This document shows positions 1 through 64,000 of a stretch of DNA of 64,000 bases, piece by piece. Origin of the DNA: Mobula hypostoma (taxonomy: Eukaryota); contig NC_086097.1 of the NCBI RefSeq assembly GCF_963921235.1, positions 110,052,001 through 110,116,000 on the forward strand. The letters are read 5' to 3'. Under the pieces are notes generated by a model that was not told the DNA's origin, did not search any database, and saw only the letters and a program-made list of their open reading frames with translations. The position numbers and the translations under genes are program-made. Positions within the stretch are counted from its first letter, which is position 1; every line of letters begins with the position of its first letter.

Positions 1-97
1 CCCCAAGGGTGGTCTACATATGGATGAGCTGCCAGAAGAAATGGCTGAAGCAGGTACCTTTCGTAACATTAAAAAGCACTTGGACAAGTCCATGGAT

Positions 98-710
98 CAG
101 AATCAGAATCAGGTTTAATATCATTGAAATTGTTGTCTTTGCAGCAGCAATACAATACAATACATAAGTCATAAAAATGTAAATTACAATATGTATTATA
201 TATATATACACACACATCAGATAGTTAAATAAGTAGTGCAAAAATAGGTAGTGTTCATGGGTTCAATGTCCATTCAGAAATCGGATGACAGAAGGAAAGA
301 AGCTGTTTCTAAAGCATGAAGTGTGTGTCTTTAGGCTCCTGCACCTCCTACCTGATGGCAGCAATGAGAAACAAGACATATCCTAGGTGGTGGGGGTCCT
401 TAATGATGGATGCCTCCTTTTTGAGGCATCTCTCCTTGAAGATGTTCTGGATACCCTCGAGGCAAAAGCCATTGATGGAGCTGATTTAGCTTGCAACTAA
501 CTGCAGCTTATTTTGATCCTGTGCAGTAGCCACCCCTCCCCCCCATTCCAGATGGTAATGCAGCCAGTTAGAATGATCTTCACAGTACATACTGTATGTA
601 GTAATTTGCGAGTGGATTTGGTGACATACCAAATCTCCTCAATCTCCTAATGAAATATAACCACTGTTGTGCCTTCTTTGTAGCTGCATCAATATGTTGG
701 GCCCAGGATA
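98..710 (-). mobile_element. Rex1/Babar-like LINE, 3' fragment
   Basis: (ATTCTG)n-type tail on the minus strand at about 98-112; decayed 3' ORF (ASIIKDPHHLG-like) shared with other Rex1-type copies in the window. Confidence 0.6.
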
Positions 711-995
711 GGAAAGGTTTAGACTATAGACTGCATTTGTGATCTCCTTGATTGAACTCAAACTGACAGTACGACAGATTAAATCCCAGCTCTTCCTGTA
801 TTCCCCACCCTGATATTTTACCACTTCTCACCTGCCTATTACTTCCTCTTGTGTCTCCTCATCCTTCCCCTTTTCCTAATGTTCACTCTCCTCTCCCATC
901 AGATTCCTTCGTCTCCAGCCCTTGACCCTTCCCACCCACCTGGCTTCACCTGTCACCTTCTAGCTAGCCTCCTTCCCCTCTCGCTACCTTTTTAT

Positions 996-1330
996 TATAG
1001 AACATAGAACAGTACAGAGCAGGAACAGGCCATTCAGCCCACAATGTTGTGCCAAATCAAAAACACCCCAACACTAATCCCTCTTACCTACACAATGTCC
1101 ATATACCTCCAACTTCTTTCCATCCATGTGCCTATCCAAATGTCTCTGAAAGGCCTCCAATGAATTTGCCTCTGCCACCATACTAAACAGCACATTCCAG
1201 GCATCCACCACTCTCCGAGTACAAAAGTTACACCTCACAGCCCCCTTAAAGCTACCCCCTTTCACCTTGAATGCATGCCCTCTGGTATTAGACATTTCTA
1301 CCCTGGGAAACAGATACTCCCTGTCTACCC
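996..1330 (-). mobile_element. CR1 LINE, 3' fragment
   Basis: ORF 1074-1403 has LFPRVEMSNTRGHAFKVKGG...RRVVDAWN, the CR1 ORF2 C-terminus; short tandem tail atagaacatagaac. Confidence 0.85.
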
Positions 1331-1417
1331 TACCACCTGGAAGGACTGTTTGGAGCCCTGACACTTCACCCGTGATTCTGTTGGAATCATGATCCACTAT
1401 CAATTACTCCAAATGAC

Positions 1418-1632
1418 TGGAAGTAGAGTAAACACTGAAAGGCTTTTATTAACAGTAAAATGGATTCATGTCCATGCTGTATGTCTGCCCTGGACTGAGG
1501 GAGGAGCAGTGACACGATCGCCTTTGTTCAGGGGTCTGTGGGAGGAGCCAGTGGGAGGAGCCACAGGAGCAGTCAGCAGAGGGGCATGTCCAGACAGGTA
1601 ACCCAGTTAAAACATATATATGGTTTACCACA
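1418..1632 (-). repeat. 3' LTR of the Gypsy element
   Basis: Minus strand starts TGTGGTAAACC right after PPT AAAAAAAGGAGGGGTGAA and ends in CA; contains AATAAA. Confidence 0.7.
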
Positions 1633-3552
1633 TTCACCCCTCCTTTTTTTAAAAAAGAGTCCTGCGGGGTGAAGTGACTGACACTATTTAAAACAAGTAT
1701 ATTTACAGGTCAAGTCTAGCAGGCGGTCGAGTCCGTCGCTGTGATCTATATAGCACCAGTAGTAATTGCACCGGCGACCGTGGTTGTGCTGGCTCCAGCC
1801 TGACTTGAGGTGTCGGCACGTTGGACGTCGGTAATCCCTCGTGCGTGTGCGTCGCGCCCGTAATGGGAGTGTCGTGTGGTGTCTGTGTAGGGTTTGGAGT
1901 GCGTGTTGTCTCGTGGGTATATATATCTGTGGATACGGGGTTAATAGTCACCATGGAGTGTTCAGGTTAGGGGCCTGGTGCTCCTGCTGGCGCCAGGTCG
2001 CAGATGGAGACCGTGTCCTCCCGCCCATCAGGTAAAACCACATAGGCATACTGGGGGTTCGCATGAAGTAAGTGAACCCTCTCGACCATAGGGGAGTATT
2101 TATTGCTCCTCACATGCTTCCGGAGCAGCACTGGCCTCAGGGACGTCTGCCAAGTTAGTAGGGTGGTCCCAGTGGTCGATTTTCTGGGGAAAGAAAAGAG
2201 TCACTCATGAGGGGTGGCATTGGTTGACGTGCATAACAGGGAGCGGATGGAGTGGAGTGCCTCGGGAAGGACCTCCTGCCAGCGGGAGACTGGCTGTCCC
2301 TTTGACCTGAGGGCTAAGAGTGTGGCCTTCCACACTGTGTCATTCTCCTTCTCCACCTGTCCATTCCCCCTGGAGGCATCACTCTCTACTTGGAAGGGAT
2401 TGGCCTCGTCCACCGCAATCATTGCTGCTTTGGCAATGTCCCTTTTAATGCAGCTGAAGGCCGCGCGGGCCTCGGCTGAGAGGGGGAATGTGGTGGACTT
2501 GACCAGGGGTGGGCCTTGTCTGCATAGTTAGAGACCCATTGGGCGTAATATGAAAAGAAGCCCAGGCACCTTTTGAGGGCTCTGAGAGTATTGGGAAGAG
2601 GGAGTTCCAACAGGGGGCGCATACGGTCGGGGTCAGGGCCAATGACTCCATTCTCCACGACACACCCAAGGATAGCAAGTCGGCTGGTCCCGAATACACA
2701 CTTGTCCTTGTTATAGGTGAGATCGAAAATTTCTCCAAGCGGCCAAAGCTTTCAGAGGTTGTTGTCATGATCTTGCCGGTGGTGACCGCAGATGGTGATG
2801 TTATCCAGATATGGGAACGTGGCCTTCAGTTGGCACTGGTCCACCATCCGGTCCATTTCCCTCTGGAAGACAGATACACCATTCGTGACACTGAAGGGGA
2901 CGCGCAGGGAGTGATAAAGCCTGACGTCTGCCTCGAAGGCTGTGTAAGGGCGGTCCTCCCGGTGGATGGGGAGCTGATGGTAAGCAGATTTTAGGTCTAT
3001 GTTCGAGTACACCTTGTACTGTGCTATCTGATTGACCATATCCGTGATGCAGGGTAGAGGGTACGCGTTGAGCTGCGTGAACCTATTGATGGTCTGGCTA
3101 TAGTCCACGACCATCCTATTTTTCTCCCTGTTCCGAACAATGACCACCTGCGCCCTCCAAGGACTTGTGCTTGCCTCAATGACCCCCTCCCTGAGCAGCC
3201 GCTGCACCTCCGACTTAATGAAAGCTCTGTCCCCCGCGCTGTACCTCCTGCTTTTAGTTGCTAAAGGTTTACAGTCGGGGGTCAGGTTGGTGAACAGTGG
3301 TGGGGGAGGGATCCTGAGGGTGGAGAGGCCGCAAGTGGCGTTGGTAGTGCGGCAGTTGGCGTGGTGTTGGGTGGGATGTGTGGGTCGGTGTGAGGGGGTG
3401 GTCAGTAGCGGGGTATGTGATGTATCCCTACAAAACTGGGGACTTACGACAGTGATTGGTGGGAGGGGCCCATCATACTTCATTGTCATGCTTTTCAGGT
3501 GGCTCTGGAAGTCGAGCCCCAATAGCACAAGGGCACACAGTTGAGGCGTGAC
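1418..3552 (-). mobile_element. Ty3/Gypsy LTR retrotransposon, 5'-truncated and internally deleted (protease end, RT, RNase H/integrase remnants, 3' LTR)
   Basis: ORF 2752-3528 has RT motifs SPWRAQVV, RMVVDYS, IDLKSAYHQ, PFSVTNG, YLDNI; RGNGQVEKEN integrase piece fused to VESDAS; polypurine tract at 1633-1650 next to the LTR. Confidence 0.9.
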
Positions 3553-4470
3553 TCCGGTGTTGCCTGCTGTATATCGGTGAGACCTGATGTAGATTGGGAG
3601 ACTACTTTGCCAGAAAAAGCGGGATCACCCAGTGGCCACTCATTTTAATTTCACTTCCCATTCCCACTACAATATGTCCTCTACTGTCCCAATGAGGCCA
3701 CATTAGAAACATAGAAACGTAGAAAACCTACAGCACAATACAGGCCCTTCGGCCCACAAAGCTGTGCCAAACATGTCCCTCCTTAGAACTACCTAGGCTT
3801 TACCCATAGCCCTCTATTTTTCTTAGCTGTACGTAGCCATCCAGTAGTTTCTTAAAAGACCCTATTGTATCCGCCTCCACCGCCGCCACCGGCAGCCCAT
3901 TCCACGCACTCACACTCTGTGTAAAAAAACTTACCCCTGACATCTCCTTTGTACCTACTTACATTGAGGTTGGAGGAACAGCACCTTATATACCATCTGG
4001 GTAGCCTCCAACCTGATGGCATGAACGTCAATTTCTCATACTTCCGGTAATGGCCCCACTCCTCTCATTCACCATTCCCCTCCCCTTTTTCCTCTCTCAC
4101 TTTACCCCCTTGTCCGCCCATCACCTCCCTCTGGTGCTCCTCCCCCCTTTTCTTTCTTCCATGGCCTTCTGTCCTCTCCTATTAGATTCTTTCTTCTCCA
4201 GCCCTGTATCCCTTTCACCAATCAACTTCCCAGCTCTTTATTTCACCCCTCCCCCTCCCGGTTTCACCTCTCACATTGTGTTTCTCCCTCACCTCCCCCC
4301 AACTTTTAACTCTACTCCTCATTCTTTTTTCTCCAGTCCTGCTGAGGGGTCTTAGCCTAAACTATCAACTGTACTCTTTTCCATTGATACTGCCTGCGCT
4401 GCTGAATTCCTGCAACATTTTGTGTGTGTTGCGTGGATTTCCAGCACCTGCAGATTTTCTCTTGTTTTTT
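3553..4470 (+). mobile_element. Penelope-like element, 3' part (GIY-YIG remnant plus pLTR), interrupted by CR1
   Basis: LLYIGET motif; LEEQHLIYHLGSLQPDGMN; pyrimidine-rich tail with a degenerate hammerhead. Confidence 0.8.
3706..3960 (-). mobile_element. CR1 3' fragment inserted in the Penelope element
   Basis: (TAGAAACA)n-type tail; ACATT repeated on both sides and the Penelope sequence rejoins across it. Confidence 0.75.
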
Positions 4471-4499
4471 TATGGACTTCCTTCAGTGGGTACTTCAAA

Positions 4500-5060
4500 G
4501 CAAGAGAGATACCACAAAAATTGTGAATTGTGACTTAAAACCATTCACTCTCACATGGAGGATAAACAAAGCACAGTGAGCATTATCTTCCACACCAACG
4601 TCCCCAGCACTGAGACCCGGTTACACTGTTGGCTCCATTAGAAAGGTCATATTATTCACACAGGTGACAACAATCTCCTGAAGCAGCCACTCTAGTTCAA
4701 GCAGAAAGTTAGTAGGTTATCAGAGAAAAAAAAATTCAAGGGTTCCCTGAAAGCATCCCAGGAAAAAATGAAATCAGATATCCTCACCAACTCTTTGGAG
4801 TCTTCGGACTATTAGCACTCACATGGAGAAAGCTGGTTTCGAGTGGCATTGCAAACTATGCATCGTCACAATGAGGGCTTACAGAGGTTCGGTGCAGGTG
4901 CTGAAGAATTACACCAGCTCCATTCTATCCTGCCTGCTCCATCAAGTATCTCCTGCTCCAACTTCAACCAAGACCACATATCCAACATTGGCCTCAAAAC
5001 CCAGGGAATCTAGGTGAAAGCAGGTCATTCTTGACCCTGAGGGACTGTCTAAGTGAGAGA
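4500..5060 (+). mobile_element. Old RTE-clade LINE, 3' remnant
   Basis: Decayed KKFKGSLKAS segment resembling the RTE ORF C-terminus (KRFKDSLKASL). Confidence 0.4.
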
Positions 5061-5329
5061 AGGAAAATTAGAAACAATTCAATAAGCTCATCACAAACAG
5101 CTGCGTACGTGTAACAAGAAGAATTAAGAAATTGCCCTTTTGGCTCAGAGCTTCCCACACTTGCAATTTTATCTCCAGATTACAAATCAAGTGTGCTGTC
5201 TTCTGCACTATGTTTCCAAGACAAGCTCCACAAGGTCCTTTCAGAAGTGCTGAGCTTAATCTGCTAGCCTTATCACTTCAGGTAAAACTGACAGGCACAA
5301 CAGGAGGAGGTAATGGAAGTCCCATCGCA

Positions 5330-5690
5330 GAACTTTGAGCACATAATACGGGCACGTAGTTTGTGCAGTCTTCACAGGAATGCTGCACCGACTTCTAGAT
5401 GAAATTCGAATATGGTTAAAACTGTAAGAGATCAGTCCTCCAAGATGAATGCAAAATGTTTATGGTACCATTTAAAAAAGGCAGAAATCCCCTCGGTCAT
5501 TCTATCAGCATTATCCATTATCCAACAATGAAAATAAAGAATGAGATTTATTTATTTTGATGCTGACTTTATCGGTGTTTCCGGGAACTTGCTGTGTTGT
5601 ACTCTTCATTACAATGGGGTCTACACGTGGAATAACTTACTGAAGGTGGAATTATTTAACAGAGGTTTAAGATCTTTCTTCATTCAACAT
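5330..5690 (+). mobile_element. Highly decayed Deu-domain SINE (SacSINE1/AmnSINE-like)
   Basis: tttgagcacataat...gtgcagt...ggaatgctgcac...gggaacttgctgtg are colinear with the Deu-SINE consensus as I recall it. Confidence 0.5.
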
Positions 5691-6413
5691 TTAAAATATC
5701 AATGGATGCAAAAGTGGTAATGTTAGTGGAGTTTGAAATTCAGTGTGCTGAATGGCTTTTCCCTTTTGCTTACATTTTTGAGTTTGTAATTTGTGTACAA
5801 AAATGCATTATGGTGGATTTCACACACATTACCCCCTATCTGAGGGAACTTTGGAAACTGAGTGATAGCATTTGGAATCCCAGTAACACCTTAACCTTGT
5901 AAAGTTACATCTCTTTGTCTAAAGTAAATTCTGAGCCAGTATTCTCGTCAGATATTAAGTTTAAACATAGCTACGAGTTTCAACTTAAATCTCCAACTGT
6001 TTTCACCCTCTACAGTATTCTGCTTAGTTTACCACATACCCATCATTTTCATATCCACAAGTAAACCCTCTCGCTGACCCTCCCAGATCCCAGCCTGATA
6101 CTGGCAAGATGCAGCTGCCAACAGCCTGCTGTGCAGCATTCAGAGAAGGGTCTGGGCCCTGAAAGGCACTCTCCTCATGATAGCTCTCCATGTTCAGCAG
6201 AGCAGCAATCTACTTACAATTGGCATCTAGCTGCTGAGTATTCCCCATGGCAAACACACAGCAACACTGTTTGCCTTAGAGGAGGAAGAAGCCTTTCTCC
6301 AGGTTGCTGCACAAGCAGAATTAATTTCTTATGTGAGCAGAGAGACGCCACATCTAAACTCATCTCTCTTGTAAGGGCACAGACATGCATCCTACACTTG
6401 TACACCTATCCAC

Positions 6414-6809
6414 CTCTTTTGCCCGTTATGCCACTGGTGCTTAGGGCAGCGATGAAGGTCCACCATCTCTGGCAATGTGCACGCCTTCCTTCATTGTGTC
6501 AGTAGCTTTCCACTCGGTTTACTGTCAATCATGCAAGTCCCGGGTGGAGACTCAGGAATACCGCCGCACACAGATGTGGAGGGATTCTTCTTTGCCGTGT
6601 CCGTAACAGTTTGACCAGTCTGGGTTGTTGGCCCAGAGCTGAACCCCCGAACCTGGAGGATCAGTGGACCATTCTTGGTCTGGCCTCTACCCTTTGACCT
6701 GTTTGGCAAGGGTGACTCTACCAAGAGCCAAAACAGAAGCCCTGACTCCAGCCAGTATAGCTCTCCGGGTCATTAAGGCACGCAATCCTCCAAACCACAA
6801 CAAATTTTT
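6414..6809 (-). mobile_element. Non-autonomous RTE derivative (RTE 5' UTR joined to RTE 3' tail)
   Basis: 11-bp TSD CACCTATCCAC at 6403-6413 and 6810-6820; 5' end TTGTTGTGGTTTGGAGGATTGCGTGCCTTAATGACC resembles RTE/BovB 5' ends. Confidence 0.7.
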
Positions 6810-7299
6810 CACCTATCCACTGCTCTAGGCTATTTCAGATCAGAGCAATAAACACATAAACACAGCAGCAAAGCAGACATGGATGCTTAAGCTCAAAGAA
6901 AAAAAAACTTTTAAGTTCATATTGTAAACTTTAATTTCATTGTATGAATAGTAATTTTCATTATACAAAAGACCTTTCAGTTCCTTTTTTTATTCCCCCC
7001 CCCCATATGATCTTCCAATAGTGGAACACTGTGTGGTCATGCAAGTCTGGCATTGATGCATACCCATTAAACCTTTGCATGGTCAGGATAAAATAGCACT
7101 TATTTCAGTACAAGTGTTATTTAGGCAATTGCTGCTAGCGCTGTTGGATGCTTTTCAATTAAAGACTGTCTCATTATTTAATTATTAATTTTTATTTATT
7201 TAATCATTATTTAACAGCAGATGAGTGTTAAATAATTAAGACCCTGTAATCAGCAAATGAATATGATTTCTGATTTCAAGTATATTCCGCTCTCAAAAA

Positions 7300-8630
7300 C
7301 CACCACTTGTGTGCTCTGCAGGTTCACCGCTGTGTAACTGGGTGTTGGATCACCAAACCAAGAGACCTCAGATAGTCAGGACGCACAACCATTCCTCTCT
7401 CCTCATCATCCTCAACACGGGTGCCCGCCCCTCCCCCCAGGCCTGTGTGCTGAGCCCACTGCTGTACACTCTGCTCACACATGACTGCACTGCCAAACAC
7501 CCGAGCAATCGCATTGTCAAGTTCACCGATGACACGACAGTGCTGGGGCTCATCACAAACAACGATGAGGCGGTCTACAGAGAGGAGATGGAAGAGCTCG
7601 AGGCCTGGTGCCGGACAAATAACATTTTCCTCAATGTCAACAAGACAAAGGAGATGGTTATTGACTTCAGGAAAACTCGCACCACTCACACCCTCTTTAC
7701 ATCAGTGCACAGCAGTGGAAACTGCAAACAGTTTCAAACTCCTGGGAGTGCACATCACACACAACCTCTTCCAGTCCCAGGCCACATCCTACACAGTCAG
7801 GAAAGCTCACCAATCCCTTTCCTTTCTGTGGAGGCTGAAGAAAGCTGGACTATGCACATCAGAGATGTGCAGCTCAGAGCATCCTAATAAGCTGCATCAC
7901 TCTGTGGTTCGGAAACTGTACTGCAGCGGGCATGAAGGCCCTACAAGGGGTAGTCAAAACTGCTCAACACATCACCGGCACCAGCCTATCCACCAACAAG
8001 GAGAGGAAGGTGCCATCAGAAAGGATCCCTCCCACCCTGCTCATGAACTGTTTGTTCCACCACCATCAGGGAGGAGGTTATGTAGTATCCACACCAGGTC
8101 CACCAGACTCAAAAACAATTACTTTCCCCAAGCAGTAATGCTAATCAGTACTTCCACCCATTAACCCACCATACCATATACTCCCCACCACAACTACTTT
8201 ATCATTTCCTTACGTACAGACACTCCAGTGCCTAGCAGGATTTTATGGACAAACAATTACAGTATCTAATCTCGGGGAGGGGGAATTGTTGATCGCCACC
8301 ACTTACACGCAGGAGGGGAGAGCGGGAGGGGGTGCTTTGGGGTTCTCACATTTAACTGTCGCTCCTTCTTTGGGGCACTTCTCTGTTTTTGTGGATGTTT
8401 TGCAAAGAAAAAGCATTTCAGGATGTATATTGTATACATTTCTCTGACCTTAAATTGAACCTTTGAACTTTTATATTTATTGTGTTTTTTTATTATTGTA
8501 TTCTTTATCGTATTGTGTTTTTTTGTGCTGCATCAGATCCAAAGTAACAATTATGCATTACACATTTTGTTCTCCTTTACCATTATGTACCGGAAATGAA
8601 ATTGAACAATCTTGAATCTTGAATCTTCCC
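7300..8630 (+). mobile_element. Rex1/Babar-like LINE, RT and 3' end
   Basis: LCNWVLD...LNTGA..QACVLSPLLYTLLTHDC...KFTDDTT; frameshifts; (AATCTTG)n tail near 8610-8625. Confidence 0.85.
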
Positions 8631-8869
8631 CGTCCTTAATTTAATCTGTTGTTGAGTTTGACTGAAGTTGAATAAGAGGTTGTTGTTGCAGCACCACTCA
8701 GATGTACCCTGCCCCGGTATGCTGATGCATTACCCCCGATTCGTAGATCTCCAATGGTGTTGTCAGCAGATTTGTATATGGCACCAGTCATCCGTGTGCA
8801 AAGAGTAGAGCTGGATGCTAAGCATGCAGTTTTGAAGATGAAGATTCATCCCACAGAAGAAGAAGCATT

Positions 8870-10070
8870 CTAAAGTGAATGAGGCAATAATGGCTGAGAA
8901 GGGATCTCAAAGACAGCATAAAATGAAAAGAAAGGACATAAAGTACAGCAAAAAAATTAGCAGGAAGCTTTTAAAAATCAACAGAAGATAATTTTTAAAA
9001 AACATGAAGGAGGAAATAGTTGCAATTACTGAGGAGAAGGTGCTTCAGAATTTGAAAGGACTGAAGATAGATAAGTCACCTGAACCAGATGGTGCTACAT
9101 ATGAGGCTGCTTAACAAGGTAAGAGCCCATGGTTTTACAGGACAGATATTAGCATGGATAGTATATTGGCTGACAGGCAGAAGGTAAAGAGAGGGAATAT
9201 AAAGGATCTTATCCGAATGACTGCCGATGTTTGTGGTGTTCTGTGTGAATCAGTGTTGAATCCACTAGTTTTCACATTATATGTTTCTGAGTTGGATGAC
9301 AGAATTGATGGTTTTGCAGCCAAGTTTGTGGATAATACAAAGACAGATTGAGGGGCAAGGAGTTTTGAGGAAGCATAGAGTCTGCAGAAGGCCTTGGTTA
9401 GATTAGGAGAATGGGCAAACAGGTGGCAGATGGAATATACTGTGGGGTAGTGTATGGTCATGCACTTTGGTAGAAGGAATACAGCATAGAGTATTTTCCA
9501 AACGCAGAGTGAACTCAGAGGTGCAAATGGACTTGAGGGTCCTAGTACAGGAATCCCTAAAGGTTAATATGCAGATTTAGCCGGTAGGAAGAAAGACAAA
9601 TGCAATGTTAGCATTTATTTCAAGAGGACTAGGATATAAAAACAAGAATGGAATGCTGACACGCTATAAGGCATTGGCCAGACCACATTTAGAGTATTGT
9701 GAACAGTTTTGGGCCTCACTTCTAAGGAGGATGTGGTGGCATTGGAGGGGAGCCCAGTGGAGATTTATGAGAAAACTGTAAATCTGCAAATGAAAAGGAT
9801 AACGTATGAGGAGTGCTTGATGACTGCATTCATTGGAGTGTAGAAGGGTGAGGGGGCATCTCATTGAAATATACTGACTATTGAAGGCCTGGATAGAGTG
9901 AATGTGGAGAGGATGATTCCTATAATGGGGTAGTCTAAGACCAAAGGGCACAACAAAGGTTATTCAGAAAAGTCAGAAGAATAGGGTTGAAAGGGAATAT
10001 TTATTAGCCATGATTAAATGTCAGAGCAGACACAATGGACCTAATTCTGCTCCTATGTCTTACGGTGGTG
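8870..10070 (+). mobile_element. Decayed CR1 LINE (RT and 3' end)
   Basis: DKSPEPDG, LADRQK, KFVDNTK and RPHLEYC remnants. Confidence 0.8.
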
Positions 10071-10339
10071 GTCTTGTGGTTTAAACTGTATGCAGTGCTC
10101 CCTCACCGATGACTTGTATAAATGCAATATGAAGACCTACTTTCTATACTTAAATTCCTGGCTGATGAAGGTCAGTATGCTGAACATCTTTTTCACCTCC
10201 CTGTCTACCTGTGATGCTGCATTTAATGAACTCTACACTTGTACTCCTACATCCCTTTGTTCCATGACACTTCCTAGTGCACTACAATTCATTGTAAAAG
10301 TCCTACGTTGATTTGACTTGCCAAAATGCTTACCTCAGG

Positions 10340-10914
10340 TCAGGTCAGGTCAGTCAGGATACACAACTGTCTACAGGTAGGAGGTGGAAGAGCCCAAAGC
10401 CTGGTGCCAGGCAAACAACCTCTTCCTCAGTGTCAAGAAGACAAACAAGGTGGTTATTGACTTCAGGAGAACTCATACCACTCACATTCCTCTTTACATC
10501 AGTGGAAACTGCAAGCAGTTTCAAACTCCTAGGAGTGCACATCCTGCACAACCTCTCATGGTCTGAGAACCCATCCTACTTAATCAAGGAAGCTCACTAC
10601 TGTCTCTACTTTTTGGGAAGGCTAAAGAGAGCTGGACTATGCACATCGATACCAATGTCCTTCCACAGATGCGCATCCTAACATTCTGCATCACTACAGT
10701 ACATAGTGCAGACATGGCACTGCAGCTGCCAGGAAAGTCCTACAACTGGTAGTCAAAATTACCCACCTCATCACAGGCACCAGTCAACTCACCATCAAGG
10801 ACATACTGAATATAAAGAAAGGTACTGGAAAAAGGCCAGCTATATCATGAAGGATCCCAGCCACCCTGCTCATGGACTGTTTGTCCCACTGCCATCAGGG
10901 ATGAAGTTATGCCA
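10340..10914 (+). mobile_element. Rex1/Babar-like LINE fragment
   Basis: WCQANNLFLSVKKTNKVVIDFRR; FKLLGVHI; IMKDPSHPAHGLFVPLPSG. Confidence 0.8.
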
Positions 10915-11049
10915 TGTCATTGGTGATTGACTGGACTCTGAAAATTCACACTCTTACTTACTTGTGCAAAAGAACAGCCAGGCCCCTGTCACCACACTGT
11001 TCTGAAGTTTAAACAAAGAAGTGACATTTTTTTAACAGAAATTGACCAG

Positions 11050-11914
11050 TGTTATGTAACCGGCAATGATGAATATCAACCAAGTCAGGTTATATAAAAA
11101 CAACCAAACATTTATCAAACACTGATATACAATAAAAAAAACAAACTAAAACTTTAACTGGAAATTAACCGCTATGCGGACTTTCTACAAACAGCCACTC
11201 AGTACTAGTTCTTAAAACGATAAATGCGAAAACAGTTCTGAAAGCAGTAAAGTCAAACACAGTTCTTAAAATGGTGAATTCGAAAGTCCTGCAGATTTAT
11301 ACATCCAATTGGGATAGACTTCTCTGGAGAAGGATTTCTTCATAGACGCAACTTTCTTGCTGGTTCTGTCCAAAGGATTCACAATGAAGGAAATAAACGG
11401 CTTAAAACAACTGACCTTTATTTCTAGAGAGCAAACCTTGCATGAACTTCCTTGCTCTTTTGGCAGGAGTTATCTTCGATGCAGGTTACTACTTCTTCAA
11501 TAAAGACTCAATAAGGTCGATCCTTTATTAAACTGCCAAACATTACCAACTTCTCTTAATCCTTCAGATCCTGTACTTCGATAAAGTCTTCACTCTCCAA
11601 TACTACTGAAAAGGTACATCAACAAACCTGGCAGAAATTGCCAGTCCAGCACTATTGTACCTTATAATAGAACGTAACACTCCGTTTTAAAAATGTAACT
11701 GCTTCATAAAACAAATACGCAACAGAACGGAAAAACTGACTAACGTTCTAGCTGGAAAACTAACTGCGTCACCAGGGGTCTTCCCTTTTATACCCGTGGT
11801 GAACATGTCATCACGTGACCTCATATTGGCGGGAAAATTACATCAGGTGACCTCCAAAAGACCATTACATCATTCTCACAAGAAAGTCACAAGATTTCCT
11901 TGAGGTATGTAACA
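11050..11914 (-). mobile_element. Solo LTR (865 bp) inserted in the ERV 3' LTR
   Basis: TGTTA...TAACA termini; 4-bp TSD CCAG; TATAAAA on the minus strand near 11790; the empty site matches the other ERV LTR (aattgaccagttgtacaaa). Confidence 0.85.
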
Positions 11915-12369
11915 CCAGTTGTACAAACATTGATCCAATAGAAAAGAAGATTAGCAATATAGAGTGTATGTAATGTTATCTATTGTAAGTCTAGATGCAT
12001 AGGTTGGAGTCATTTATGGGTAGTACAGTCCCCTACTCATTTCACAGCTCTAGTCTTGTTAACAAACTAGAAAACAGAACCAAACACAGTAAGATTCAAA
12101 GGCATTGACAAATCGCCTCCTGAAGTGTTGGGCCCTCTGAAACAATCCAAACAGCTCTACTAGTTAGCATGCAAGGCCTATTCATAACTAAGATGAAGAA
12201 AATTGTTTGGCGTGTTGGTGTCAAGAGGTAGTTCTGTACTTACGCCGAAACGTATGCACAGACTATCCAAAAAGTATAACATGTAACTATCACTTAAGGT
12301 TGCAGTAGTAATGATAAAATAGTTTAATTAGTCAGTCCTTGTTATCAGGGTTCTTCTGGCTGCTGGTTC

Positions 12370-13150
12370 CCTGGACTAACTTGATGTACAATACAAGTTG
12401 TCTTACCCTTCAGAGCAGTATATGTGATAATCAGTACTTGAAATAGGCCTTCCAACCAGGACTCAAGGGAATTCTTTCATCAGTAGAATCTCACCAGTAC
12501 CCAATCTTCTGACTGATGTCATCATGATATTCGTAGATTTCAAACACCTGTTGCTGGAAACTTTTAAGATTTGTGTTAGTTCTTCATGATAATCCAACAT
12601 GCGTTCACTCATGGATGTCCATTTGTTTAACCAAAAGGGCAAGACCAACAGGCAAGCATGTGGGACGTCCCAATGCTACCTCATGTGGAGCTACGCCTGC
12701 ATGGTTTAGAGTGCAGCACATTGTCCAGAGAACCAGTGGAAGTGCCTCTGGTCATGTTAGTTCAGTGTGATACTTACACTGCAAGGCTTTTGTTAACTCC
12801 TGTATCACCTTACCCATAAAATAAGAACTGTTATCACTTGAGATCTTCTTCGGGGTTCCAAACCTAGAAATAAATTCTCTTAATAAAAGTTTAAGAACAA
12901 TGATAGCATCTTTTCTACAAGTTGGATAGGCTTCTAACCATTGAGAAAACAAGTGTATAGTTAAAACATTAAGGCAATTTCATAAAGACTATTTGAAGAT
13001 GTACAAATGGCCTCCAAGGGGAGGGCCCAGCTGTGGGAGATACTGGGATTATATCTCTGGCAAATCATACAGTTTGCCGCCACTTTTCCTGCTATAGTTG
13101 GGACTCTTGGCCAGTCCCAAATCCCCTGCGTAGTACGATGGCATAACATT
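12370..13150 (-). pseudogene. Retroviral integrase remnant
   Basis: HHCC-like (CHRTT...CMICQRYN); core FSQWLEAYPT...REFISRFGTPKKISSDNS; C-terminal EGLFQVLIITYTALK (GPY/F-type). Confidence 0.85.
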
Positions 13151-13499
13151 AAAACGCCATCCGGCTCACATCAGGCAGAGGATGAAAAAAGCAGGAGAGA
13201 AGGGCTTACTGGGATGGTCCAGCAGTAATTACTTCACAGATTTTTCATATGGGTGATCCAGACCTTCTGCAGAGTAATGTGCCATATAGTAGCTGGACCC
13301 AGATGTCAGGGGTGAAGATTTCTCTAACAGTCTATGAATTTCTGAGCTGTTGCAGTTGTTCGACCATAGTAAATGCACTGGCAGACAAAGAATTGTTCGT
13401 AAACCTCCACCAGTAAACTTTGGGTTTTACCTGAACCATTTCTTCTAACACAGTACAGACTGTTGGATATACCGTCCCTGGGGTCTCAAGTTGTACTCC

Positions 13500-13760
13500 T
13501 TCGAAGAAGCATCCCAATTGTCACAGATTTATCAGTGGGTCTTGTGCTACAAGAAACTAATGTTCTCCTTCATATTTGAAAAGCTGATAAGTGACTTTAC
13601 AAGAAATGGGTAAAGACACTGGCTGTCCTGCAAGTCCCACAACATTGAACTGAGTCATTGCTTAAGGGTGCTTGTGGCCAATTAGAATCCTGAATTGTGA
13701 AAAAGGTGATTCCAATATCAACCAGGAAATCTAATTATTTGTTTACAGTCAGTGAAATAA
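13500..13760 (-). pseudogene. Retroviral aspartic protease remnant
   Basis: FLVDIGIT at about 13705-13729 (decayed FLVDTGA), followed by VVGLAGQPV and FLVAQDPLINL. Confidence 0.65.
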
Positions 13761-14055
13761 TGGATTTAGAAATCTTTCCCATGGGCAGGAATGTAATTGT
13801 ACAAGTCTTTTGGTACAATTAGGGAAAGGGTTATTTAAAGTAAACTGAGTAGTCTGAGGTGCTGATGATGGTGGAGGTGGAAGCTGATTGTTATCGAAGT
13901 CGCCTTGGCACTAAGGGCATCTTCAAGGCTAATAGCCAGGCTGTCTGTTAGCAAAACACATCCCTCATGCACATCCCCCTCTTTTACTCCAACCATGTCC
14001 GTCACACCATCTCCATGACCATTGATGTGAATCAAAGAACTGTAAAAACTATACA

Positions 14056-14839
14056 ACACACACAAAATGCTGGTGGAACGCAGCAGGCCAGGCAGCATCT
14101 CTAGGAAGAAGTACAGTCGACGTTTCGGGCCGAGACCTTTCGTCAAGACTAACTGAAAGAAGAGATAGTAAGAGACTTGAAAGTGGGAGGGGAGGGGGAT
14201 ATCCGAAATGATAGGAGAAGACAGGACGGGGAAGGATGGAGCCAAGAGCTGGACAGTTGATTAGCAAAAGGGATATGAGAGGATCATGGGACAGGAGGCC
14301 TAGGGAGAAGGAAAGGGAGGGGAGCACCAGAGGAAGATATAGTGAGAGAGACAGAGGGAGAAAAAAGAGAAAAAGAAAAGGGGGAAAAATAATAAATAAA
14401 TAAATAAATAAATAAATAGGGGATGGGGTGTGAAGGGGAGGAGGGGCATTAACGGAAGTTAGAGAAATCAATGTTCATGCCATCAGGTTGGAAGCTACCC
14501 AGACGGAATATAAGGTATTGTTCCTCCAACCTAATAGTGACTTCATCTTTACAGTAGAGGAGGCCGTAGATATACATAACAGAATGGGAATGGGACATGG
14601 AATTAAAATGTGTGGCCACTTGGAGATCCTGCTTTCTCTGACAAACAGAGCTTTCTCTGGCCCTCCCACTTTCAAATCTCTTACTATCTCTTCTTTCAGT
14701 TAGTCCTGACGAAGGGTCTCGGCCCGAAACATCGACTGTACCTCTTCCTATAGATGCTGCCTGGCCTGCTGCGTTCCACTAGCATTTTGTGTGTGTTGTT
14801 TGAATTTCCAACATCTGCAGATTTCCTCGTGTTTGCACT
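14056..14839 (-). mobile_element. Penelope-like insertion with inverted pLTR (minus 14056 to about 14655, plus about 14656-14839)
   Basis: 15-bp TSD TGTAAAAAC(T/C)ATACA at 14041-14055 and 14840-14854; two oppositely oriented hammerhead-bearing pLTR ends. Confidence 0.85.
14702..14737 (+). ncRNA. Minimal type I hammerhead ribozyme motif (Penelope pLTR), near intact
   Basis: AGUC-CUGACGA-A-GGG-UCUCGG-CCC-GAAAC-AUC-GACU; core intact, cleavage triplet AUC instead of GUC. Confidence 0.65.
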
Positions 14840-14879
14840 TGTAAAAACCATACATTTAGTGTAGCATTACTGTTCAAAT

Positions 14880-15182
14880 TGTTGGCGCGTAGCCAAGTGG
14901 TTAAGGCGTTCGTCTAGTGAACTGAAGGTTGCTAGTTCAAGCCTTGGCTGAGGCAACGTGTTGTGTCCTTGAGCAAGACACTTAACCACACATTGCTCTG
15001 CGACAACACTGGTGCCAAGCTGTATGGATCCTAATGCCCTTCCCTTGGACAACATCGGTGTCGTGGAGAGGGGAGACTTGCAGCATGGGCAACTGCCGGT
15101 CTTTCATACAACCTTGCCCAGGCCTGCGCCTGGAACCTTCCAAGGAGCAAATCCATGGTCTCATGAGACTAACGGATGCCTA
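14880..15182 (+). mobile_element. tRNA-derived SINE with CORE-like domain and RTE-like 3' tail
   Basis: A box TAGCCAAGTGG and B box AGTTCAAGCC; TGTGTCCTTGAGCAAGACACTTAACC is CORE-like; 12-bp TSD TACTGTTCAAAT at 14868-14879 and 15183-15194. Confidence 0.8.
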
Positions 15183-15429
15183 TACTGTTCAAATCAAAAA
15201 CAATACCAGTCACAAGTGGATCACGTAAGCCAAATGCACATCAAGAAGGCAATGTTAAAACTTAGCTTACAGTGAAATTGTAAGCAGAATGATAAGCCAA
15301 AACATGGTTACTGCCATTTAGTTAAATATGAAACAGTGCTGCCAGTTAAAGTAACATTAAAATTGTATAGGACAGCTGTCACAAAATGATCTCTCTCTCT
15401 TCCCTTTCCCTGGAGAACTCTTTCAACTA

Positions 15430-17029
15430 CAGTGGCATGCAAAAGTTTGGGCACCCCTGATCAAAATTTCTATTACTGTGAATAGTTAAGTGAGTAGAAG
15501 ATGAACTGATCTCCAAAAGTCATAAAGTTAAAGATGAAACATGCTTTTCAACATTTTAAGCAAGATTAGTGTATTATTTTTGTTTTGTACAATTTTAGAG
15601 TGAAAAAAGGAAAGGAGCACCATGCAAAAGTTTGGGCATCTCAAGAGATTTGAGCGCTCAGAAAACTTTTATCAATGTCTCAGACCTTAATTAGTTTGTT
15701 AGGGCTATGGCTTGTTCAGAATCATCGTTAGGAAGGCCAGGTGATGCAAGTTTCAAAGCTTTATAAATACCCTGACTCCTCAAACCTTGTCCCAACAATC
15801 AGCAGCCATGGGTTCCTCTAAGCAGCTGCCTAGCACTCCGAAAATTAAAATAAATGTTGCCCACAAAGCAGGAGAAGGCTATAAGAAGATAGCAAAGTGT
15901 TCTCAGGTAGCCATTTCCTCAGTTCGTAATGTAATTAAGAAATGGCAGTTAACGGGAACGGTGGAGGTCAAGTTGAGTTCTGGAAGACCAAGAAAACTTT
16001 CCAAGAGAACTACTTGTAGGATTGCTAGAAAGGCAAGTCAAAAGCCCCGTTTGGCTGCAAAAGATTTAGCAGACTTTGGAATGGTGGTGCACTGTTCTAC
16101 TGTGTAGCGACACCTGCACAAATATGACCTTCATGGAAGAGTCATCAGAAGAAAACCTTTCCTGCATCCTCACCACAAAATTCAGCATCAGAAGTCTGCA
16201 AAGGAACATCTAAACAAGACAGACGCATTTTGGAAACAAGTCCTGTGGACTGATGAAGTTAAGATAGAACCTTTTGGCCGCAATGACCAAAGGTATGTTT
16301 GGAGAAAAAAGGGTGCAGAACTTCATGAAAAGAACACCTCTCCAACTATTAAGCACGGGGGTGGATCGATCATGCTTTGGGCTCGTGTTGCAGCCAGTCG
16401 CATAGGGAACATTTCACTGGCAGAGGGAAGAATGAGTTCAATTAAATACCAGCAAATTCTGGAAGCAAACATCACACCGTCTGTAAAAAAGCTGAAGATG
16501 AAAAGAAGATGGCTTCTACAACAGGATAATGATCCTAAACACACCTCAAAATCCACAATGGACTACCTCAAGAGGCTCAAGCTGAAGGTTTTTCCATGGC
16601 CCTCACAGTCCCCCGACCTAAACGTCATCGAAATTCTGTAGGTAGACTTCAAAAGAGCAGTGCATGCAAGACAGCCCAAGAATCTCACAGAACTAGAAGC
16701 CTTCTGCAAGGAAGATTTGGTGAAAATCCCCCAAATAAGAATTGAAAGACTTAGCTGGCTACAGAAAAGCGTTTACAAGCTGTGATACTTGCCAAAGAGG
16801 GTGTTACTAAGTACTGACCACGCAGGGTGCCCAAACTTTTGCTTCAGGCCCTTTTCCTTTTTTGTTATTTTGAAACTGTAAAAGATAGAAATAAAAAAAG
16901 TAATTTTGCTTAAAGAAATGTGTCATCTTTAACTTTATACCCTTTGGAAATCAGGTCATCTTTTACTCACTTAGCTATTCACAGTAACAGAAATTTTGAC
17001 CAGGGTGCCCAAACTTTTGCATGCCACTG
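15430..17029 (+). mobile_element. Full-length Tc1-like DNA transposon (IR/DR type), 1600 bp
   Basis: TA TSDs; long TIRs starting CAGTGGCATGCAAAAGTTTGGGCACCC with internal direct repeats; transposase inside. Confidence 0.95.
15808..16817 (+). pseudogene. Tc1 DDE transposase, inactivated
   Basis: MGSSKQL...GRPRKL; WTDE, QQDNDPKH, SPDLNVIE; TAG stops at 16105 and 16639 plus a late frameshift. Confidence 0.9.
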
Positions 17030-17614
17030 TATTTTTGCACCTTATTTCTCCAGGGATTAGTGTGAACCACCTTACAGATTCCATCCACTCCTCAACATAC
17101 TTAACGCTGGTATATAATGCACAAACATGGAGTCCCCTCAGGACTCTCACACTACCATCCATGCATTCACAGTCATCCACACTCCAGAATTCCTTTTCTC
17201 ACTCACACTCACACACAGAAGAGAGTGAAAATAAAGAATACTCTTACCTGCAATGATCTGTCTCCATTTTTTCAATTCTTCTTCTGTTTGTGGGACCTAG
17301 CCCACTGGTGCACTCACAGGGCCTGAACCCTACTCAAGACACCTCAGGCAAACCTGTGGGACCAAAACATGGCTCGAGGTTTTCCCTTTTTCTTTTTTTT
17401 TACTGCTGCTGCTTTCCTTCATTAACTCCTGTTCCTCAATATGTCAGTGACTAATGCAATAGTGTACAGTACCTTCACTACTCCATACAGCAGGAAATTT
17501 GCTTTCCAACAGCAGACTCAGTCCTTTACTCAAATATGAACTGCCTAGGATTTGGGACTGTAACTACAAGGACACTATTTCAGTCCTCCCACATAACGAG
17601 GTCAAGGAATAGCC

Positions 17615-17632
17615 ATCTCGGTGGAAACTCCA
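17615..17632 (-). promoter_or_regulatory. ERV primer binding site, tRNA-Gln
   Basis: Minus strand TGGAGTTTCCACCGAGAT matches 17/18 to the complement of the vertebrate tRNA-Gln 3' end (TGGAGGTTCCACCGAGAT); 5 nt from the LTR edge. Confidence 0.8.
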
Positions 17633-17877
17633 CTAACTGTCACCACCAATTAACTGGACTCTGACAACTCACACTTGTTCCTCAGTCACACTGTATTAAC
17701 TTGTCCACAAGGAGAACAACATGGCCCCTGTTACCAAACTACTGCAAAGTTTGAACAAAGAAATGTCATTTTTATACAGAAATTGACCAGTTGTACAAAT
17801 ATTGGTCCAATAGAAACTTTGTACACTTCTGAATCCCATCATTTGCATATTTAAGTACCAATTATAATGCATATTTC

Positions 17878-19030
17878 TGTCATGGTCCAGTCCGTGAAGT
17901 CCATATTCCGGTTCACGGTCCAGTCCAAGGACCCTTGCTCCAGGTTTTCCTGTCTACCCTGTTTCTGTTCTTATTGAGCACTAATTGAGGCAGCTGATGC
18001 TCGTTGGGGCTGGCTGCATAAATACCTTCAGAGACCAGGGTGTGGCTGCTGGATTGTTCTTGTCCTTACTCCTTGTATCCCTTCCTCTGCCTTCTGTTTC
18101 CTCGTCTGAAGCCCTGCCTTGTCTTGCCGGTAACTCTCACCTCACCTAAAGTTCTCGTCTCGCCCTGCTTTGCCAGAAGCCTTGCCTTGTCTTGCCGGTA
18201 ACTCTCGCCTCACCTGAAGTTCTCGCCTTGCCTTGTATTGCCTGAAGCCTTGCCTTGTCTTTCTGGTAAATCTCGCCTCGTCTCGCCTGCAGTCTTGTCC
18301 TGGAGCCACCCTGTACCCAGCTCCCTTCCTGTCCCTTGCCTCCGCCCAGGTAAGCCAGGCCGTCTTGCTGTTACCTACGGTTGGTTCTGTCCCTTCCTGT
18401 CCCTTGCCTCCGCGCCCTGCCCAGGAGTACCGCGCCCTGCCCAGGAGTACCGAGCCCTGCCCAGGTGAACCGCACCCTGCCCAGGAGGAGCCTGCCTAGC
18501 CTCAAGCCTGAAGACTCCAGCCTCCTGCCTCCTGTCAAGCCTTGCCTCAAGTCTCTAGCCTCTAGCCTCAAGCCTGAGGACTCCAGCCTCCTGCCTCCTG
18601 CCAAGCCTTGTCTCTAGCCTCTAGCTTCAAGCCTGAAGACTCCAGCCTCATGCCTCCTGCCAAGCCTCACCTCAAGACGCTAGCCTCTAGCCTCAAGCCT
18701 GAAGACTCCAGCCTCCTGCCTCCTGCCAAGCCTCGCCTCTAGCCTCAAGCCTGAAGACTCCAACCTTGTCCTGCTTGTCTTGTCTGCCAAGCCTCATCCT
18801 TGCCTAGTTCTGGGGTCCGAGCCAGGGGCAAGACCCAGGTACTGGGACCTTGTCCAGTCTCTGGCTCGGAGTCCAAGCCCGGGCTCCTAGCTTTCTTGTC
18901 CAGTCCTGTTCCGGGTTCCCGGTTTTCATGTCCATGTCCTTGACCTCACCCTGTATCCTAGTCCTGTCCCTAGTACTTCAGTGTCTGTGTCTTGCACTTG
19001 GGTCCGTTCCCAGCCACCCGTCGAATGACA
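17878..19030 (+). mobile_element. Solo LTR (1153 bp, Gypsy-type) with internal tandem expansions
   Basis: TGTCAT...ATGACA termini; 5-bp TSD ATTTC at 17873-17877 and 19031-19035; ATAAATA near 18018. Confidence 0.85.
18498..18770. repeat. Minisatellite inside the solo LTR
   Basis: About 5 copies of GCCTCAAGCCTGAAGACTCCAGCCTCCTGCCTCCTG(C/T)CAAGCC with variable linkers. Confidence 0.85.
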
Positions 19031-19559
19031 ATTTCAGGTGTTATTACCCAATTAAAACTATGTATTAAAGGCCATCAATACTTGAAAATTAGCAAAGTAA
19101 CTGTTCAATAGTAAGTAGTTCACTGGAATCCTTCACCTGCATCTTTATCTCACCTCGGTATGCTCAGTGATCTTGGTCCCCAGGCTTGAACAGAAAGGCT
19201 GTACAAGAGAATATTTCAACAATGGGGCAGGTGAAGTGAAGATGGAAATCGTAAATGATGGGGGATCTTGATCAGTTAGAGAAATGGCCAAGGAGTGAAA
19301 AATGGATTTCAATACAAGATTCATGGATGTTTGATGCCATTTCCAGTACATAAGTGTAAAGGAGAACAAAATTATTGTTACTCCAGATCTAATGCAGCAC
19401 AAAGATACATAATAAAATAAAGAAGACAATAACAAAAACCATAATAAATATAAATACATAAGATAGCCTACATGTATGATTGTATGTCCATAAATCATAA
19501 GGGATACCTACCCAAGAAACTGTTGTAGGAAAGCAGTATCCATCAACAGTGATCCCCAC

Positions 19560-21415
19560 CACTTCAGACACCTCGCTCAGAAGCCTGGAGTGTAGTCCAT
19601 CTGCTCTAGGTGACTTATCTACCTTCAGATCTTTCAGCTTCCTGAGCATTTTCTCCATAGTAATAGCAACTGCATTCACTTCTGCCCCCTGACACTCTTG
19701 AAACTGGCATATAGCTAGTGTCTTCTACAGTGAAGACTGATGCAAAATACTTATTCAGTTCATCCGCTGTTTCCTTGTCCCCCATTACTTCCTCTCCAGC
19801 ATCATTTTCCAGCAGTCCGATATCTCCTATCGTCACTCTTTTATTCTTTATATATCTGAAAAAACCTTCTGGTATCCTCTTTGATACTGTTGACTAGCTT
19901 ACCTTCCTATCTCATCTTATCCATCCATATGGCTTTTTTAGTTGCTTTCAACTGGTTTTTAAAAGCTTGCTAAGCCTCTAACTTCCCATTAAATTTTGCA
20001 CGGTACTGTGATTGTCAATGTGGACCGTAGAGCGAGTTTGTAAATTTGCTGGGAACAAGGAACGTTGAGAATGGCAAAGATGGAGCATGGCAGGAGGGGT
20101 GTGGTACTTGTGGCGGAGAAGTGCCAGAGATGGGGGGGATGGCGCTGTGCAGATACACCAAGTCTTGAGACACCAGGCAAGGTCATTTGATTCCAAACAA
20201 TTGGTTTATTGATCATTACAGAATGTCTCTCTGGTGTTTCCTGCTCCCTCCCCATCACTTCCCCTTTTCCCAACTATGATTCCCCTCTTCCTGTCACCTT
20301 CCCACTCTCAGTCCACAATAGGGATCCATATCAGAATCAGATTTATCATCACTCACATGTATCCTGAAATTTGTATTTTTTTGGAGGCAGCAGCACAGTG
20401 CAATACATACAATTATTACACTACTGTGCAAAAGGTCTTCAGCACTTGAGCAATATATACAGTATGTGTCTATGACTTTTGCACAGTACTGTATATGCTT
20501 TCTGTTTTGCTCCTATGTTGACCTTGGCTTCCTTTGTCAGCACGATTCTGTCATCCTGCCTTTAGAATACTTCTTCTTTGGGACCTACCTATCCTGCACC
20601 TTTCACATTGCTGCTCTGCCATCATCCCCTGCTAGTGACCCTTCCAATCAACTTCAGCCAGCTCCTCTCTCATGCCTCTGTAATTCCCTTTACTCCACTG
20701 TAATATTGATACACGTGACTTTAGCTTCTGGCTCCTGAGGGTTCCTTGACACAACACCCAATCCAGAATAGTCGATCCCCTAATGGGCTCAATCACAAGC
20801 TGCTCGAAAACCTATCTCATAGACATTCTACAAATTCTCTCTCTTGGGATCCAAAATCAACACCAACCTGATTTTCCCAATCTACCTGCATATTGAAATC
20901 CCCTATGACTATTATAACGTTTGAGGGTCGGCATAACATTGTGGCCGAAGGGCCTGTACTGTGCTGTACTATTCGATTACCCTTTCGATGTGCATTTTCT
21001 ATCTCCCAATATAATTTGTAGCCCACATCCTGGCTACTGTTCAGAGGCCCGTATATACTTTAACTCCAGTCAGGGTCATTTTGTCCTTGCAGTTCCTTAC
21101 TTCTACTCACAACAATTCTACATCTTCTGATTGTATGTCACTTCTTTTTAAGGATTGTATTTTTACCAACAGACCCATGCTACCCCCTCTGCCTACCTGC
21201 CTGTCCTTTTCAATACAATGTGTATCCTTGGATGTTAAGCTCCCAACTCTAATCTTCTTTCAACCATGACTCAGTGATGCCCACAACGTTATACCTGCTA
21301 GTCTCTAACAGCATTAAAGATCATCTACCTTATTCTATATAGTGTGTGCATTCGAATATACCACCTTCAGTCCGGTATTCATCATCCTTTTTGATTTTGT
21401 CCCCCTGTTATATAG
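19560..21415 (-). mobile_element. Decayed CR1 LINE (endonuclease to RT region) with small insertions; continues at 25529 to about 25900
   Basis: LKVDKSPRADGLHSRLL, DELNKYFASVFTVED, VIGDFNMQVDWENQ; sequence rejoins across the Gypsy insertion. Confidence 0.8.
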
Positions 21416-22125
21416 TGTAAGGGGGTTTCGACTTTTATGTTACTGCGGAGGTTAATTAAAATGGCATCTTTGTTATGTTAATCTGGGGAATGTGGTTTTG
21501 TTGTGTTAAACGTTGAGAAAGTTTGCGCTAGCAGCTTGTTTTTGTTTAGAGTGTGATAAGAAATATGTTATTAACCAATTGGGATAGTTGTTATGTTTTT
21601 GGTGTATTTGAAGATACTGTATGCGTGGGGTTTTGGGGCAGAAGGCGGGAGAGCGAGACAGAGGATGGACGATGTGCTGTGATGTCCGCTAACGGGGTCG
21701 GACCCTGAGGAGAGCGTTCGGCGAGGAGACGGAGACGGACTCGTGCGGAGCGTCTGGTCGACCACTGTTGGTGGTCCGAGGTGGCCGGTCGAGGTGGTCT
21801 GAGGGGTTGCAGGGTGAAGAAGAAGGTCCTTGAGCTCCAACAGTTTTGTGCACGAAGAGATTGAACTTTGATAAGTGTGGCGCCTTTTATTTTCCTTTCA
21901 TATTTTATTCTCTATTAATTATATATTTCCAGTAATATCTATAAACTGTAAATCATTTAATTGTATCTGGTGTATTGTCTGTTATTTGGGCGGCATGGGG
22001 TACCTCACACAGCATCCAAACAAACTATTACCCAGTTTGCCAGGGCTGAGGGCTGTTTCCCTAGATGACAGCGAGCCGAGCGAACCTGAGGGTGGCCGGG
22101 TGGGGGGGGGGGTTGGGGGGCTACA
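21416..22125 (+). repeat. 5' LTR
   Basis: TGTAAGGGGGTTTCGAC...GGGGCTACA; direct repeat of 24838-25528. Confidence 0.95.
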
Positions 22126-22329
22126 TTGTGGGCTTTGTCGGGGATTGAGTCTGCTGGTATGCAATGTGGGTGCCCTGTTTAAATCTGTAATGTGTGTCTC
22201 TGTGGGTTATTTGCTGGTGATTGCTGGTGGGTGAGGTCTTTGTTCGAGTTCAGACTAGCATTGACGAGTTGGAGGTGGCACTCGGGGCTGTCCATGCTGT
22301 TGGGGAAAGAGAGGAAAGAGTGGTCTGAT

Positions 22330-22620
22330 TTGGAGGTAGGGACTGTGAATAAATGTTCCAGCTCCGGCAGGCTCCGCCTGGCGTTTGGGATAGTGTCCAC
22401 CCCAGGAGGGGCGGAGGCGTGCGAGACATGGGTGGAGCGGATCTCTCAGTTGTTAGATGAGTGGCAGTGCTCGGTTGAGGGAGAGCGACAGGGATTGGTT
22501 GAAAGTTTGAGTAGGCGGGCTGGTGACGGTGTTAGAGCTGTCAGGTTCACTTACACCGTAGTGACAGCTGTCAGTTATTTGAAAGAGGGGGGAAAGTTTT
22601 CAGTGTGTCTTCTCTGGCTA
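22330..22620 (+). pseudogene. PNMA-type Gypsy gag remnant
   Basis: [47 protein letters not shown] resembles the PNMA/Gypsy capsid motif (LRIFSG...FETWLE...EW..SE.EKRRRLLESL). Confidence 0.75.
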
Positions 22621-22819
22621 GGAGGGCGGCTAAATTGCTTGCAGTGCCAGGGGGATCATTTCAGGGGATCAGCCCCTCCTTCAGTTGTTCAGCTGATCAG
22701 AGAGGTGTCAGGAAACTTAGTGGAGGCCCAGTGGGGGAACGGCTTGGGGTCTCTGGGGAAGCACATTCCCAGCAATGTACCGATGAACTTCCGAAAGGAA
22801 AAGACCCTATTCCTGAAGG

Positions 22820-23699
22820 CTTAGAGGGGCCACGCCCCAGGGTGTCGCTATGGATAGAGGGAAGCGATGCTAAAGCTATCCTCGACCCCGGGGCACAGAT
22901 CAAGTTGTTGTACAGTTCGTTTTACAACCGGTGTCTGAAGCATTTATCCTTGACAACCGCAAGGGCACCGGAGGCTTTGGGTACTAGTGGCAGTAGTTAC
23001 CCAGAAGACGATGATTGGTTAATGACCCTGGAGTTCATGGAGGCATTTTCTGGGCACCCAGCGTGTCAAGTTGCTTCTGAGGACATGCATAGCAGCCTTG
23101 AGCCAGTACCGAATTTAAACAAGACCCAGCGGTGGTACGGCTTGGGGAAAGTAGCTGAGGGTGAGACCCTCTTAGTAGATGCTCCGAACTACCACGAGGG
23201 AGGGGAGTTGACCGCTGAAGACACCTCAGTGAGAGAGAGGACGCAGCAACTGGACCCTAGCGGTATGGAAGATGAAGGCAGTGTGTGTGTGGATTATGCG
23301 ATGTGGTTTAATGTGCTGTATCTGAGGAGTGGATGTTGGCAGATCCCGAAGAATGCGGCTGTTGAGCCGAAGACGGCTGTTACTAGTTCCCTAGGATTCT
23401 TCCGATCCGAAAAGATGCCCATGGGCATATCCGGAGCCCCTGCATCCTTCCTGCGGGGCATGAGGAAGACCATGGGGGAAGTGAAGATGTGTGGAGTTTT
23501 GGCGTATGTGGATGACCGCCTAGAGCTTGGACTTGCTTGGGGGGACTATGAGGCAAGGCGAGTGGCTGAGCCCGGGTGACCGAAGTGAAGTGTCAAATGT
23601 GGAGGAGTTTTTGGCCGGAGGAGTTTGGTGCAATGTGAGAAAAATGACCCAACATACCAGTTGAACTTCCTGGTGTTAAGACAGACGGTGGTGGACCGG
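22820..23699 (+). pseudogene. Compacted Gypsy pol remnant (protease, partial RT, partial RNase H)
   Basis: AILDPGAQI (protease); [15 protein letters not shown]...KTA...[12 protein letters not shown]...AYVDD (RT); FGRRSLVQCEKNDPTYQLNFLVLRQTVVD at 23610-23696 (RNase H). Confidence 0.85.
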
Positions 23700-24320
23700 G
23701 GGATAAAAACCCAGGTCGTCAATCTACACAAGGAAGAGAGGGGATTTGCACCACACTGCGGTCATGTACTGATGAATTAATCCAGTAAGAAGAAACAATC
23801 ACCCACCTTTCAAGGGATCAGCAGAAGCTCAAGACATCGATTCAGAACAGATTGGAAGACTTGCAAGTTGGGGAAGATCAAGGAAGTGTTTTGACTAAGG
23901 GCAACAGAAAACCGAGAGCCCAGGGAGGGGAGTTTGTCTACACTTCCGAGGAGGTGAAGAAATGGAGGACAGATCTCAGAAAAGGGAGGCGGGCACTTGA
24001 AAGGAACCTGAAGATGACTATCGCGAGTTTAAATGAAGTGGAAAAACTGAAAGTTGACCTGGAAGACGTCCTCAGGAAGAAACAACCGGAGGCTGAACGT
24101 TCTTTAACTGCTGCTTGTCAGGTCAGGGTGGAAGAAGCTGGTGGGGTAACTGCGTCCCAGACTGAGATGGCCAGGAACCCTGAGTCAGAACTGCTGAGGC
24201 TGTGACGAGAGTTGAAGGAGTCCCCGAAGAAGCTGACGTCTCGACTGCAGGAGGCTGCAGGGGTAGCCCCGGTTAAATGTTTCAGTTTGGAGAAGTTCAA
24301 ACAGCAGCTACCGATCGAAG
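23700..24320 (+). pseudogene. Captured, intronless, internally deleted sarcomeric myosin heavy chain rod fragment (MYH16-like)
   Basis: EETITHL...[16 protein letters not shown]...[45 protein letters not shown], then EAERSL, RVEEAGGVTASQTEMARNPESELLRL*RELKES and [10 protein letters not shown]...[12 protein letters not shown], all in myosin II rod order. Confidence 0.85.
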
Positions 24321-24837
24321 GAATGAGGAAGGATACGGATTCGAAGGATGATGTGCTGCACATGTGGTACATGCTGCCTTTCGCTAACTTCCCCGTGAAT
24401 GAGGAAGAGACCTTTGGCCCTTCTCCCACTGAGTCAGGTGTAGTGGGGAGGGCTAGCTGTGGGCAGTCTGAGTTGCGGCAGGATTGGGAAGGAGGAGAGG
24501 CGGTGCCCTGGACACAGGACTGGGGGCTCCGAGCTGTAGTGGTGGCCTGAGTGAGAGAGGAGTTGGCAAGCAGGCCCGAGGTATCCCTAGTAGTGTCTGA
24601 GCCTTTTGGGTTTAGGTGAGGGAGTACGGAGGTCTCAGAGGGTTAAGAAGCTCCCAGATAGGTTGGCCTATGTAGTGCCCGTGGGACGGGAGTAAGGTCC
24701 ACTGTTTGGGGAGAACTGTCACTGTGTGTATCTGTGTATGTGTGTGTTGTGTGTATGTGTGTGTTGTGTGTCTGCAGGACTGGTTGGCGAGTTATTTAGA
24801 AGTCATGAGGACATGACTTTATTTGGTGGGGGGAGAG

Positions 24838-25528
24838 TGTAAGGGGGTTTCGACTTTTATGTTACTGCAGAGGCTAATTAAAATGGCGTCTTTGTTATGT
24901 TAATCTGGGGAATGCAGCTTTGTTGTTTTAAACGCTGAGAATATTTGCGCTAGCAGCTTGTTTTGGTTTAGAGTGTGATAAGAAATATGTTATTAACCAA
25001 TTGGGATAGTTGTTATGTTTTTGGTGTATTTGAAGATACTGTATGCGCGGGGTTTTGGGGCAGAAGGCGGGAGAGCGAGACAGAGGATGGACGATGTGCT
25101 GTGATGTCCGCTAACGGGGTCGGACCCCGAGGAGGGCGTTCGGCGAGGAGACAGAGACGGACTCGTGTGGAGCGTCTGGTCGACCACCGTTGGTAGTCCC
25201 AGGCGACCGGTCGAGGTGGTCTGAGGGGTTGCAGGGTGAAGAAGAAGGTCCTTGAGCTCCAACGGTTTTGTGCACGAAGAGATTGAACTTTGATAAGTGT
25301 GGCGCCTTTTATTTTCCTTTTATATTTTATTCTCTCTTAATTAGTTCCAGTAATATTTATAAACTGTAAATCATTTAATCGTATCTGGTGTATTGTCTGT
25401 TATTTGGGTGGGGTGGGGTACATCACACAGCATCCACAAAAACGAATTACCCAGTTTGCCGGGGCCGAAGGCTGTTTTCCTAGACGACAGCGAGCCGAGC
25501 GAACCTGAGGGTGGCCGGGGGGGCTACA
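24838..25528 (+). repeat. 3' LTR
   Basis: Direct repeat of 21416-22125, preceded by PPT GGTGGGGGGAGAG. Confidence 0.95.
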
Positions 25529-25959
25529 ATTGCAACTCATCGCAATGACAGCAATTTTACTGTATCATCTGCCTGTCCTTCTTGACAGTCTCACTACACA
25601 CTGCCTCTGCCTACTGCCCAGCTGCCCCCTCCTCAGCCCTATCACTCAGTTTTTCACTTCCCTGCCAAATTAGTTTAAGCTCTCCCCAACAGTTCTAGCA
25701 AACCTGCCTTAAGTTTATTGGTCCCCTCAGGTTCAGGAAGGTATGACTCGTCCCTTTCGTATATTTCATATTCCACCGAAGAGATTCCAATGATCCAGAG
25801 ATCTGAAACCCTGCCCTTGCACCAGTTCCTCAGCCACGCATTCACCTGTTAAATCATCCTATTCTTACCCTCACTGGCATATAATCTAGGTAGTAATCCA
25901 GAAGATTCAAACATGAGGGAAGAAATGAGAATCTGGACTTTCTCCTAAAATCCACAAAT

Positions 25960-27200
25960 TCAGTTCATATCATGTAATACAAAGAAACTGCTGAAAACAC
26001 TGAGTTCAGTAAAGATCATGGGGCCTGACAACATCTCAGCTGTAATATTGAAAACATGCACACCAAAACTAGCTGCAGTTTAGCCAAGCTCTTCCAGTAC
26101 AGTTACAATATTGGTAACTACTCAAGAATATGAAAATGGCATATCGTTTTCATAAAAGCTGAATGAATTCAATTACCACACAGTCAGTCTCCCCTCAATT
26201 AGCAACAAAGTGATAATGTCATTTGCAGTACTATCCAGTGCCACATATTCAATAACCTGCTCACCATGCCCAGTCTGGATTTTGCCAGGATCATTCCATT
26301 CCAGACATCATGATGGCCCTAAGCCAAACAGCAAAGAAAAGCTGAGGTGAACATGATCATCCTATCCATCAAGAAAGCATTTGAGTGAATACGGTATTGA
26401 AAAACTCCGATAACACTGAACATCATGGGGAATCCACTTCACTACCGGAGTCAAACCGTAGACAGAGATTGTTGTGGTTGTGAGAAGACAATCATCCACA
26501 CCAGGACATCAGAGCACAAGTTCATCAGAGCAGCGTCCCTAGTCCGTCCATCTACGGCAGCTTCACCAGGACCATATTTCTATCACAACGTCAGAACTGC
26601 AAACAATTTCCAAGGAGAGAGAATTAATTCCCTGATCTTGATATTTAATGGCATATCATCGAACATCAAACACCACCACGTCAGTATCCTGAGAGTTACT
26701 GTTGAACAATCTGTCTAGCCACAGAAATACTACGTCCTTAAGAGCAGGTCAAAGGCTGGGAACCCTGGGGCAAATGATTCACGTCCTTGAGAACTCAAAA
26801 CACGTCCACCACTTACACTGCACATCATGAACATAACACAGGAATAGTTCCCTCTACCTGCCTTGATAGATGCAGCTCCAACAACAGAGAAGAAACTCCA
26901 CAACATCCAAGACAATCCAATTCATTTCACTGACATCACATCCCCTCTAAACATTTTTTCTTTCTGTGCAAAGTGGCTCCAAACTGTGCCATATACTCAA
27001 TGACCTACAGTTATTCAGTCACTCTGAAGGTATCCCTCCAACCCTAGATCTCCAACACCAAGAAGGAAACAGGCTAAAGATACAAATTACAGCTACCGGC
27101 ATGTTCTCCTCCTAGCCCTACACCATCCAGACTTGGCAATGTATTGCTCCTTCTTTATCATTGCAAGTTCTCATTCTCAATCTGATTCTTTTACAACAAT
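25960..27200 (+). mobile_element. Ancient CR1/L2-group LINE RT remnant
   Basis: KIMGPDNISAVILKTCTPKLA segment and decayed downstream RT motifs. Confidence 0.6.
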
Positions 27201-27989
27201 TGTATCAAGCAAAACTGGGTGTATGGGGTGTATAGGGAGGAGTGGCACCTCTGGTTCACGTATCCAGTCTGGGGAAGCTCACTCATCTCTGGTCTTCACC
27301 CGACACTCAGCTCTCACCTGTGGCTCCAAAGTAGCTGTTGGCCTATGACAATGGCTGCACCCCGGTACACCACTTTGACCGGTGAGGCAAACTAGGTGAG
27401 GGTAGTCGGCGGGCCTCATACCCCAGTGAGACCGGGACATGCTTGTCCTAGCATGTGAAGTCAGCTCCAGCAAACTGGGTAGATGCGAACCAACGGTGGT
27501 TCTGCAATACTGTGTGGAGAGCAAAATGCATGATGAGGCACAGAAGAAGTCATGTGGTCATCCATTGTAACCAAGGAGGACCACAGTTGTGATGACTACT
27601 CAAACCAGAGTCATCCGGATGTCCGAGGTTGAGAGAATGGAATCACCCCATTTCAAAATGCTTTTCCATTTTAAAAACTCTCCCGTGCAGGCTTCCTGTC
27701 ATTGTTGGATACAGCAGACAACTACCATCATGCAAATACCATTAACTAATGCTAACCACACAGACCCCAACCTAAACACAAAGTTCCAGCCATTCCCTAT
27801 CCTAAACTATTAAACATGATGCCAAACATTTCGAATTCCAAACTATAAAACATACTGTAAGTCTAGTCTTTCAGAAGTCCAACCATTGAACAGTTGTCTA
27901 ATATTCAGAATATCAAACCATTAAATATAATGCCAATATTCAGATTCCAATCATTTGGTTCAATGACAAAAATGCTAAGCTATTAACTT

Positions 27990-29170
27990 ATTTGGCTGAC
28001 TGGTCTTATAACAACAACCTTTCACTCAGTGTCAAGGACACGACCCACCCAGCCAACGCACTTTTCGTCCCTCTTCCCTCCGGGAGAAGGCTCAGGAGCT
28101 TGAAGACTCGTACGACCAGATTTGGGAACAGCTTCTTTCCAACTGTGATAAGACTGCTGAACGGATCCTGACCCGGATCTGGGTCGTACCCTCCAAATAT
28201 CCAGACCTGCCTCTCAATTTTTTTGCACTACCTTACTTTCCATTTTTCTATTTTCTATTTATGATTCATAATTTAAATTTTTAATATTTACTATCGATTT
28301 GTAATCCAGGGAGCAGGAAGTGCAGAATCAAATATCGCTGTGATGATTGTATGTTCTAGTATCAATTATTTGGCGACAATAAAGTATAAAGTATAAAGTA
28401 TGTCAGCAAGACCAAGGAACTGATTGTAGACTTCAGGAGAGGGGAACCAGAGGTACATGAGCAAGTCCTCATCAAAGGATCACCTCACTGGAGGATCAGA
28501 GGTGGAGAGGGTAAGCAACTTTAAATTCCTGAGTGTTACTATTCCAGTAGCACTAGGTGTTACTGAGTCTTGGACTCAGCACATAGGCGCAATTGCGAAG
28601 AAAGCACCTCTATTTCCTTAGGAGTCTGTGGAAATTCAGCATAACATCTAAAACTTTGGCAAACTTTGATAGAAGTACAGTGGAGAGTGTATTGACTGTA
28701 GCATCACAGCCTGGTATGGAAATACCAATCCCTTTGAATGGCATCATACTATAAATGATGGTGGATTCAGCCCAGTACGTCACAGGTAAAACCCTCCCAA
28801 TGCTTAGGCACATCTACGTGAAAGCTTGTCATAGGCAAGAGTATCCATCAGCAGAGATTCCCACCACCCAGGTCATGCTCTCTTCTTGCTGCTGCCATCA
28901 GGTAGAAGATACAGGAGCCTCAGAACTCATGCCACCAGGTTCACAAGCATTTACTATTCCTCAGTCAGCTGGCTCTTGATTAAAAGGGGTTAACGACACT
29001 CACTTGCCCCATTATTGAAATGTTCCTACAACCAATGACCTCAATTTAAGAACTCTTTATCTCAGTATCTCATGTTCACATTATTTATTGCTATTTATTT
29101 ATATTTGTATCTGCACAGTTTGTTGCCTTCTGCACTAAGGTAGATCTTTCATTGATCCTGTTATAGTTAC
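27990..29170 (+). mobile_element. Rex1/Babar-like 3' fragments (one nested in another)
   Basis: VSKTKELIVDFRR, VERVSNFKFLSV; inner copy about 28030-28400 ends in (TAAAGTA)n. Confidence 0.75.
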
Positions 29171-29177
29171 TATTCTG

Positions 29178-29548
29178 GGCGGAGCTACAATGGCACTCTA
29201 CATTGACTTCTTCGAGCTCATCTGCGGAAACAGCTTAATTTTTATCTCTAACGTCTCTCTTTCCTTTTCAAGGTGGATGGGGTTCTGTTGAAGATCCTGG
29301 CCTACAGCTACAATCAAACTATGGGTCTTTGCAGTGATGGGACCCGCTCCCAGGGCTCACCGACTGGCCATTTCTCGATATCCCAAGGACGCGGCCTAGA
29401 AGACGAGCACGCCTTTGGGGTTCCAAAGCTTTGCAGCCCTCAGGACAAGCTGATTCTATGCCAATGCTGCCAACTGAAGCATCACAGGAGAAAACAGAAT
29501 ATCAGAAACAGCGGATCAGCTATCGGAGGGCTCTATACTCAAATTGCG

Positions 29549-29606
<58 letters not shown>

Positions 29607-30088
29607 GGCAGGGGAGAGTTTGTTGCCAATTCTTAAGTCAGAGAACTTGGAAAAAAATGCGACATAGCAAACCATAAATCAGCAGGTTGTTTGCCTTTGT
29701 TGGTCTCCTCTCTCACTGCAAAAGGGTGACTGACACCTCTCTGTCCCTTTATTAGGGAGAGAGAGAGAGCCTGTGGTGTGTCGAATTGTGGGGTGAATGA
29801 TTGGTTTTTGTTGTGCTGTAGATCATGGTCTTGGGGGTTTGCTATTGCTTGCCTGGTGGGAGGAGGGTGCAGAAATTTATTTGTGCTGAGGTAAGTGGGG
29901 AGGGGGAGGGTCATTGCTTTGCTGCTGCTGCTTGTGTGTGAAAGGGGGGATGTGGGTGGGGGCTTTGGGGTTCTAACATTTTTACTGTCACTAATTCTCT
30001 GGGACACTTCTGTTTTGTGGATGTCTGCGAAGAAAAAGAACCTCAGGTTGTATATTGTATACATTCTCTGATATTAAATGGAACCTGA
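29178..30088 (+). mobile_element. Non-coding, non-autonomous retroelement with Rex1-type 3' tail
   Basis: 9-bp TSD ACTATTCTG at 29169-29177 and 30089-30097; tail similar to 8273-8470 and 34380-34560. Confidence 0.65.
29551..29603. repeat. (CT)n microsatellite
   Basis: Perfect CT run. Confidence 0.95.
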
Positions 30089-31559
30089 ACTATTCTGTAG
30101 ATTTGCTGAGTATACTCACAAGAAAATGAATCTCAAGGTTGTATATGGTAATATATATGTACTTTGATAATAAAATTTTACTTTGAACTTTGAACCTTAC
30201 TAAATACTGCTATTCAGAAACCCAACCATTGAGAATTTTAAGAAGATGGCTCACCAGCACCTTCTCATTTAGAGATGTCTATACTTGCTGGTCTTGTCAG
30301 TGATGTCTATGTCCTAAATATTAATAACTAAGGAAAAAAGCTATGTACTAATAGATGAGTCCATTTACTCTCACTAATTATAAACTCCAATAATTTCCCA
30401 ACCAAGAATATTTAGCAGCCTGGTTTATAACACTTCAGCTTCCCTTTTTCTTTTCTTAAAATGTAAACTGTTTAGTTTTAGTCAAAGATATGATGCACAA
30501 ACTGAGGGAACATCAAGGGAATTGTGTTGCATGCACACACATTTTGAGATGAAGCCCCTCTAATTCTGGGTGCTCGTTATTGTTTACTTCAGTCTCATAA
30601 ATTGGCTTAGTTTCTTGGTGAGTCATTCTCATTTTCAATATTAGTTTTCACAGAATGCTATCATTTTCATGCAATGCAAATCCTGATACAAAATAATTAT
30701 TTAATACATTCACAATTTCCTTTTATTCATTTACTAATTAATCAACTATTTTAGATGGCATTTTTACCTCCTGATATAATCACAACAATTGTTACATTAA
30801 CTGTGCAGCTTTCTTATCAAAATATCTAGGAAAGATATTTTAGAAATAGATGCTGGAGAATTTCTCAGTTCTCCACCATTGTAGCTTTGGCAGAAATCCT
30901 GCAAGCATACGTAAATGGATTTCTGCCAAGTTTATTGCAGAGGATCAGACGAAACCCCGGGGAAATTCCTGGCAGTGAATTTTACAAGATACTTTCCTGT
31001 ACCTGCTGCGGCCCCTTTACATTTATTTGCACCTTTAACTCACTGTCCAGCAATGCTTGTTATATGCAGGCATGAATATTAAGTGTAAATGAGGTGGTAA
31101 TGCTGTAAATGTGTTGAATGATATCATTACCTTTGCCTGTAAATAAACCTGACAAATGTTGGAAATGTGTTTTGTTTCCTCTGCAGATTGATTCTAGCAA
31201 GTTGAAATATATACATGGTACCATCATTGTACATTTTCACACAATTTTCAAGGCTTTACAATCAAGAAATCCCTAGGAAAATCTGTTTGAAATCCTATAC
31301 AATCTTCCTGAAGTTGATTTCCTTGCACTGAAAATTTAGAGGAAAATATTATCACCATCCAGTTTTATCTAAGCTACTTTATTGCTTACATCAAATTATC
31401 CTTTGAATGTGATGGTAAAATCTTCCTCTTAAAAGCCACATTCTTAAGGAAGCGCCTTCCTCATAGATGGAGAACATCAGGTTTGATGAAGAAGTGTGAT
31501 CAATTTTCAAATTAAGGATGAGTAACGGAAAGTCGAAGGACTTTTCAGTTGAGATTTGG

Positions 31560-33250
31560 GATCTGGAAATCAGTGGCAAGGCCGGAATTTATTGCCCATC
31601 TCGAGCTGCCCTTGAGAAAGTGGTGGTTCTTCAACCACTGGAGTTCTTCTGCTGAACACAATTCTGCAGCACTTTGGAGTGATTCCAGAATTTAGAATTA
31701 GCAATGATAAGGTTCCATAATATATTTCCATCTGCTAATGGCTTGTGGTGTGGGCAGAAACCTGCAAGTACTGGTGTTTCCGTGTACCTGCTACCTTAAT
31801 CATTCTTGAAGATAGAGGTTATAGGCTTGGGAAATGCTCTTAGAGTAACCTGGTTGAGTATCTATAGTTGCAAACTGTATATATTGCAGCCATGTGCTGA
31901 TGGGGTGTTAAGGGGGAGGGGGCTGCTACGTTTTTCTGGATAGTGTCAGGTATCACACTCCAGACTTGGTCCATGCAAATAAAATTTCTAGTGGTATCAG
32001 GAGGTTAATCACTCACAACAGCGTTTGACCTCCTCCTTTTATGGCTGATCTATCTGGTCAGTGGTGACATACAGAATACTGATATTGATAATCGCAAACA
32101 CAATGTTATTGAATGTCGGTGGAAGGTGGTCAGACTCGCCCTTGCCACAGCCTTGCATTATTGTGGTGTGAATGTTACCTGCACGTCTGATTTGTTGCCT
32201 CTGGGCATGGAATGCTGCATTTGCTGAAGACTTGTGAGTCGAGTTGCAAGTTGCATCATCAGCAGCAAAGAGCCTCACTTCTGATAAAAAAGACCATAGA
32301 TGAAACAGCTGTAAATGGTTGGGCCTGTGTCACTGACCTGACACACTCCTGCAGTAATGTCTCTGGACGGGAATGACTGACCTCTGTTGACCACAGCTAT
32401 CTTCCTTCACGTGAGGTATAATTTTAGATAGTGAAATATTTTCTCTTTGATACCCACTGACTTCCTGGTTACCTGGATGCATTGATGCCACACTGATTCA
32501 AGTGCTGCATTGATATCAAGTTCTTCTTACTTCACCTCTAGAATTCAGCTCTTTGGGCCACATTTGGCCTAAAGCCATAACAGGGTTTAGTGCCTTTTTG
32601 TCATGGCAAAAACTGGGCATTAGTGAGTAGATTACTGGGGAATAAGTGCCACTTTCAATTACTTAATTGATGATTAAGAGTAAACCAATTAGCCATATTG
32701 GATCTACCCTGCTTTTTGCAGGTGGGACATCCCCTGAGCATTTTTTTTTGCATTGTCAAATTAATTCCAGTATTGGTTAGAAGCATAGCATGTTCTGGTG
32801 TGGAGATCTTTGTTAGTGTAGCTAAGATCTAGTCTGGTCCAATAAATATTGTTGTTTCCAGCCTCTCAACCATTGCTTGATATCACATGAAGTGCATCAC
32901 ACAGTAAAAAACCTGCTTCTCAAGAGGATGCTGAAATAAAACATATAATCAATACTACGGATTGAACATGGTTGTGAATGTTTCAAAAATTCTTCAGCTC
33001 TTCTTCGAAGGATTCTGTTGTTACTGAGGATGGTGCTATTTTTGGCACCTCCTTCCATTACTTGTTGAATTGTCCACCACTTTTCACAAGCCTGTGCAAT
33101 CCGATACTTGTGAGCTGGCTTAGCTATGCCTAATGCATGCCAGTGTGCTACTAACCACACATGTATTTCTGTATTGCACTGTCACTAGGCTGGTACCTCA
33201 TGATTTTCCCAGCGTGCACTTCTGTACTTCTAAATCAACCAATGTTGATT
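31560..33250 (-). mobile_element. Ancient CR1/L2-group LINE remnant
   Basis: Tail atttattgcccatc...gcccttgagaaagtggtgg (same tail on + at about 30240-30315); decayed RT-like segments. Confidence 0.5.
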
Positions 33251-33269
33251 CTCCAGTTTGATCCTAATA

Positions 33270-35567
33270 GAGTCATAAAGCCATGGAGTCTTTGAACTCC
33301 ACAGCACAGAACAGGACATTCTGCATATTTTCTCTGTGCCAAAGTAATATTCTGCCTTGCTGTGTTGACCTACGCCTGGAGCACAGCCCTCCACACTCCT
33401 TTCATCCATATACTTATCGAAATAAAACATTGAAATCAACCACTTGGCAGCTCATTCCACACTCACATCACCCTCTGAGTGAAGAAGTTCTCCCTCATGT
33501 TGCCCTTAAACTTTTCCCCTTTCACTCTTAACTCATGACCTCTAGTTGTAGGCCCACCCAATCTCAGTGGAAAAAGCCTGCTTGCATTTACCCTATCTAT
33601 ACCCTCATAATTTTGTATATCAAATCTCCTCTCATTCCACTACACTTCAGGGAATTATGTCCTCACCTATTCAACCTCTCCCTGTAACTCAGGTTCTCAA
33701 ATCCTGTCAACATCCTTGCAAATTTACTCGGAATTCTTTCAATCTTATTGATACCTTTCCTGTAGGTAAGTGACCAAAACTGCAGACAATACTACAAATT
33801 GGGCCTCACCAATATCTTGCACAGCTTCACCATAACATCCTATGCCTGTGCTCAATATTTTGATTTATGAAGGCCAACATGGCAAAAGCTCTTTTTGCAA
33901 CCCTATCAACCTATGATGCCACTTTCAAGGAATTATGGATTAGTATTCCCATATCCCTGTGTCCTACCACTTACCATGTAAATCCTAGCCTGGTTAGTCC
34001 TCCCATAGTGCAATGCCTTACATTGGTCTGCATTAAATTCCATCCGCAATTTTTCAGCCCATTTTCCCAGGTAATCCAGATCCCATTGAAAGTTTTGATC
34101 ACATTCCTCACTGTCAACTACAGCTCCAATCTTGGTCTCATCCATAAGTTTGCTAATCCAGTTAACCACATTATCATCCAGATCATTGATATAGATGACA
34201 AACAACAATATGCCCAGCATTGATTCTTGGGACCCACCACTAGTAACAGGCCTCCAGTCAGAGAGGCAACCATCTACTACCACTCTCTGTCTTCTCTTGT
34301 GAAGCCAAGGTCTAATCCAATTTACTACCTCATCTGGAATTCCAAGCGACTGAACCTCCCTTGCAGGACCTTATCAAAAATTCAAAGATTCAAAGCACAT
34401 TTGTTATCAAGGTGTATATATAGTATACAATCCTGAGGTTCATCTTCCTCACTGACAGCCACGAAACAAAGAAAGCCCTTGGAAACCGTTCAAAGAAAAA
34501 CATCAAACCAACCCCACCCCCACGCAAAAAAAAACAACAGATCGCATAAATGGCACCAAAACGAGAAAACAAGCACTAAACACAGAACATAAAAACACAA
34601 AATCAAAAGAGTCCTGGCATATTTCAGTTCAGCCCAGTGTTCAATTTCTGTAGGCTGCCCCAATTCAAAATCACCTAAAATAGCAACAAAAAAAGGAACA
34701 ACTAGAAACTAGAAACACATCATAACATGAACTACAGAATCCAATCCACAAGCCATATCGATTAAAGTTGCTCCAGCACCATCCTCAGATAGTAAAAATG
34801 GAAAGAAAAATAATTTGAAAGCAGGGACACTCCTTCAGTAGCAGCAAGCAAGAGGGAGAGAGAGACCGTCACATGCAGACATCTTCCTCTGGCAGCAGTG
34901 AGTGAGAGGCTGGTTGATGGCTCTGAACTCTCCTTGTCTTCCGTCCTCATGTCAATGATTTCAATCTTCTTCAGCTCTTTAATAGGCAAGATTACCAAGA
35001 AATGGAGTGGATCATGGGCTTGTGCCCAATCTCCAGGCTTTTTGGCCTTCAAGCTGCACGCTTTGCTTGAAGACTCACAGAACTCCCTTGGAGACATCAA
35101 AGTGCAGATTGCTCAATTGCTCTGAAAACACACCACCAAAATATAGTTGGGAGCCTACGAGGATGAAAGCCTCACAGGAGGCTTTCATCCTGTGAGCCTC
35201 AAGATCACAGGCTCCAACAGAGGCAGAACCACATTTGAAAGAAAAAGAAAATGTAAAAGAAGTGAAAGAATTAGTTTTGTGAACCATCTGAAGGATGTCA
35301 CCCTTGATGTTCACTTGGCACCATCTTCTTAAAAAGGCCTGCAAAAGTCTGAGTAGACATCATCCACTGCCTTACCTTCATCAACCTTCCTCAAGAATAT
35401 TGGCTAGACACAACCTACCACACACAAAGCCATCCCTAATCAGTCCCTGTCTATCCAAATACATATATATCCAGTCCCTTATAATACCTTCTAATAACTT
35501 ACCCACTACTAAGGTCAGGTCTATAATGTCCTGGCTTATTCTTAGAGCCTTTCTTAAACAATGGAAC
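33270..35567 (-). mobile_element. CR1 LINE (RT and 3' end); target of the L1 insertion, continues at 41194 to about 41760
   Basis: VVDGCLSDWRPVTSG...LFVIYINDLDDNV...MEFNADQC; LFKKGSKNKPGHYRP. Confidence 0.85.
34380..35330 (-). mobile_element. Non-coding, non-autonomous retroelement with Rex1-type tail
   Basis: Starts AAGATGGTGCC on the minus strand; same tail type as 29178-30088; interrupts CR1. Confidence 0.6.
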
Positions 35568-35974
35568 GAAGGGGAGACTGCACCTGTCTGTAAATAGAGT
35601 AGCAGCAGTTTTTGAGCTGCTCTTAGTTCTGTTCTTTCCCCCTAGTTTAAACTTCGAATTTAAAATTTTTATTTGCTGATTCTTGAGGGGGAACAATATG
35701 TCTATATCTACGAGGAGTGAGAAGACCTAGTCTGAACCTAGTGGTAAAGGTAATGGGAAAAGAAAGATCTGATGAAATGCCACCATGAGCTGAAGATATG
35801 GTTCGGATACTGAATTCAATGTTAGATCAGAATGGTTCAATTAAAGACCAACTGGAAAAGAATAGTAATGAAATGAAGTCATTTCTGGGAAAACTTAAAG
35901 ACCTGGAAACTCAAGTTATTACACACGAAGAGGAGTTGAAGATAACCAAGCAAAAATTGTTGAAGCTACAACTC

Positions 35975-36350
35975 ATAGAACATAGAACATAGAATAGTAC
36001 AGCATATTACAGGCCCTTCGGCCCACAATGTTGTGCCGACCCTCAAACCCTGCCTCCCAGATAACCCCCCACCTTCAATTCCTCCATATACTTGTCTAGT
36101 AGTATCTTAAACTTCACTAGTGTATCTGCCTCTACCACTGACTCAGGCAGTGCATTCCAGGCACCAACCACTCTCTGAGTAAAAAACCTTCCTCTAATAT
36201 CCCCCTTGAACTTCCCACCCCTTACCTTAAAGCCATGTCCTCTTGTATTGAGAAGTGGTGCCCTGGGGAAGAGGCGCTGGCTATCCACTCTATCTATTCC
36301 TCTTAATATCTTGTACACCTCTATCACATCTCCTCTCATCCTCCTTCTTT
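35975..36350 (-). mobile_element. CR1 3' fragment (young)
   Basis: MRGDVIEVYKILRGIDRVD...TRGHGFKV; (CATAGAA)n tail; nearly the same sequence as 63805-64000. Confidence 0.9.
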
Positions 36351-36359
36351 ACTCTTTGG

Positions 36360-38650
36360 ATAGACAATAGACAATAGACAATAGGTGCAGAAGTAGACCA
36401 TTTGGCCCTTCGAGCCTGCACCGCCATTCTGAGATCATGGCTGATCATCTACTATCAATACCCGGTTCCTGCCTTGTCCCCATAACCCTTGATTCCCCTA
36501 TCCATAAGATACCTATCTAGCTCCTTCTTGAAAGCATCCAGAGAACTGGCCTCCACTGCCTTCTGAGGCAACGCGTTCCACACCACCACAACTCTCTGGG
36601 AGAACAAGTTCCTCCTCAACTCTGTCCTAAATGACCTATCCCTTATTCTTAAACCATGCCGTCTGGTACTGGACTCTCCCAGCATCTGGAACATATTTCC
36701 TGCCTCTATCTTGTCCAATCTCTTAATAATCTTATATGTCTCAATCAGATCCCCCCTCAATATCCTTATTTCCAGCGTGCACAAAGCCCAGTCTCTCTAA
36801 CCTCTCTGCGTAAGACAGTCCGGACATCCCAGGAATTAACCTAGAGAACCTACGCTGCACCTCCTCCACAGCCATGATGACCTTCCTTAATCCTGGAGAC
36901 CAAAACTGCACACAATACTCCAGGTGTGGTTTCACCAGGGCCCTGTACAAATGCAACAGGATTTCCTTGCTCTTGTATTCAATTCCCTTTGTAATAAAGG
37001 CCAACATTCCATTAGCCTTCTTCACTGCCTGCTGCACTTGCTCATTCACCTTCAGAGACTGATGAACAAGTACTCCTAGATCTCTTTGTATTTCTCCCTT
37101 ACCTAACTCCACACCTTTCAGATAATAATCTGCCTTCCTGTTCTTGCTCCCAAAGTGAATAACCTCACACTTATTCACATTAAACGCCACCTGCCAAGTT
37201 TCTGCCCACTCACCCAGCCTATCCAAGTCACCTTGAACTCACCTAACATCCTCATCACAAGTCACACTGCCACCCAGCTTAGTATCATCAGCAAACTTGC
37301 TGATGTTATTCACAATGTCTTCCTCTAAATCATTGACGTAAATCGTAAACAGCTGTGGTCCCAATACCGAGCCCTATGGCACCCCACTAGTCACCACCTG
37401 CCATTCCGAGAAACACCCATTCACTGCTACCCTTTGCTTTCTATCTGCCAACCAGTTTTCTATCCATGTCAATATCCTCCCCCCAATGCCATGAGCTCTG
37501 ATTTTACCCACCAATCTCCTATGTGGTACCTTATCCAATGCGTTCTGAAAGTCAAGGTACACCACATCCACTGGATCTCCCGTGTCTATCTTCCTGGTTA
37601 CATCCTCGAAAAACTCCAATAGATTAGTCAAGCATGATTTGCCCTTGGTGAATCCATGTTGGTTCGGCCCAATCCTATTACTGCTATCAAGATATGCCAC
37701 TATTTCACCTTTAATAATGGACTCTAGCATCTTCCCCACTACTGATGTTAGGCTAACAGGGCAATAGTTCTCTGTTTTCTCCCTCCCTTCTTTTTTAAAA
37801 AGTGGGATAACATTAGTCATTCGCCAATCCTCAGGAACTGATCCTGAATCTAAGGAACATTGGAAAATGATCACCAATGCATCCACAATTTCCAGAGCCA
37901 CCTCCTTTAGTACCCTAGGATGCAGACCATCTGGACCTGGGGATTTGTTAGCCTTCAGTCCCATCAGTCTACTCATCACCATTTCCTTCCTAATGTCAAT
38001 CTGTTTCAGTTCCTCTGTTACCCTATGCCCTTGGCCCATCCATACATCTGGGAGATTGCTTGTGTCTTCCCTAGTGAAGACAGATTCAAAGTGCTTATTA
38101 AATTCGTCTGCCATTTCTCTGTTTCCCATAACAATTTCTCCCAATTCATTCTTCAAGGGCCTAACATTGCTCTTAACTATCTTCCTTCTCTTCACATACC
38201 TAAAAAAACTTTTGCTATCCTCCTTTATATTCCTAGCTAGCTTGCGTTCATACCTCATTTTTTCTCCCCGGGTATAGCCTTTTTACTTAAGATCTGTTGC
38301 CCCTTAAAGATTTCCTAATCATCCATCTTCCCACTCACCTGAGCTCTGTTATACTTTTTTAATGCTATGCTATCTCTGACTTCCTTTGTCAACCAATGTG
38401 TCCACTTTCCCCCCTTTGAATCCTTCCTTCTCCGGGGGATGAACTGATTTTGCCCCTTGAGCATTATTCCCAAGAATACCTGCCATTGCTGTTCCACTGT
38501 CTTTTCTGCTAGGATATCCGACCAGTCAACTTTGGCCAGCTCCTCCCTCATGGCTCCATAGTCTCCTTTGTTCAACTGCAATACTGACACTTCTGATCTG
38601 CCCTTATCCCTCTCAACTTGCAGATAAAAACTTATCATATTATGGTCATA
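36360..38650 (-). mobile_element. CR1 LINE ORF2 (RT), long and relatively young copy
   Basis: ORFs 37374-38258, 36741-37226 and 36455-36784: KSPGPDGLHPRVLKE, QHGFTKGKSCLTNLLEFFE, VYLDFQ, PHLEYCVQFWSP; (TAGACAA)n tail. Confidence 0.95.
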
Positions 38651-38792
38651 ATCCATACTCTCTAAACCAGGCAGCATCCTGGTAAATCTCCTCTGTACCC
38701 TTTCCAATGCTTCCGCATCCTTCCTATAGTGAGGCAACCAGAACTGAACACAGTACTCCAAGTGTGGCCTAACCAGAGTTTTACAGAGCTGC

Positions 38793-39632
38793 AAACATGA
38801 GGAATTCTGCAGATGCTGGAAATTCAAGCAACACACATCAAAGTTGCTGGTGAATGCAGCAGGTCAGGCAGCATCTCTAGGAAGAGGTATAGTCGACGTT
38901 TCGGGCCGAGACCCTTCATCAGGACTAACTGAAGGAAGAATAGTAAGAGATTTGAATGTGGGAGGGGGAGGGGGAGATCCAAAATGATAGGAGAAGACAG
39001 GAGGGAGAGGGATGAAGCCAAGAGCTAGACAGGTGATTGGCAAAAGGGATATGAGAGGATCATGAGACAGGAGGCCCAGGGAGAAGAAAAAGGGGGAGGG
39101 GGGGAAAACCCAGAGTATGGGCAAGGGGTATAGTCAGAGGGACAGAGGGAGAAAAAGGAGAGAGAGAGAAAGAATGGGTGTATATAAATAAATAACGGAT
39201 GGGGTAGAGGGGGAGGTGGGGCATTAGCGGAAGTTAGAGAAGTCAGTGTTCATGCCATCAGGTTGGAGGCTACCCAGACGGAATATAAGGTGTTGTTCCT
39301 CCAACCTCAGTGTGGCTTCACCTTTACAGTAGAGGAGGCCGTGGATAGACATATCAGAATGGGAATGGGATGTAGAATATAAAATGTGTGGCCACTGGGA
39401 GATCCTGCTTTCTTTGGCGGACAGAGCGTAGGTGTCCAGCAAAACGATCTCTCAGTCTGCGTCGGGTCTCGCCAATATATAGAAGGCCACATCGGGAGCA
39501 CCGGACGCAGTATATCACCCCAGCCGACTCACAGGTGAAGTGTTGCCTCACCTGGAAGGACTGTTTGGGGCCCTGAATGGTGATAAGGGAGGAAGTGTAA
39601 AGGCATGTGTAGCACTTGTTCCACTTACAAGG
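38793..39632 (-). mobile_element. Penelope-like element, GIY-YIG end plus pLTR
   Basis: FTCESAGVIYCVRCSRCGLLYIGETRRRLRDRFAGHLRS; LEEQHLIFRLGSLQPDGMN. Confidence 0.9.
38891..38926 (-). ncRNA. Minimal type I hammerhead ribozyme, intact consensus
   Basis: Minus strand AGUC-CUGAUGA-A-GGG-UCUCGG-CCC-GAAAC-GUC-GACU: stem I AGUC/GACU, core CUGAUGA/GAAA, GUC cleavage triplet. Confidence 0.8.
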
Positions 39633-40209
39633 GTATTTATCCTCCAAATAAACCAAGATCTGTTTTGATTTGTTTTCATCACTTTAATTTTAAAGATAAA
39701 TAATGCGACAGGCAAGAAAACAGAGCGTTTTTAGATTTAAGGAATCTGAGCTCCATTTTTATGAGGATTATCCAAAGGAGGTAATGGAACAAAGATCAAG
39801 ATTTGCTCTGGTAATAAAAGAGGCATATGATAAGAAACTGTTTCCTTCTTTACGTTACCCAACAAGAATTAAAGTTTTTCCTCCTAATTCTCCTCCTTGT
39901 ACATTTTTCGATCCAAAAACTGCACTGAAGTTCGTTCAAGCTATACCTGCTGTCACTGCCAAGTGAACTGTCTGGAAGATTGTCTGGTTATCTGTATATT
40001 ATTGGCATTTCAGAAAGAAGATTTATGAAGGTTACTTGGATATTTCATTGAGAGACTATTAAAAGAAGATAAGGAGATTTGTTCATTATTGCATATTATT
40101 GGGTTTTTTTTGGAAAGAAGATCTATGGTTCAAGTATGACTGTCTAAATGGTTATTTGGACATTCGACTGAGAAAAAGAAAATAAAGGGACTTGTTCCTT
40201 TAACCTAAT

Positions 40210-40367
40210 CAACACACATCAAAGTTGCTGGTGAACGCAGCAGGCCAGGCAGCATCTCTAGGAAGAGGTACAGTTGACATTTCAGGCCGAGACCCTTCGT
40301 CAGGACTAACTAAATTTGATGTGTGCTACCTGAATTTCCAGCGTCTGCAGAATTCCTGTTGTTTGCG
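40210..40367 (-). mobile_element. 158-bp Penelope pLTR inverted-pair insertion
   Basis: 13-bp TSD CCTTTAACCTAAT at 40197-40209 and 40368-40380; decayed hammerhead at 40272-40307. Confidence 0.85.
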
Positions 40368-42699
40368 CCTTTAACCTAATACCTGGTTTGATTTTTTTTT
40401 TGTTTCTTTCTTAATTAATCAATTGGTAGTTTTTTCTACTAATGGGGCTTCTTTTTATACACATATTTAGGGGAGGGTTCAATTACTTATAATATTATTA
40501 GCTGGTATTTTTGAAAATTTAGTTGGGTTAAATATGCTATTAACTGTTTTTCTGCTTTATTATAGTGTCTTATAACCGAATTTAAAGCTTTTTTAGGGAT
40601 TTAATGTTAAATTTTAAAATGCTCTGGTTTTTCTTTTTAAGAGATAACATTATTTTGGTTCTTTCTTGTTTAAAAAGAAGATTAAATATAAACATGGGAT
40701 AGTTTGTTGATGCTGGAATGTAAATACTTTCCTCTGTTGAGATTTTGTCGTTCCTCTTACAAGGTCAGTGGGTTTTTTTTAACAAGGGGGAGGGAGAGAG
40801 AATCTTTCTACATTTCTTGTGTACAGACAGAGCAGTCCCTGGCTTCATATTCTATCATAGGGTGCCTGCTTTTTTTCGGGCTGTTGGGGGAGGGAGGTGA
40901 GGTTAGAGTTTGGGGTTTTTTCCCATTGGGTGCATACGTGTTTTCTATGTGGTTGTATTCTTCATCGCCGCCATTTTTGATCACCCCGTATTGGTATATG
41001 CTCTGTGCATGTGTAAAGTAGGAGAAAATTATAGAATGGTATTTAAATGGATTAATGTAATAAGTTGGTTGTACGTGGTTGGAATCAGTCTATCACACGA
41101 AAAAAAGACTTTTAAAATCATTAACCGATTCCAAACTGATATAATTTTTGCCCAAGAGACACATATCAGGGTGGGAGATCAAAACAATGGAACAACATTT
41201 GCAATCCCTCAATATCCACCACCTCTCCCATGGCTAAGGATATTTAAATATCTCTGTTAGGGTCCTGGCATTTTCTGCATGAGCAGAATTTCTACACAGG
41301 GTCTAAGCAAACACCTTAACAGGCCCTAGGGACTTACCACCCTAATTTTCCTCAAAGTAGCAAACACGTCTTCCTCTGTAATCTGGATGAGGTCCATGAC
41401 TTCAATTCTATAGACTCTGTATCTGTCTTCCAACAAAATACAGATACAGAAAATCCATTTAAGATCTTCCCCCATCTCTTTCAACTTCACTCATAAATGA
41501 CATCATGGCAAATTACCTCCCTTGCCATCCTTTTGCTCTTAATATATCTGTAGAAGCCCTTAGAATTCTCCTTCACCTTGTCTACTGAGGCAACCTCTTG
41601 TCTTCTTTTAGCCCTCCTGATTACCTTCTTAAGTGTTCTCTTGCATTTCTTATACTCCCTAAGCACCTCATTTGCTCCTCCCTGCCTATACACCTCTTCC
41701 GTTTTCTTAACCAGGCCTCACTAACTCTCGATCTCTTGACAGGGCCCCTGCAATTTCTACACTGATGACAGAAAAGAGAATATACTCAATCATAAGGCTA
41801 AGGATGCAGAATTACACGCTTCTGTTGCTAACGTAAATCCACAGCACTTCACGAATGTCCAGTTCTGAGCTGCCACATCTGTTCTGTGTCCATCCATATT
41901 TCTTGCACCTCACAAAAGGATGGAATATATCCTTGGTGTGGACTTGGGAATTTATCTCCACCAGGACTACAATTATCCCTCCTGCCAGTGCCACCATGAC
42001 TAGATGCCACCAGGAGATTGATGAGGTTGAGGCCATTTAGGTTTTCCTCTAACGTTCATTCACTACCTCATGCAGAGCTATTTAATTAGCTGTGTCCTCC
42101 AAATCTTGGACAGCTCACTCTATGGTGCTGCTTGGGGATGGGTGCTCAGAACTCCACCCACAAGGGCGATGATGTGCTGAGAAATTTGAGAAACCATTGT
42201 TATATCTCATAGTCTGCATTTGCCAGCAGTGAAGTCTGAAACAACTTTCCAGTGTTAGTCTGATCTAATAAATGAACAGTGATAAATCAGTTCACCATTA
42301 CAGTAATATACTCAGTGGCCACTTTATTAAATGCGTTTGTACACCTGCTTGTTGAGGTAAATATCTAATCAGCCAATCATGTGGCAGTAACTCAATACAT
42401 AAAAGCATGCAGACATTGTGTGAGCCCATGACCGACTCCATTTCTCACCAATCTTGCCAATTAAAGCGCTGAGGAAGATAGAGGTGAGTGTAGAAGACAA
42501 ACGAATGCTTGGCGCTGTCTACCATTTGCTCACTTACGGCTGCCAGAGGAAGGTCCCTGCATTCAAATGATCTCTCCCTTGATGCTGTTGGAGGATGGTA
42601 ACAAAGTTCTGGATCCATGCTTTGTGGATTAGACTGTAGTTCGAATTGACTCTTTCAAACTTGTGCTTTTATATTCTGTGTTTTCACTCGTTCTTTCTT

Positions 42700-43060
42700 G
42701 ATGCTGTTTGCGTGATTTGTGTTTTGTCTGGGGGGGGGTTGATATTCCTGTTGCTGTTTGCGTGGGGGGGCGCTGATATTCTTGTTGCTGTTTGTGTGAT
42801 TTGTGTTTTGTGTGAGGGATTGATACTCTTGTTGCAGTTTGTGTGATTTGTGTTTTGCATGGGGGTTGATATTCGATGCTGTTCACATGATTAGTGTTTT
42901 GTCTGGGGGGGGTTGATATTCTTGTTGCTATTTGCACAATTTGTTTTTTGCTCGTGCGGGAGGTTGAAGCTCTCGTTTCCATTTGTGCGATTTTTTTTGC
43001 ATGTTAGGAGATTGATGTCCTTGTTGCCATTTGCGTGATTTGTTTTTCTTTGCATGTGCA
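42700..43060. repeat. Degenerate minisatellite (unit about 40-45 bp)
   Basis: Recurrent GATATTCTTGTTGCTGTTTGCGTGATTTGTGTTTTG followed by a G-run. Confidence 0.8.
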
Positions 43061-43574
43061 TACTGTACACTTAGTGGGCACTTTATTATGTACCGAACCA
43101 AGTGGCCACTGAATGCATTACATAAAATATTCAAGCAGGAAGAGATCATTTATCTAACTGTGCCATGACTTTGGACACGAATTTTCTCTGATCCTTTATC
43201 TCAGTCAACCTTCACAATACCAACAGCAACCCCTGGAAAAATACAACTGACGTGAAAGCCATTTGGCCAAACCCTGTTTTAATTTATTTTGTTCTGTTTA
43301 GGGGAATCAAAGATTACAGGAAACAGGCTAGAATGTTGAAATGACGCCAATATTAAATCAGCCGCGATAGTTGTGAATGATGAAGCAGGTTAAATTTGCT
43401 GTGTGCGCCAGTCCTGCTCCTAGTTCCATTGCTTTTAATGTCTTAAGTCTCAATCATATGTGCACATGTTTACATGCTCAGTGTATCAATCACTGAGATA
43501 TATCAGTGAGGAGGAGAGTTACTGCGTTTCTCGAGTCAGTAACAGCAATTTGATTAACTGCTTCAAACCCTGCA

Positions 43575-44310
43575 TAGAACATAGAACAATATAGCACAGG
43601 AACAGGCCCTACAGCACACAACATTATGCCAAAACAGCTAAAAAGTAAATTTAAAAAACCCCAAAAACTAATCCCTCTTACCTGCACAATGTGCATTTCC
43701 CCCCATCTTCCTCATTTTCATGTGTCTCTTAAAAGCCTCTAATGTATTTGCCTCTAACACCTCAGGCAACGCATTCCAGGCATCCAATTCTCTCTGAGTA
43801 AAAAACTTACCCCTCACATCCCCTTTGAACCTACCCCTCTCACCTTCAATGCATGTCGTCGGGTAGTAGACATTTCTACCCTGGGAAAAAGATACTCCGT
43901 CTTCTCTATCTATGCCTCTTTCAGATCTGCCGTCAGCCTCTGCCACTCCAGAGAAAACAACCCTAGTTTATCCAACCTCTCATGATAGCACATGCCCTCT
44001 AAACCAGACAGCATCCTGTTAAACCTCTAATGCAGCCAGAATAGAAGGACATTGCTTATCGACAGAGATGAGGAGGAATTTCTTTAGCCAGAGGGTAGTG
44101 TATTTGTGAAACATTGCCAGAGGTGGCTGTCATTGGGGATGTTTAAAGTGGAGGTTGACAGGTGTTTGATAAGTAAGAGCATCAGTAGTTATGGGGAGAA
44201 GGCAGGAGAATGGGGTTGAGAGGGAAAATAAATCTGCTGTGGACCACAGGTACAACAAACTCATTGAGCCAAACAGCCTAATTGTGTTCCTGTGTTTTAT
44301 GATCTATTCT
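43575..44310. mobile_element. Two CR1 3' fragments in opposite orientation
   Basis: Minus 43575-44030 (FKGDVRGKFFTQR..AWNALPE); plus 44030-44310 (EMRRNFFSQRVV). Confidence 0.8.
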
Positions 44311-44479
44311 GTCATGTGGCCAAAAGCTAAAATTTTTAATAAATGCAAAAAAAATTGCTGTCTTATTCTATGTTCTTCTGCACATTAACACACTTCTTCA
44401 GAGTGACTGAAGTTAGACTTTCGAGCCTAAATGGGACATGAAACTTACTGGGTCAAAATGTTCTGCAGAGACCTATCCA

Positions 44480-47090
44480 TACTTGAACCACTGAACCATT
44501 GTTATACCACCATCAAGAGCACTTACAGTGCCATCCCACACCCACACCCACACCTTGGGAAGTCTGATCACCTGGCTGTACTTCTACTTCCTGAGACTGA
44601 AGACTGCAGCACCAGTACTGAGGAACAAGTAGGTAGGGACAAGGGAAGCACAGGAGCACTTACAAGACTGCTTTCAGTCAGTGGACTGGACTGTATTCAG
44701 GGATTCATCTTCATATCTAAATGAATATTCCACAGCTGTCACTGACCTCATTAAAACCTGTGTAGATGAGCGTTTGCCTACAAGAACGTACTGTACATAC
44801 CAATTCAATAGCCATGGATGAAACAGGAGGTTCAGAGTCTGATGAGGGCGAGATCTGGCAGTCAAGCCTGGAGACCTGGGATTATACAGGAAGACCAGGC
44901 ACAAATTACCGGGGAGGGGGGGGGGGGTGTGCTCTCTCAAGAGCAGTGGAACGAGGTTGGATGTGGAATTAGATGCATGACAACTCTGGCAGTGTTTGCA
45001 GGCCATTACTTCCTACAAAGTGAATGGCAGGGCTGTTTCACTCCCAGATGAGCTCAATGCTTTTTATGCTCACTTTGAAAAGGAGAATAAAACTACAGCT
45101 ATGAGGATCCCTGTAGCATCTGGTGATCCCGTGATCTCGGTCTCAGAGGCTGACATCAGAATGTCTTTCAAGAGAGTGAACCCATGTAAGGTGACAGGCA
45201 TTAGTGGTGTATCTGGTAGAACTCTATAAAACCAACTGGCGGGTGTGTTCAAAGACATTTTCAGTCTCTCATTGCTACAATGGAAGTTCCCACCTGCTTC
45301 AAAAGGGCTACACTCATACCTGTGTCCAAAAAGAGCAGAATGAGCTTCTATCTTCCAGTAGCACTCACATCTACGGTGATGAAGTTGGTTATGGCTAGAA
45401 TCAACTCCTGCCTGAGCAAGGATCTGGACTCAATGTATTTTGCCTATCACCACAATAGATCTACTACAGATGTGATCTCATGGGCTATCCATGTGGCCTT
45501 GGATCACCTGGACAATGCAATACTTATGTCAGGATGCTGTTTATTGACTACAGCTCAGTGTTTAACACAATCATACCTACAGCTCTGATTGAAAAGCTCC
45601 AAAATCTGGGCCTTGTACCTCCCTCTGCAACTGGATCCTCGACTTCCTCACCGGAAGACCACTGCCCATGCGGATTGGAAATAAGATCTCCACTCTGCTA
45701 GTAATCCATACTGGCACACTTCAGGGGTGTGTGCTTAGCTCACTGCTCTACTCTCTCTACACACATCACTGTGTGGTGAGGCACAGCTCAAATGCCATCC
45801 ATAAATTTGCTGATGACACAACCAGTGTTGGCAGAATTTCAGATGGTAACAAGAAGGCATAAAGGACAGAGATATCTCAGTTAGTTGAGTGGTGTCGCAG
45901 CACCAACCTTGCACTCAATGTCAGTAAGACCAAAGAAATGATTGTGGACTTCAGAGAGGGTAAGACAAGGGAAGGCTCACCAATCCTCATAGAGGGATCA
46001 GAATTGGAAAGAGTGAGCAATTTCAAATTCCTGAGTGTCAATCTTTCTGAGGATCTATCCTAGGACCAATGTATCAATGCAGCTACAAAGAAAACACATC
46101 AGCACCTATATTTCATTCGGAGTTTAAGGAGATTTAGTTTGTCACCAAAGACACTCGCAAATTTCTCCAGTTGTGCTGTGGAGAGCATTCAAACTGGCTG
46201 AATCACCATTTGTTATGGGGGGGGGGTGGTTGGGGGTTCTACTGCGCAGGATCGAAAGAAGCTGCAGAAAGTTGTGAACTCAGTCAACTCCATCATGGGC
46301 ACTAGCCTGCCCAGCATCCAGGATATCTTCAATGAGTGATGCCTCAAAAAGGCTGCATCTATCATCAAGGAACCCCCATCACCCCTCTTCTCATTGTTAC
46401 CATTGGGAGGGAGGTATAAAACCTGAAGGCACACACTCAGTGATTCAGGAATCGTTTCTTCCCCTCTACCATCCGATGTCTGAATGGACATTGAACTCAT
46501 GAACACTTCCTCACTGCTATTTTTGCAGGACTTATTTAATATAATCGGACTCAGGCTGAACTACAGAAGACGGGGAGGAGGTTTAGCCCCTGCACACATA
46601 AAATGCAGGCCCACCGGCTTGTAGACACGCCATGGTGTTAATGAGCTAGATCCCCAGCTACGAGTAAATAACCCCACTGCCTTGTTGAGAGACGGAGGCT
46701 GCAGGAGTAAAAACAGACAGAAAATCCAGAGTGGCGCCCCCAAGACAGCCGAACATCACTGAACATCCTTCCAGCAGCTTGTGTGGTCAAGCTGGTGTCA
46801 AACATATTACCTCGCTTTCCTTTGGACTACACTGGTGAGACGGAGAGGGGGATCGTGACAGGACATGGCATCCCAGAATCTCGATTCCTTCCACCCAGGC
46901 TTGTGCCCTGGGGAGGTCACCTACTCCATTGTCCTTCGAGACAGATGGACGCCATCAATATCAATATTTAATTTACTAATATATATGTATACTTACTGTA
47001 AATCACAGTTTTTATTATTATCTATCGCAAAGTACTGCCGCTGCAAAAACAACAAATTTCACGATATATGCCAGTGATTCTGATTCTAAC
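44480..47090 (+). mobile_element. Long decayed Rex1/Babar-like LINE
   Basis: [74 protein letters not shown]; (ATTCTG)n tail. Confidence 0.9.
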
Positions 47091-48559
47091 CATGAACTGT
47101 AGCTGGTCATTAAGTATGTGCAAGTGCTTTCTGACTTTAAACTTTTAAGTAACTAAAATTAATAAAAATAAATGCAACTTTATTTTTACTTTCACAGTCT
47201 CAGTAAAATTGAATACATGCAAATGTCGAAGTTATCATGAATATTCATTTTAAACAGAAGATCTGACTGCCTGTGGGATTGGGGCTGTGGCCTCACTAGC
47301 TGTCAAAGTTATTATAAATGCAATCAACAACTTACACTTGAGAAGCTCTGTGCAGTCCCACACTGTGCCATGCACAGTGTATGATTGTACCAGGGATCAT
47401 GCTGGAAGAAACAACATGGTCCAAGATGCAGACAAGCAGTAGTCTCAAGGTTGACTAAGATCTGCCTCAGATTTGGTCTTAGAGTAGAAAAATATATTGT
47501 ACATTACCTGCTTCAGTCAACACAAAATGTAAAGCAATACCATAGGTAACACACATTTTCTTTTTAGGTAAATATGACGTCAATTTATATTCAATATGAC
47601 ACGGTCTCAAACAAAAATAGATCAATCTACAGAAATATTTTTATAAAGATCTCCGATGAAAAAATGGCAGATAACATTAGCATCATCAAAAAGATATACA
47701 AATTTAAAAATTAAAATTTGCATTTTTATTCTAAATGCATGGTGAATTTATGATTTAAATTTGGTATTTTGTTTTAATTTATTGAGCATTATAAACAAAA
47801 TATTGAAGTTCACTGTTACCTGAATTTTTTCTGAAATGCATTGCTAAGTATTATGGCAACCAACTGAACTAACAATTTGTCACGTGATTTGAAAACTTAG
47901 TCAGGCGCCCTCCATTGTTTTTAGAACCTCTCAGAGGTAAAACTAGTTCTAGTGCTTCCTTTGTGTTAAAGGAACAGAAGGTGTGGATTACTGCAACACT
48001 ACATTTCTGCACCATCTATGTAGATGTGATATGAAGATCCCTTTCTTTCCCATTTCAGAAATGCTCACAGTGCCTCAGGTCACAGATGGTCAGGGATGAG
48101 ATTTTCCCCATTAAATTCCTAATAATCTTTTTGGAGGATGATTCATGGAAGCTTGGGGATTTCTCATTTTAATTAGTGGGTTTAAGGAGCTAAGATTATT
48201 TGAAATTCCCTCCTCAGAGAGCTGGGTGCAGGTGAACCCACTCTAAAAAGTGACACCATATCAGGTCTATATGCCAATTACCATTTCTGATTTGTGTTAC
48301 TCTGGCACAAATCCTAGTTTTGACAAGAACTCCTTCTTTATCACACTGGCAGGATACTGTGACATGTCTAATTGCTCAGGGAATTTTGTAGTTGGAATGG
48401 GAAATCAAACAGAATTCTTTAAACACAACATTCAACATTTTATTCTTTCTTATAAATAACATGTTGTGCTATAAAATTTAAGCTTATTTCCTGTCATTCT
48501 CACTCTCTGCTGGCACACACCCCAATGCAATGGATAAGCCCTGGCAATGTTACAACTGA

Positions 48560-48990
48560 GTGAAATGGCAAAGAGCCAATTCATTGAAACTTTTGATAAA
48601 GTCCCAAATAATAGGTTAGTGCACAAGGTATTGAATGTAAGATACTGGTATGATTGAAGATTGACTGACAGTCAGGAAACAGAGAAACAGAGAAAGGGTC
48701 TTTAATAGGATGGCAAGTAGTAACTGTAGATACAATCAGCGCTCGAACCTCATCTATTCATAACATAAGGGATAAGAGAAGTAAACGTAATATTTTAAGG
48801 ACTGTTAACATCGCTAAACTAGATGGAACTATGAATTATGAGGAGGATGCAAACCAACTACAAGGTGACATAGACAGATTAAGTGAGTGGGTGAAAACAT
48901 GGCAGATGCACTATAAATATTTGGATAAATGTGACATTTTCACATTGATAGGAAACAGAAATTCTGTATTACTTAAAATGAAATCACAGA
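48560..48990 (+). mobile_element. Old CR1 RT fragment
   Basis: FDKVP...LQGDIDRLSEWVKTWQM. Confidence 0.7.
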
Positions 48991-49249
48991 ATAGCACATA
49001 AACAGGGCCTTCAGCCCAACTTGACCATGATTGCCTGTCTACACTAATCTCATTTGCCCCCACTATAACCACTTTGCACAAAAGTGTACTTTGTTTCCTT
49101 TGTTCTAACGATGTTTTCTTGTAAAAATGTGTATAATTTATGATCAGTTTAATATTTTTATGAAAACGCTGCTGATGTGATATTATGAGCCTGTGATGCT
49201 GCTGCAGTTGTTTTTCTTTGCACCTGTGCAATAAACTCATTATCAATTG

Positions 49250-50490
49250 ACTTTATTTCTTACATCCTTCACATACATGAGGAGTAAAAATCGTTACGTT
49301 ACGTCACCATCTAAATATGCCATGTGCAATCAGAGTCATTTATAATAATTTATAATAAATAAAACAGTCAATGTAATATAAGCACACTCAGGTCAGTGTG
49401 AGTTCATCAGTCTGATGGCCTGGTGGAAGAAGCTATCGCGGGGCTTGTTGGTCCTGGCTTTACACTGCGGTACCGTTTCCCGGATGGTAGCAGCTGGAAT
49501 AGATTGTGGTTGGGATGGCTTGGGTCCCCAATGATCCTATGGACCCTTTTTACACACCTGTCCTTGTAAATGTCCTGAATTATATTATGAGAACACTCAA
49601 TCCTCATTTATTGTCATTTAGAAAAGCATGCGTTAAGAAAAGATACAATGTTCCTCCAGAGTGATATCACAGAAAAACAGGACAAACCAAAGACTAACAC
49701 TGACAGAACCACATAATTATAACATATAGTTACAGCAGTGCAAAGTAATACCATAATTTGATAAAGAATAGACCATGGGCACGGTAAAAAAAAGTCTCAA
49801 AGTCACGAACAACTCCCGAGTCCCCGATAGCAGGCTGCAAAGGGAGAAACTCCCTGCCATAAACCTCCAGGCACCGACAACTGCCGATGCATTGGAAGCA
49901 CCCAACCACAGTCAACACTGAGTCAGTCCATCCAAAAACTTCGAGCCTCCAATCAGCCCCTCTGATACAGCCTCCTGAGCACCATCCCCTGCCGAGCGCC
50001 TTCGACCTCACCCCAGCTGCCAAAACAAGCAAAGCCGAGGATTCAGGGCCTTCTCCTCCGGAGATTCCTGTTATCACACAGTCGCAGCGGCAGCGTAGCG
50101 GGCATTTCAGAAGTTTCTCCAGATGTTCCTGTGTACTCTCACATCCGTCTCCATCAAATCAGAATTGTGCACAGTACCCTACTTGACAGATTACAGATAT
50201 CGCCACCGGAGTGGTCGCATGCACTGCCGTCGCGCTGCCATCTTCTCCCCCTCATGGGAAATTCGCATCTACAGATGCGCTGGGTTGTCTGCACCACTCT
50301 CTGCAGAATTCTGTGATTAAGGGAAGTACAGTTCCCATACAGGCAGTGATGCAGCCAGTCAGGATGCTCTCAGTTACGCCCCTGTAGAAAGTTCTTAAGA
50401 TTTGAGGGCCCATACCAAACCTCCTCAACTGTCTGAGGTGAAAGAGGCGCTGTTGTGCCTTTTTCACCACACTGCTGGTGTGTACAGACC
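49250..50490 (-). mobile_element. Rex1/Babar-like 3' end with a nested non-coding element (about 49600-50250)
   Basis: WSVHTSSVVKKAQQRLFHLRQL...ESILTGCI; IIGDPSHPNHNLFQLLPSGKRYRS. Confidence 0.8.
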
Positions 50491-50572
50491 ATTTACTGTC
50501 CATTTACTCCTTTCTTATCCAAGTATCTGTCTAATTATTTTTTAAATGCTGATTTTGTATCTTCCTCTACAA

Positions 50573-50630
50573 CAGGGGTTCCCAATCTTTTTTATGCCAT
50601 GGACCAATATCATTAGTTTGGGACCCCCTG
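50573..50630. mobile_element. 58-bp hAT-type MITE
   Basis: TIRs CAGGGGTTCCCAA / TTGGGACCCCCTG; 8-bp TSD CTCTAC(A/C)A. Confidence 0.7.
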
Positions 50631-50811
50631 CTCTACCACTTCCTCTGGCAGCCTGTTCCATATAACCACCAATCTTTGTGGAAAAACCTCCCCCCCCCCC
50701 GCCCCGATCTTATAATTACTCTCTGGTCATCTTAAACATTTACCCTCCAGTTTTAGACTTCCATGCTCTAGGAAATGGACTCTTAATATTTACCTTATCT
50801 GACGAATCTCA

Positions 50812-52070
50812 TAGAATTTTTTGAGGATGTAACTAGTAGTGTGGATAGGGGAGAACCAGTGGATGTGGTATATTTGGATTTTCAAAAGGCTTTTGACAAG
50901 GTCCCACACAGGAGATTAGTGTGCAAACTTAAAGCACACGGTATTGGGGGTAAGGTATTGATGTGGATAGAGAATTGGTTAGCAGACAGGAAGCAAAGAG
51001 TGGGAATAAACGGGACTTTTCAGAATGGCAGGCAGTGACTAGTGGGGTACCGCAAGGCTCAGTGCTGAGACCCCAGTTGTTTACAATATATATTAATGAC
51101 TTGGATGAGGGAACTAAATGCAGCATCTCCAAGTTTGCGGATGACACGAAGCTGGGCGGCAGTGTTAGCTGTGAGGAGGATGCTAAGAGAATGCACGGTG
51201 ACTTGGATAGGTTAGGTGAGTGGGCAAATTCATGGCAGATGCAATTTAATGTGGATAAATGTGAAGTTATCCACTTTGGTGGCAAAAACAGGAAAACAGA
51301 TTATTATCTGAATGGTGGCCGATTAGGAAAAGGGGAGGTGCAACGAGACCTGGGTGTCATTATACACCAGTCATTGAAAGTGGGCATGCAGGTACAGCAG
51401 GCGGTGAAAAAGGCGAACGGTATGCTGGCATTCATAGCAAGAGGATTCAAGTACAGGAGCAGGGAGGTACTAATGCAGTTGTACAAAGCCTTGGTGAGAC
51501 CACACCTGGAGTATTGTGTGCAGTTTTGGTCCCCTAATCTGAGGAAAGACATCCTTGCCATGGAGGGATTACAAAGAAGATTCACCAGATTGATTCCTGG
51601 GATGGCAGGACTTTCATATGATGAAAGACTGGATGAACTAGGCTTGTACTCGTTGGAATTCAGAAGATTGAGGGGGGATCTGATTGAAACGTATAAAATC
51701 CTAAAGGGATTGGACAGGCTAGATGCAGGAAGATTGTTCCCGATGTTGGGGAAGTCCAGAATGAGGGGCCACAGTTTGAGGATAAAGGGGAAGCCTTTTA
51801 GGACCGAGATGTTAGGAAAAACTTTTTCACACAGAGAGTGGTGAATCTGTGGAATTCTCTGCCACAGGAAACAGTTGAGGCCAGTTCATTGGTTATATTT
51901 AAGAGGGAGTTAGATATGGCCCTTGTGGCTAAAGGGATCAGGGGGTATGGAGAGAAGGCAGGTACAAGGTTCTGAGTTGGATGATCTGCCATGATCATAC
52001 TGAATGGCGGTGCAGGCTCGAAGGGCCGAATGGCCTACTCCTGCACCTATTTTCTATGTTGCTATGTTTC
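50812..52070 (+). mobile_element. Young CR1 LINE, 5'-truncated (RT and 3' UTR)
   Basis: VYLDFQKAFDKVPH, SGVPQGSVL, SKFADDTKLG, RPHLEYCVQFWSP; (TTTCTATG)n-like tail. Confidence 0.95.
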
Positions 52071-52884
52071 TATAATTTTATAAACCTCAGTAAAGTCAAA
52101 CTTCAGCCTCATGCAACAGCTTGATGAATCTCTTATGCTCCCTTTCTAACATTACCACATCCTTCCTGGAGTGTGTCAACCAGAACAGTACACAATAATT
52201 CAAGTGTGTGCTGACTAACATTTTGTTGAATCAAAACATGATATTCCAGCTCTTATACTCGATGTTAATGCCTGGGGAGATTCAATTCCTAGGGAAAAGA
52301 AGCATCCAGGAAGCAGCGTGTTCCAAAGCAAATCAAGTCCCTGGAAAAAAGGATTAATTTTCCCTCTTTTTTTTACATGACAGCATACAGTAGAAACAGA
52401 TCCTGCTGCTCTGTAAAATACCAAACCCTTTAATTTCACCAGAAGCTTGCTAAAAAAAAATACATGTTATCTTGGAATCAGTGATGTTGACTAGCTAAAA
52501 ACTGGAAGGGTGAGATGATCAAAATAAATGGCTGGCTGATGCAAGCACGTACCTCGTCTCAAAGATTGATTTCTGGGAAATAAAAGAAAAAGTAGGAAAA
52601 AGCGTTGCCTAGAAATTCCTTTACACCCTAATGGGAGCATGGAATGATATTTAATAATTGGAAAAAGCCACTATTTAATTAGCTGTCAGAATACACCAAA
52701 TTCATTTGCACATAGCCTTACTCACGAGCCACCAGGTGTGCATGTTTTCCTGTACAAAAGTGTGCCATCTGCCACGTATCTCCTGAGGCATCAGGCATGG
52801 GAGGCTGTACAGCAGCACCAGGAAGGCTGGTCTGACAGTTTACAGGGAGACAGCGAGTAGGCATTAGAGAGGCTGCCCTGAATC

Positions 52885-53145
52885 AGACAGCATGACCAGC
52901 ACAACGTTTCACAGTTCCAGCGACCCGGGTTCAATTCCCACAGATGCCTGTAAGGAGATTGTACGTTCTCCCCATTACAGCCTGGGTTTCTTCCAGGTGC
53001 TCCAGTACCACCTGGTAAGTTAATTGATCATTGTAAATTGTCCTGTGATTAGGCTGGAATTAAATCGAGTACTTCTGGGCAGAAAGTCTTGAAGTGTTGG
53101 CAAGGGCTATTCTGCACTGTATCCCGATAAAAAAAATAAATAAAA
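52885..53145 (+). mobile_element. tRNA-derived V-SINE (HE1-like)
   Basis: B box GGTTCAATTCC; V-domain-like GTACGTTCTCCCC...TGGGTTTCTTCCAGGTGCTCC; A-rich tail. Confidence 0.7.
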
Positions 53146-53814
53146 AGAATGATCAGAGAGGAGGGATTGTGAAGGCCAGCATCATATATGGGTTATGAAA
53201 GTGGAAAGCACTAGGCTGGACAATACTGGGAGGTCGGTCACAGATAAGGTATTTGTGGCAGAAGCACGAAACCAGATCATTTGAAAGGGCTGTGCAGATT
53301 GGAAGTTGGACAATTTGTCATTTGACTGCAAGGTCGATGATAGAATTAATAATGCATTGCACCAAAACTGTTACACTCTGGCTAACGTGGTTCAAGGAGC
53401 ATATCTCACATATAATCACAGACCCAAAAACACATTGAGGTAACAAGTACAATTCATGATCGGAACTCCCCAAATGAAATTCACAAGCAAAATTAAATGG
53501 TCTCAAATGCAACTTACCCCAAATTAAATCAAATTTCAATTGTTTAGCACTGATAAACACTGCATTATGTGATCAGATTTTTAAGCTTATGATCATAATT
53601 TGTAATGCCAAGGAAAATACTGTTACCACATACAAATGGATGGATAGTTGAATGCCTTGGCAAAAGTTACCCACAGTTATACTGAATTACTGCATTTGTA
53701 TGGGAGGATATCAATTTCTATGAGGAATTAAGCGAATATTTCAGTGTGCAGGTTTTCCCTCTTCGTAATAGTCCATTGGAGTCAATCTGGATAAGTAAAA
53801 ATAAAGATAAGCTT

Positions 53815-55103
53815 ATGGACTCTCACAGCTACCTGGACTATTCCTCCTCCCACTCTGTCTCTTGCAAAAATGCCATCCACTTCTCGCAATTCTTCCGTCT
53901 CCGCTGCATCTGCTCTCAGGATGAGGCTTCTCATTCCAGGACGAGAAAGATGTCCTCCTTTTTTAAAGGAAGGGGCTTCCCCTCCTCCACCATCAACTCT
54001 GCTCTCAAACGCATCTCCCCCATATCACACACATCTGCTCTCACTCCATCCTCCCGCCACCCCACTAGGAATAGGGTTCCCCTTGTCCTCACCTGCCACT
54101 CCACCAGCCTCTGGGTCCAACATATAATTCTCAGTAACTTCCGCCACCTCCGACGGGATCCCACCACTAAGCACATCTTTCCCTCCCCCCCCCTTTCTGC
54201 TTTTGTAGAGATCGCTCCCTACGCAACTCCCTTGTCCGTTCGTCCCCCCCATCCTTTTCCACCTATCTCCCTCCTGGCACTTATCCGTGTAAGTGGAACA
54301 AGTGCAACACATACCTTTACACTTCCTCCCTCACCACCATTCAGGGCCCTAGACAGACCTTCCAGGTGAGGCGACTCTTCACCTGTGAGTCGACTGGGGT
54401 GATATACTGCGTTCGGTACTCCCGATGTGGCCTTCTATATGTTGGCAAGACCCGACGCAGACTGGGAGATTGTTTTGCTGAACACCTACGCTCTGTCCGC
54501 CAGAGAAAGTAGCATCTCCCAGTGGCCACACGTTTTAATTCCACATCCCACTCCCATTCTGATATGTCTATCCACGGCCTCCTCTACTGTAAAGATGAAG
54601 CCACACTCAGGTTGGAGGAACAACACCTTATATTCCGTCTGGGTAGCCTCCAACCTGATGGCATGAACATTGACTTCTCTAACTTTCATTAATGCCCCTC
54701 CTCCCCTTCGTACCCCATCCCTTATTTATTTATTTATTATTATTATTATATTTTCTCTCTCTCTTTTTTCTCCCTCCGTCCCTGTCACTATAACTCCTTG
54801 CCCATCCTCTGGGCTCCCCTCCCCCTTTCTTTTTCCATAGGCCTTCCGTCCCATGATCCTCTCCCTTCTCCAGCCTTGTATCCCTTTTGCCAATAAACTT
54901 TCCAACTCTTGGCTCAACCCTGCCCCTCCTGTCTTCTCCTATCATTTTGGATCTCCCCCTCCCCCTCCCACTTTCAAATCTCTGACTATCTCTTCTTTCA
55001 GTTAGTCCTGACGGAGGGTCTCGGCCCAAAACGTCGACTGTACCTTTTCCTAGAGATGCTGCCTGGCCTGCTGCATTCACCAGTATTTTTTTATGTGTGT
55101 TGC
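53815..55103 (+). mobile_element. Penelope-like element (RT C-terminus, GIY-YIG, pLTR)
   Basis: DSHSYLDYSSSH..CKNAIHFSQFFRLRCICS; GVIYCVRYSRCGLLYVGKT; ATAAGCTT on both flanks. Confidence 0.9.
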
Positions 55104-55161
55104 ATAAGCTTTATTTGTCACATTTACATTGAAACATCGAAACATGCAGTAAAATGCATTG

Positions 55162-55387
55162 CAAAGCACATACAAAATGTTGGAGGAACTCAGCAGGCCA
55201 GGCAGCATCTAGGGAAAGAGTACAGTCGACATTTTGGGCCAAAACCTTGAGTCCTGCTGAAGGGTTTTGGCCTAAAACGTCAACTATACTCTTTTTTGCA
55301 TAGATGCTGCCTGACCTGCTGAGTTCCTCTTGTATTTTGTGTGTGTTGCTCAGATTTCCAGCGTCTGCAGATTTTCTCTTGTTTGTG
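55162..55387. mobile_element. Penelope pLTR inverted-pair insertion
   Basis: Head-to-head pLTR halves joined at about 55248; approximate 14-bp TSD AGT(A/G)AAATGC(A/T)TTG. Confidence 0.75.
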
Positions 55388-57269
55388 AGTGAAATGCTTT
55401 GTCTGTGTCTATGAAAAAGACAGTTTAAATGCTGCTGTGGGCAGCCCGCATATGCCACCGTGCTTCCAGTGCCAAAAGAGCATGCCCACAATTTATTAAC
55501 CCTAACTTACATGTCTTTTTTTAGAATGTGGGAGGAAAACAGAGCACCCAGAAGAAACCTACACGGTCATGGGGACAAAGTGTGGAGATGTTAAATACTA
55601 GATGGCATAGATGGATGTTGGGGGGGGAGGTTAAAGGAGATTTGCAAGGCATATTTTTACACAGAGTGGTATAATAACAATATTTAAGAGGCAGCTCAAA
55701 GGCACGTGAACATGTAAGAGACAGATGGGTATGAGCACGAGCAGGCAAATGGGATTGGTTAAAATTGGTATCATGGACAGCCCAGATATGGTGGGCCAAA
55801 TGACCTTCCGTGTGATTCCCTTTTCTAGGTATTAATGCTCTGAACACGGTAGTGAATTTAGCATTAATCCTTGTCTTTGCAGGGAGATGGTTCCTAGTGT
55901 ATAGAAAATTCCTATATTTTCCTGAGTTATATCAGGGATCACGATAACAATGGAGCCTGGTTGTTTGACAGGGGAACGTGGGAAGAGGACCTTCATCTTC
56001 CAGATCATTAATATAAGGTGCACTGGTGCACTGGATGAAGATATCAAAAATCATTTGGAGCTTACCCTCTGCATGTGAATATAAACATCATCTATGAACT
56101 ATAACTTGATACCTGATGTTAGGGTAATCTTGCTTCTGGAACAGAAGCAACTAAGGTAGCACAGTTTCCCGTTCAAACAGTGGTGAACTCCACTCCAGTG
56201 GGACATCTGTTGTGGGGGAAACTGCATTACTATGGCAAGGAAAGCTGGGAAAAGGATGAAGTGAATCTAGTGCTGCTGCCATTGATTCATGGTGGATTGG
56301 TTGATTAGGATCACTGTTGATATGTTGAAGATATTGAACAGTAATAAATGTATAAAGACTATCAAATTTGAGTTGGATACTCCACACTACTGGTTGGCTG
56401 GTAAAGTCAATGGCACTAGTGACACTGAGAAAGACTACATCTAATGATCTGTGTTGATCCCTAACCTTCCATTGAATTTGTCTGGTAGTGAAGATTGTGT
56501 CCATTATACTGACTTATGGACAAATGTGCATTGTGTTATCAAGAGGAAGTGCTTATGACACTCCCCTTGGCAATCAGCAGAGTGACTTCTCTACAATTGT
56601 CACAGTGATACTTGCCTCCTTTCTTGCTCAGAACTACAGCATCTCTGAGACCTTCTTCCTCTTCCTGGACAGTGGGGAGATAAGGAAAAGATTCTGTGCC
56701 TGATGTATTTTGCTGCCATGTGTTAGTATTTCAGGAAAAATTGCATCTGCTCCAGAAGCGATGTCGTTTTTCAAATCTTTTCAGCCTCTGGTATTCTGGC
56801 AAGGTCCTGGGTTGATGGCAGAAAATGAGTTGTGGGAAGGAATTGATGACAGTGGCACTGAAAACATTATCAGTTGAGAGGTCTTTAAAGAGCTCTTTAC
56901 AGCAGTTCTCAAAGCCTCTATCTTAATAAGCTCTACTGCCTTCTTAGCTTTCTATAGACCATGTCCTTTGGGTGTTTGGTCCACAGAAGAAGCAAAGGAT
57001 AAACATTACAGAAAGCCAGCTGCGTGGGTACAATCAGATGGGATTTCTCTGCTGGGGTCAGAATGGATTGCAGGGAATAATTGGCCTTTCTCTGTGCCCT
57101 GGTGGTAAAAACATTCTTAACTGAATTGGAGAATCCACGTACAGTATGTTGCTGGTCTCCTGTCCTGCTTTCACCCACAAATATGTATAATTGGTTACAG
57201 ATTATTTGTAATAAAAAAACCAAAAAAAAAACAAATAATCTGTATAATTGGGAGGTGTTACAGATGCTG

Positions 57270-58805
57270 GATGCATTAAGAAAATGCTGGAGGAACTCAG
57301 CAAGTCAGGCAGTATCTGTGGAGAGGAATAAACAGTCAACATTTCAGACCAAGGCCCTTCATGACGATTGGAAAGGAAGGTGATCGAAGCCAGGATGTGG
57401 AGGGATATAAGGAGTACAAGCTAACAGTGACAGGTGAGACCGGGCGAGGGGTGAATGAAGTAAGAAGCTGGGAAGTGATAGGTGAAAGAGGTAAAAGGCT
57501 GGAGAAGAAGGAACATTATAGGATGGGATAGTGGAGCATGGAAGAAGGGGAAGGAGGTGATGGGCAGGTGAGAAGAGATGTGGTGAGAGGGTAACCAGAA
57601 TGGCGAATAGAACAGGAGAGAAGGAGGGAGGGAGAGCAATTACCAGGTTAAAGAAACTCATATTCATTCCATCAGGTTGGAAGCTACCAAGATAGGTGAT
57701 GCTCTTCTAACCAGAGTTTGGCATCATCATGGCAGTAGAGGAGGCTATGGAGTGACATGTCAGAATGGGAAGTTGAATTAAAATTGGTCGCCACTGAGAG
57801 ATCCTGCCTTTTTGTGCCAGACAGAGTGAAAGTGCTCATTGAAGTGATCCCCCAATCTATATCAGGTGGCATTGATGTGAAGCATACCACACCAGGAGCA
57901 ATAGATCATTGCTTCACCTGGAGGGATGGTTTGGGGCCCTGATTGGTGGTGGAGGAGCAGGTGCAGCACTTGTCATGTTTTCAGGGATAAGTGCCAGAAG
58001 GGAGATTAATGGGAAAGGATGAGTAGGCAAGGGAGTCATGTAGGGAATGATCTCTTTGGAAACCTTTGACAGAGGATGGGTTGTGGGGAGAGATATGCTC
58101 AGTAGTAGGATCCCATTGGGGATGGCAGAAGTTATGGAGAATAATATCCTGGATATGGTGGGTTATGGGGTGGTAGATAAGGACAGAGGAAACTCTACCC
58201 CTGTGATGGCAGCGGAAGGATGGGGTGAGGGCAGATATGCGGGAAATTGAAGAGATGTGGGTGAAGCCAGCACCAATAGTGGTGGAAGGGAAACCCTGTT
58301 CTTTGAAAACAAGAGGACTTCTCAGATATTCTAGAATGGAAATTCTAGAATGGAAAAGATGTGGCAGAGACAGAAGAAATGAGAAAAAGGAATAATGATT
58401 TTACAAGTGGAACAGGTTTAGTCAAGTAAGTCTCAGTTGGTTTGAAAGAGATGTCAGTGATGCCAGAGATGGAAACAGTGAACTCAAGAAAGAGGAGAGA
58501 AGTGTCACAGATGGACTAAGTAAATATGAGGATAGGGCAGAAGTTAAATGCAAAGCTTGTGAAATTGATGAGCTGGGCATGGGTGCAGGAAGCAGCTCCA
58601 ATAGTGTCATCGGTATGGTGGAGAACAAGTTGGAGTCTGACCTGCTCTTGCTTATCGCTTGCCTTCCCCACACTTTCTCATTCTGGCTTCTGCGCTCTTC
58701 CTTTCCAGTACTGATGAAGGGTCTTGACCCAAAATGTCAACTGTTTATTCCCCTCCATAGATGCTGCTTAGCCTGCTGTGTTGCTCCAGCATTTTGTGTG
58801 TGTTT
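57270..58805 (-). mobile_element. Older Penelope-like element with an inverted pLTR at its far end
   Basis: Minus-strand GIY-YIG and RT-end remnants 57660-58640; plus-strand pLTR about 58650-58805 with a decayed hammerhead. Confidence 0.8.
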
Positions 58806-60169
58806 CGTTAGATATGAGCTTTTGTTGGACCTTAGCCTTCAGATGTCTGTATACTTTTTTCTTCCCCTTTGAAAGCGAATTGTGTTTCCAGACCAAAAAA
58901 CTGTTCTAATTAATTATGATTAATTGGTTTTTGGATCTCTGAGTTATTCTCATCAAAGCGGCTTTGGTATTTCCTTGTCTTATCACAAGTGCTAATTATG
59001 GACGACTTCAGGGCAGTCACTGTCAGACACTGTGAAGCCTCTGCAGCTCTTCTTGGTTGGAATCATCAGGTTGTGTATGAGGTACTGACTATTTCTGTTG
59101 CTGTAGCCACTTAGGGACTATGTTGATGGTGATGACAGATGGGATTAGGCAGTGAACATCCTTGAGCTCTCTCACTCAGAAAATGACGTGATTTAGCAGG
59201 TGACAATGCTTGGATTGTGTGCATTAGAATGACGAATTGTACTTGATTCTTAAACATTTCTCAGATGTGGTTTTGATATAAAGTTAAAGAAATGGCTTTG
59301 AATTAGCTTGCTCTACTCTGTTCTTACCAATCACAACTTTCCATAGTTTGATTATAATGTTGATTGCTAACCTGAAGCACCATTGAACATAGTGGTCCTA
59401 TTCTCTCCCTGGCTCAGTACTCCTTCCTAATGTATGTGTGCAGTGCCTTTGAATATTCCTTAATCATATTCACAAAAGACATTTCACGGCCCCCTTTTAA
59501 CTTCCTTGATTCCCTGCTTGAGTTTCTTCCTGCTTTCTTTACATTCCTTATGGCGTCTGTCTGATTTCATGTTCTTAAACATGTTCTTAAAAGTGAAAGG
59601 TGCTTCCTTTCACTTTTTGACTCATTTATTTAAACCTGGGGTTCAAATTGATGGGAGAGGGATGTCGAGTTCCTGTGATTTCTGTGCTTTTCCAGACAGT
59701 ACTACCTGAGATCAGATTGCCTGGTATTTCCAAGGTGCAGCTTCTCACTTCACTTCTATTGTGATTGCTCAAGCTTTAAGAACAACTCTCTTTTAGCCTC
59801 ATCCACAGTGTTTGAGACTTCCTATACATGCTGATGACGGCAGCATGCTGCTTCTGCAGTAGAGCAAGCCAGGAGTCACAGAGAGGGAGGCATCATTGTT
59901 GGAAAAATTATTACATGAAGATGGTGTTCCTCTTCCACCTTGCCTTTTCAGAGGAAGGTACTTCCATTGCTAAGACCAACTCCAGATCTGCCCTCTAATT
60001 ACAGTGCACCTACACACTATGGCAGTTCAGGTAACAGAAATTCACCCGTGAGAGAGTCTCAAAGCATAACCCAAAATTCAGAGGTACAGAGCAAAATTCA
60101 CTGTTACACAATTTATATGAAAAATATTAAATAAGTAAATATGAATTTGATTGAGCTTTTTGATGATGT

Positions 60170-61010
60170 ATCGCCCTGATGCAAACAATTGATTATTTTG
60201 ACAATGTGACTAAAAAGGTCAATGAGGGCAGCAGGGTAGATGTAGTGTATATGGACTTCAATAAGGCCTTTGATAAGCTTCAATGTGGTAGCTGGCTCTG
60301 GAATGTTAGGCAGCATGGAATGCAGGGAGCGCTGGCTAATGGATACACAGTCGGCTTGATGGTAGAAAACCTAAGGTGGCAGTGGAAGCTTTTTCTTGGA
60401 CTGGAGGACCATGATTAGTGGTGTGCCTCAAAGGTCAGTGCTAGGCCCGTAGTTGTTTGTCATCTCCTTCAATGGTCAAAATAAGAATGTACAATTCATG
60501 GTCAGTAAGTTTGCAAATATCACTGAAGTGAACCAGTAAAAGTTATGAAAAATTATAGGTCTGATCTGTATCAGTTGACTAAGTGGGCCAAGAATGGCAA
60601 ATGGAACTTAATTCAGATAAGTACAAGCTGTTGCATTTTGGGAAGTTATATCCAGGTAGGATTTTCACAGTCCTGAAGCAGTGACGTAGAACAGTTGCTT
60701 TGGAATCCAGGTACATAGTTCCCTGAAAGTGGAGTCACAATTAGACAGGATGGCAAAGAAAGCTTTTGGCACATTGGCCTTCATCAGTCCAGACACTGAG
60801 TATGAAAGTTAGGAGCTCCTGGTGTGATTGTACGAAATGCTGATGAGGCTGCACTTGGAGTATTGTTTGACTTTTAGTCAACCTGCTTTAGGAAAGATAT
60901 TATTAAGCTGGAAAGAGTGCAGAATAGATTTGCAAGGATGTTCCCAAGATTTGAGGGACTGAGTTATAGGGAGAGGTTGGACAGTCCAGAATGTTTTCCT
61001 TGGAGTGCAG
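60170..61010 (+). mobile_element. Decayed CR1 RT
   Basis: VDVVYMDFNKAFDK, SGVPQRSVLGP, LERVQNRFARMFP. Confidence 0.85.
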
Positions 61011-61564
61011 GGAAGTGTAAATCAATGCACTACAAGATCCGACTCCTGACTCTGAAATTCCCACCTAAAAGGGGAAATTCAAATGGTTCTGGAGAAGGAG
61101 CACTGGCCTGAAATATTAGCTTGGTTTGTCTTTCTACATACACTGCAAGGCCTGCATGATGGACAGAATTTTCTACATTTTGTTTCACATTTCCAGCATC
61201 TGCAATTTGTTTTTGATCTATGGTGTTTTACAAGTAGGGTATCGTACATCTTCAGTCACTATGTCACCCACTCAGCATGCCTTTTTCATTACTTTCTGAA
61301 GTAGTCTATGATATCTTAACTACCTTTATGCACAGGCCCTCAAATTTCTTTGGGCTTCTATTGCTTCTAGTCTTCCAAGATTTAGTTAGTATTCCATTCT
61401 ATCTCTTTTAGATAGATGGTTTCACTGAGCCAAATATTTTTCAGTAGCACCGACACTGTCTCTTTCTTAACCTCAACAAGCTCCAGCACATTAGTCTGTT
61501 CTATGCTGACATCATATTTGTCAAAGTCGCTCTCACGATGAACACTGAAGCAAAGTATTCAATT

Positions 61565-61960
61565 ACACCATAACACCATAAGACATAGGAGAAAAATGGG
61601 CCATAGATCCCATCAAATCTTCTCCGCCATTCCATCAGGGCTGATTTATTATCCCTCTCAACCTCATTCTCCTGCCTTCTGCCCATAACCTTTGATGTCC
61701 TTGCTAGTTAACAACCTATCAAACTCCGCTTGAAATATACTCAATGACTTGGCCTTGTGTGGCAGTAAATTCTACAGATTTACCACCCTCTGTCTGAAGA
61801 AATTCCTTCTCATCTCTGTTCTAAAGTGATTCCCTTCTATTCTGAGGCTGAGCCCTCTAGTCCAATACTCCCCCACTGTAGAAAACATCGTCCCCACATC
61901 CACCCTGTCCAGGCTGTTCCATATTTTATCAGTTTTAATAAGATCCCTCCTCATTCTTCA
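61565..61960 (-). mobile_element. CR1 3' fragment
   Basis: MRRDLIKTDKI...FRTEMRRNFFRQRVVNL. Confidence 0.85.
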
Positions 61961-62739
61961 TTCATCAAGGACCTCTCCTAGTTCAAGTTTAAGTTCAAGT
62001 TTATTGTCATCTGACAGTACATATATATAGTCAAACAAAAGAACAACTCTCTGGATTACAGTGCACCCACAAAACATATATCACACACAGCACATAAACC
62101 AAAATATTACCATAAATAAGTTAATAAAATATAATTCTAAGTGCACATAGTGGACAGTATTGTAAACAGGGAGCAGCTCGCTGTCCTGGTGATGAGACCT
62201 CGGTGGTGGCAGGGTATTCACCACTCTCACAGCCTGAGGGAAGAAGTCTAGCAGTCTGTACTCTTGCTGATGGCAGTGGGATGGATGGTTATGATCCCCA
62301 GCAATGCTCTGGGCCCTTTGTATACAATGCTGCAGGTAAATGACATAAAAAGAGGGGCAGGAGACCCTGATGATCCTCTCAGCAGTTTTTAACTATCCTC
62401 TGTGGGGTCTTGGGGTCTTGTGCTCTGATGCCTTGTAGTTTCCATACTACACAATGAAGCAGCCAGACAGGACACTCTCAATGATGCTCAACGATGCTTC
62501 CTCTGCCTCCAGGCACATTTTCCCCTTTATCCCTGAGCAGTCCTACCCTCACTCTAGTCATGCTCACGTACAGGTAGAAAGCAATGGGATTTTCCTTAAA
62601 ACCACTTTCAAAGGAATAGTGCAAAAAAAAGGTAATTTCATTCAGTGGTGTAAATGCTTAAAAAACATAAAGTAGCATCTTTGCCACAAATGTGGCTCCT
62701 TGAAGTGAAACATTTTCATTGTTTGAAGGGCTTCCCCTC

Positions 62740-63500
62740 CTAACTCTGCCCCTCAATCTGCAGTAGCAGATGGAGCCTATACAGTGGTCCTTCACCACAG
62801 AAATCTTCGCATCGGCTGCACCGAGCTTCGTTGTGTTCCTCAGCACTCAATCCTGCAGACTGAACGGTTCCAGTTGGTAACATTCCTTTACAGCATCTCA
62901 CTGTCCTGGAAGACCACTAATTTTTAGGCAGATCAGAGCCCTACACTGAGATGATGACCTTCCCGCAGGACTTTACATCTGTTTCAGTGTGCGTTATGGG
63001 GAACAGCCTGGAGTTCAGTGTCTTTTGTTATGCAGCTGGTGGGGATGAACTAGGCTTTGGATCCTTTCATCCATCTCCACAATGTCTTACCAAACCCACG
63101 GTCACGAGAGAGTTGGGTGATTGTTTCTTCCCCACCACAGCTGTCCCAAGGGCAGTGTAGATTGGAAGTTATATGCCATCTGAAAAGGAAAGCTCCAACA
63201 GGAAAGGTACCTCTCACCACCAGCTAAACAAGGTCTTGGTGCTTGTTGGTCAGGTCCGTCAATGAGGCATTCTGCTCAGGGAACAAATGCAAAATCTGCA
63301 ATGTCTCTATCTGAAATGTTGGTAGTGTATTTTGCACTGACCATTGCCTGATGGACTTGTGGCCAAAGGTGTTTACCCAAAAGAACTTTTCCACGAAGGA
63401 CAAAAAGTGCAGCAACACCCAGTTGAATTGGGTGTTGTGAGGTAGAGGTGGTACGCTTACATTCCACAAAACCAGGGACATAATAATCCTATCCAATCTT
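62740..63500 (-). mobile_element. Decayed Tx1/L1-clade LINE ORF2 C-terminus
   Basis: HFLSFVEKFF..NTFGHKSIRQWS...FPEQ..NAS...NKHQDL and QD*VLRNTTKLGAADAK, matching Tx1-type ORF2 ends as I recall them. Confidence 0.7.
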
Positions 63501-63804
63501 AGCATCAAGCTTCATTATACCTCCCTCTTCAATGGCAGCCCTCAGTCAGTTAGGATTGGTAACAGCATCTTGTCCTCATGGCCCATCAGCATGTGTACAT
63601 TGAGGCTGTGTGCTTAGTTCCCTGTTTTAGCTCCTATACACACGATTGTAAGCACTCCTCCAATGCCATATACAAATGAGCCAACAACAGCATCATTGTT
63701 GCCTGAACAAGTGAGATAAGATATCTGGGTGAGTGTGAGTGGTGATGCAACAACAAGCCCTCGATCATCATCAGTAGTACTAAACTAACTGATTGTTGAC
63801 TTGA

Positions 63805-64000
63805 GGAACATAGAACATAGAATAGTACAGCACATTACAGGCCCTTCGGCCCACAATGTTGGGCCAACCCTCAAACCCTGCCTCCCATATAAGCCCCCAC
63901 CTTAGATTCCTCCATATACTTGTCTAGTAGTCTCTTAAACTTCAGTAGTGTATCTGCCTCCACCACTGACTCAGGCAGTGCATTCCACGCACCAACCACT
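63805..64000 (-). mobile_element. CR1 3' end (runs off the window)
   Basis: (CATAGAA)n tail; near-identical to 35975-36175. Confidence 0.9.

Follow-up and report, generated by a model that had tools for sequence, protein, structure and literature searches.

In a 64,000-nt stretch of the genome of the ray Mobula hypostoma (contig NC_086097.1, positions 110,052,001 to 110,116,000; here called the window), a myosin-derived sequence at 23690-24340 on the + strand sits inside a single 4.1-kb LTR element. We consider it very probable that this element is a decayed, non-autonomous Ty3/Gypsy copy whose ancestor captured a spliced MYH16-like cDNA through a template switch and was then spread by proteins supplied in trans.

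The element is bounded by two LTRs, each beginning with TG and ending with CA and both on the + strand like all of the element's features given below: a 5' LTR of 710 nt (21416-22125), with a poly-G expansion near its end, and a 3' LTR of 691 nt (24838-25528). The pair differs at 45 of 690 aligned sites, a divergence of 6.5%. An earlier note made from the sequence alone had described paired LTRs with a target-site duplication; the LTRs are real, but the duplication of the window copy is imperfect, with ATAG at 21412-21415 and ATTG at 25529-25532 agreeing at three of four bases. The primer-binding-site region (22126-22147) is decayed in the window copy. A PBS-like 18-mer is kept in four of 13 copies and decayed in the other nine, and copies L033, L034, L038 and L044 have TGGGGGCTCGTCCGGGAT, which we take to be the tRNA-Pro primer site of murine leukaemia virus, three bases past the 5' LTR. 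At the opposite end of the internal region, a polypurine tract (GGTGGGGGGAGAG, 24825-24837) abuts the 3' LTR; its core GGGGAGAG is kept in the window copy and in every one of the 12 other full copies, with a one-base difference further upstream in two copies.

On both sides of the element the window contains open-frame fragments, at 19389-21059 on the − strand and 25949-28980 on the + strand (for example VIIVIGDFNMQVDW, KSPRADGLHSRLL and IMGPDNISAVILKTC), which presumably resemble LINE endonuclease and RT. A separate region at 18100-18900 holds repetitive proline-/serine-rich frames on both strands, in which ..SSLKPEDSSLLPPAKP.. is repeated, and this suggests a tandem repeat.

We compared the internal 2.7 kb of the element with 16 Gypsy Pol proteins, each with the Pfam domains of RT, RT_RNaseH and integrase (PF00078, PF17917/PF17919, PF17921, PF00665). 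A gag remnant, a 213-aa open frame at 22183-22824 with a zinc-knuckle-like CLQCQGDH at 22636-22659, comes first; the gag-equivalent part of P0004, a protein of the ray Hypanus, has a weak match to PNMA, which is Gypsy gag-derived (E 0.004). It is followed by a protease remnant (22800-23000, with the motif at 22848-22898) that was detected by tblastn with the Gypsy Pol protein P0097 (E 3e-6) and whose active-site triplet is DPG in the window copy and DTG in family B, a sister family discussed below. The RT remnant (23286-23558; SGCWQI at 23328-23345, YVDD at 23505-23516) was matched by 15 of the 16 Pol proteins, with a best E of 5e-14. The RT is fuller in P0004 and in family B, and next to these the window copy has lost the N-terminal palm/fingers part; the remnant scores weakly against Pfam RVT_1 (E 0.0028); the match of the element RT to the Ty3 RT 4ol8 is also weak, at E 0.07 only. 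The C-terminal remnant of RNase H (23607-23689, the protein match extending to 23699) ends at the cargo junction. It was matched by one of the 16 proteins (P0100, residues 646-676, 42% identity, E 1.7e-4), and its stretch 23642-23677 can be aligned to the RNase H portion of family B. The Gypsy order of protease, RT and RNase H is therefore kept in the window copy. With the same 16 proteins no trace of an integrase was found past the RNase H end, so the pol order beyond that point cannot be read. The Gypsy backbone proposed in the earlier note is borne out by these matches, and the window element is a defective Gypsy derivative.

Between the cargo and the polypurine tract lies a tail of ~480 nt (24341-24824) with a (TG)n-rich stretch at ~24720-24770. 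The part of it encoding GVRRSQRVKKLPDRL (24621-24665) had been taken for a Gypsy C-terminal tail, an attribution that gained no support: neither this part nor the rest of the tail matched any of the 16 Gypsy Pol proteins at E<1e-3. The tail is conserved in family B (76% at the nucleotide level) and in Hypanus proteins. Within it, the motif VWYMLPFA(N/D)FP..EE..GPSP.ESG (24353-24439; also present in L058, P0004 and P0117) is the best-conserved part of the frame between ray genera, at ~80% versus 57% overall, and matches neither myosin nor the 16 Gypsy Pol proteins. Pfam searches with pieces of the window and with the 637-aa ORF of copy L035 returned weak RVT_1 and chance coiled-coil families only.

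The cargo lies in sense orientation at the position of the missing integrase. In the window copy, an ORF at 23789-24205 (+) encodes 138 aa and is followed by a second at 24206-24550 (+). Searched against the PDB, the 138-aa piece matches rod residues 989-1090 of Myosin-4/Myosin-7 (E 6.2e-7), with a second, weak stretch on RLEEAGGATSAQIEM (~ residues 1150-1175), and all 11 sequences matched at E<=1 are class II muscle myosin heavy chains. The myosin similarity of this stretch is well beyond chance. The translations quoted in the earlier note are present on the + strand where it had placed them; its limits for the myosin segment, 23700-24320, do enclose myosin sequence but proved slightly too narrow, as the segment runs from ~23690 to ~24340. 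The window copy has no match to Pfam Myosin_tail and the cargo contains no motor domain; the cargo is a fragment derived from a class II sarcomeric myosin gene, not such a gene itself.

Along the cargo, rod segments follow one another in colinear order. Block 1 (23690-23755, rod ~895-925), aligned with KVNLELETQV..EEI of family B, is shifted in frame by a 7-nt deletion after 23725. Block 2 (23756-23932, rod ~975-1033), the equivalent of exon A, contains a TAA stop at 23786-23788 and is joined seamlessly to block 3 (23933-24081, rod ~1034-1082), the equivalent of exon B, which stops at the exon end. Exon C is missing from the window copy. Pieces of exon D (EAER; RVEEAGGVTASQTEM..RELKES) make up block 4 (24083-24223), which has a TGA stop at 24203-24205, and the cargo ends with block 5 (24224-24340, rod ~1388-1432), whose counterpart in L035 (P0001 residues 514-559) matches the MYH7(1361-1425) chimera 4xa3 with an E of 0.0028. 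The jump in the rod from 1180 to 1390 is common to the window copy and the family B copy L057. At the cargo ends, where 23680-23700 and 24330-24360 were read, there is neither a poly(A) or A-rich tract nor a LINE-type duplication. When set against the open frame of L035, the window copy has stops at 23577, 23586, 23786 and 24203; with these four stops, the 7-nt deletion and the divergence of its LTRs, it is a decayed copy.

The window element belongs to a large family, which we call family A. A 621-nt query gave 840 first-look candidates in the 3.48-Gb genome, and 40 of 40 scored candidates, spread over many contigs, are 93-94% identical to it over the full 621 nt. A CpG-free 32-nt cargo word, with up to three mismatches allowed, has 490 genomic matches (244 + 246) versus none (0 + 0) for its reversed control. 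Another 19 loci were compared with the window, and every one of them is colinear with it across the whole internal region and the 3' LTR, with 92-93.5% identity; similarity ends between the window-equivalent positions 25519 and 25538, at the LTR end. In each of the 32 loci looked at, the segment is enclosed by LTRs. The 12 copies read whole are 4021-4162 nt long and each has two LTRs. Perfect and mutually different 4-bp target duplications flank 11 of them, and that of the remaining copy, L039, agrees at three of four bases, as in the window copy. LTR-LTR divergence ranges from 2.7 to 8.2% (median 4.8%, 13 copies); the family A insertions are old. The suggestion that the myosin segment had been mobilised as cargo is upheld by these hundreds of copies with independent target duplications.

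A search with a host myosin exon brought up copies that are more myosin-like than those of family A, and two of them, L057 and L058, were read. These members of family B are ~80% identical in nucleotide sequence to the window and colinear with it across gag, protease, RT, cargo and tail; their RT is fuller than that of the window copy, and they share with family A both the myosin-to-tail junction and the 1180-to-1390 jump. Their cargo starts after the Gypsy RNase H end motif ..YRPGSRNIDVDVLSR. The family B ORF P0006 aligns with residues 894-1092 of Myosin-4 in a single ungapped alignment of 199 residues (E 8e-29), and the cargo then continues with exon C/D sequence and RLEEAGGVTASQMEM before the jump and the tail that are also seen in family A. 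Exon C is still present in L058. Within 360 nt past the tail of L058 there is no resemblance to the window LTR. With matches at E 6e-7 for the window and E 8e-29 for family B, the protein search agrees with the earlier claim of colinear sarcomeric rod blocks.

Family B also allowed the type of myosin to be addressed. Among 106 database matches to its cargo at E<=0.001, the top 18 places are taken by myosin-16(-like) or unnamed myosins of fish, with 120-138 bits, versus 109 bits at most for fast, cardiac and 7B myosins; the N-terminal 70 residues of the query match Gypsy Pol proteins. Pfam Myosin_tail_1 scores 19.1 bits in family B against a cut-off of 38.1. In a tree of 22 rows, the cargo and all MYH16 sequences fall on one side of a branch with an SH-aLRT of 95. 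Constraining the cargo to group with chondrichthyan MYH16 was not rejected (p-AU 0.17), placing it inside shark MYH16 was weakly rejected (p-AU 0.036) and placing it with other vertebrate sarcomeric myosins was borderline rejected (p-AU 0.052). Because of the database ranking and the tree, an MYH16 affinity of the cargo, which had been suggested from its motifs, is favoured, though given its long branch not proven.

The cargo lacks the introns of host myosin genes. In the host fast-type myosin gene L051, four junctions in this region are occupied by GT..AG introns of ~93, 94, 381 and 106 nt; family B reads through all four positions uninterrupted, and the window copy reads through the junction of exons A and B (23932|23933), its block 3 ending at the end of exon B. 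A closer relative of the cargo was found with a Narcine gene model as query, which gave one exon-sized match, of 87% identity, at C68:14612355. The host exon at C68:14612358-14612503 is 146 nt long, with a pyrimidine tract and AG before it and GTGAGT after it. Over the exon, its identity is 93.3% to L057 and 91.9% to L058; with the window the identity is 83.6%, measured over 134 nt. No further similarity to the element occurs within 860 nt on either side, and both flanking introns, each longer than 860 nt, are absent from the cargo. Since similarity stops at the ends of the exon, the cargo came from spliced mRNA, as had been argued in the earlier note. The one exon read, with its 146 nt, points to a transcript of the C68 host gene or of its ancestor as the probable source.

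Other candidates for a source or relative were set aside. The fast-MYH cluster is paralogous: tblastn with the window cargo against 24 host myosin-tail loci matched just two exons, at 32% identity. A genome search with shark MYH16 gave no rod exon above 70% identity among the 24 scored of 4848 candidates, but the reading that this genome has no MYH16 gene is ruled out by the exon at C68:14.61 Mb. Five loci with long intron-free Myosin_tail_1 matches and several stops (L021-L025, at C18:48745523-48746731, C50:30689110, C184:304888, C157:172388 and C21:138691427) have no blastn or Gypsy match, are 30% identical to a fast myosin and are unrelated to the element; such loci could represent retrocopies or else long exons from other genes for coiled-coil proteins. 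An 87-nt exon-sized match at G000:C36:112729804-112729890 on the − strand is 66% identical to the second half of fast-myosin exon A. Its length is that of a 29-aa block that differs between Narcine isoforms, and it possibly represents an exon from some other divergent myosin gene.

The host exon also permits a comparison of the two families. Over its 146 nt, the two family B copies have three differences from the host in common, and 7 and 9 others are private to one copy each. In family A, 27 of the 146 positions depart from the host in no fewer than 18 of 20 copies, and just two of the 27 recur in B. The 23 changes that can be polarised to the A lineage comprise 14 transitions and 9 transversions and are distributed 8, 6 and 9 over the codon positions; an editing signature in this fast lineage is ruled out, as no substitution type dominates. 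On the evidence of this one exon, family B may consist of old copies made soon after the capture, and family A may descend from a lineage that stayed active and changed several times faster than host DNA. With A far from the host exon and B near it, a single capture needs either such a much faster A lineage or a later, second exchange between family B and host mRNA, which would account for the same figures.

Proteins colinear with the fusion are annotated in other rays as well. One from Mobula birostris is 92% identical to the L035 ORF, others are found in M. hypostoma and Hemitrygon akajei, and that of Hypanus sabinus, 729 aa long, is 57% identical in aligned columns and has deletions of its own. 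In a tree of their own these ray fusion proteins nest with family A, and two Narcine models lie at the base. The Narcine isoforms differ by the 29-aa block mentioned above, which ends at the A|B junction, and one of them runs into non-myosin sequence right past exon C; because of these isoform differences, we read the Narcine models, as gene models, as probable representatives of the intron-bearing host-gene lineage. Several public models (P0004 from Hypanus sabinus, P0114, P0117, P0121 and P0123) are colinear with the gag-PR-RT-cargo-tail frame and carry names such as 'transmembrane protein 192 isoform X1' (P0004), 'putative uncharacterized protein MYH16' and 'myosin heavy chain, striated muscle-like'. 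Such models are likely to be artefacts of annotation.

The presence of long frames raises the question of whether the fusion is more than a passenger. L035 has a frame of 637 aa that runs from protease through RT and cargo into the tail without a stop, and open frames of up to 832 aa surround the cargo in other copies. Each of 20 family A copies carries 0-4 stops and 0-7 frame-shifting indels, L035 alone being open throughout; no stop is common to all 20, and the master frame was therefore open. One alternative holds that this fusion frame, composed of a dead protease, a dead RT, a myosin coiled coil and the tail, is translated and kept by selection across ray lineages, possibly as a multimerising scaffold or simply as an open frame protecting the RNA against nonsense-mediated decay. 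In its favour, the frame has come open through more than 10% sequence change, including the 23 polarised changes in 146 nt of the A lineage, and random substitution rarely has this outcome: at 15.8% substitution the 637-codon frame stayed open in 0 of 4000 runs and the cargo alone in 1.6%, and at 10% the whole ORF stayed open in 0.13% of runs and the cargo alone in 6.6%. These figures, together with the frames, hint that, in the active lineage, selection favoured a frame without interruptions. The amino-acid sequence, however, speaks against such a function. Nei-Gojobori dN/dS across the 20 family A copies is 0.67 in the true frame versus 0.60 and 0.70 in the shifted frames, and when the cargo is compared across families A and B the ratio is 0.75-0.80 versus 0.53-0.78 off-frame; only the cargo within family A is somewhat lower, at 0.51 versus 0.70 and 0.69. 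As the true frame resembles its off-frame controls, there is no clear amino-acid constraint. Moreover, the A-lineage changes are even over codon positions, the protease triplet and the RT palm are broken, and the divergence estimate comes from a single exon. We therefore regard a selected, translated fusion as improbable; judged by its substitutions, the cargo shows no sign of protein-level function and appears to behave as a passenger.

Two further readings concern how the myosin segment came to lie where it does. A LINE-mediated processed pseudogene that landed inside a Gypsy element and was co-copied with it would also be intron-free, as the cargo is, and the fragments flanking the element in the window appear LINE-like by their motifs. 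Yet 24330-24360 holds no A-rich tract and the cargo is not bracketed by a duplication, the cargo lacks both ends of the mRNA and makes an internal jump, and in both families the segment is sense, in frame with pol and exactly in place of integrase. This pattern is that of the LTR-mediated retrocopies of Tan et al. (2016, PMC5131818), as far as the parts of that paper drawn on here describe them, and a LINE origin is accordingly very unlikely. A merely generic coiled-coil resemblance, or an overlapping genomic myosin gene, could be thought of in view of the missing Pfam Myosin_tail match in the window and the sub-threshold score in family B, but is refuted by the 92-93% nucleotide identity of family B to a host myosin exon, by the ungapped 199-residue alignment to Myosin-4, by the location between LTRs at every one of the 32 loci, by the ~490 or more occurrences of the segment, and by the lack of splice sites or introns in the segment.

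Capture by a Gypsy element is thus the reading we favour, and we propose the following sequence of events. Reverse transcription would have switched from element RNA, just behind RNase H, to a spliced MYH16-like mRNA and switched back near the 3' end of the element, so that integrase was replaced by a sense, in-frame myosin rod cDNA. The ancestral cargo would have covered approximately residues 890-1180 plus 1390-1430, and the junction and jump common to both families are consistent with a single capture event. The chimera would have kept its LTRs, primer-binding site and polypurine tract, and could therefore have been packaged, reverse-transcribed and integrated with proteins provided in trans. 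Autonomous Gypsy relatives, which are abundant in the genome, would be the likely providers: a 90-aa piece of the family B RT gave 15,520 first-look Gypsy relatives, and among 150 of these that were scored, 11 have 74-79% identity to that RT and sit within open frames of 1000 aa or more. The Gypsy population of this genome is very large. The chimera split into at least two families; it has reached hundreds of copies here and occurs also in other myliobatiform rays.

In acutely transforming retroviruses, a spliced host gene replaces part of pol or env and the virus becomes helper-dependent. The ray element differs from these in being endogenous and Gypsy-type, with spread through the germ line, and in that a fragment of a structural coiled coil, under no apparent selection for an activity of its own, makes up its cargo. 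LTR-mediated retroposition of host mRNA has been documented in animals (Tan et al. 2016, Genome Res 26:1663, PMC5131818), and the cases given in the parts of that paper used here, from fly and mosquito as well as zebrafish, chicken, mouse and human, are young and single or few-copy. Like the ray element, these retrocopies consist of intron-free host mRNA inside a discontinuous LTR element, without poly(A), and are often in frame and sense and capable of renewed retroposition as a non-autonomous element. Unlike them, the ray chimera has at least ~490 copies, forms families ~20% apart and occurs in several ray genera. Bs1 of maize, as related in the same source, resembles it as an LTR element with pieces of cellular exons and common switch points in all copies, but is a plant element with 1-5 copies and three parental genes, compared with one parental gene and hundreds of copies in a cartilaginous fish. 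A Repbase survey records that transposons, LTR elements included, take in host gene fragments (Abrusan et al. 2013, PMC3597677); its main text, the portion drawn on here, has 0 occurrences of 'myosin' or 'coiled'.

In the literature on retrotransposon capture of myosin or MYH16, at the level of listings and abstracts, we found no description of such a cargo. The earlier note's statement that the cargo was undescribed stands to that extent, but the general mechanism has been described by Tan et al. (PMC5131818, in the parts used here). As the structure fits LTR-mediated retroposition, the mechanism is known; the novelty lies in the member itself, with its host clade, its cargo, its copy number and its persistence across ray genera. 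We interpret the element as a product of LTR-mediated retroposition followed by an unusually large secondary amplification.

For annotation, the practical consequence is that ray gene models named after MYH16, striated muscle myosin or transmembrane protein 192 are probably artefacts of this kind. If the less probable reading of a selected fusion frame were true, a piece of the myosin rod would have been recruited by a retrotransposon as a multimerising module or an RNA-shielding frame that persisted across ray lineages. As a family, the element is a clear cartilaginous-fish example of an LTR retrotransposon spreading a spliced host mRNA beyond a one-off retrocopy. The secondary amplification of such chimeras becomes measurable in it, and the older family B and the younger family A offer a natural comparison of the evolutionary rates of an element lineage and a host gene.
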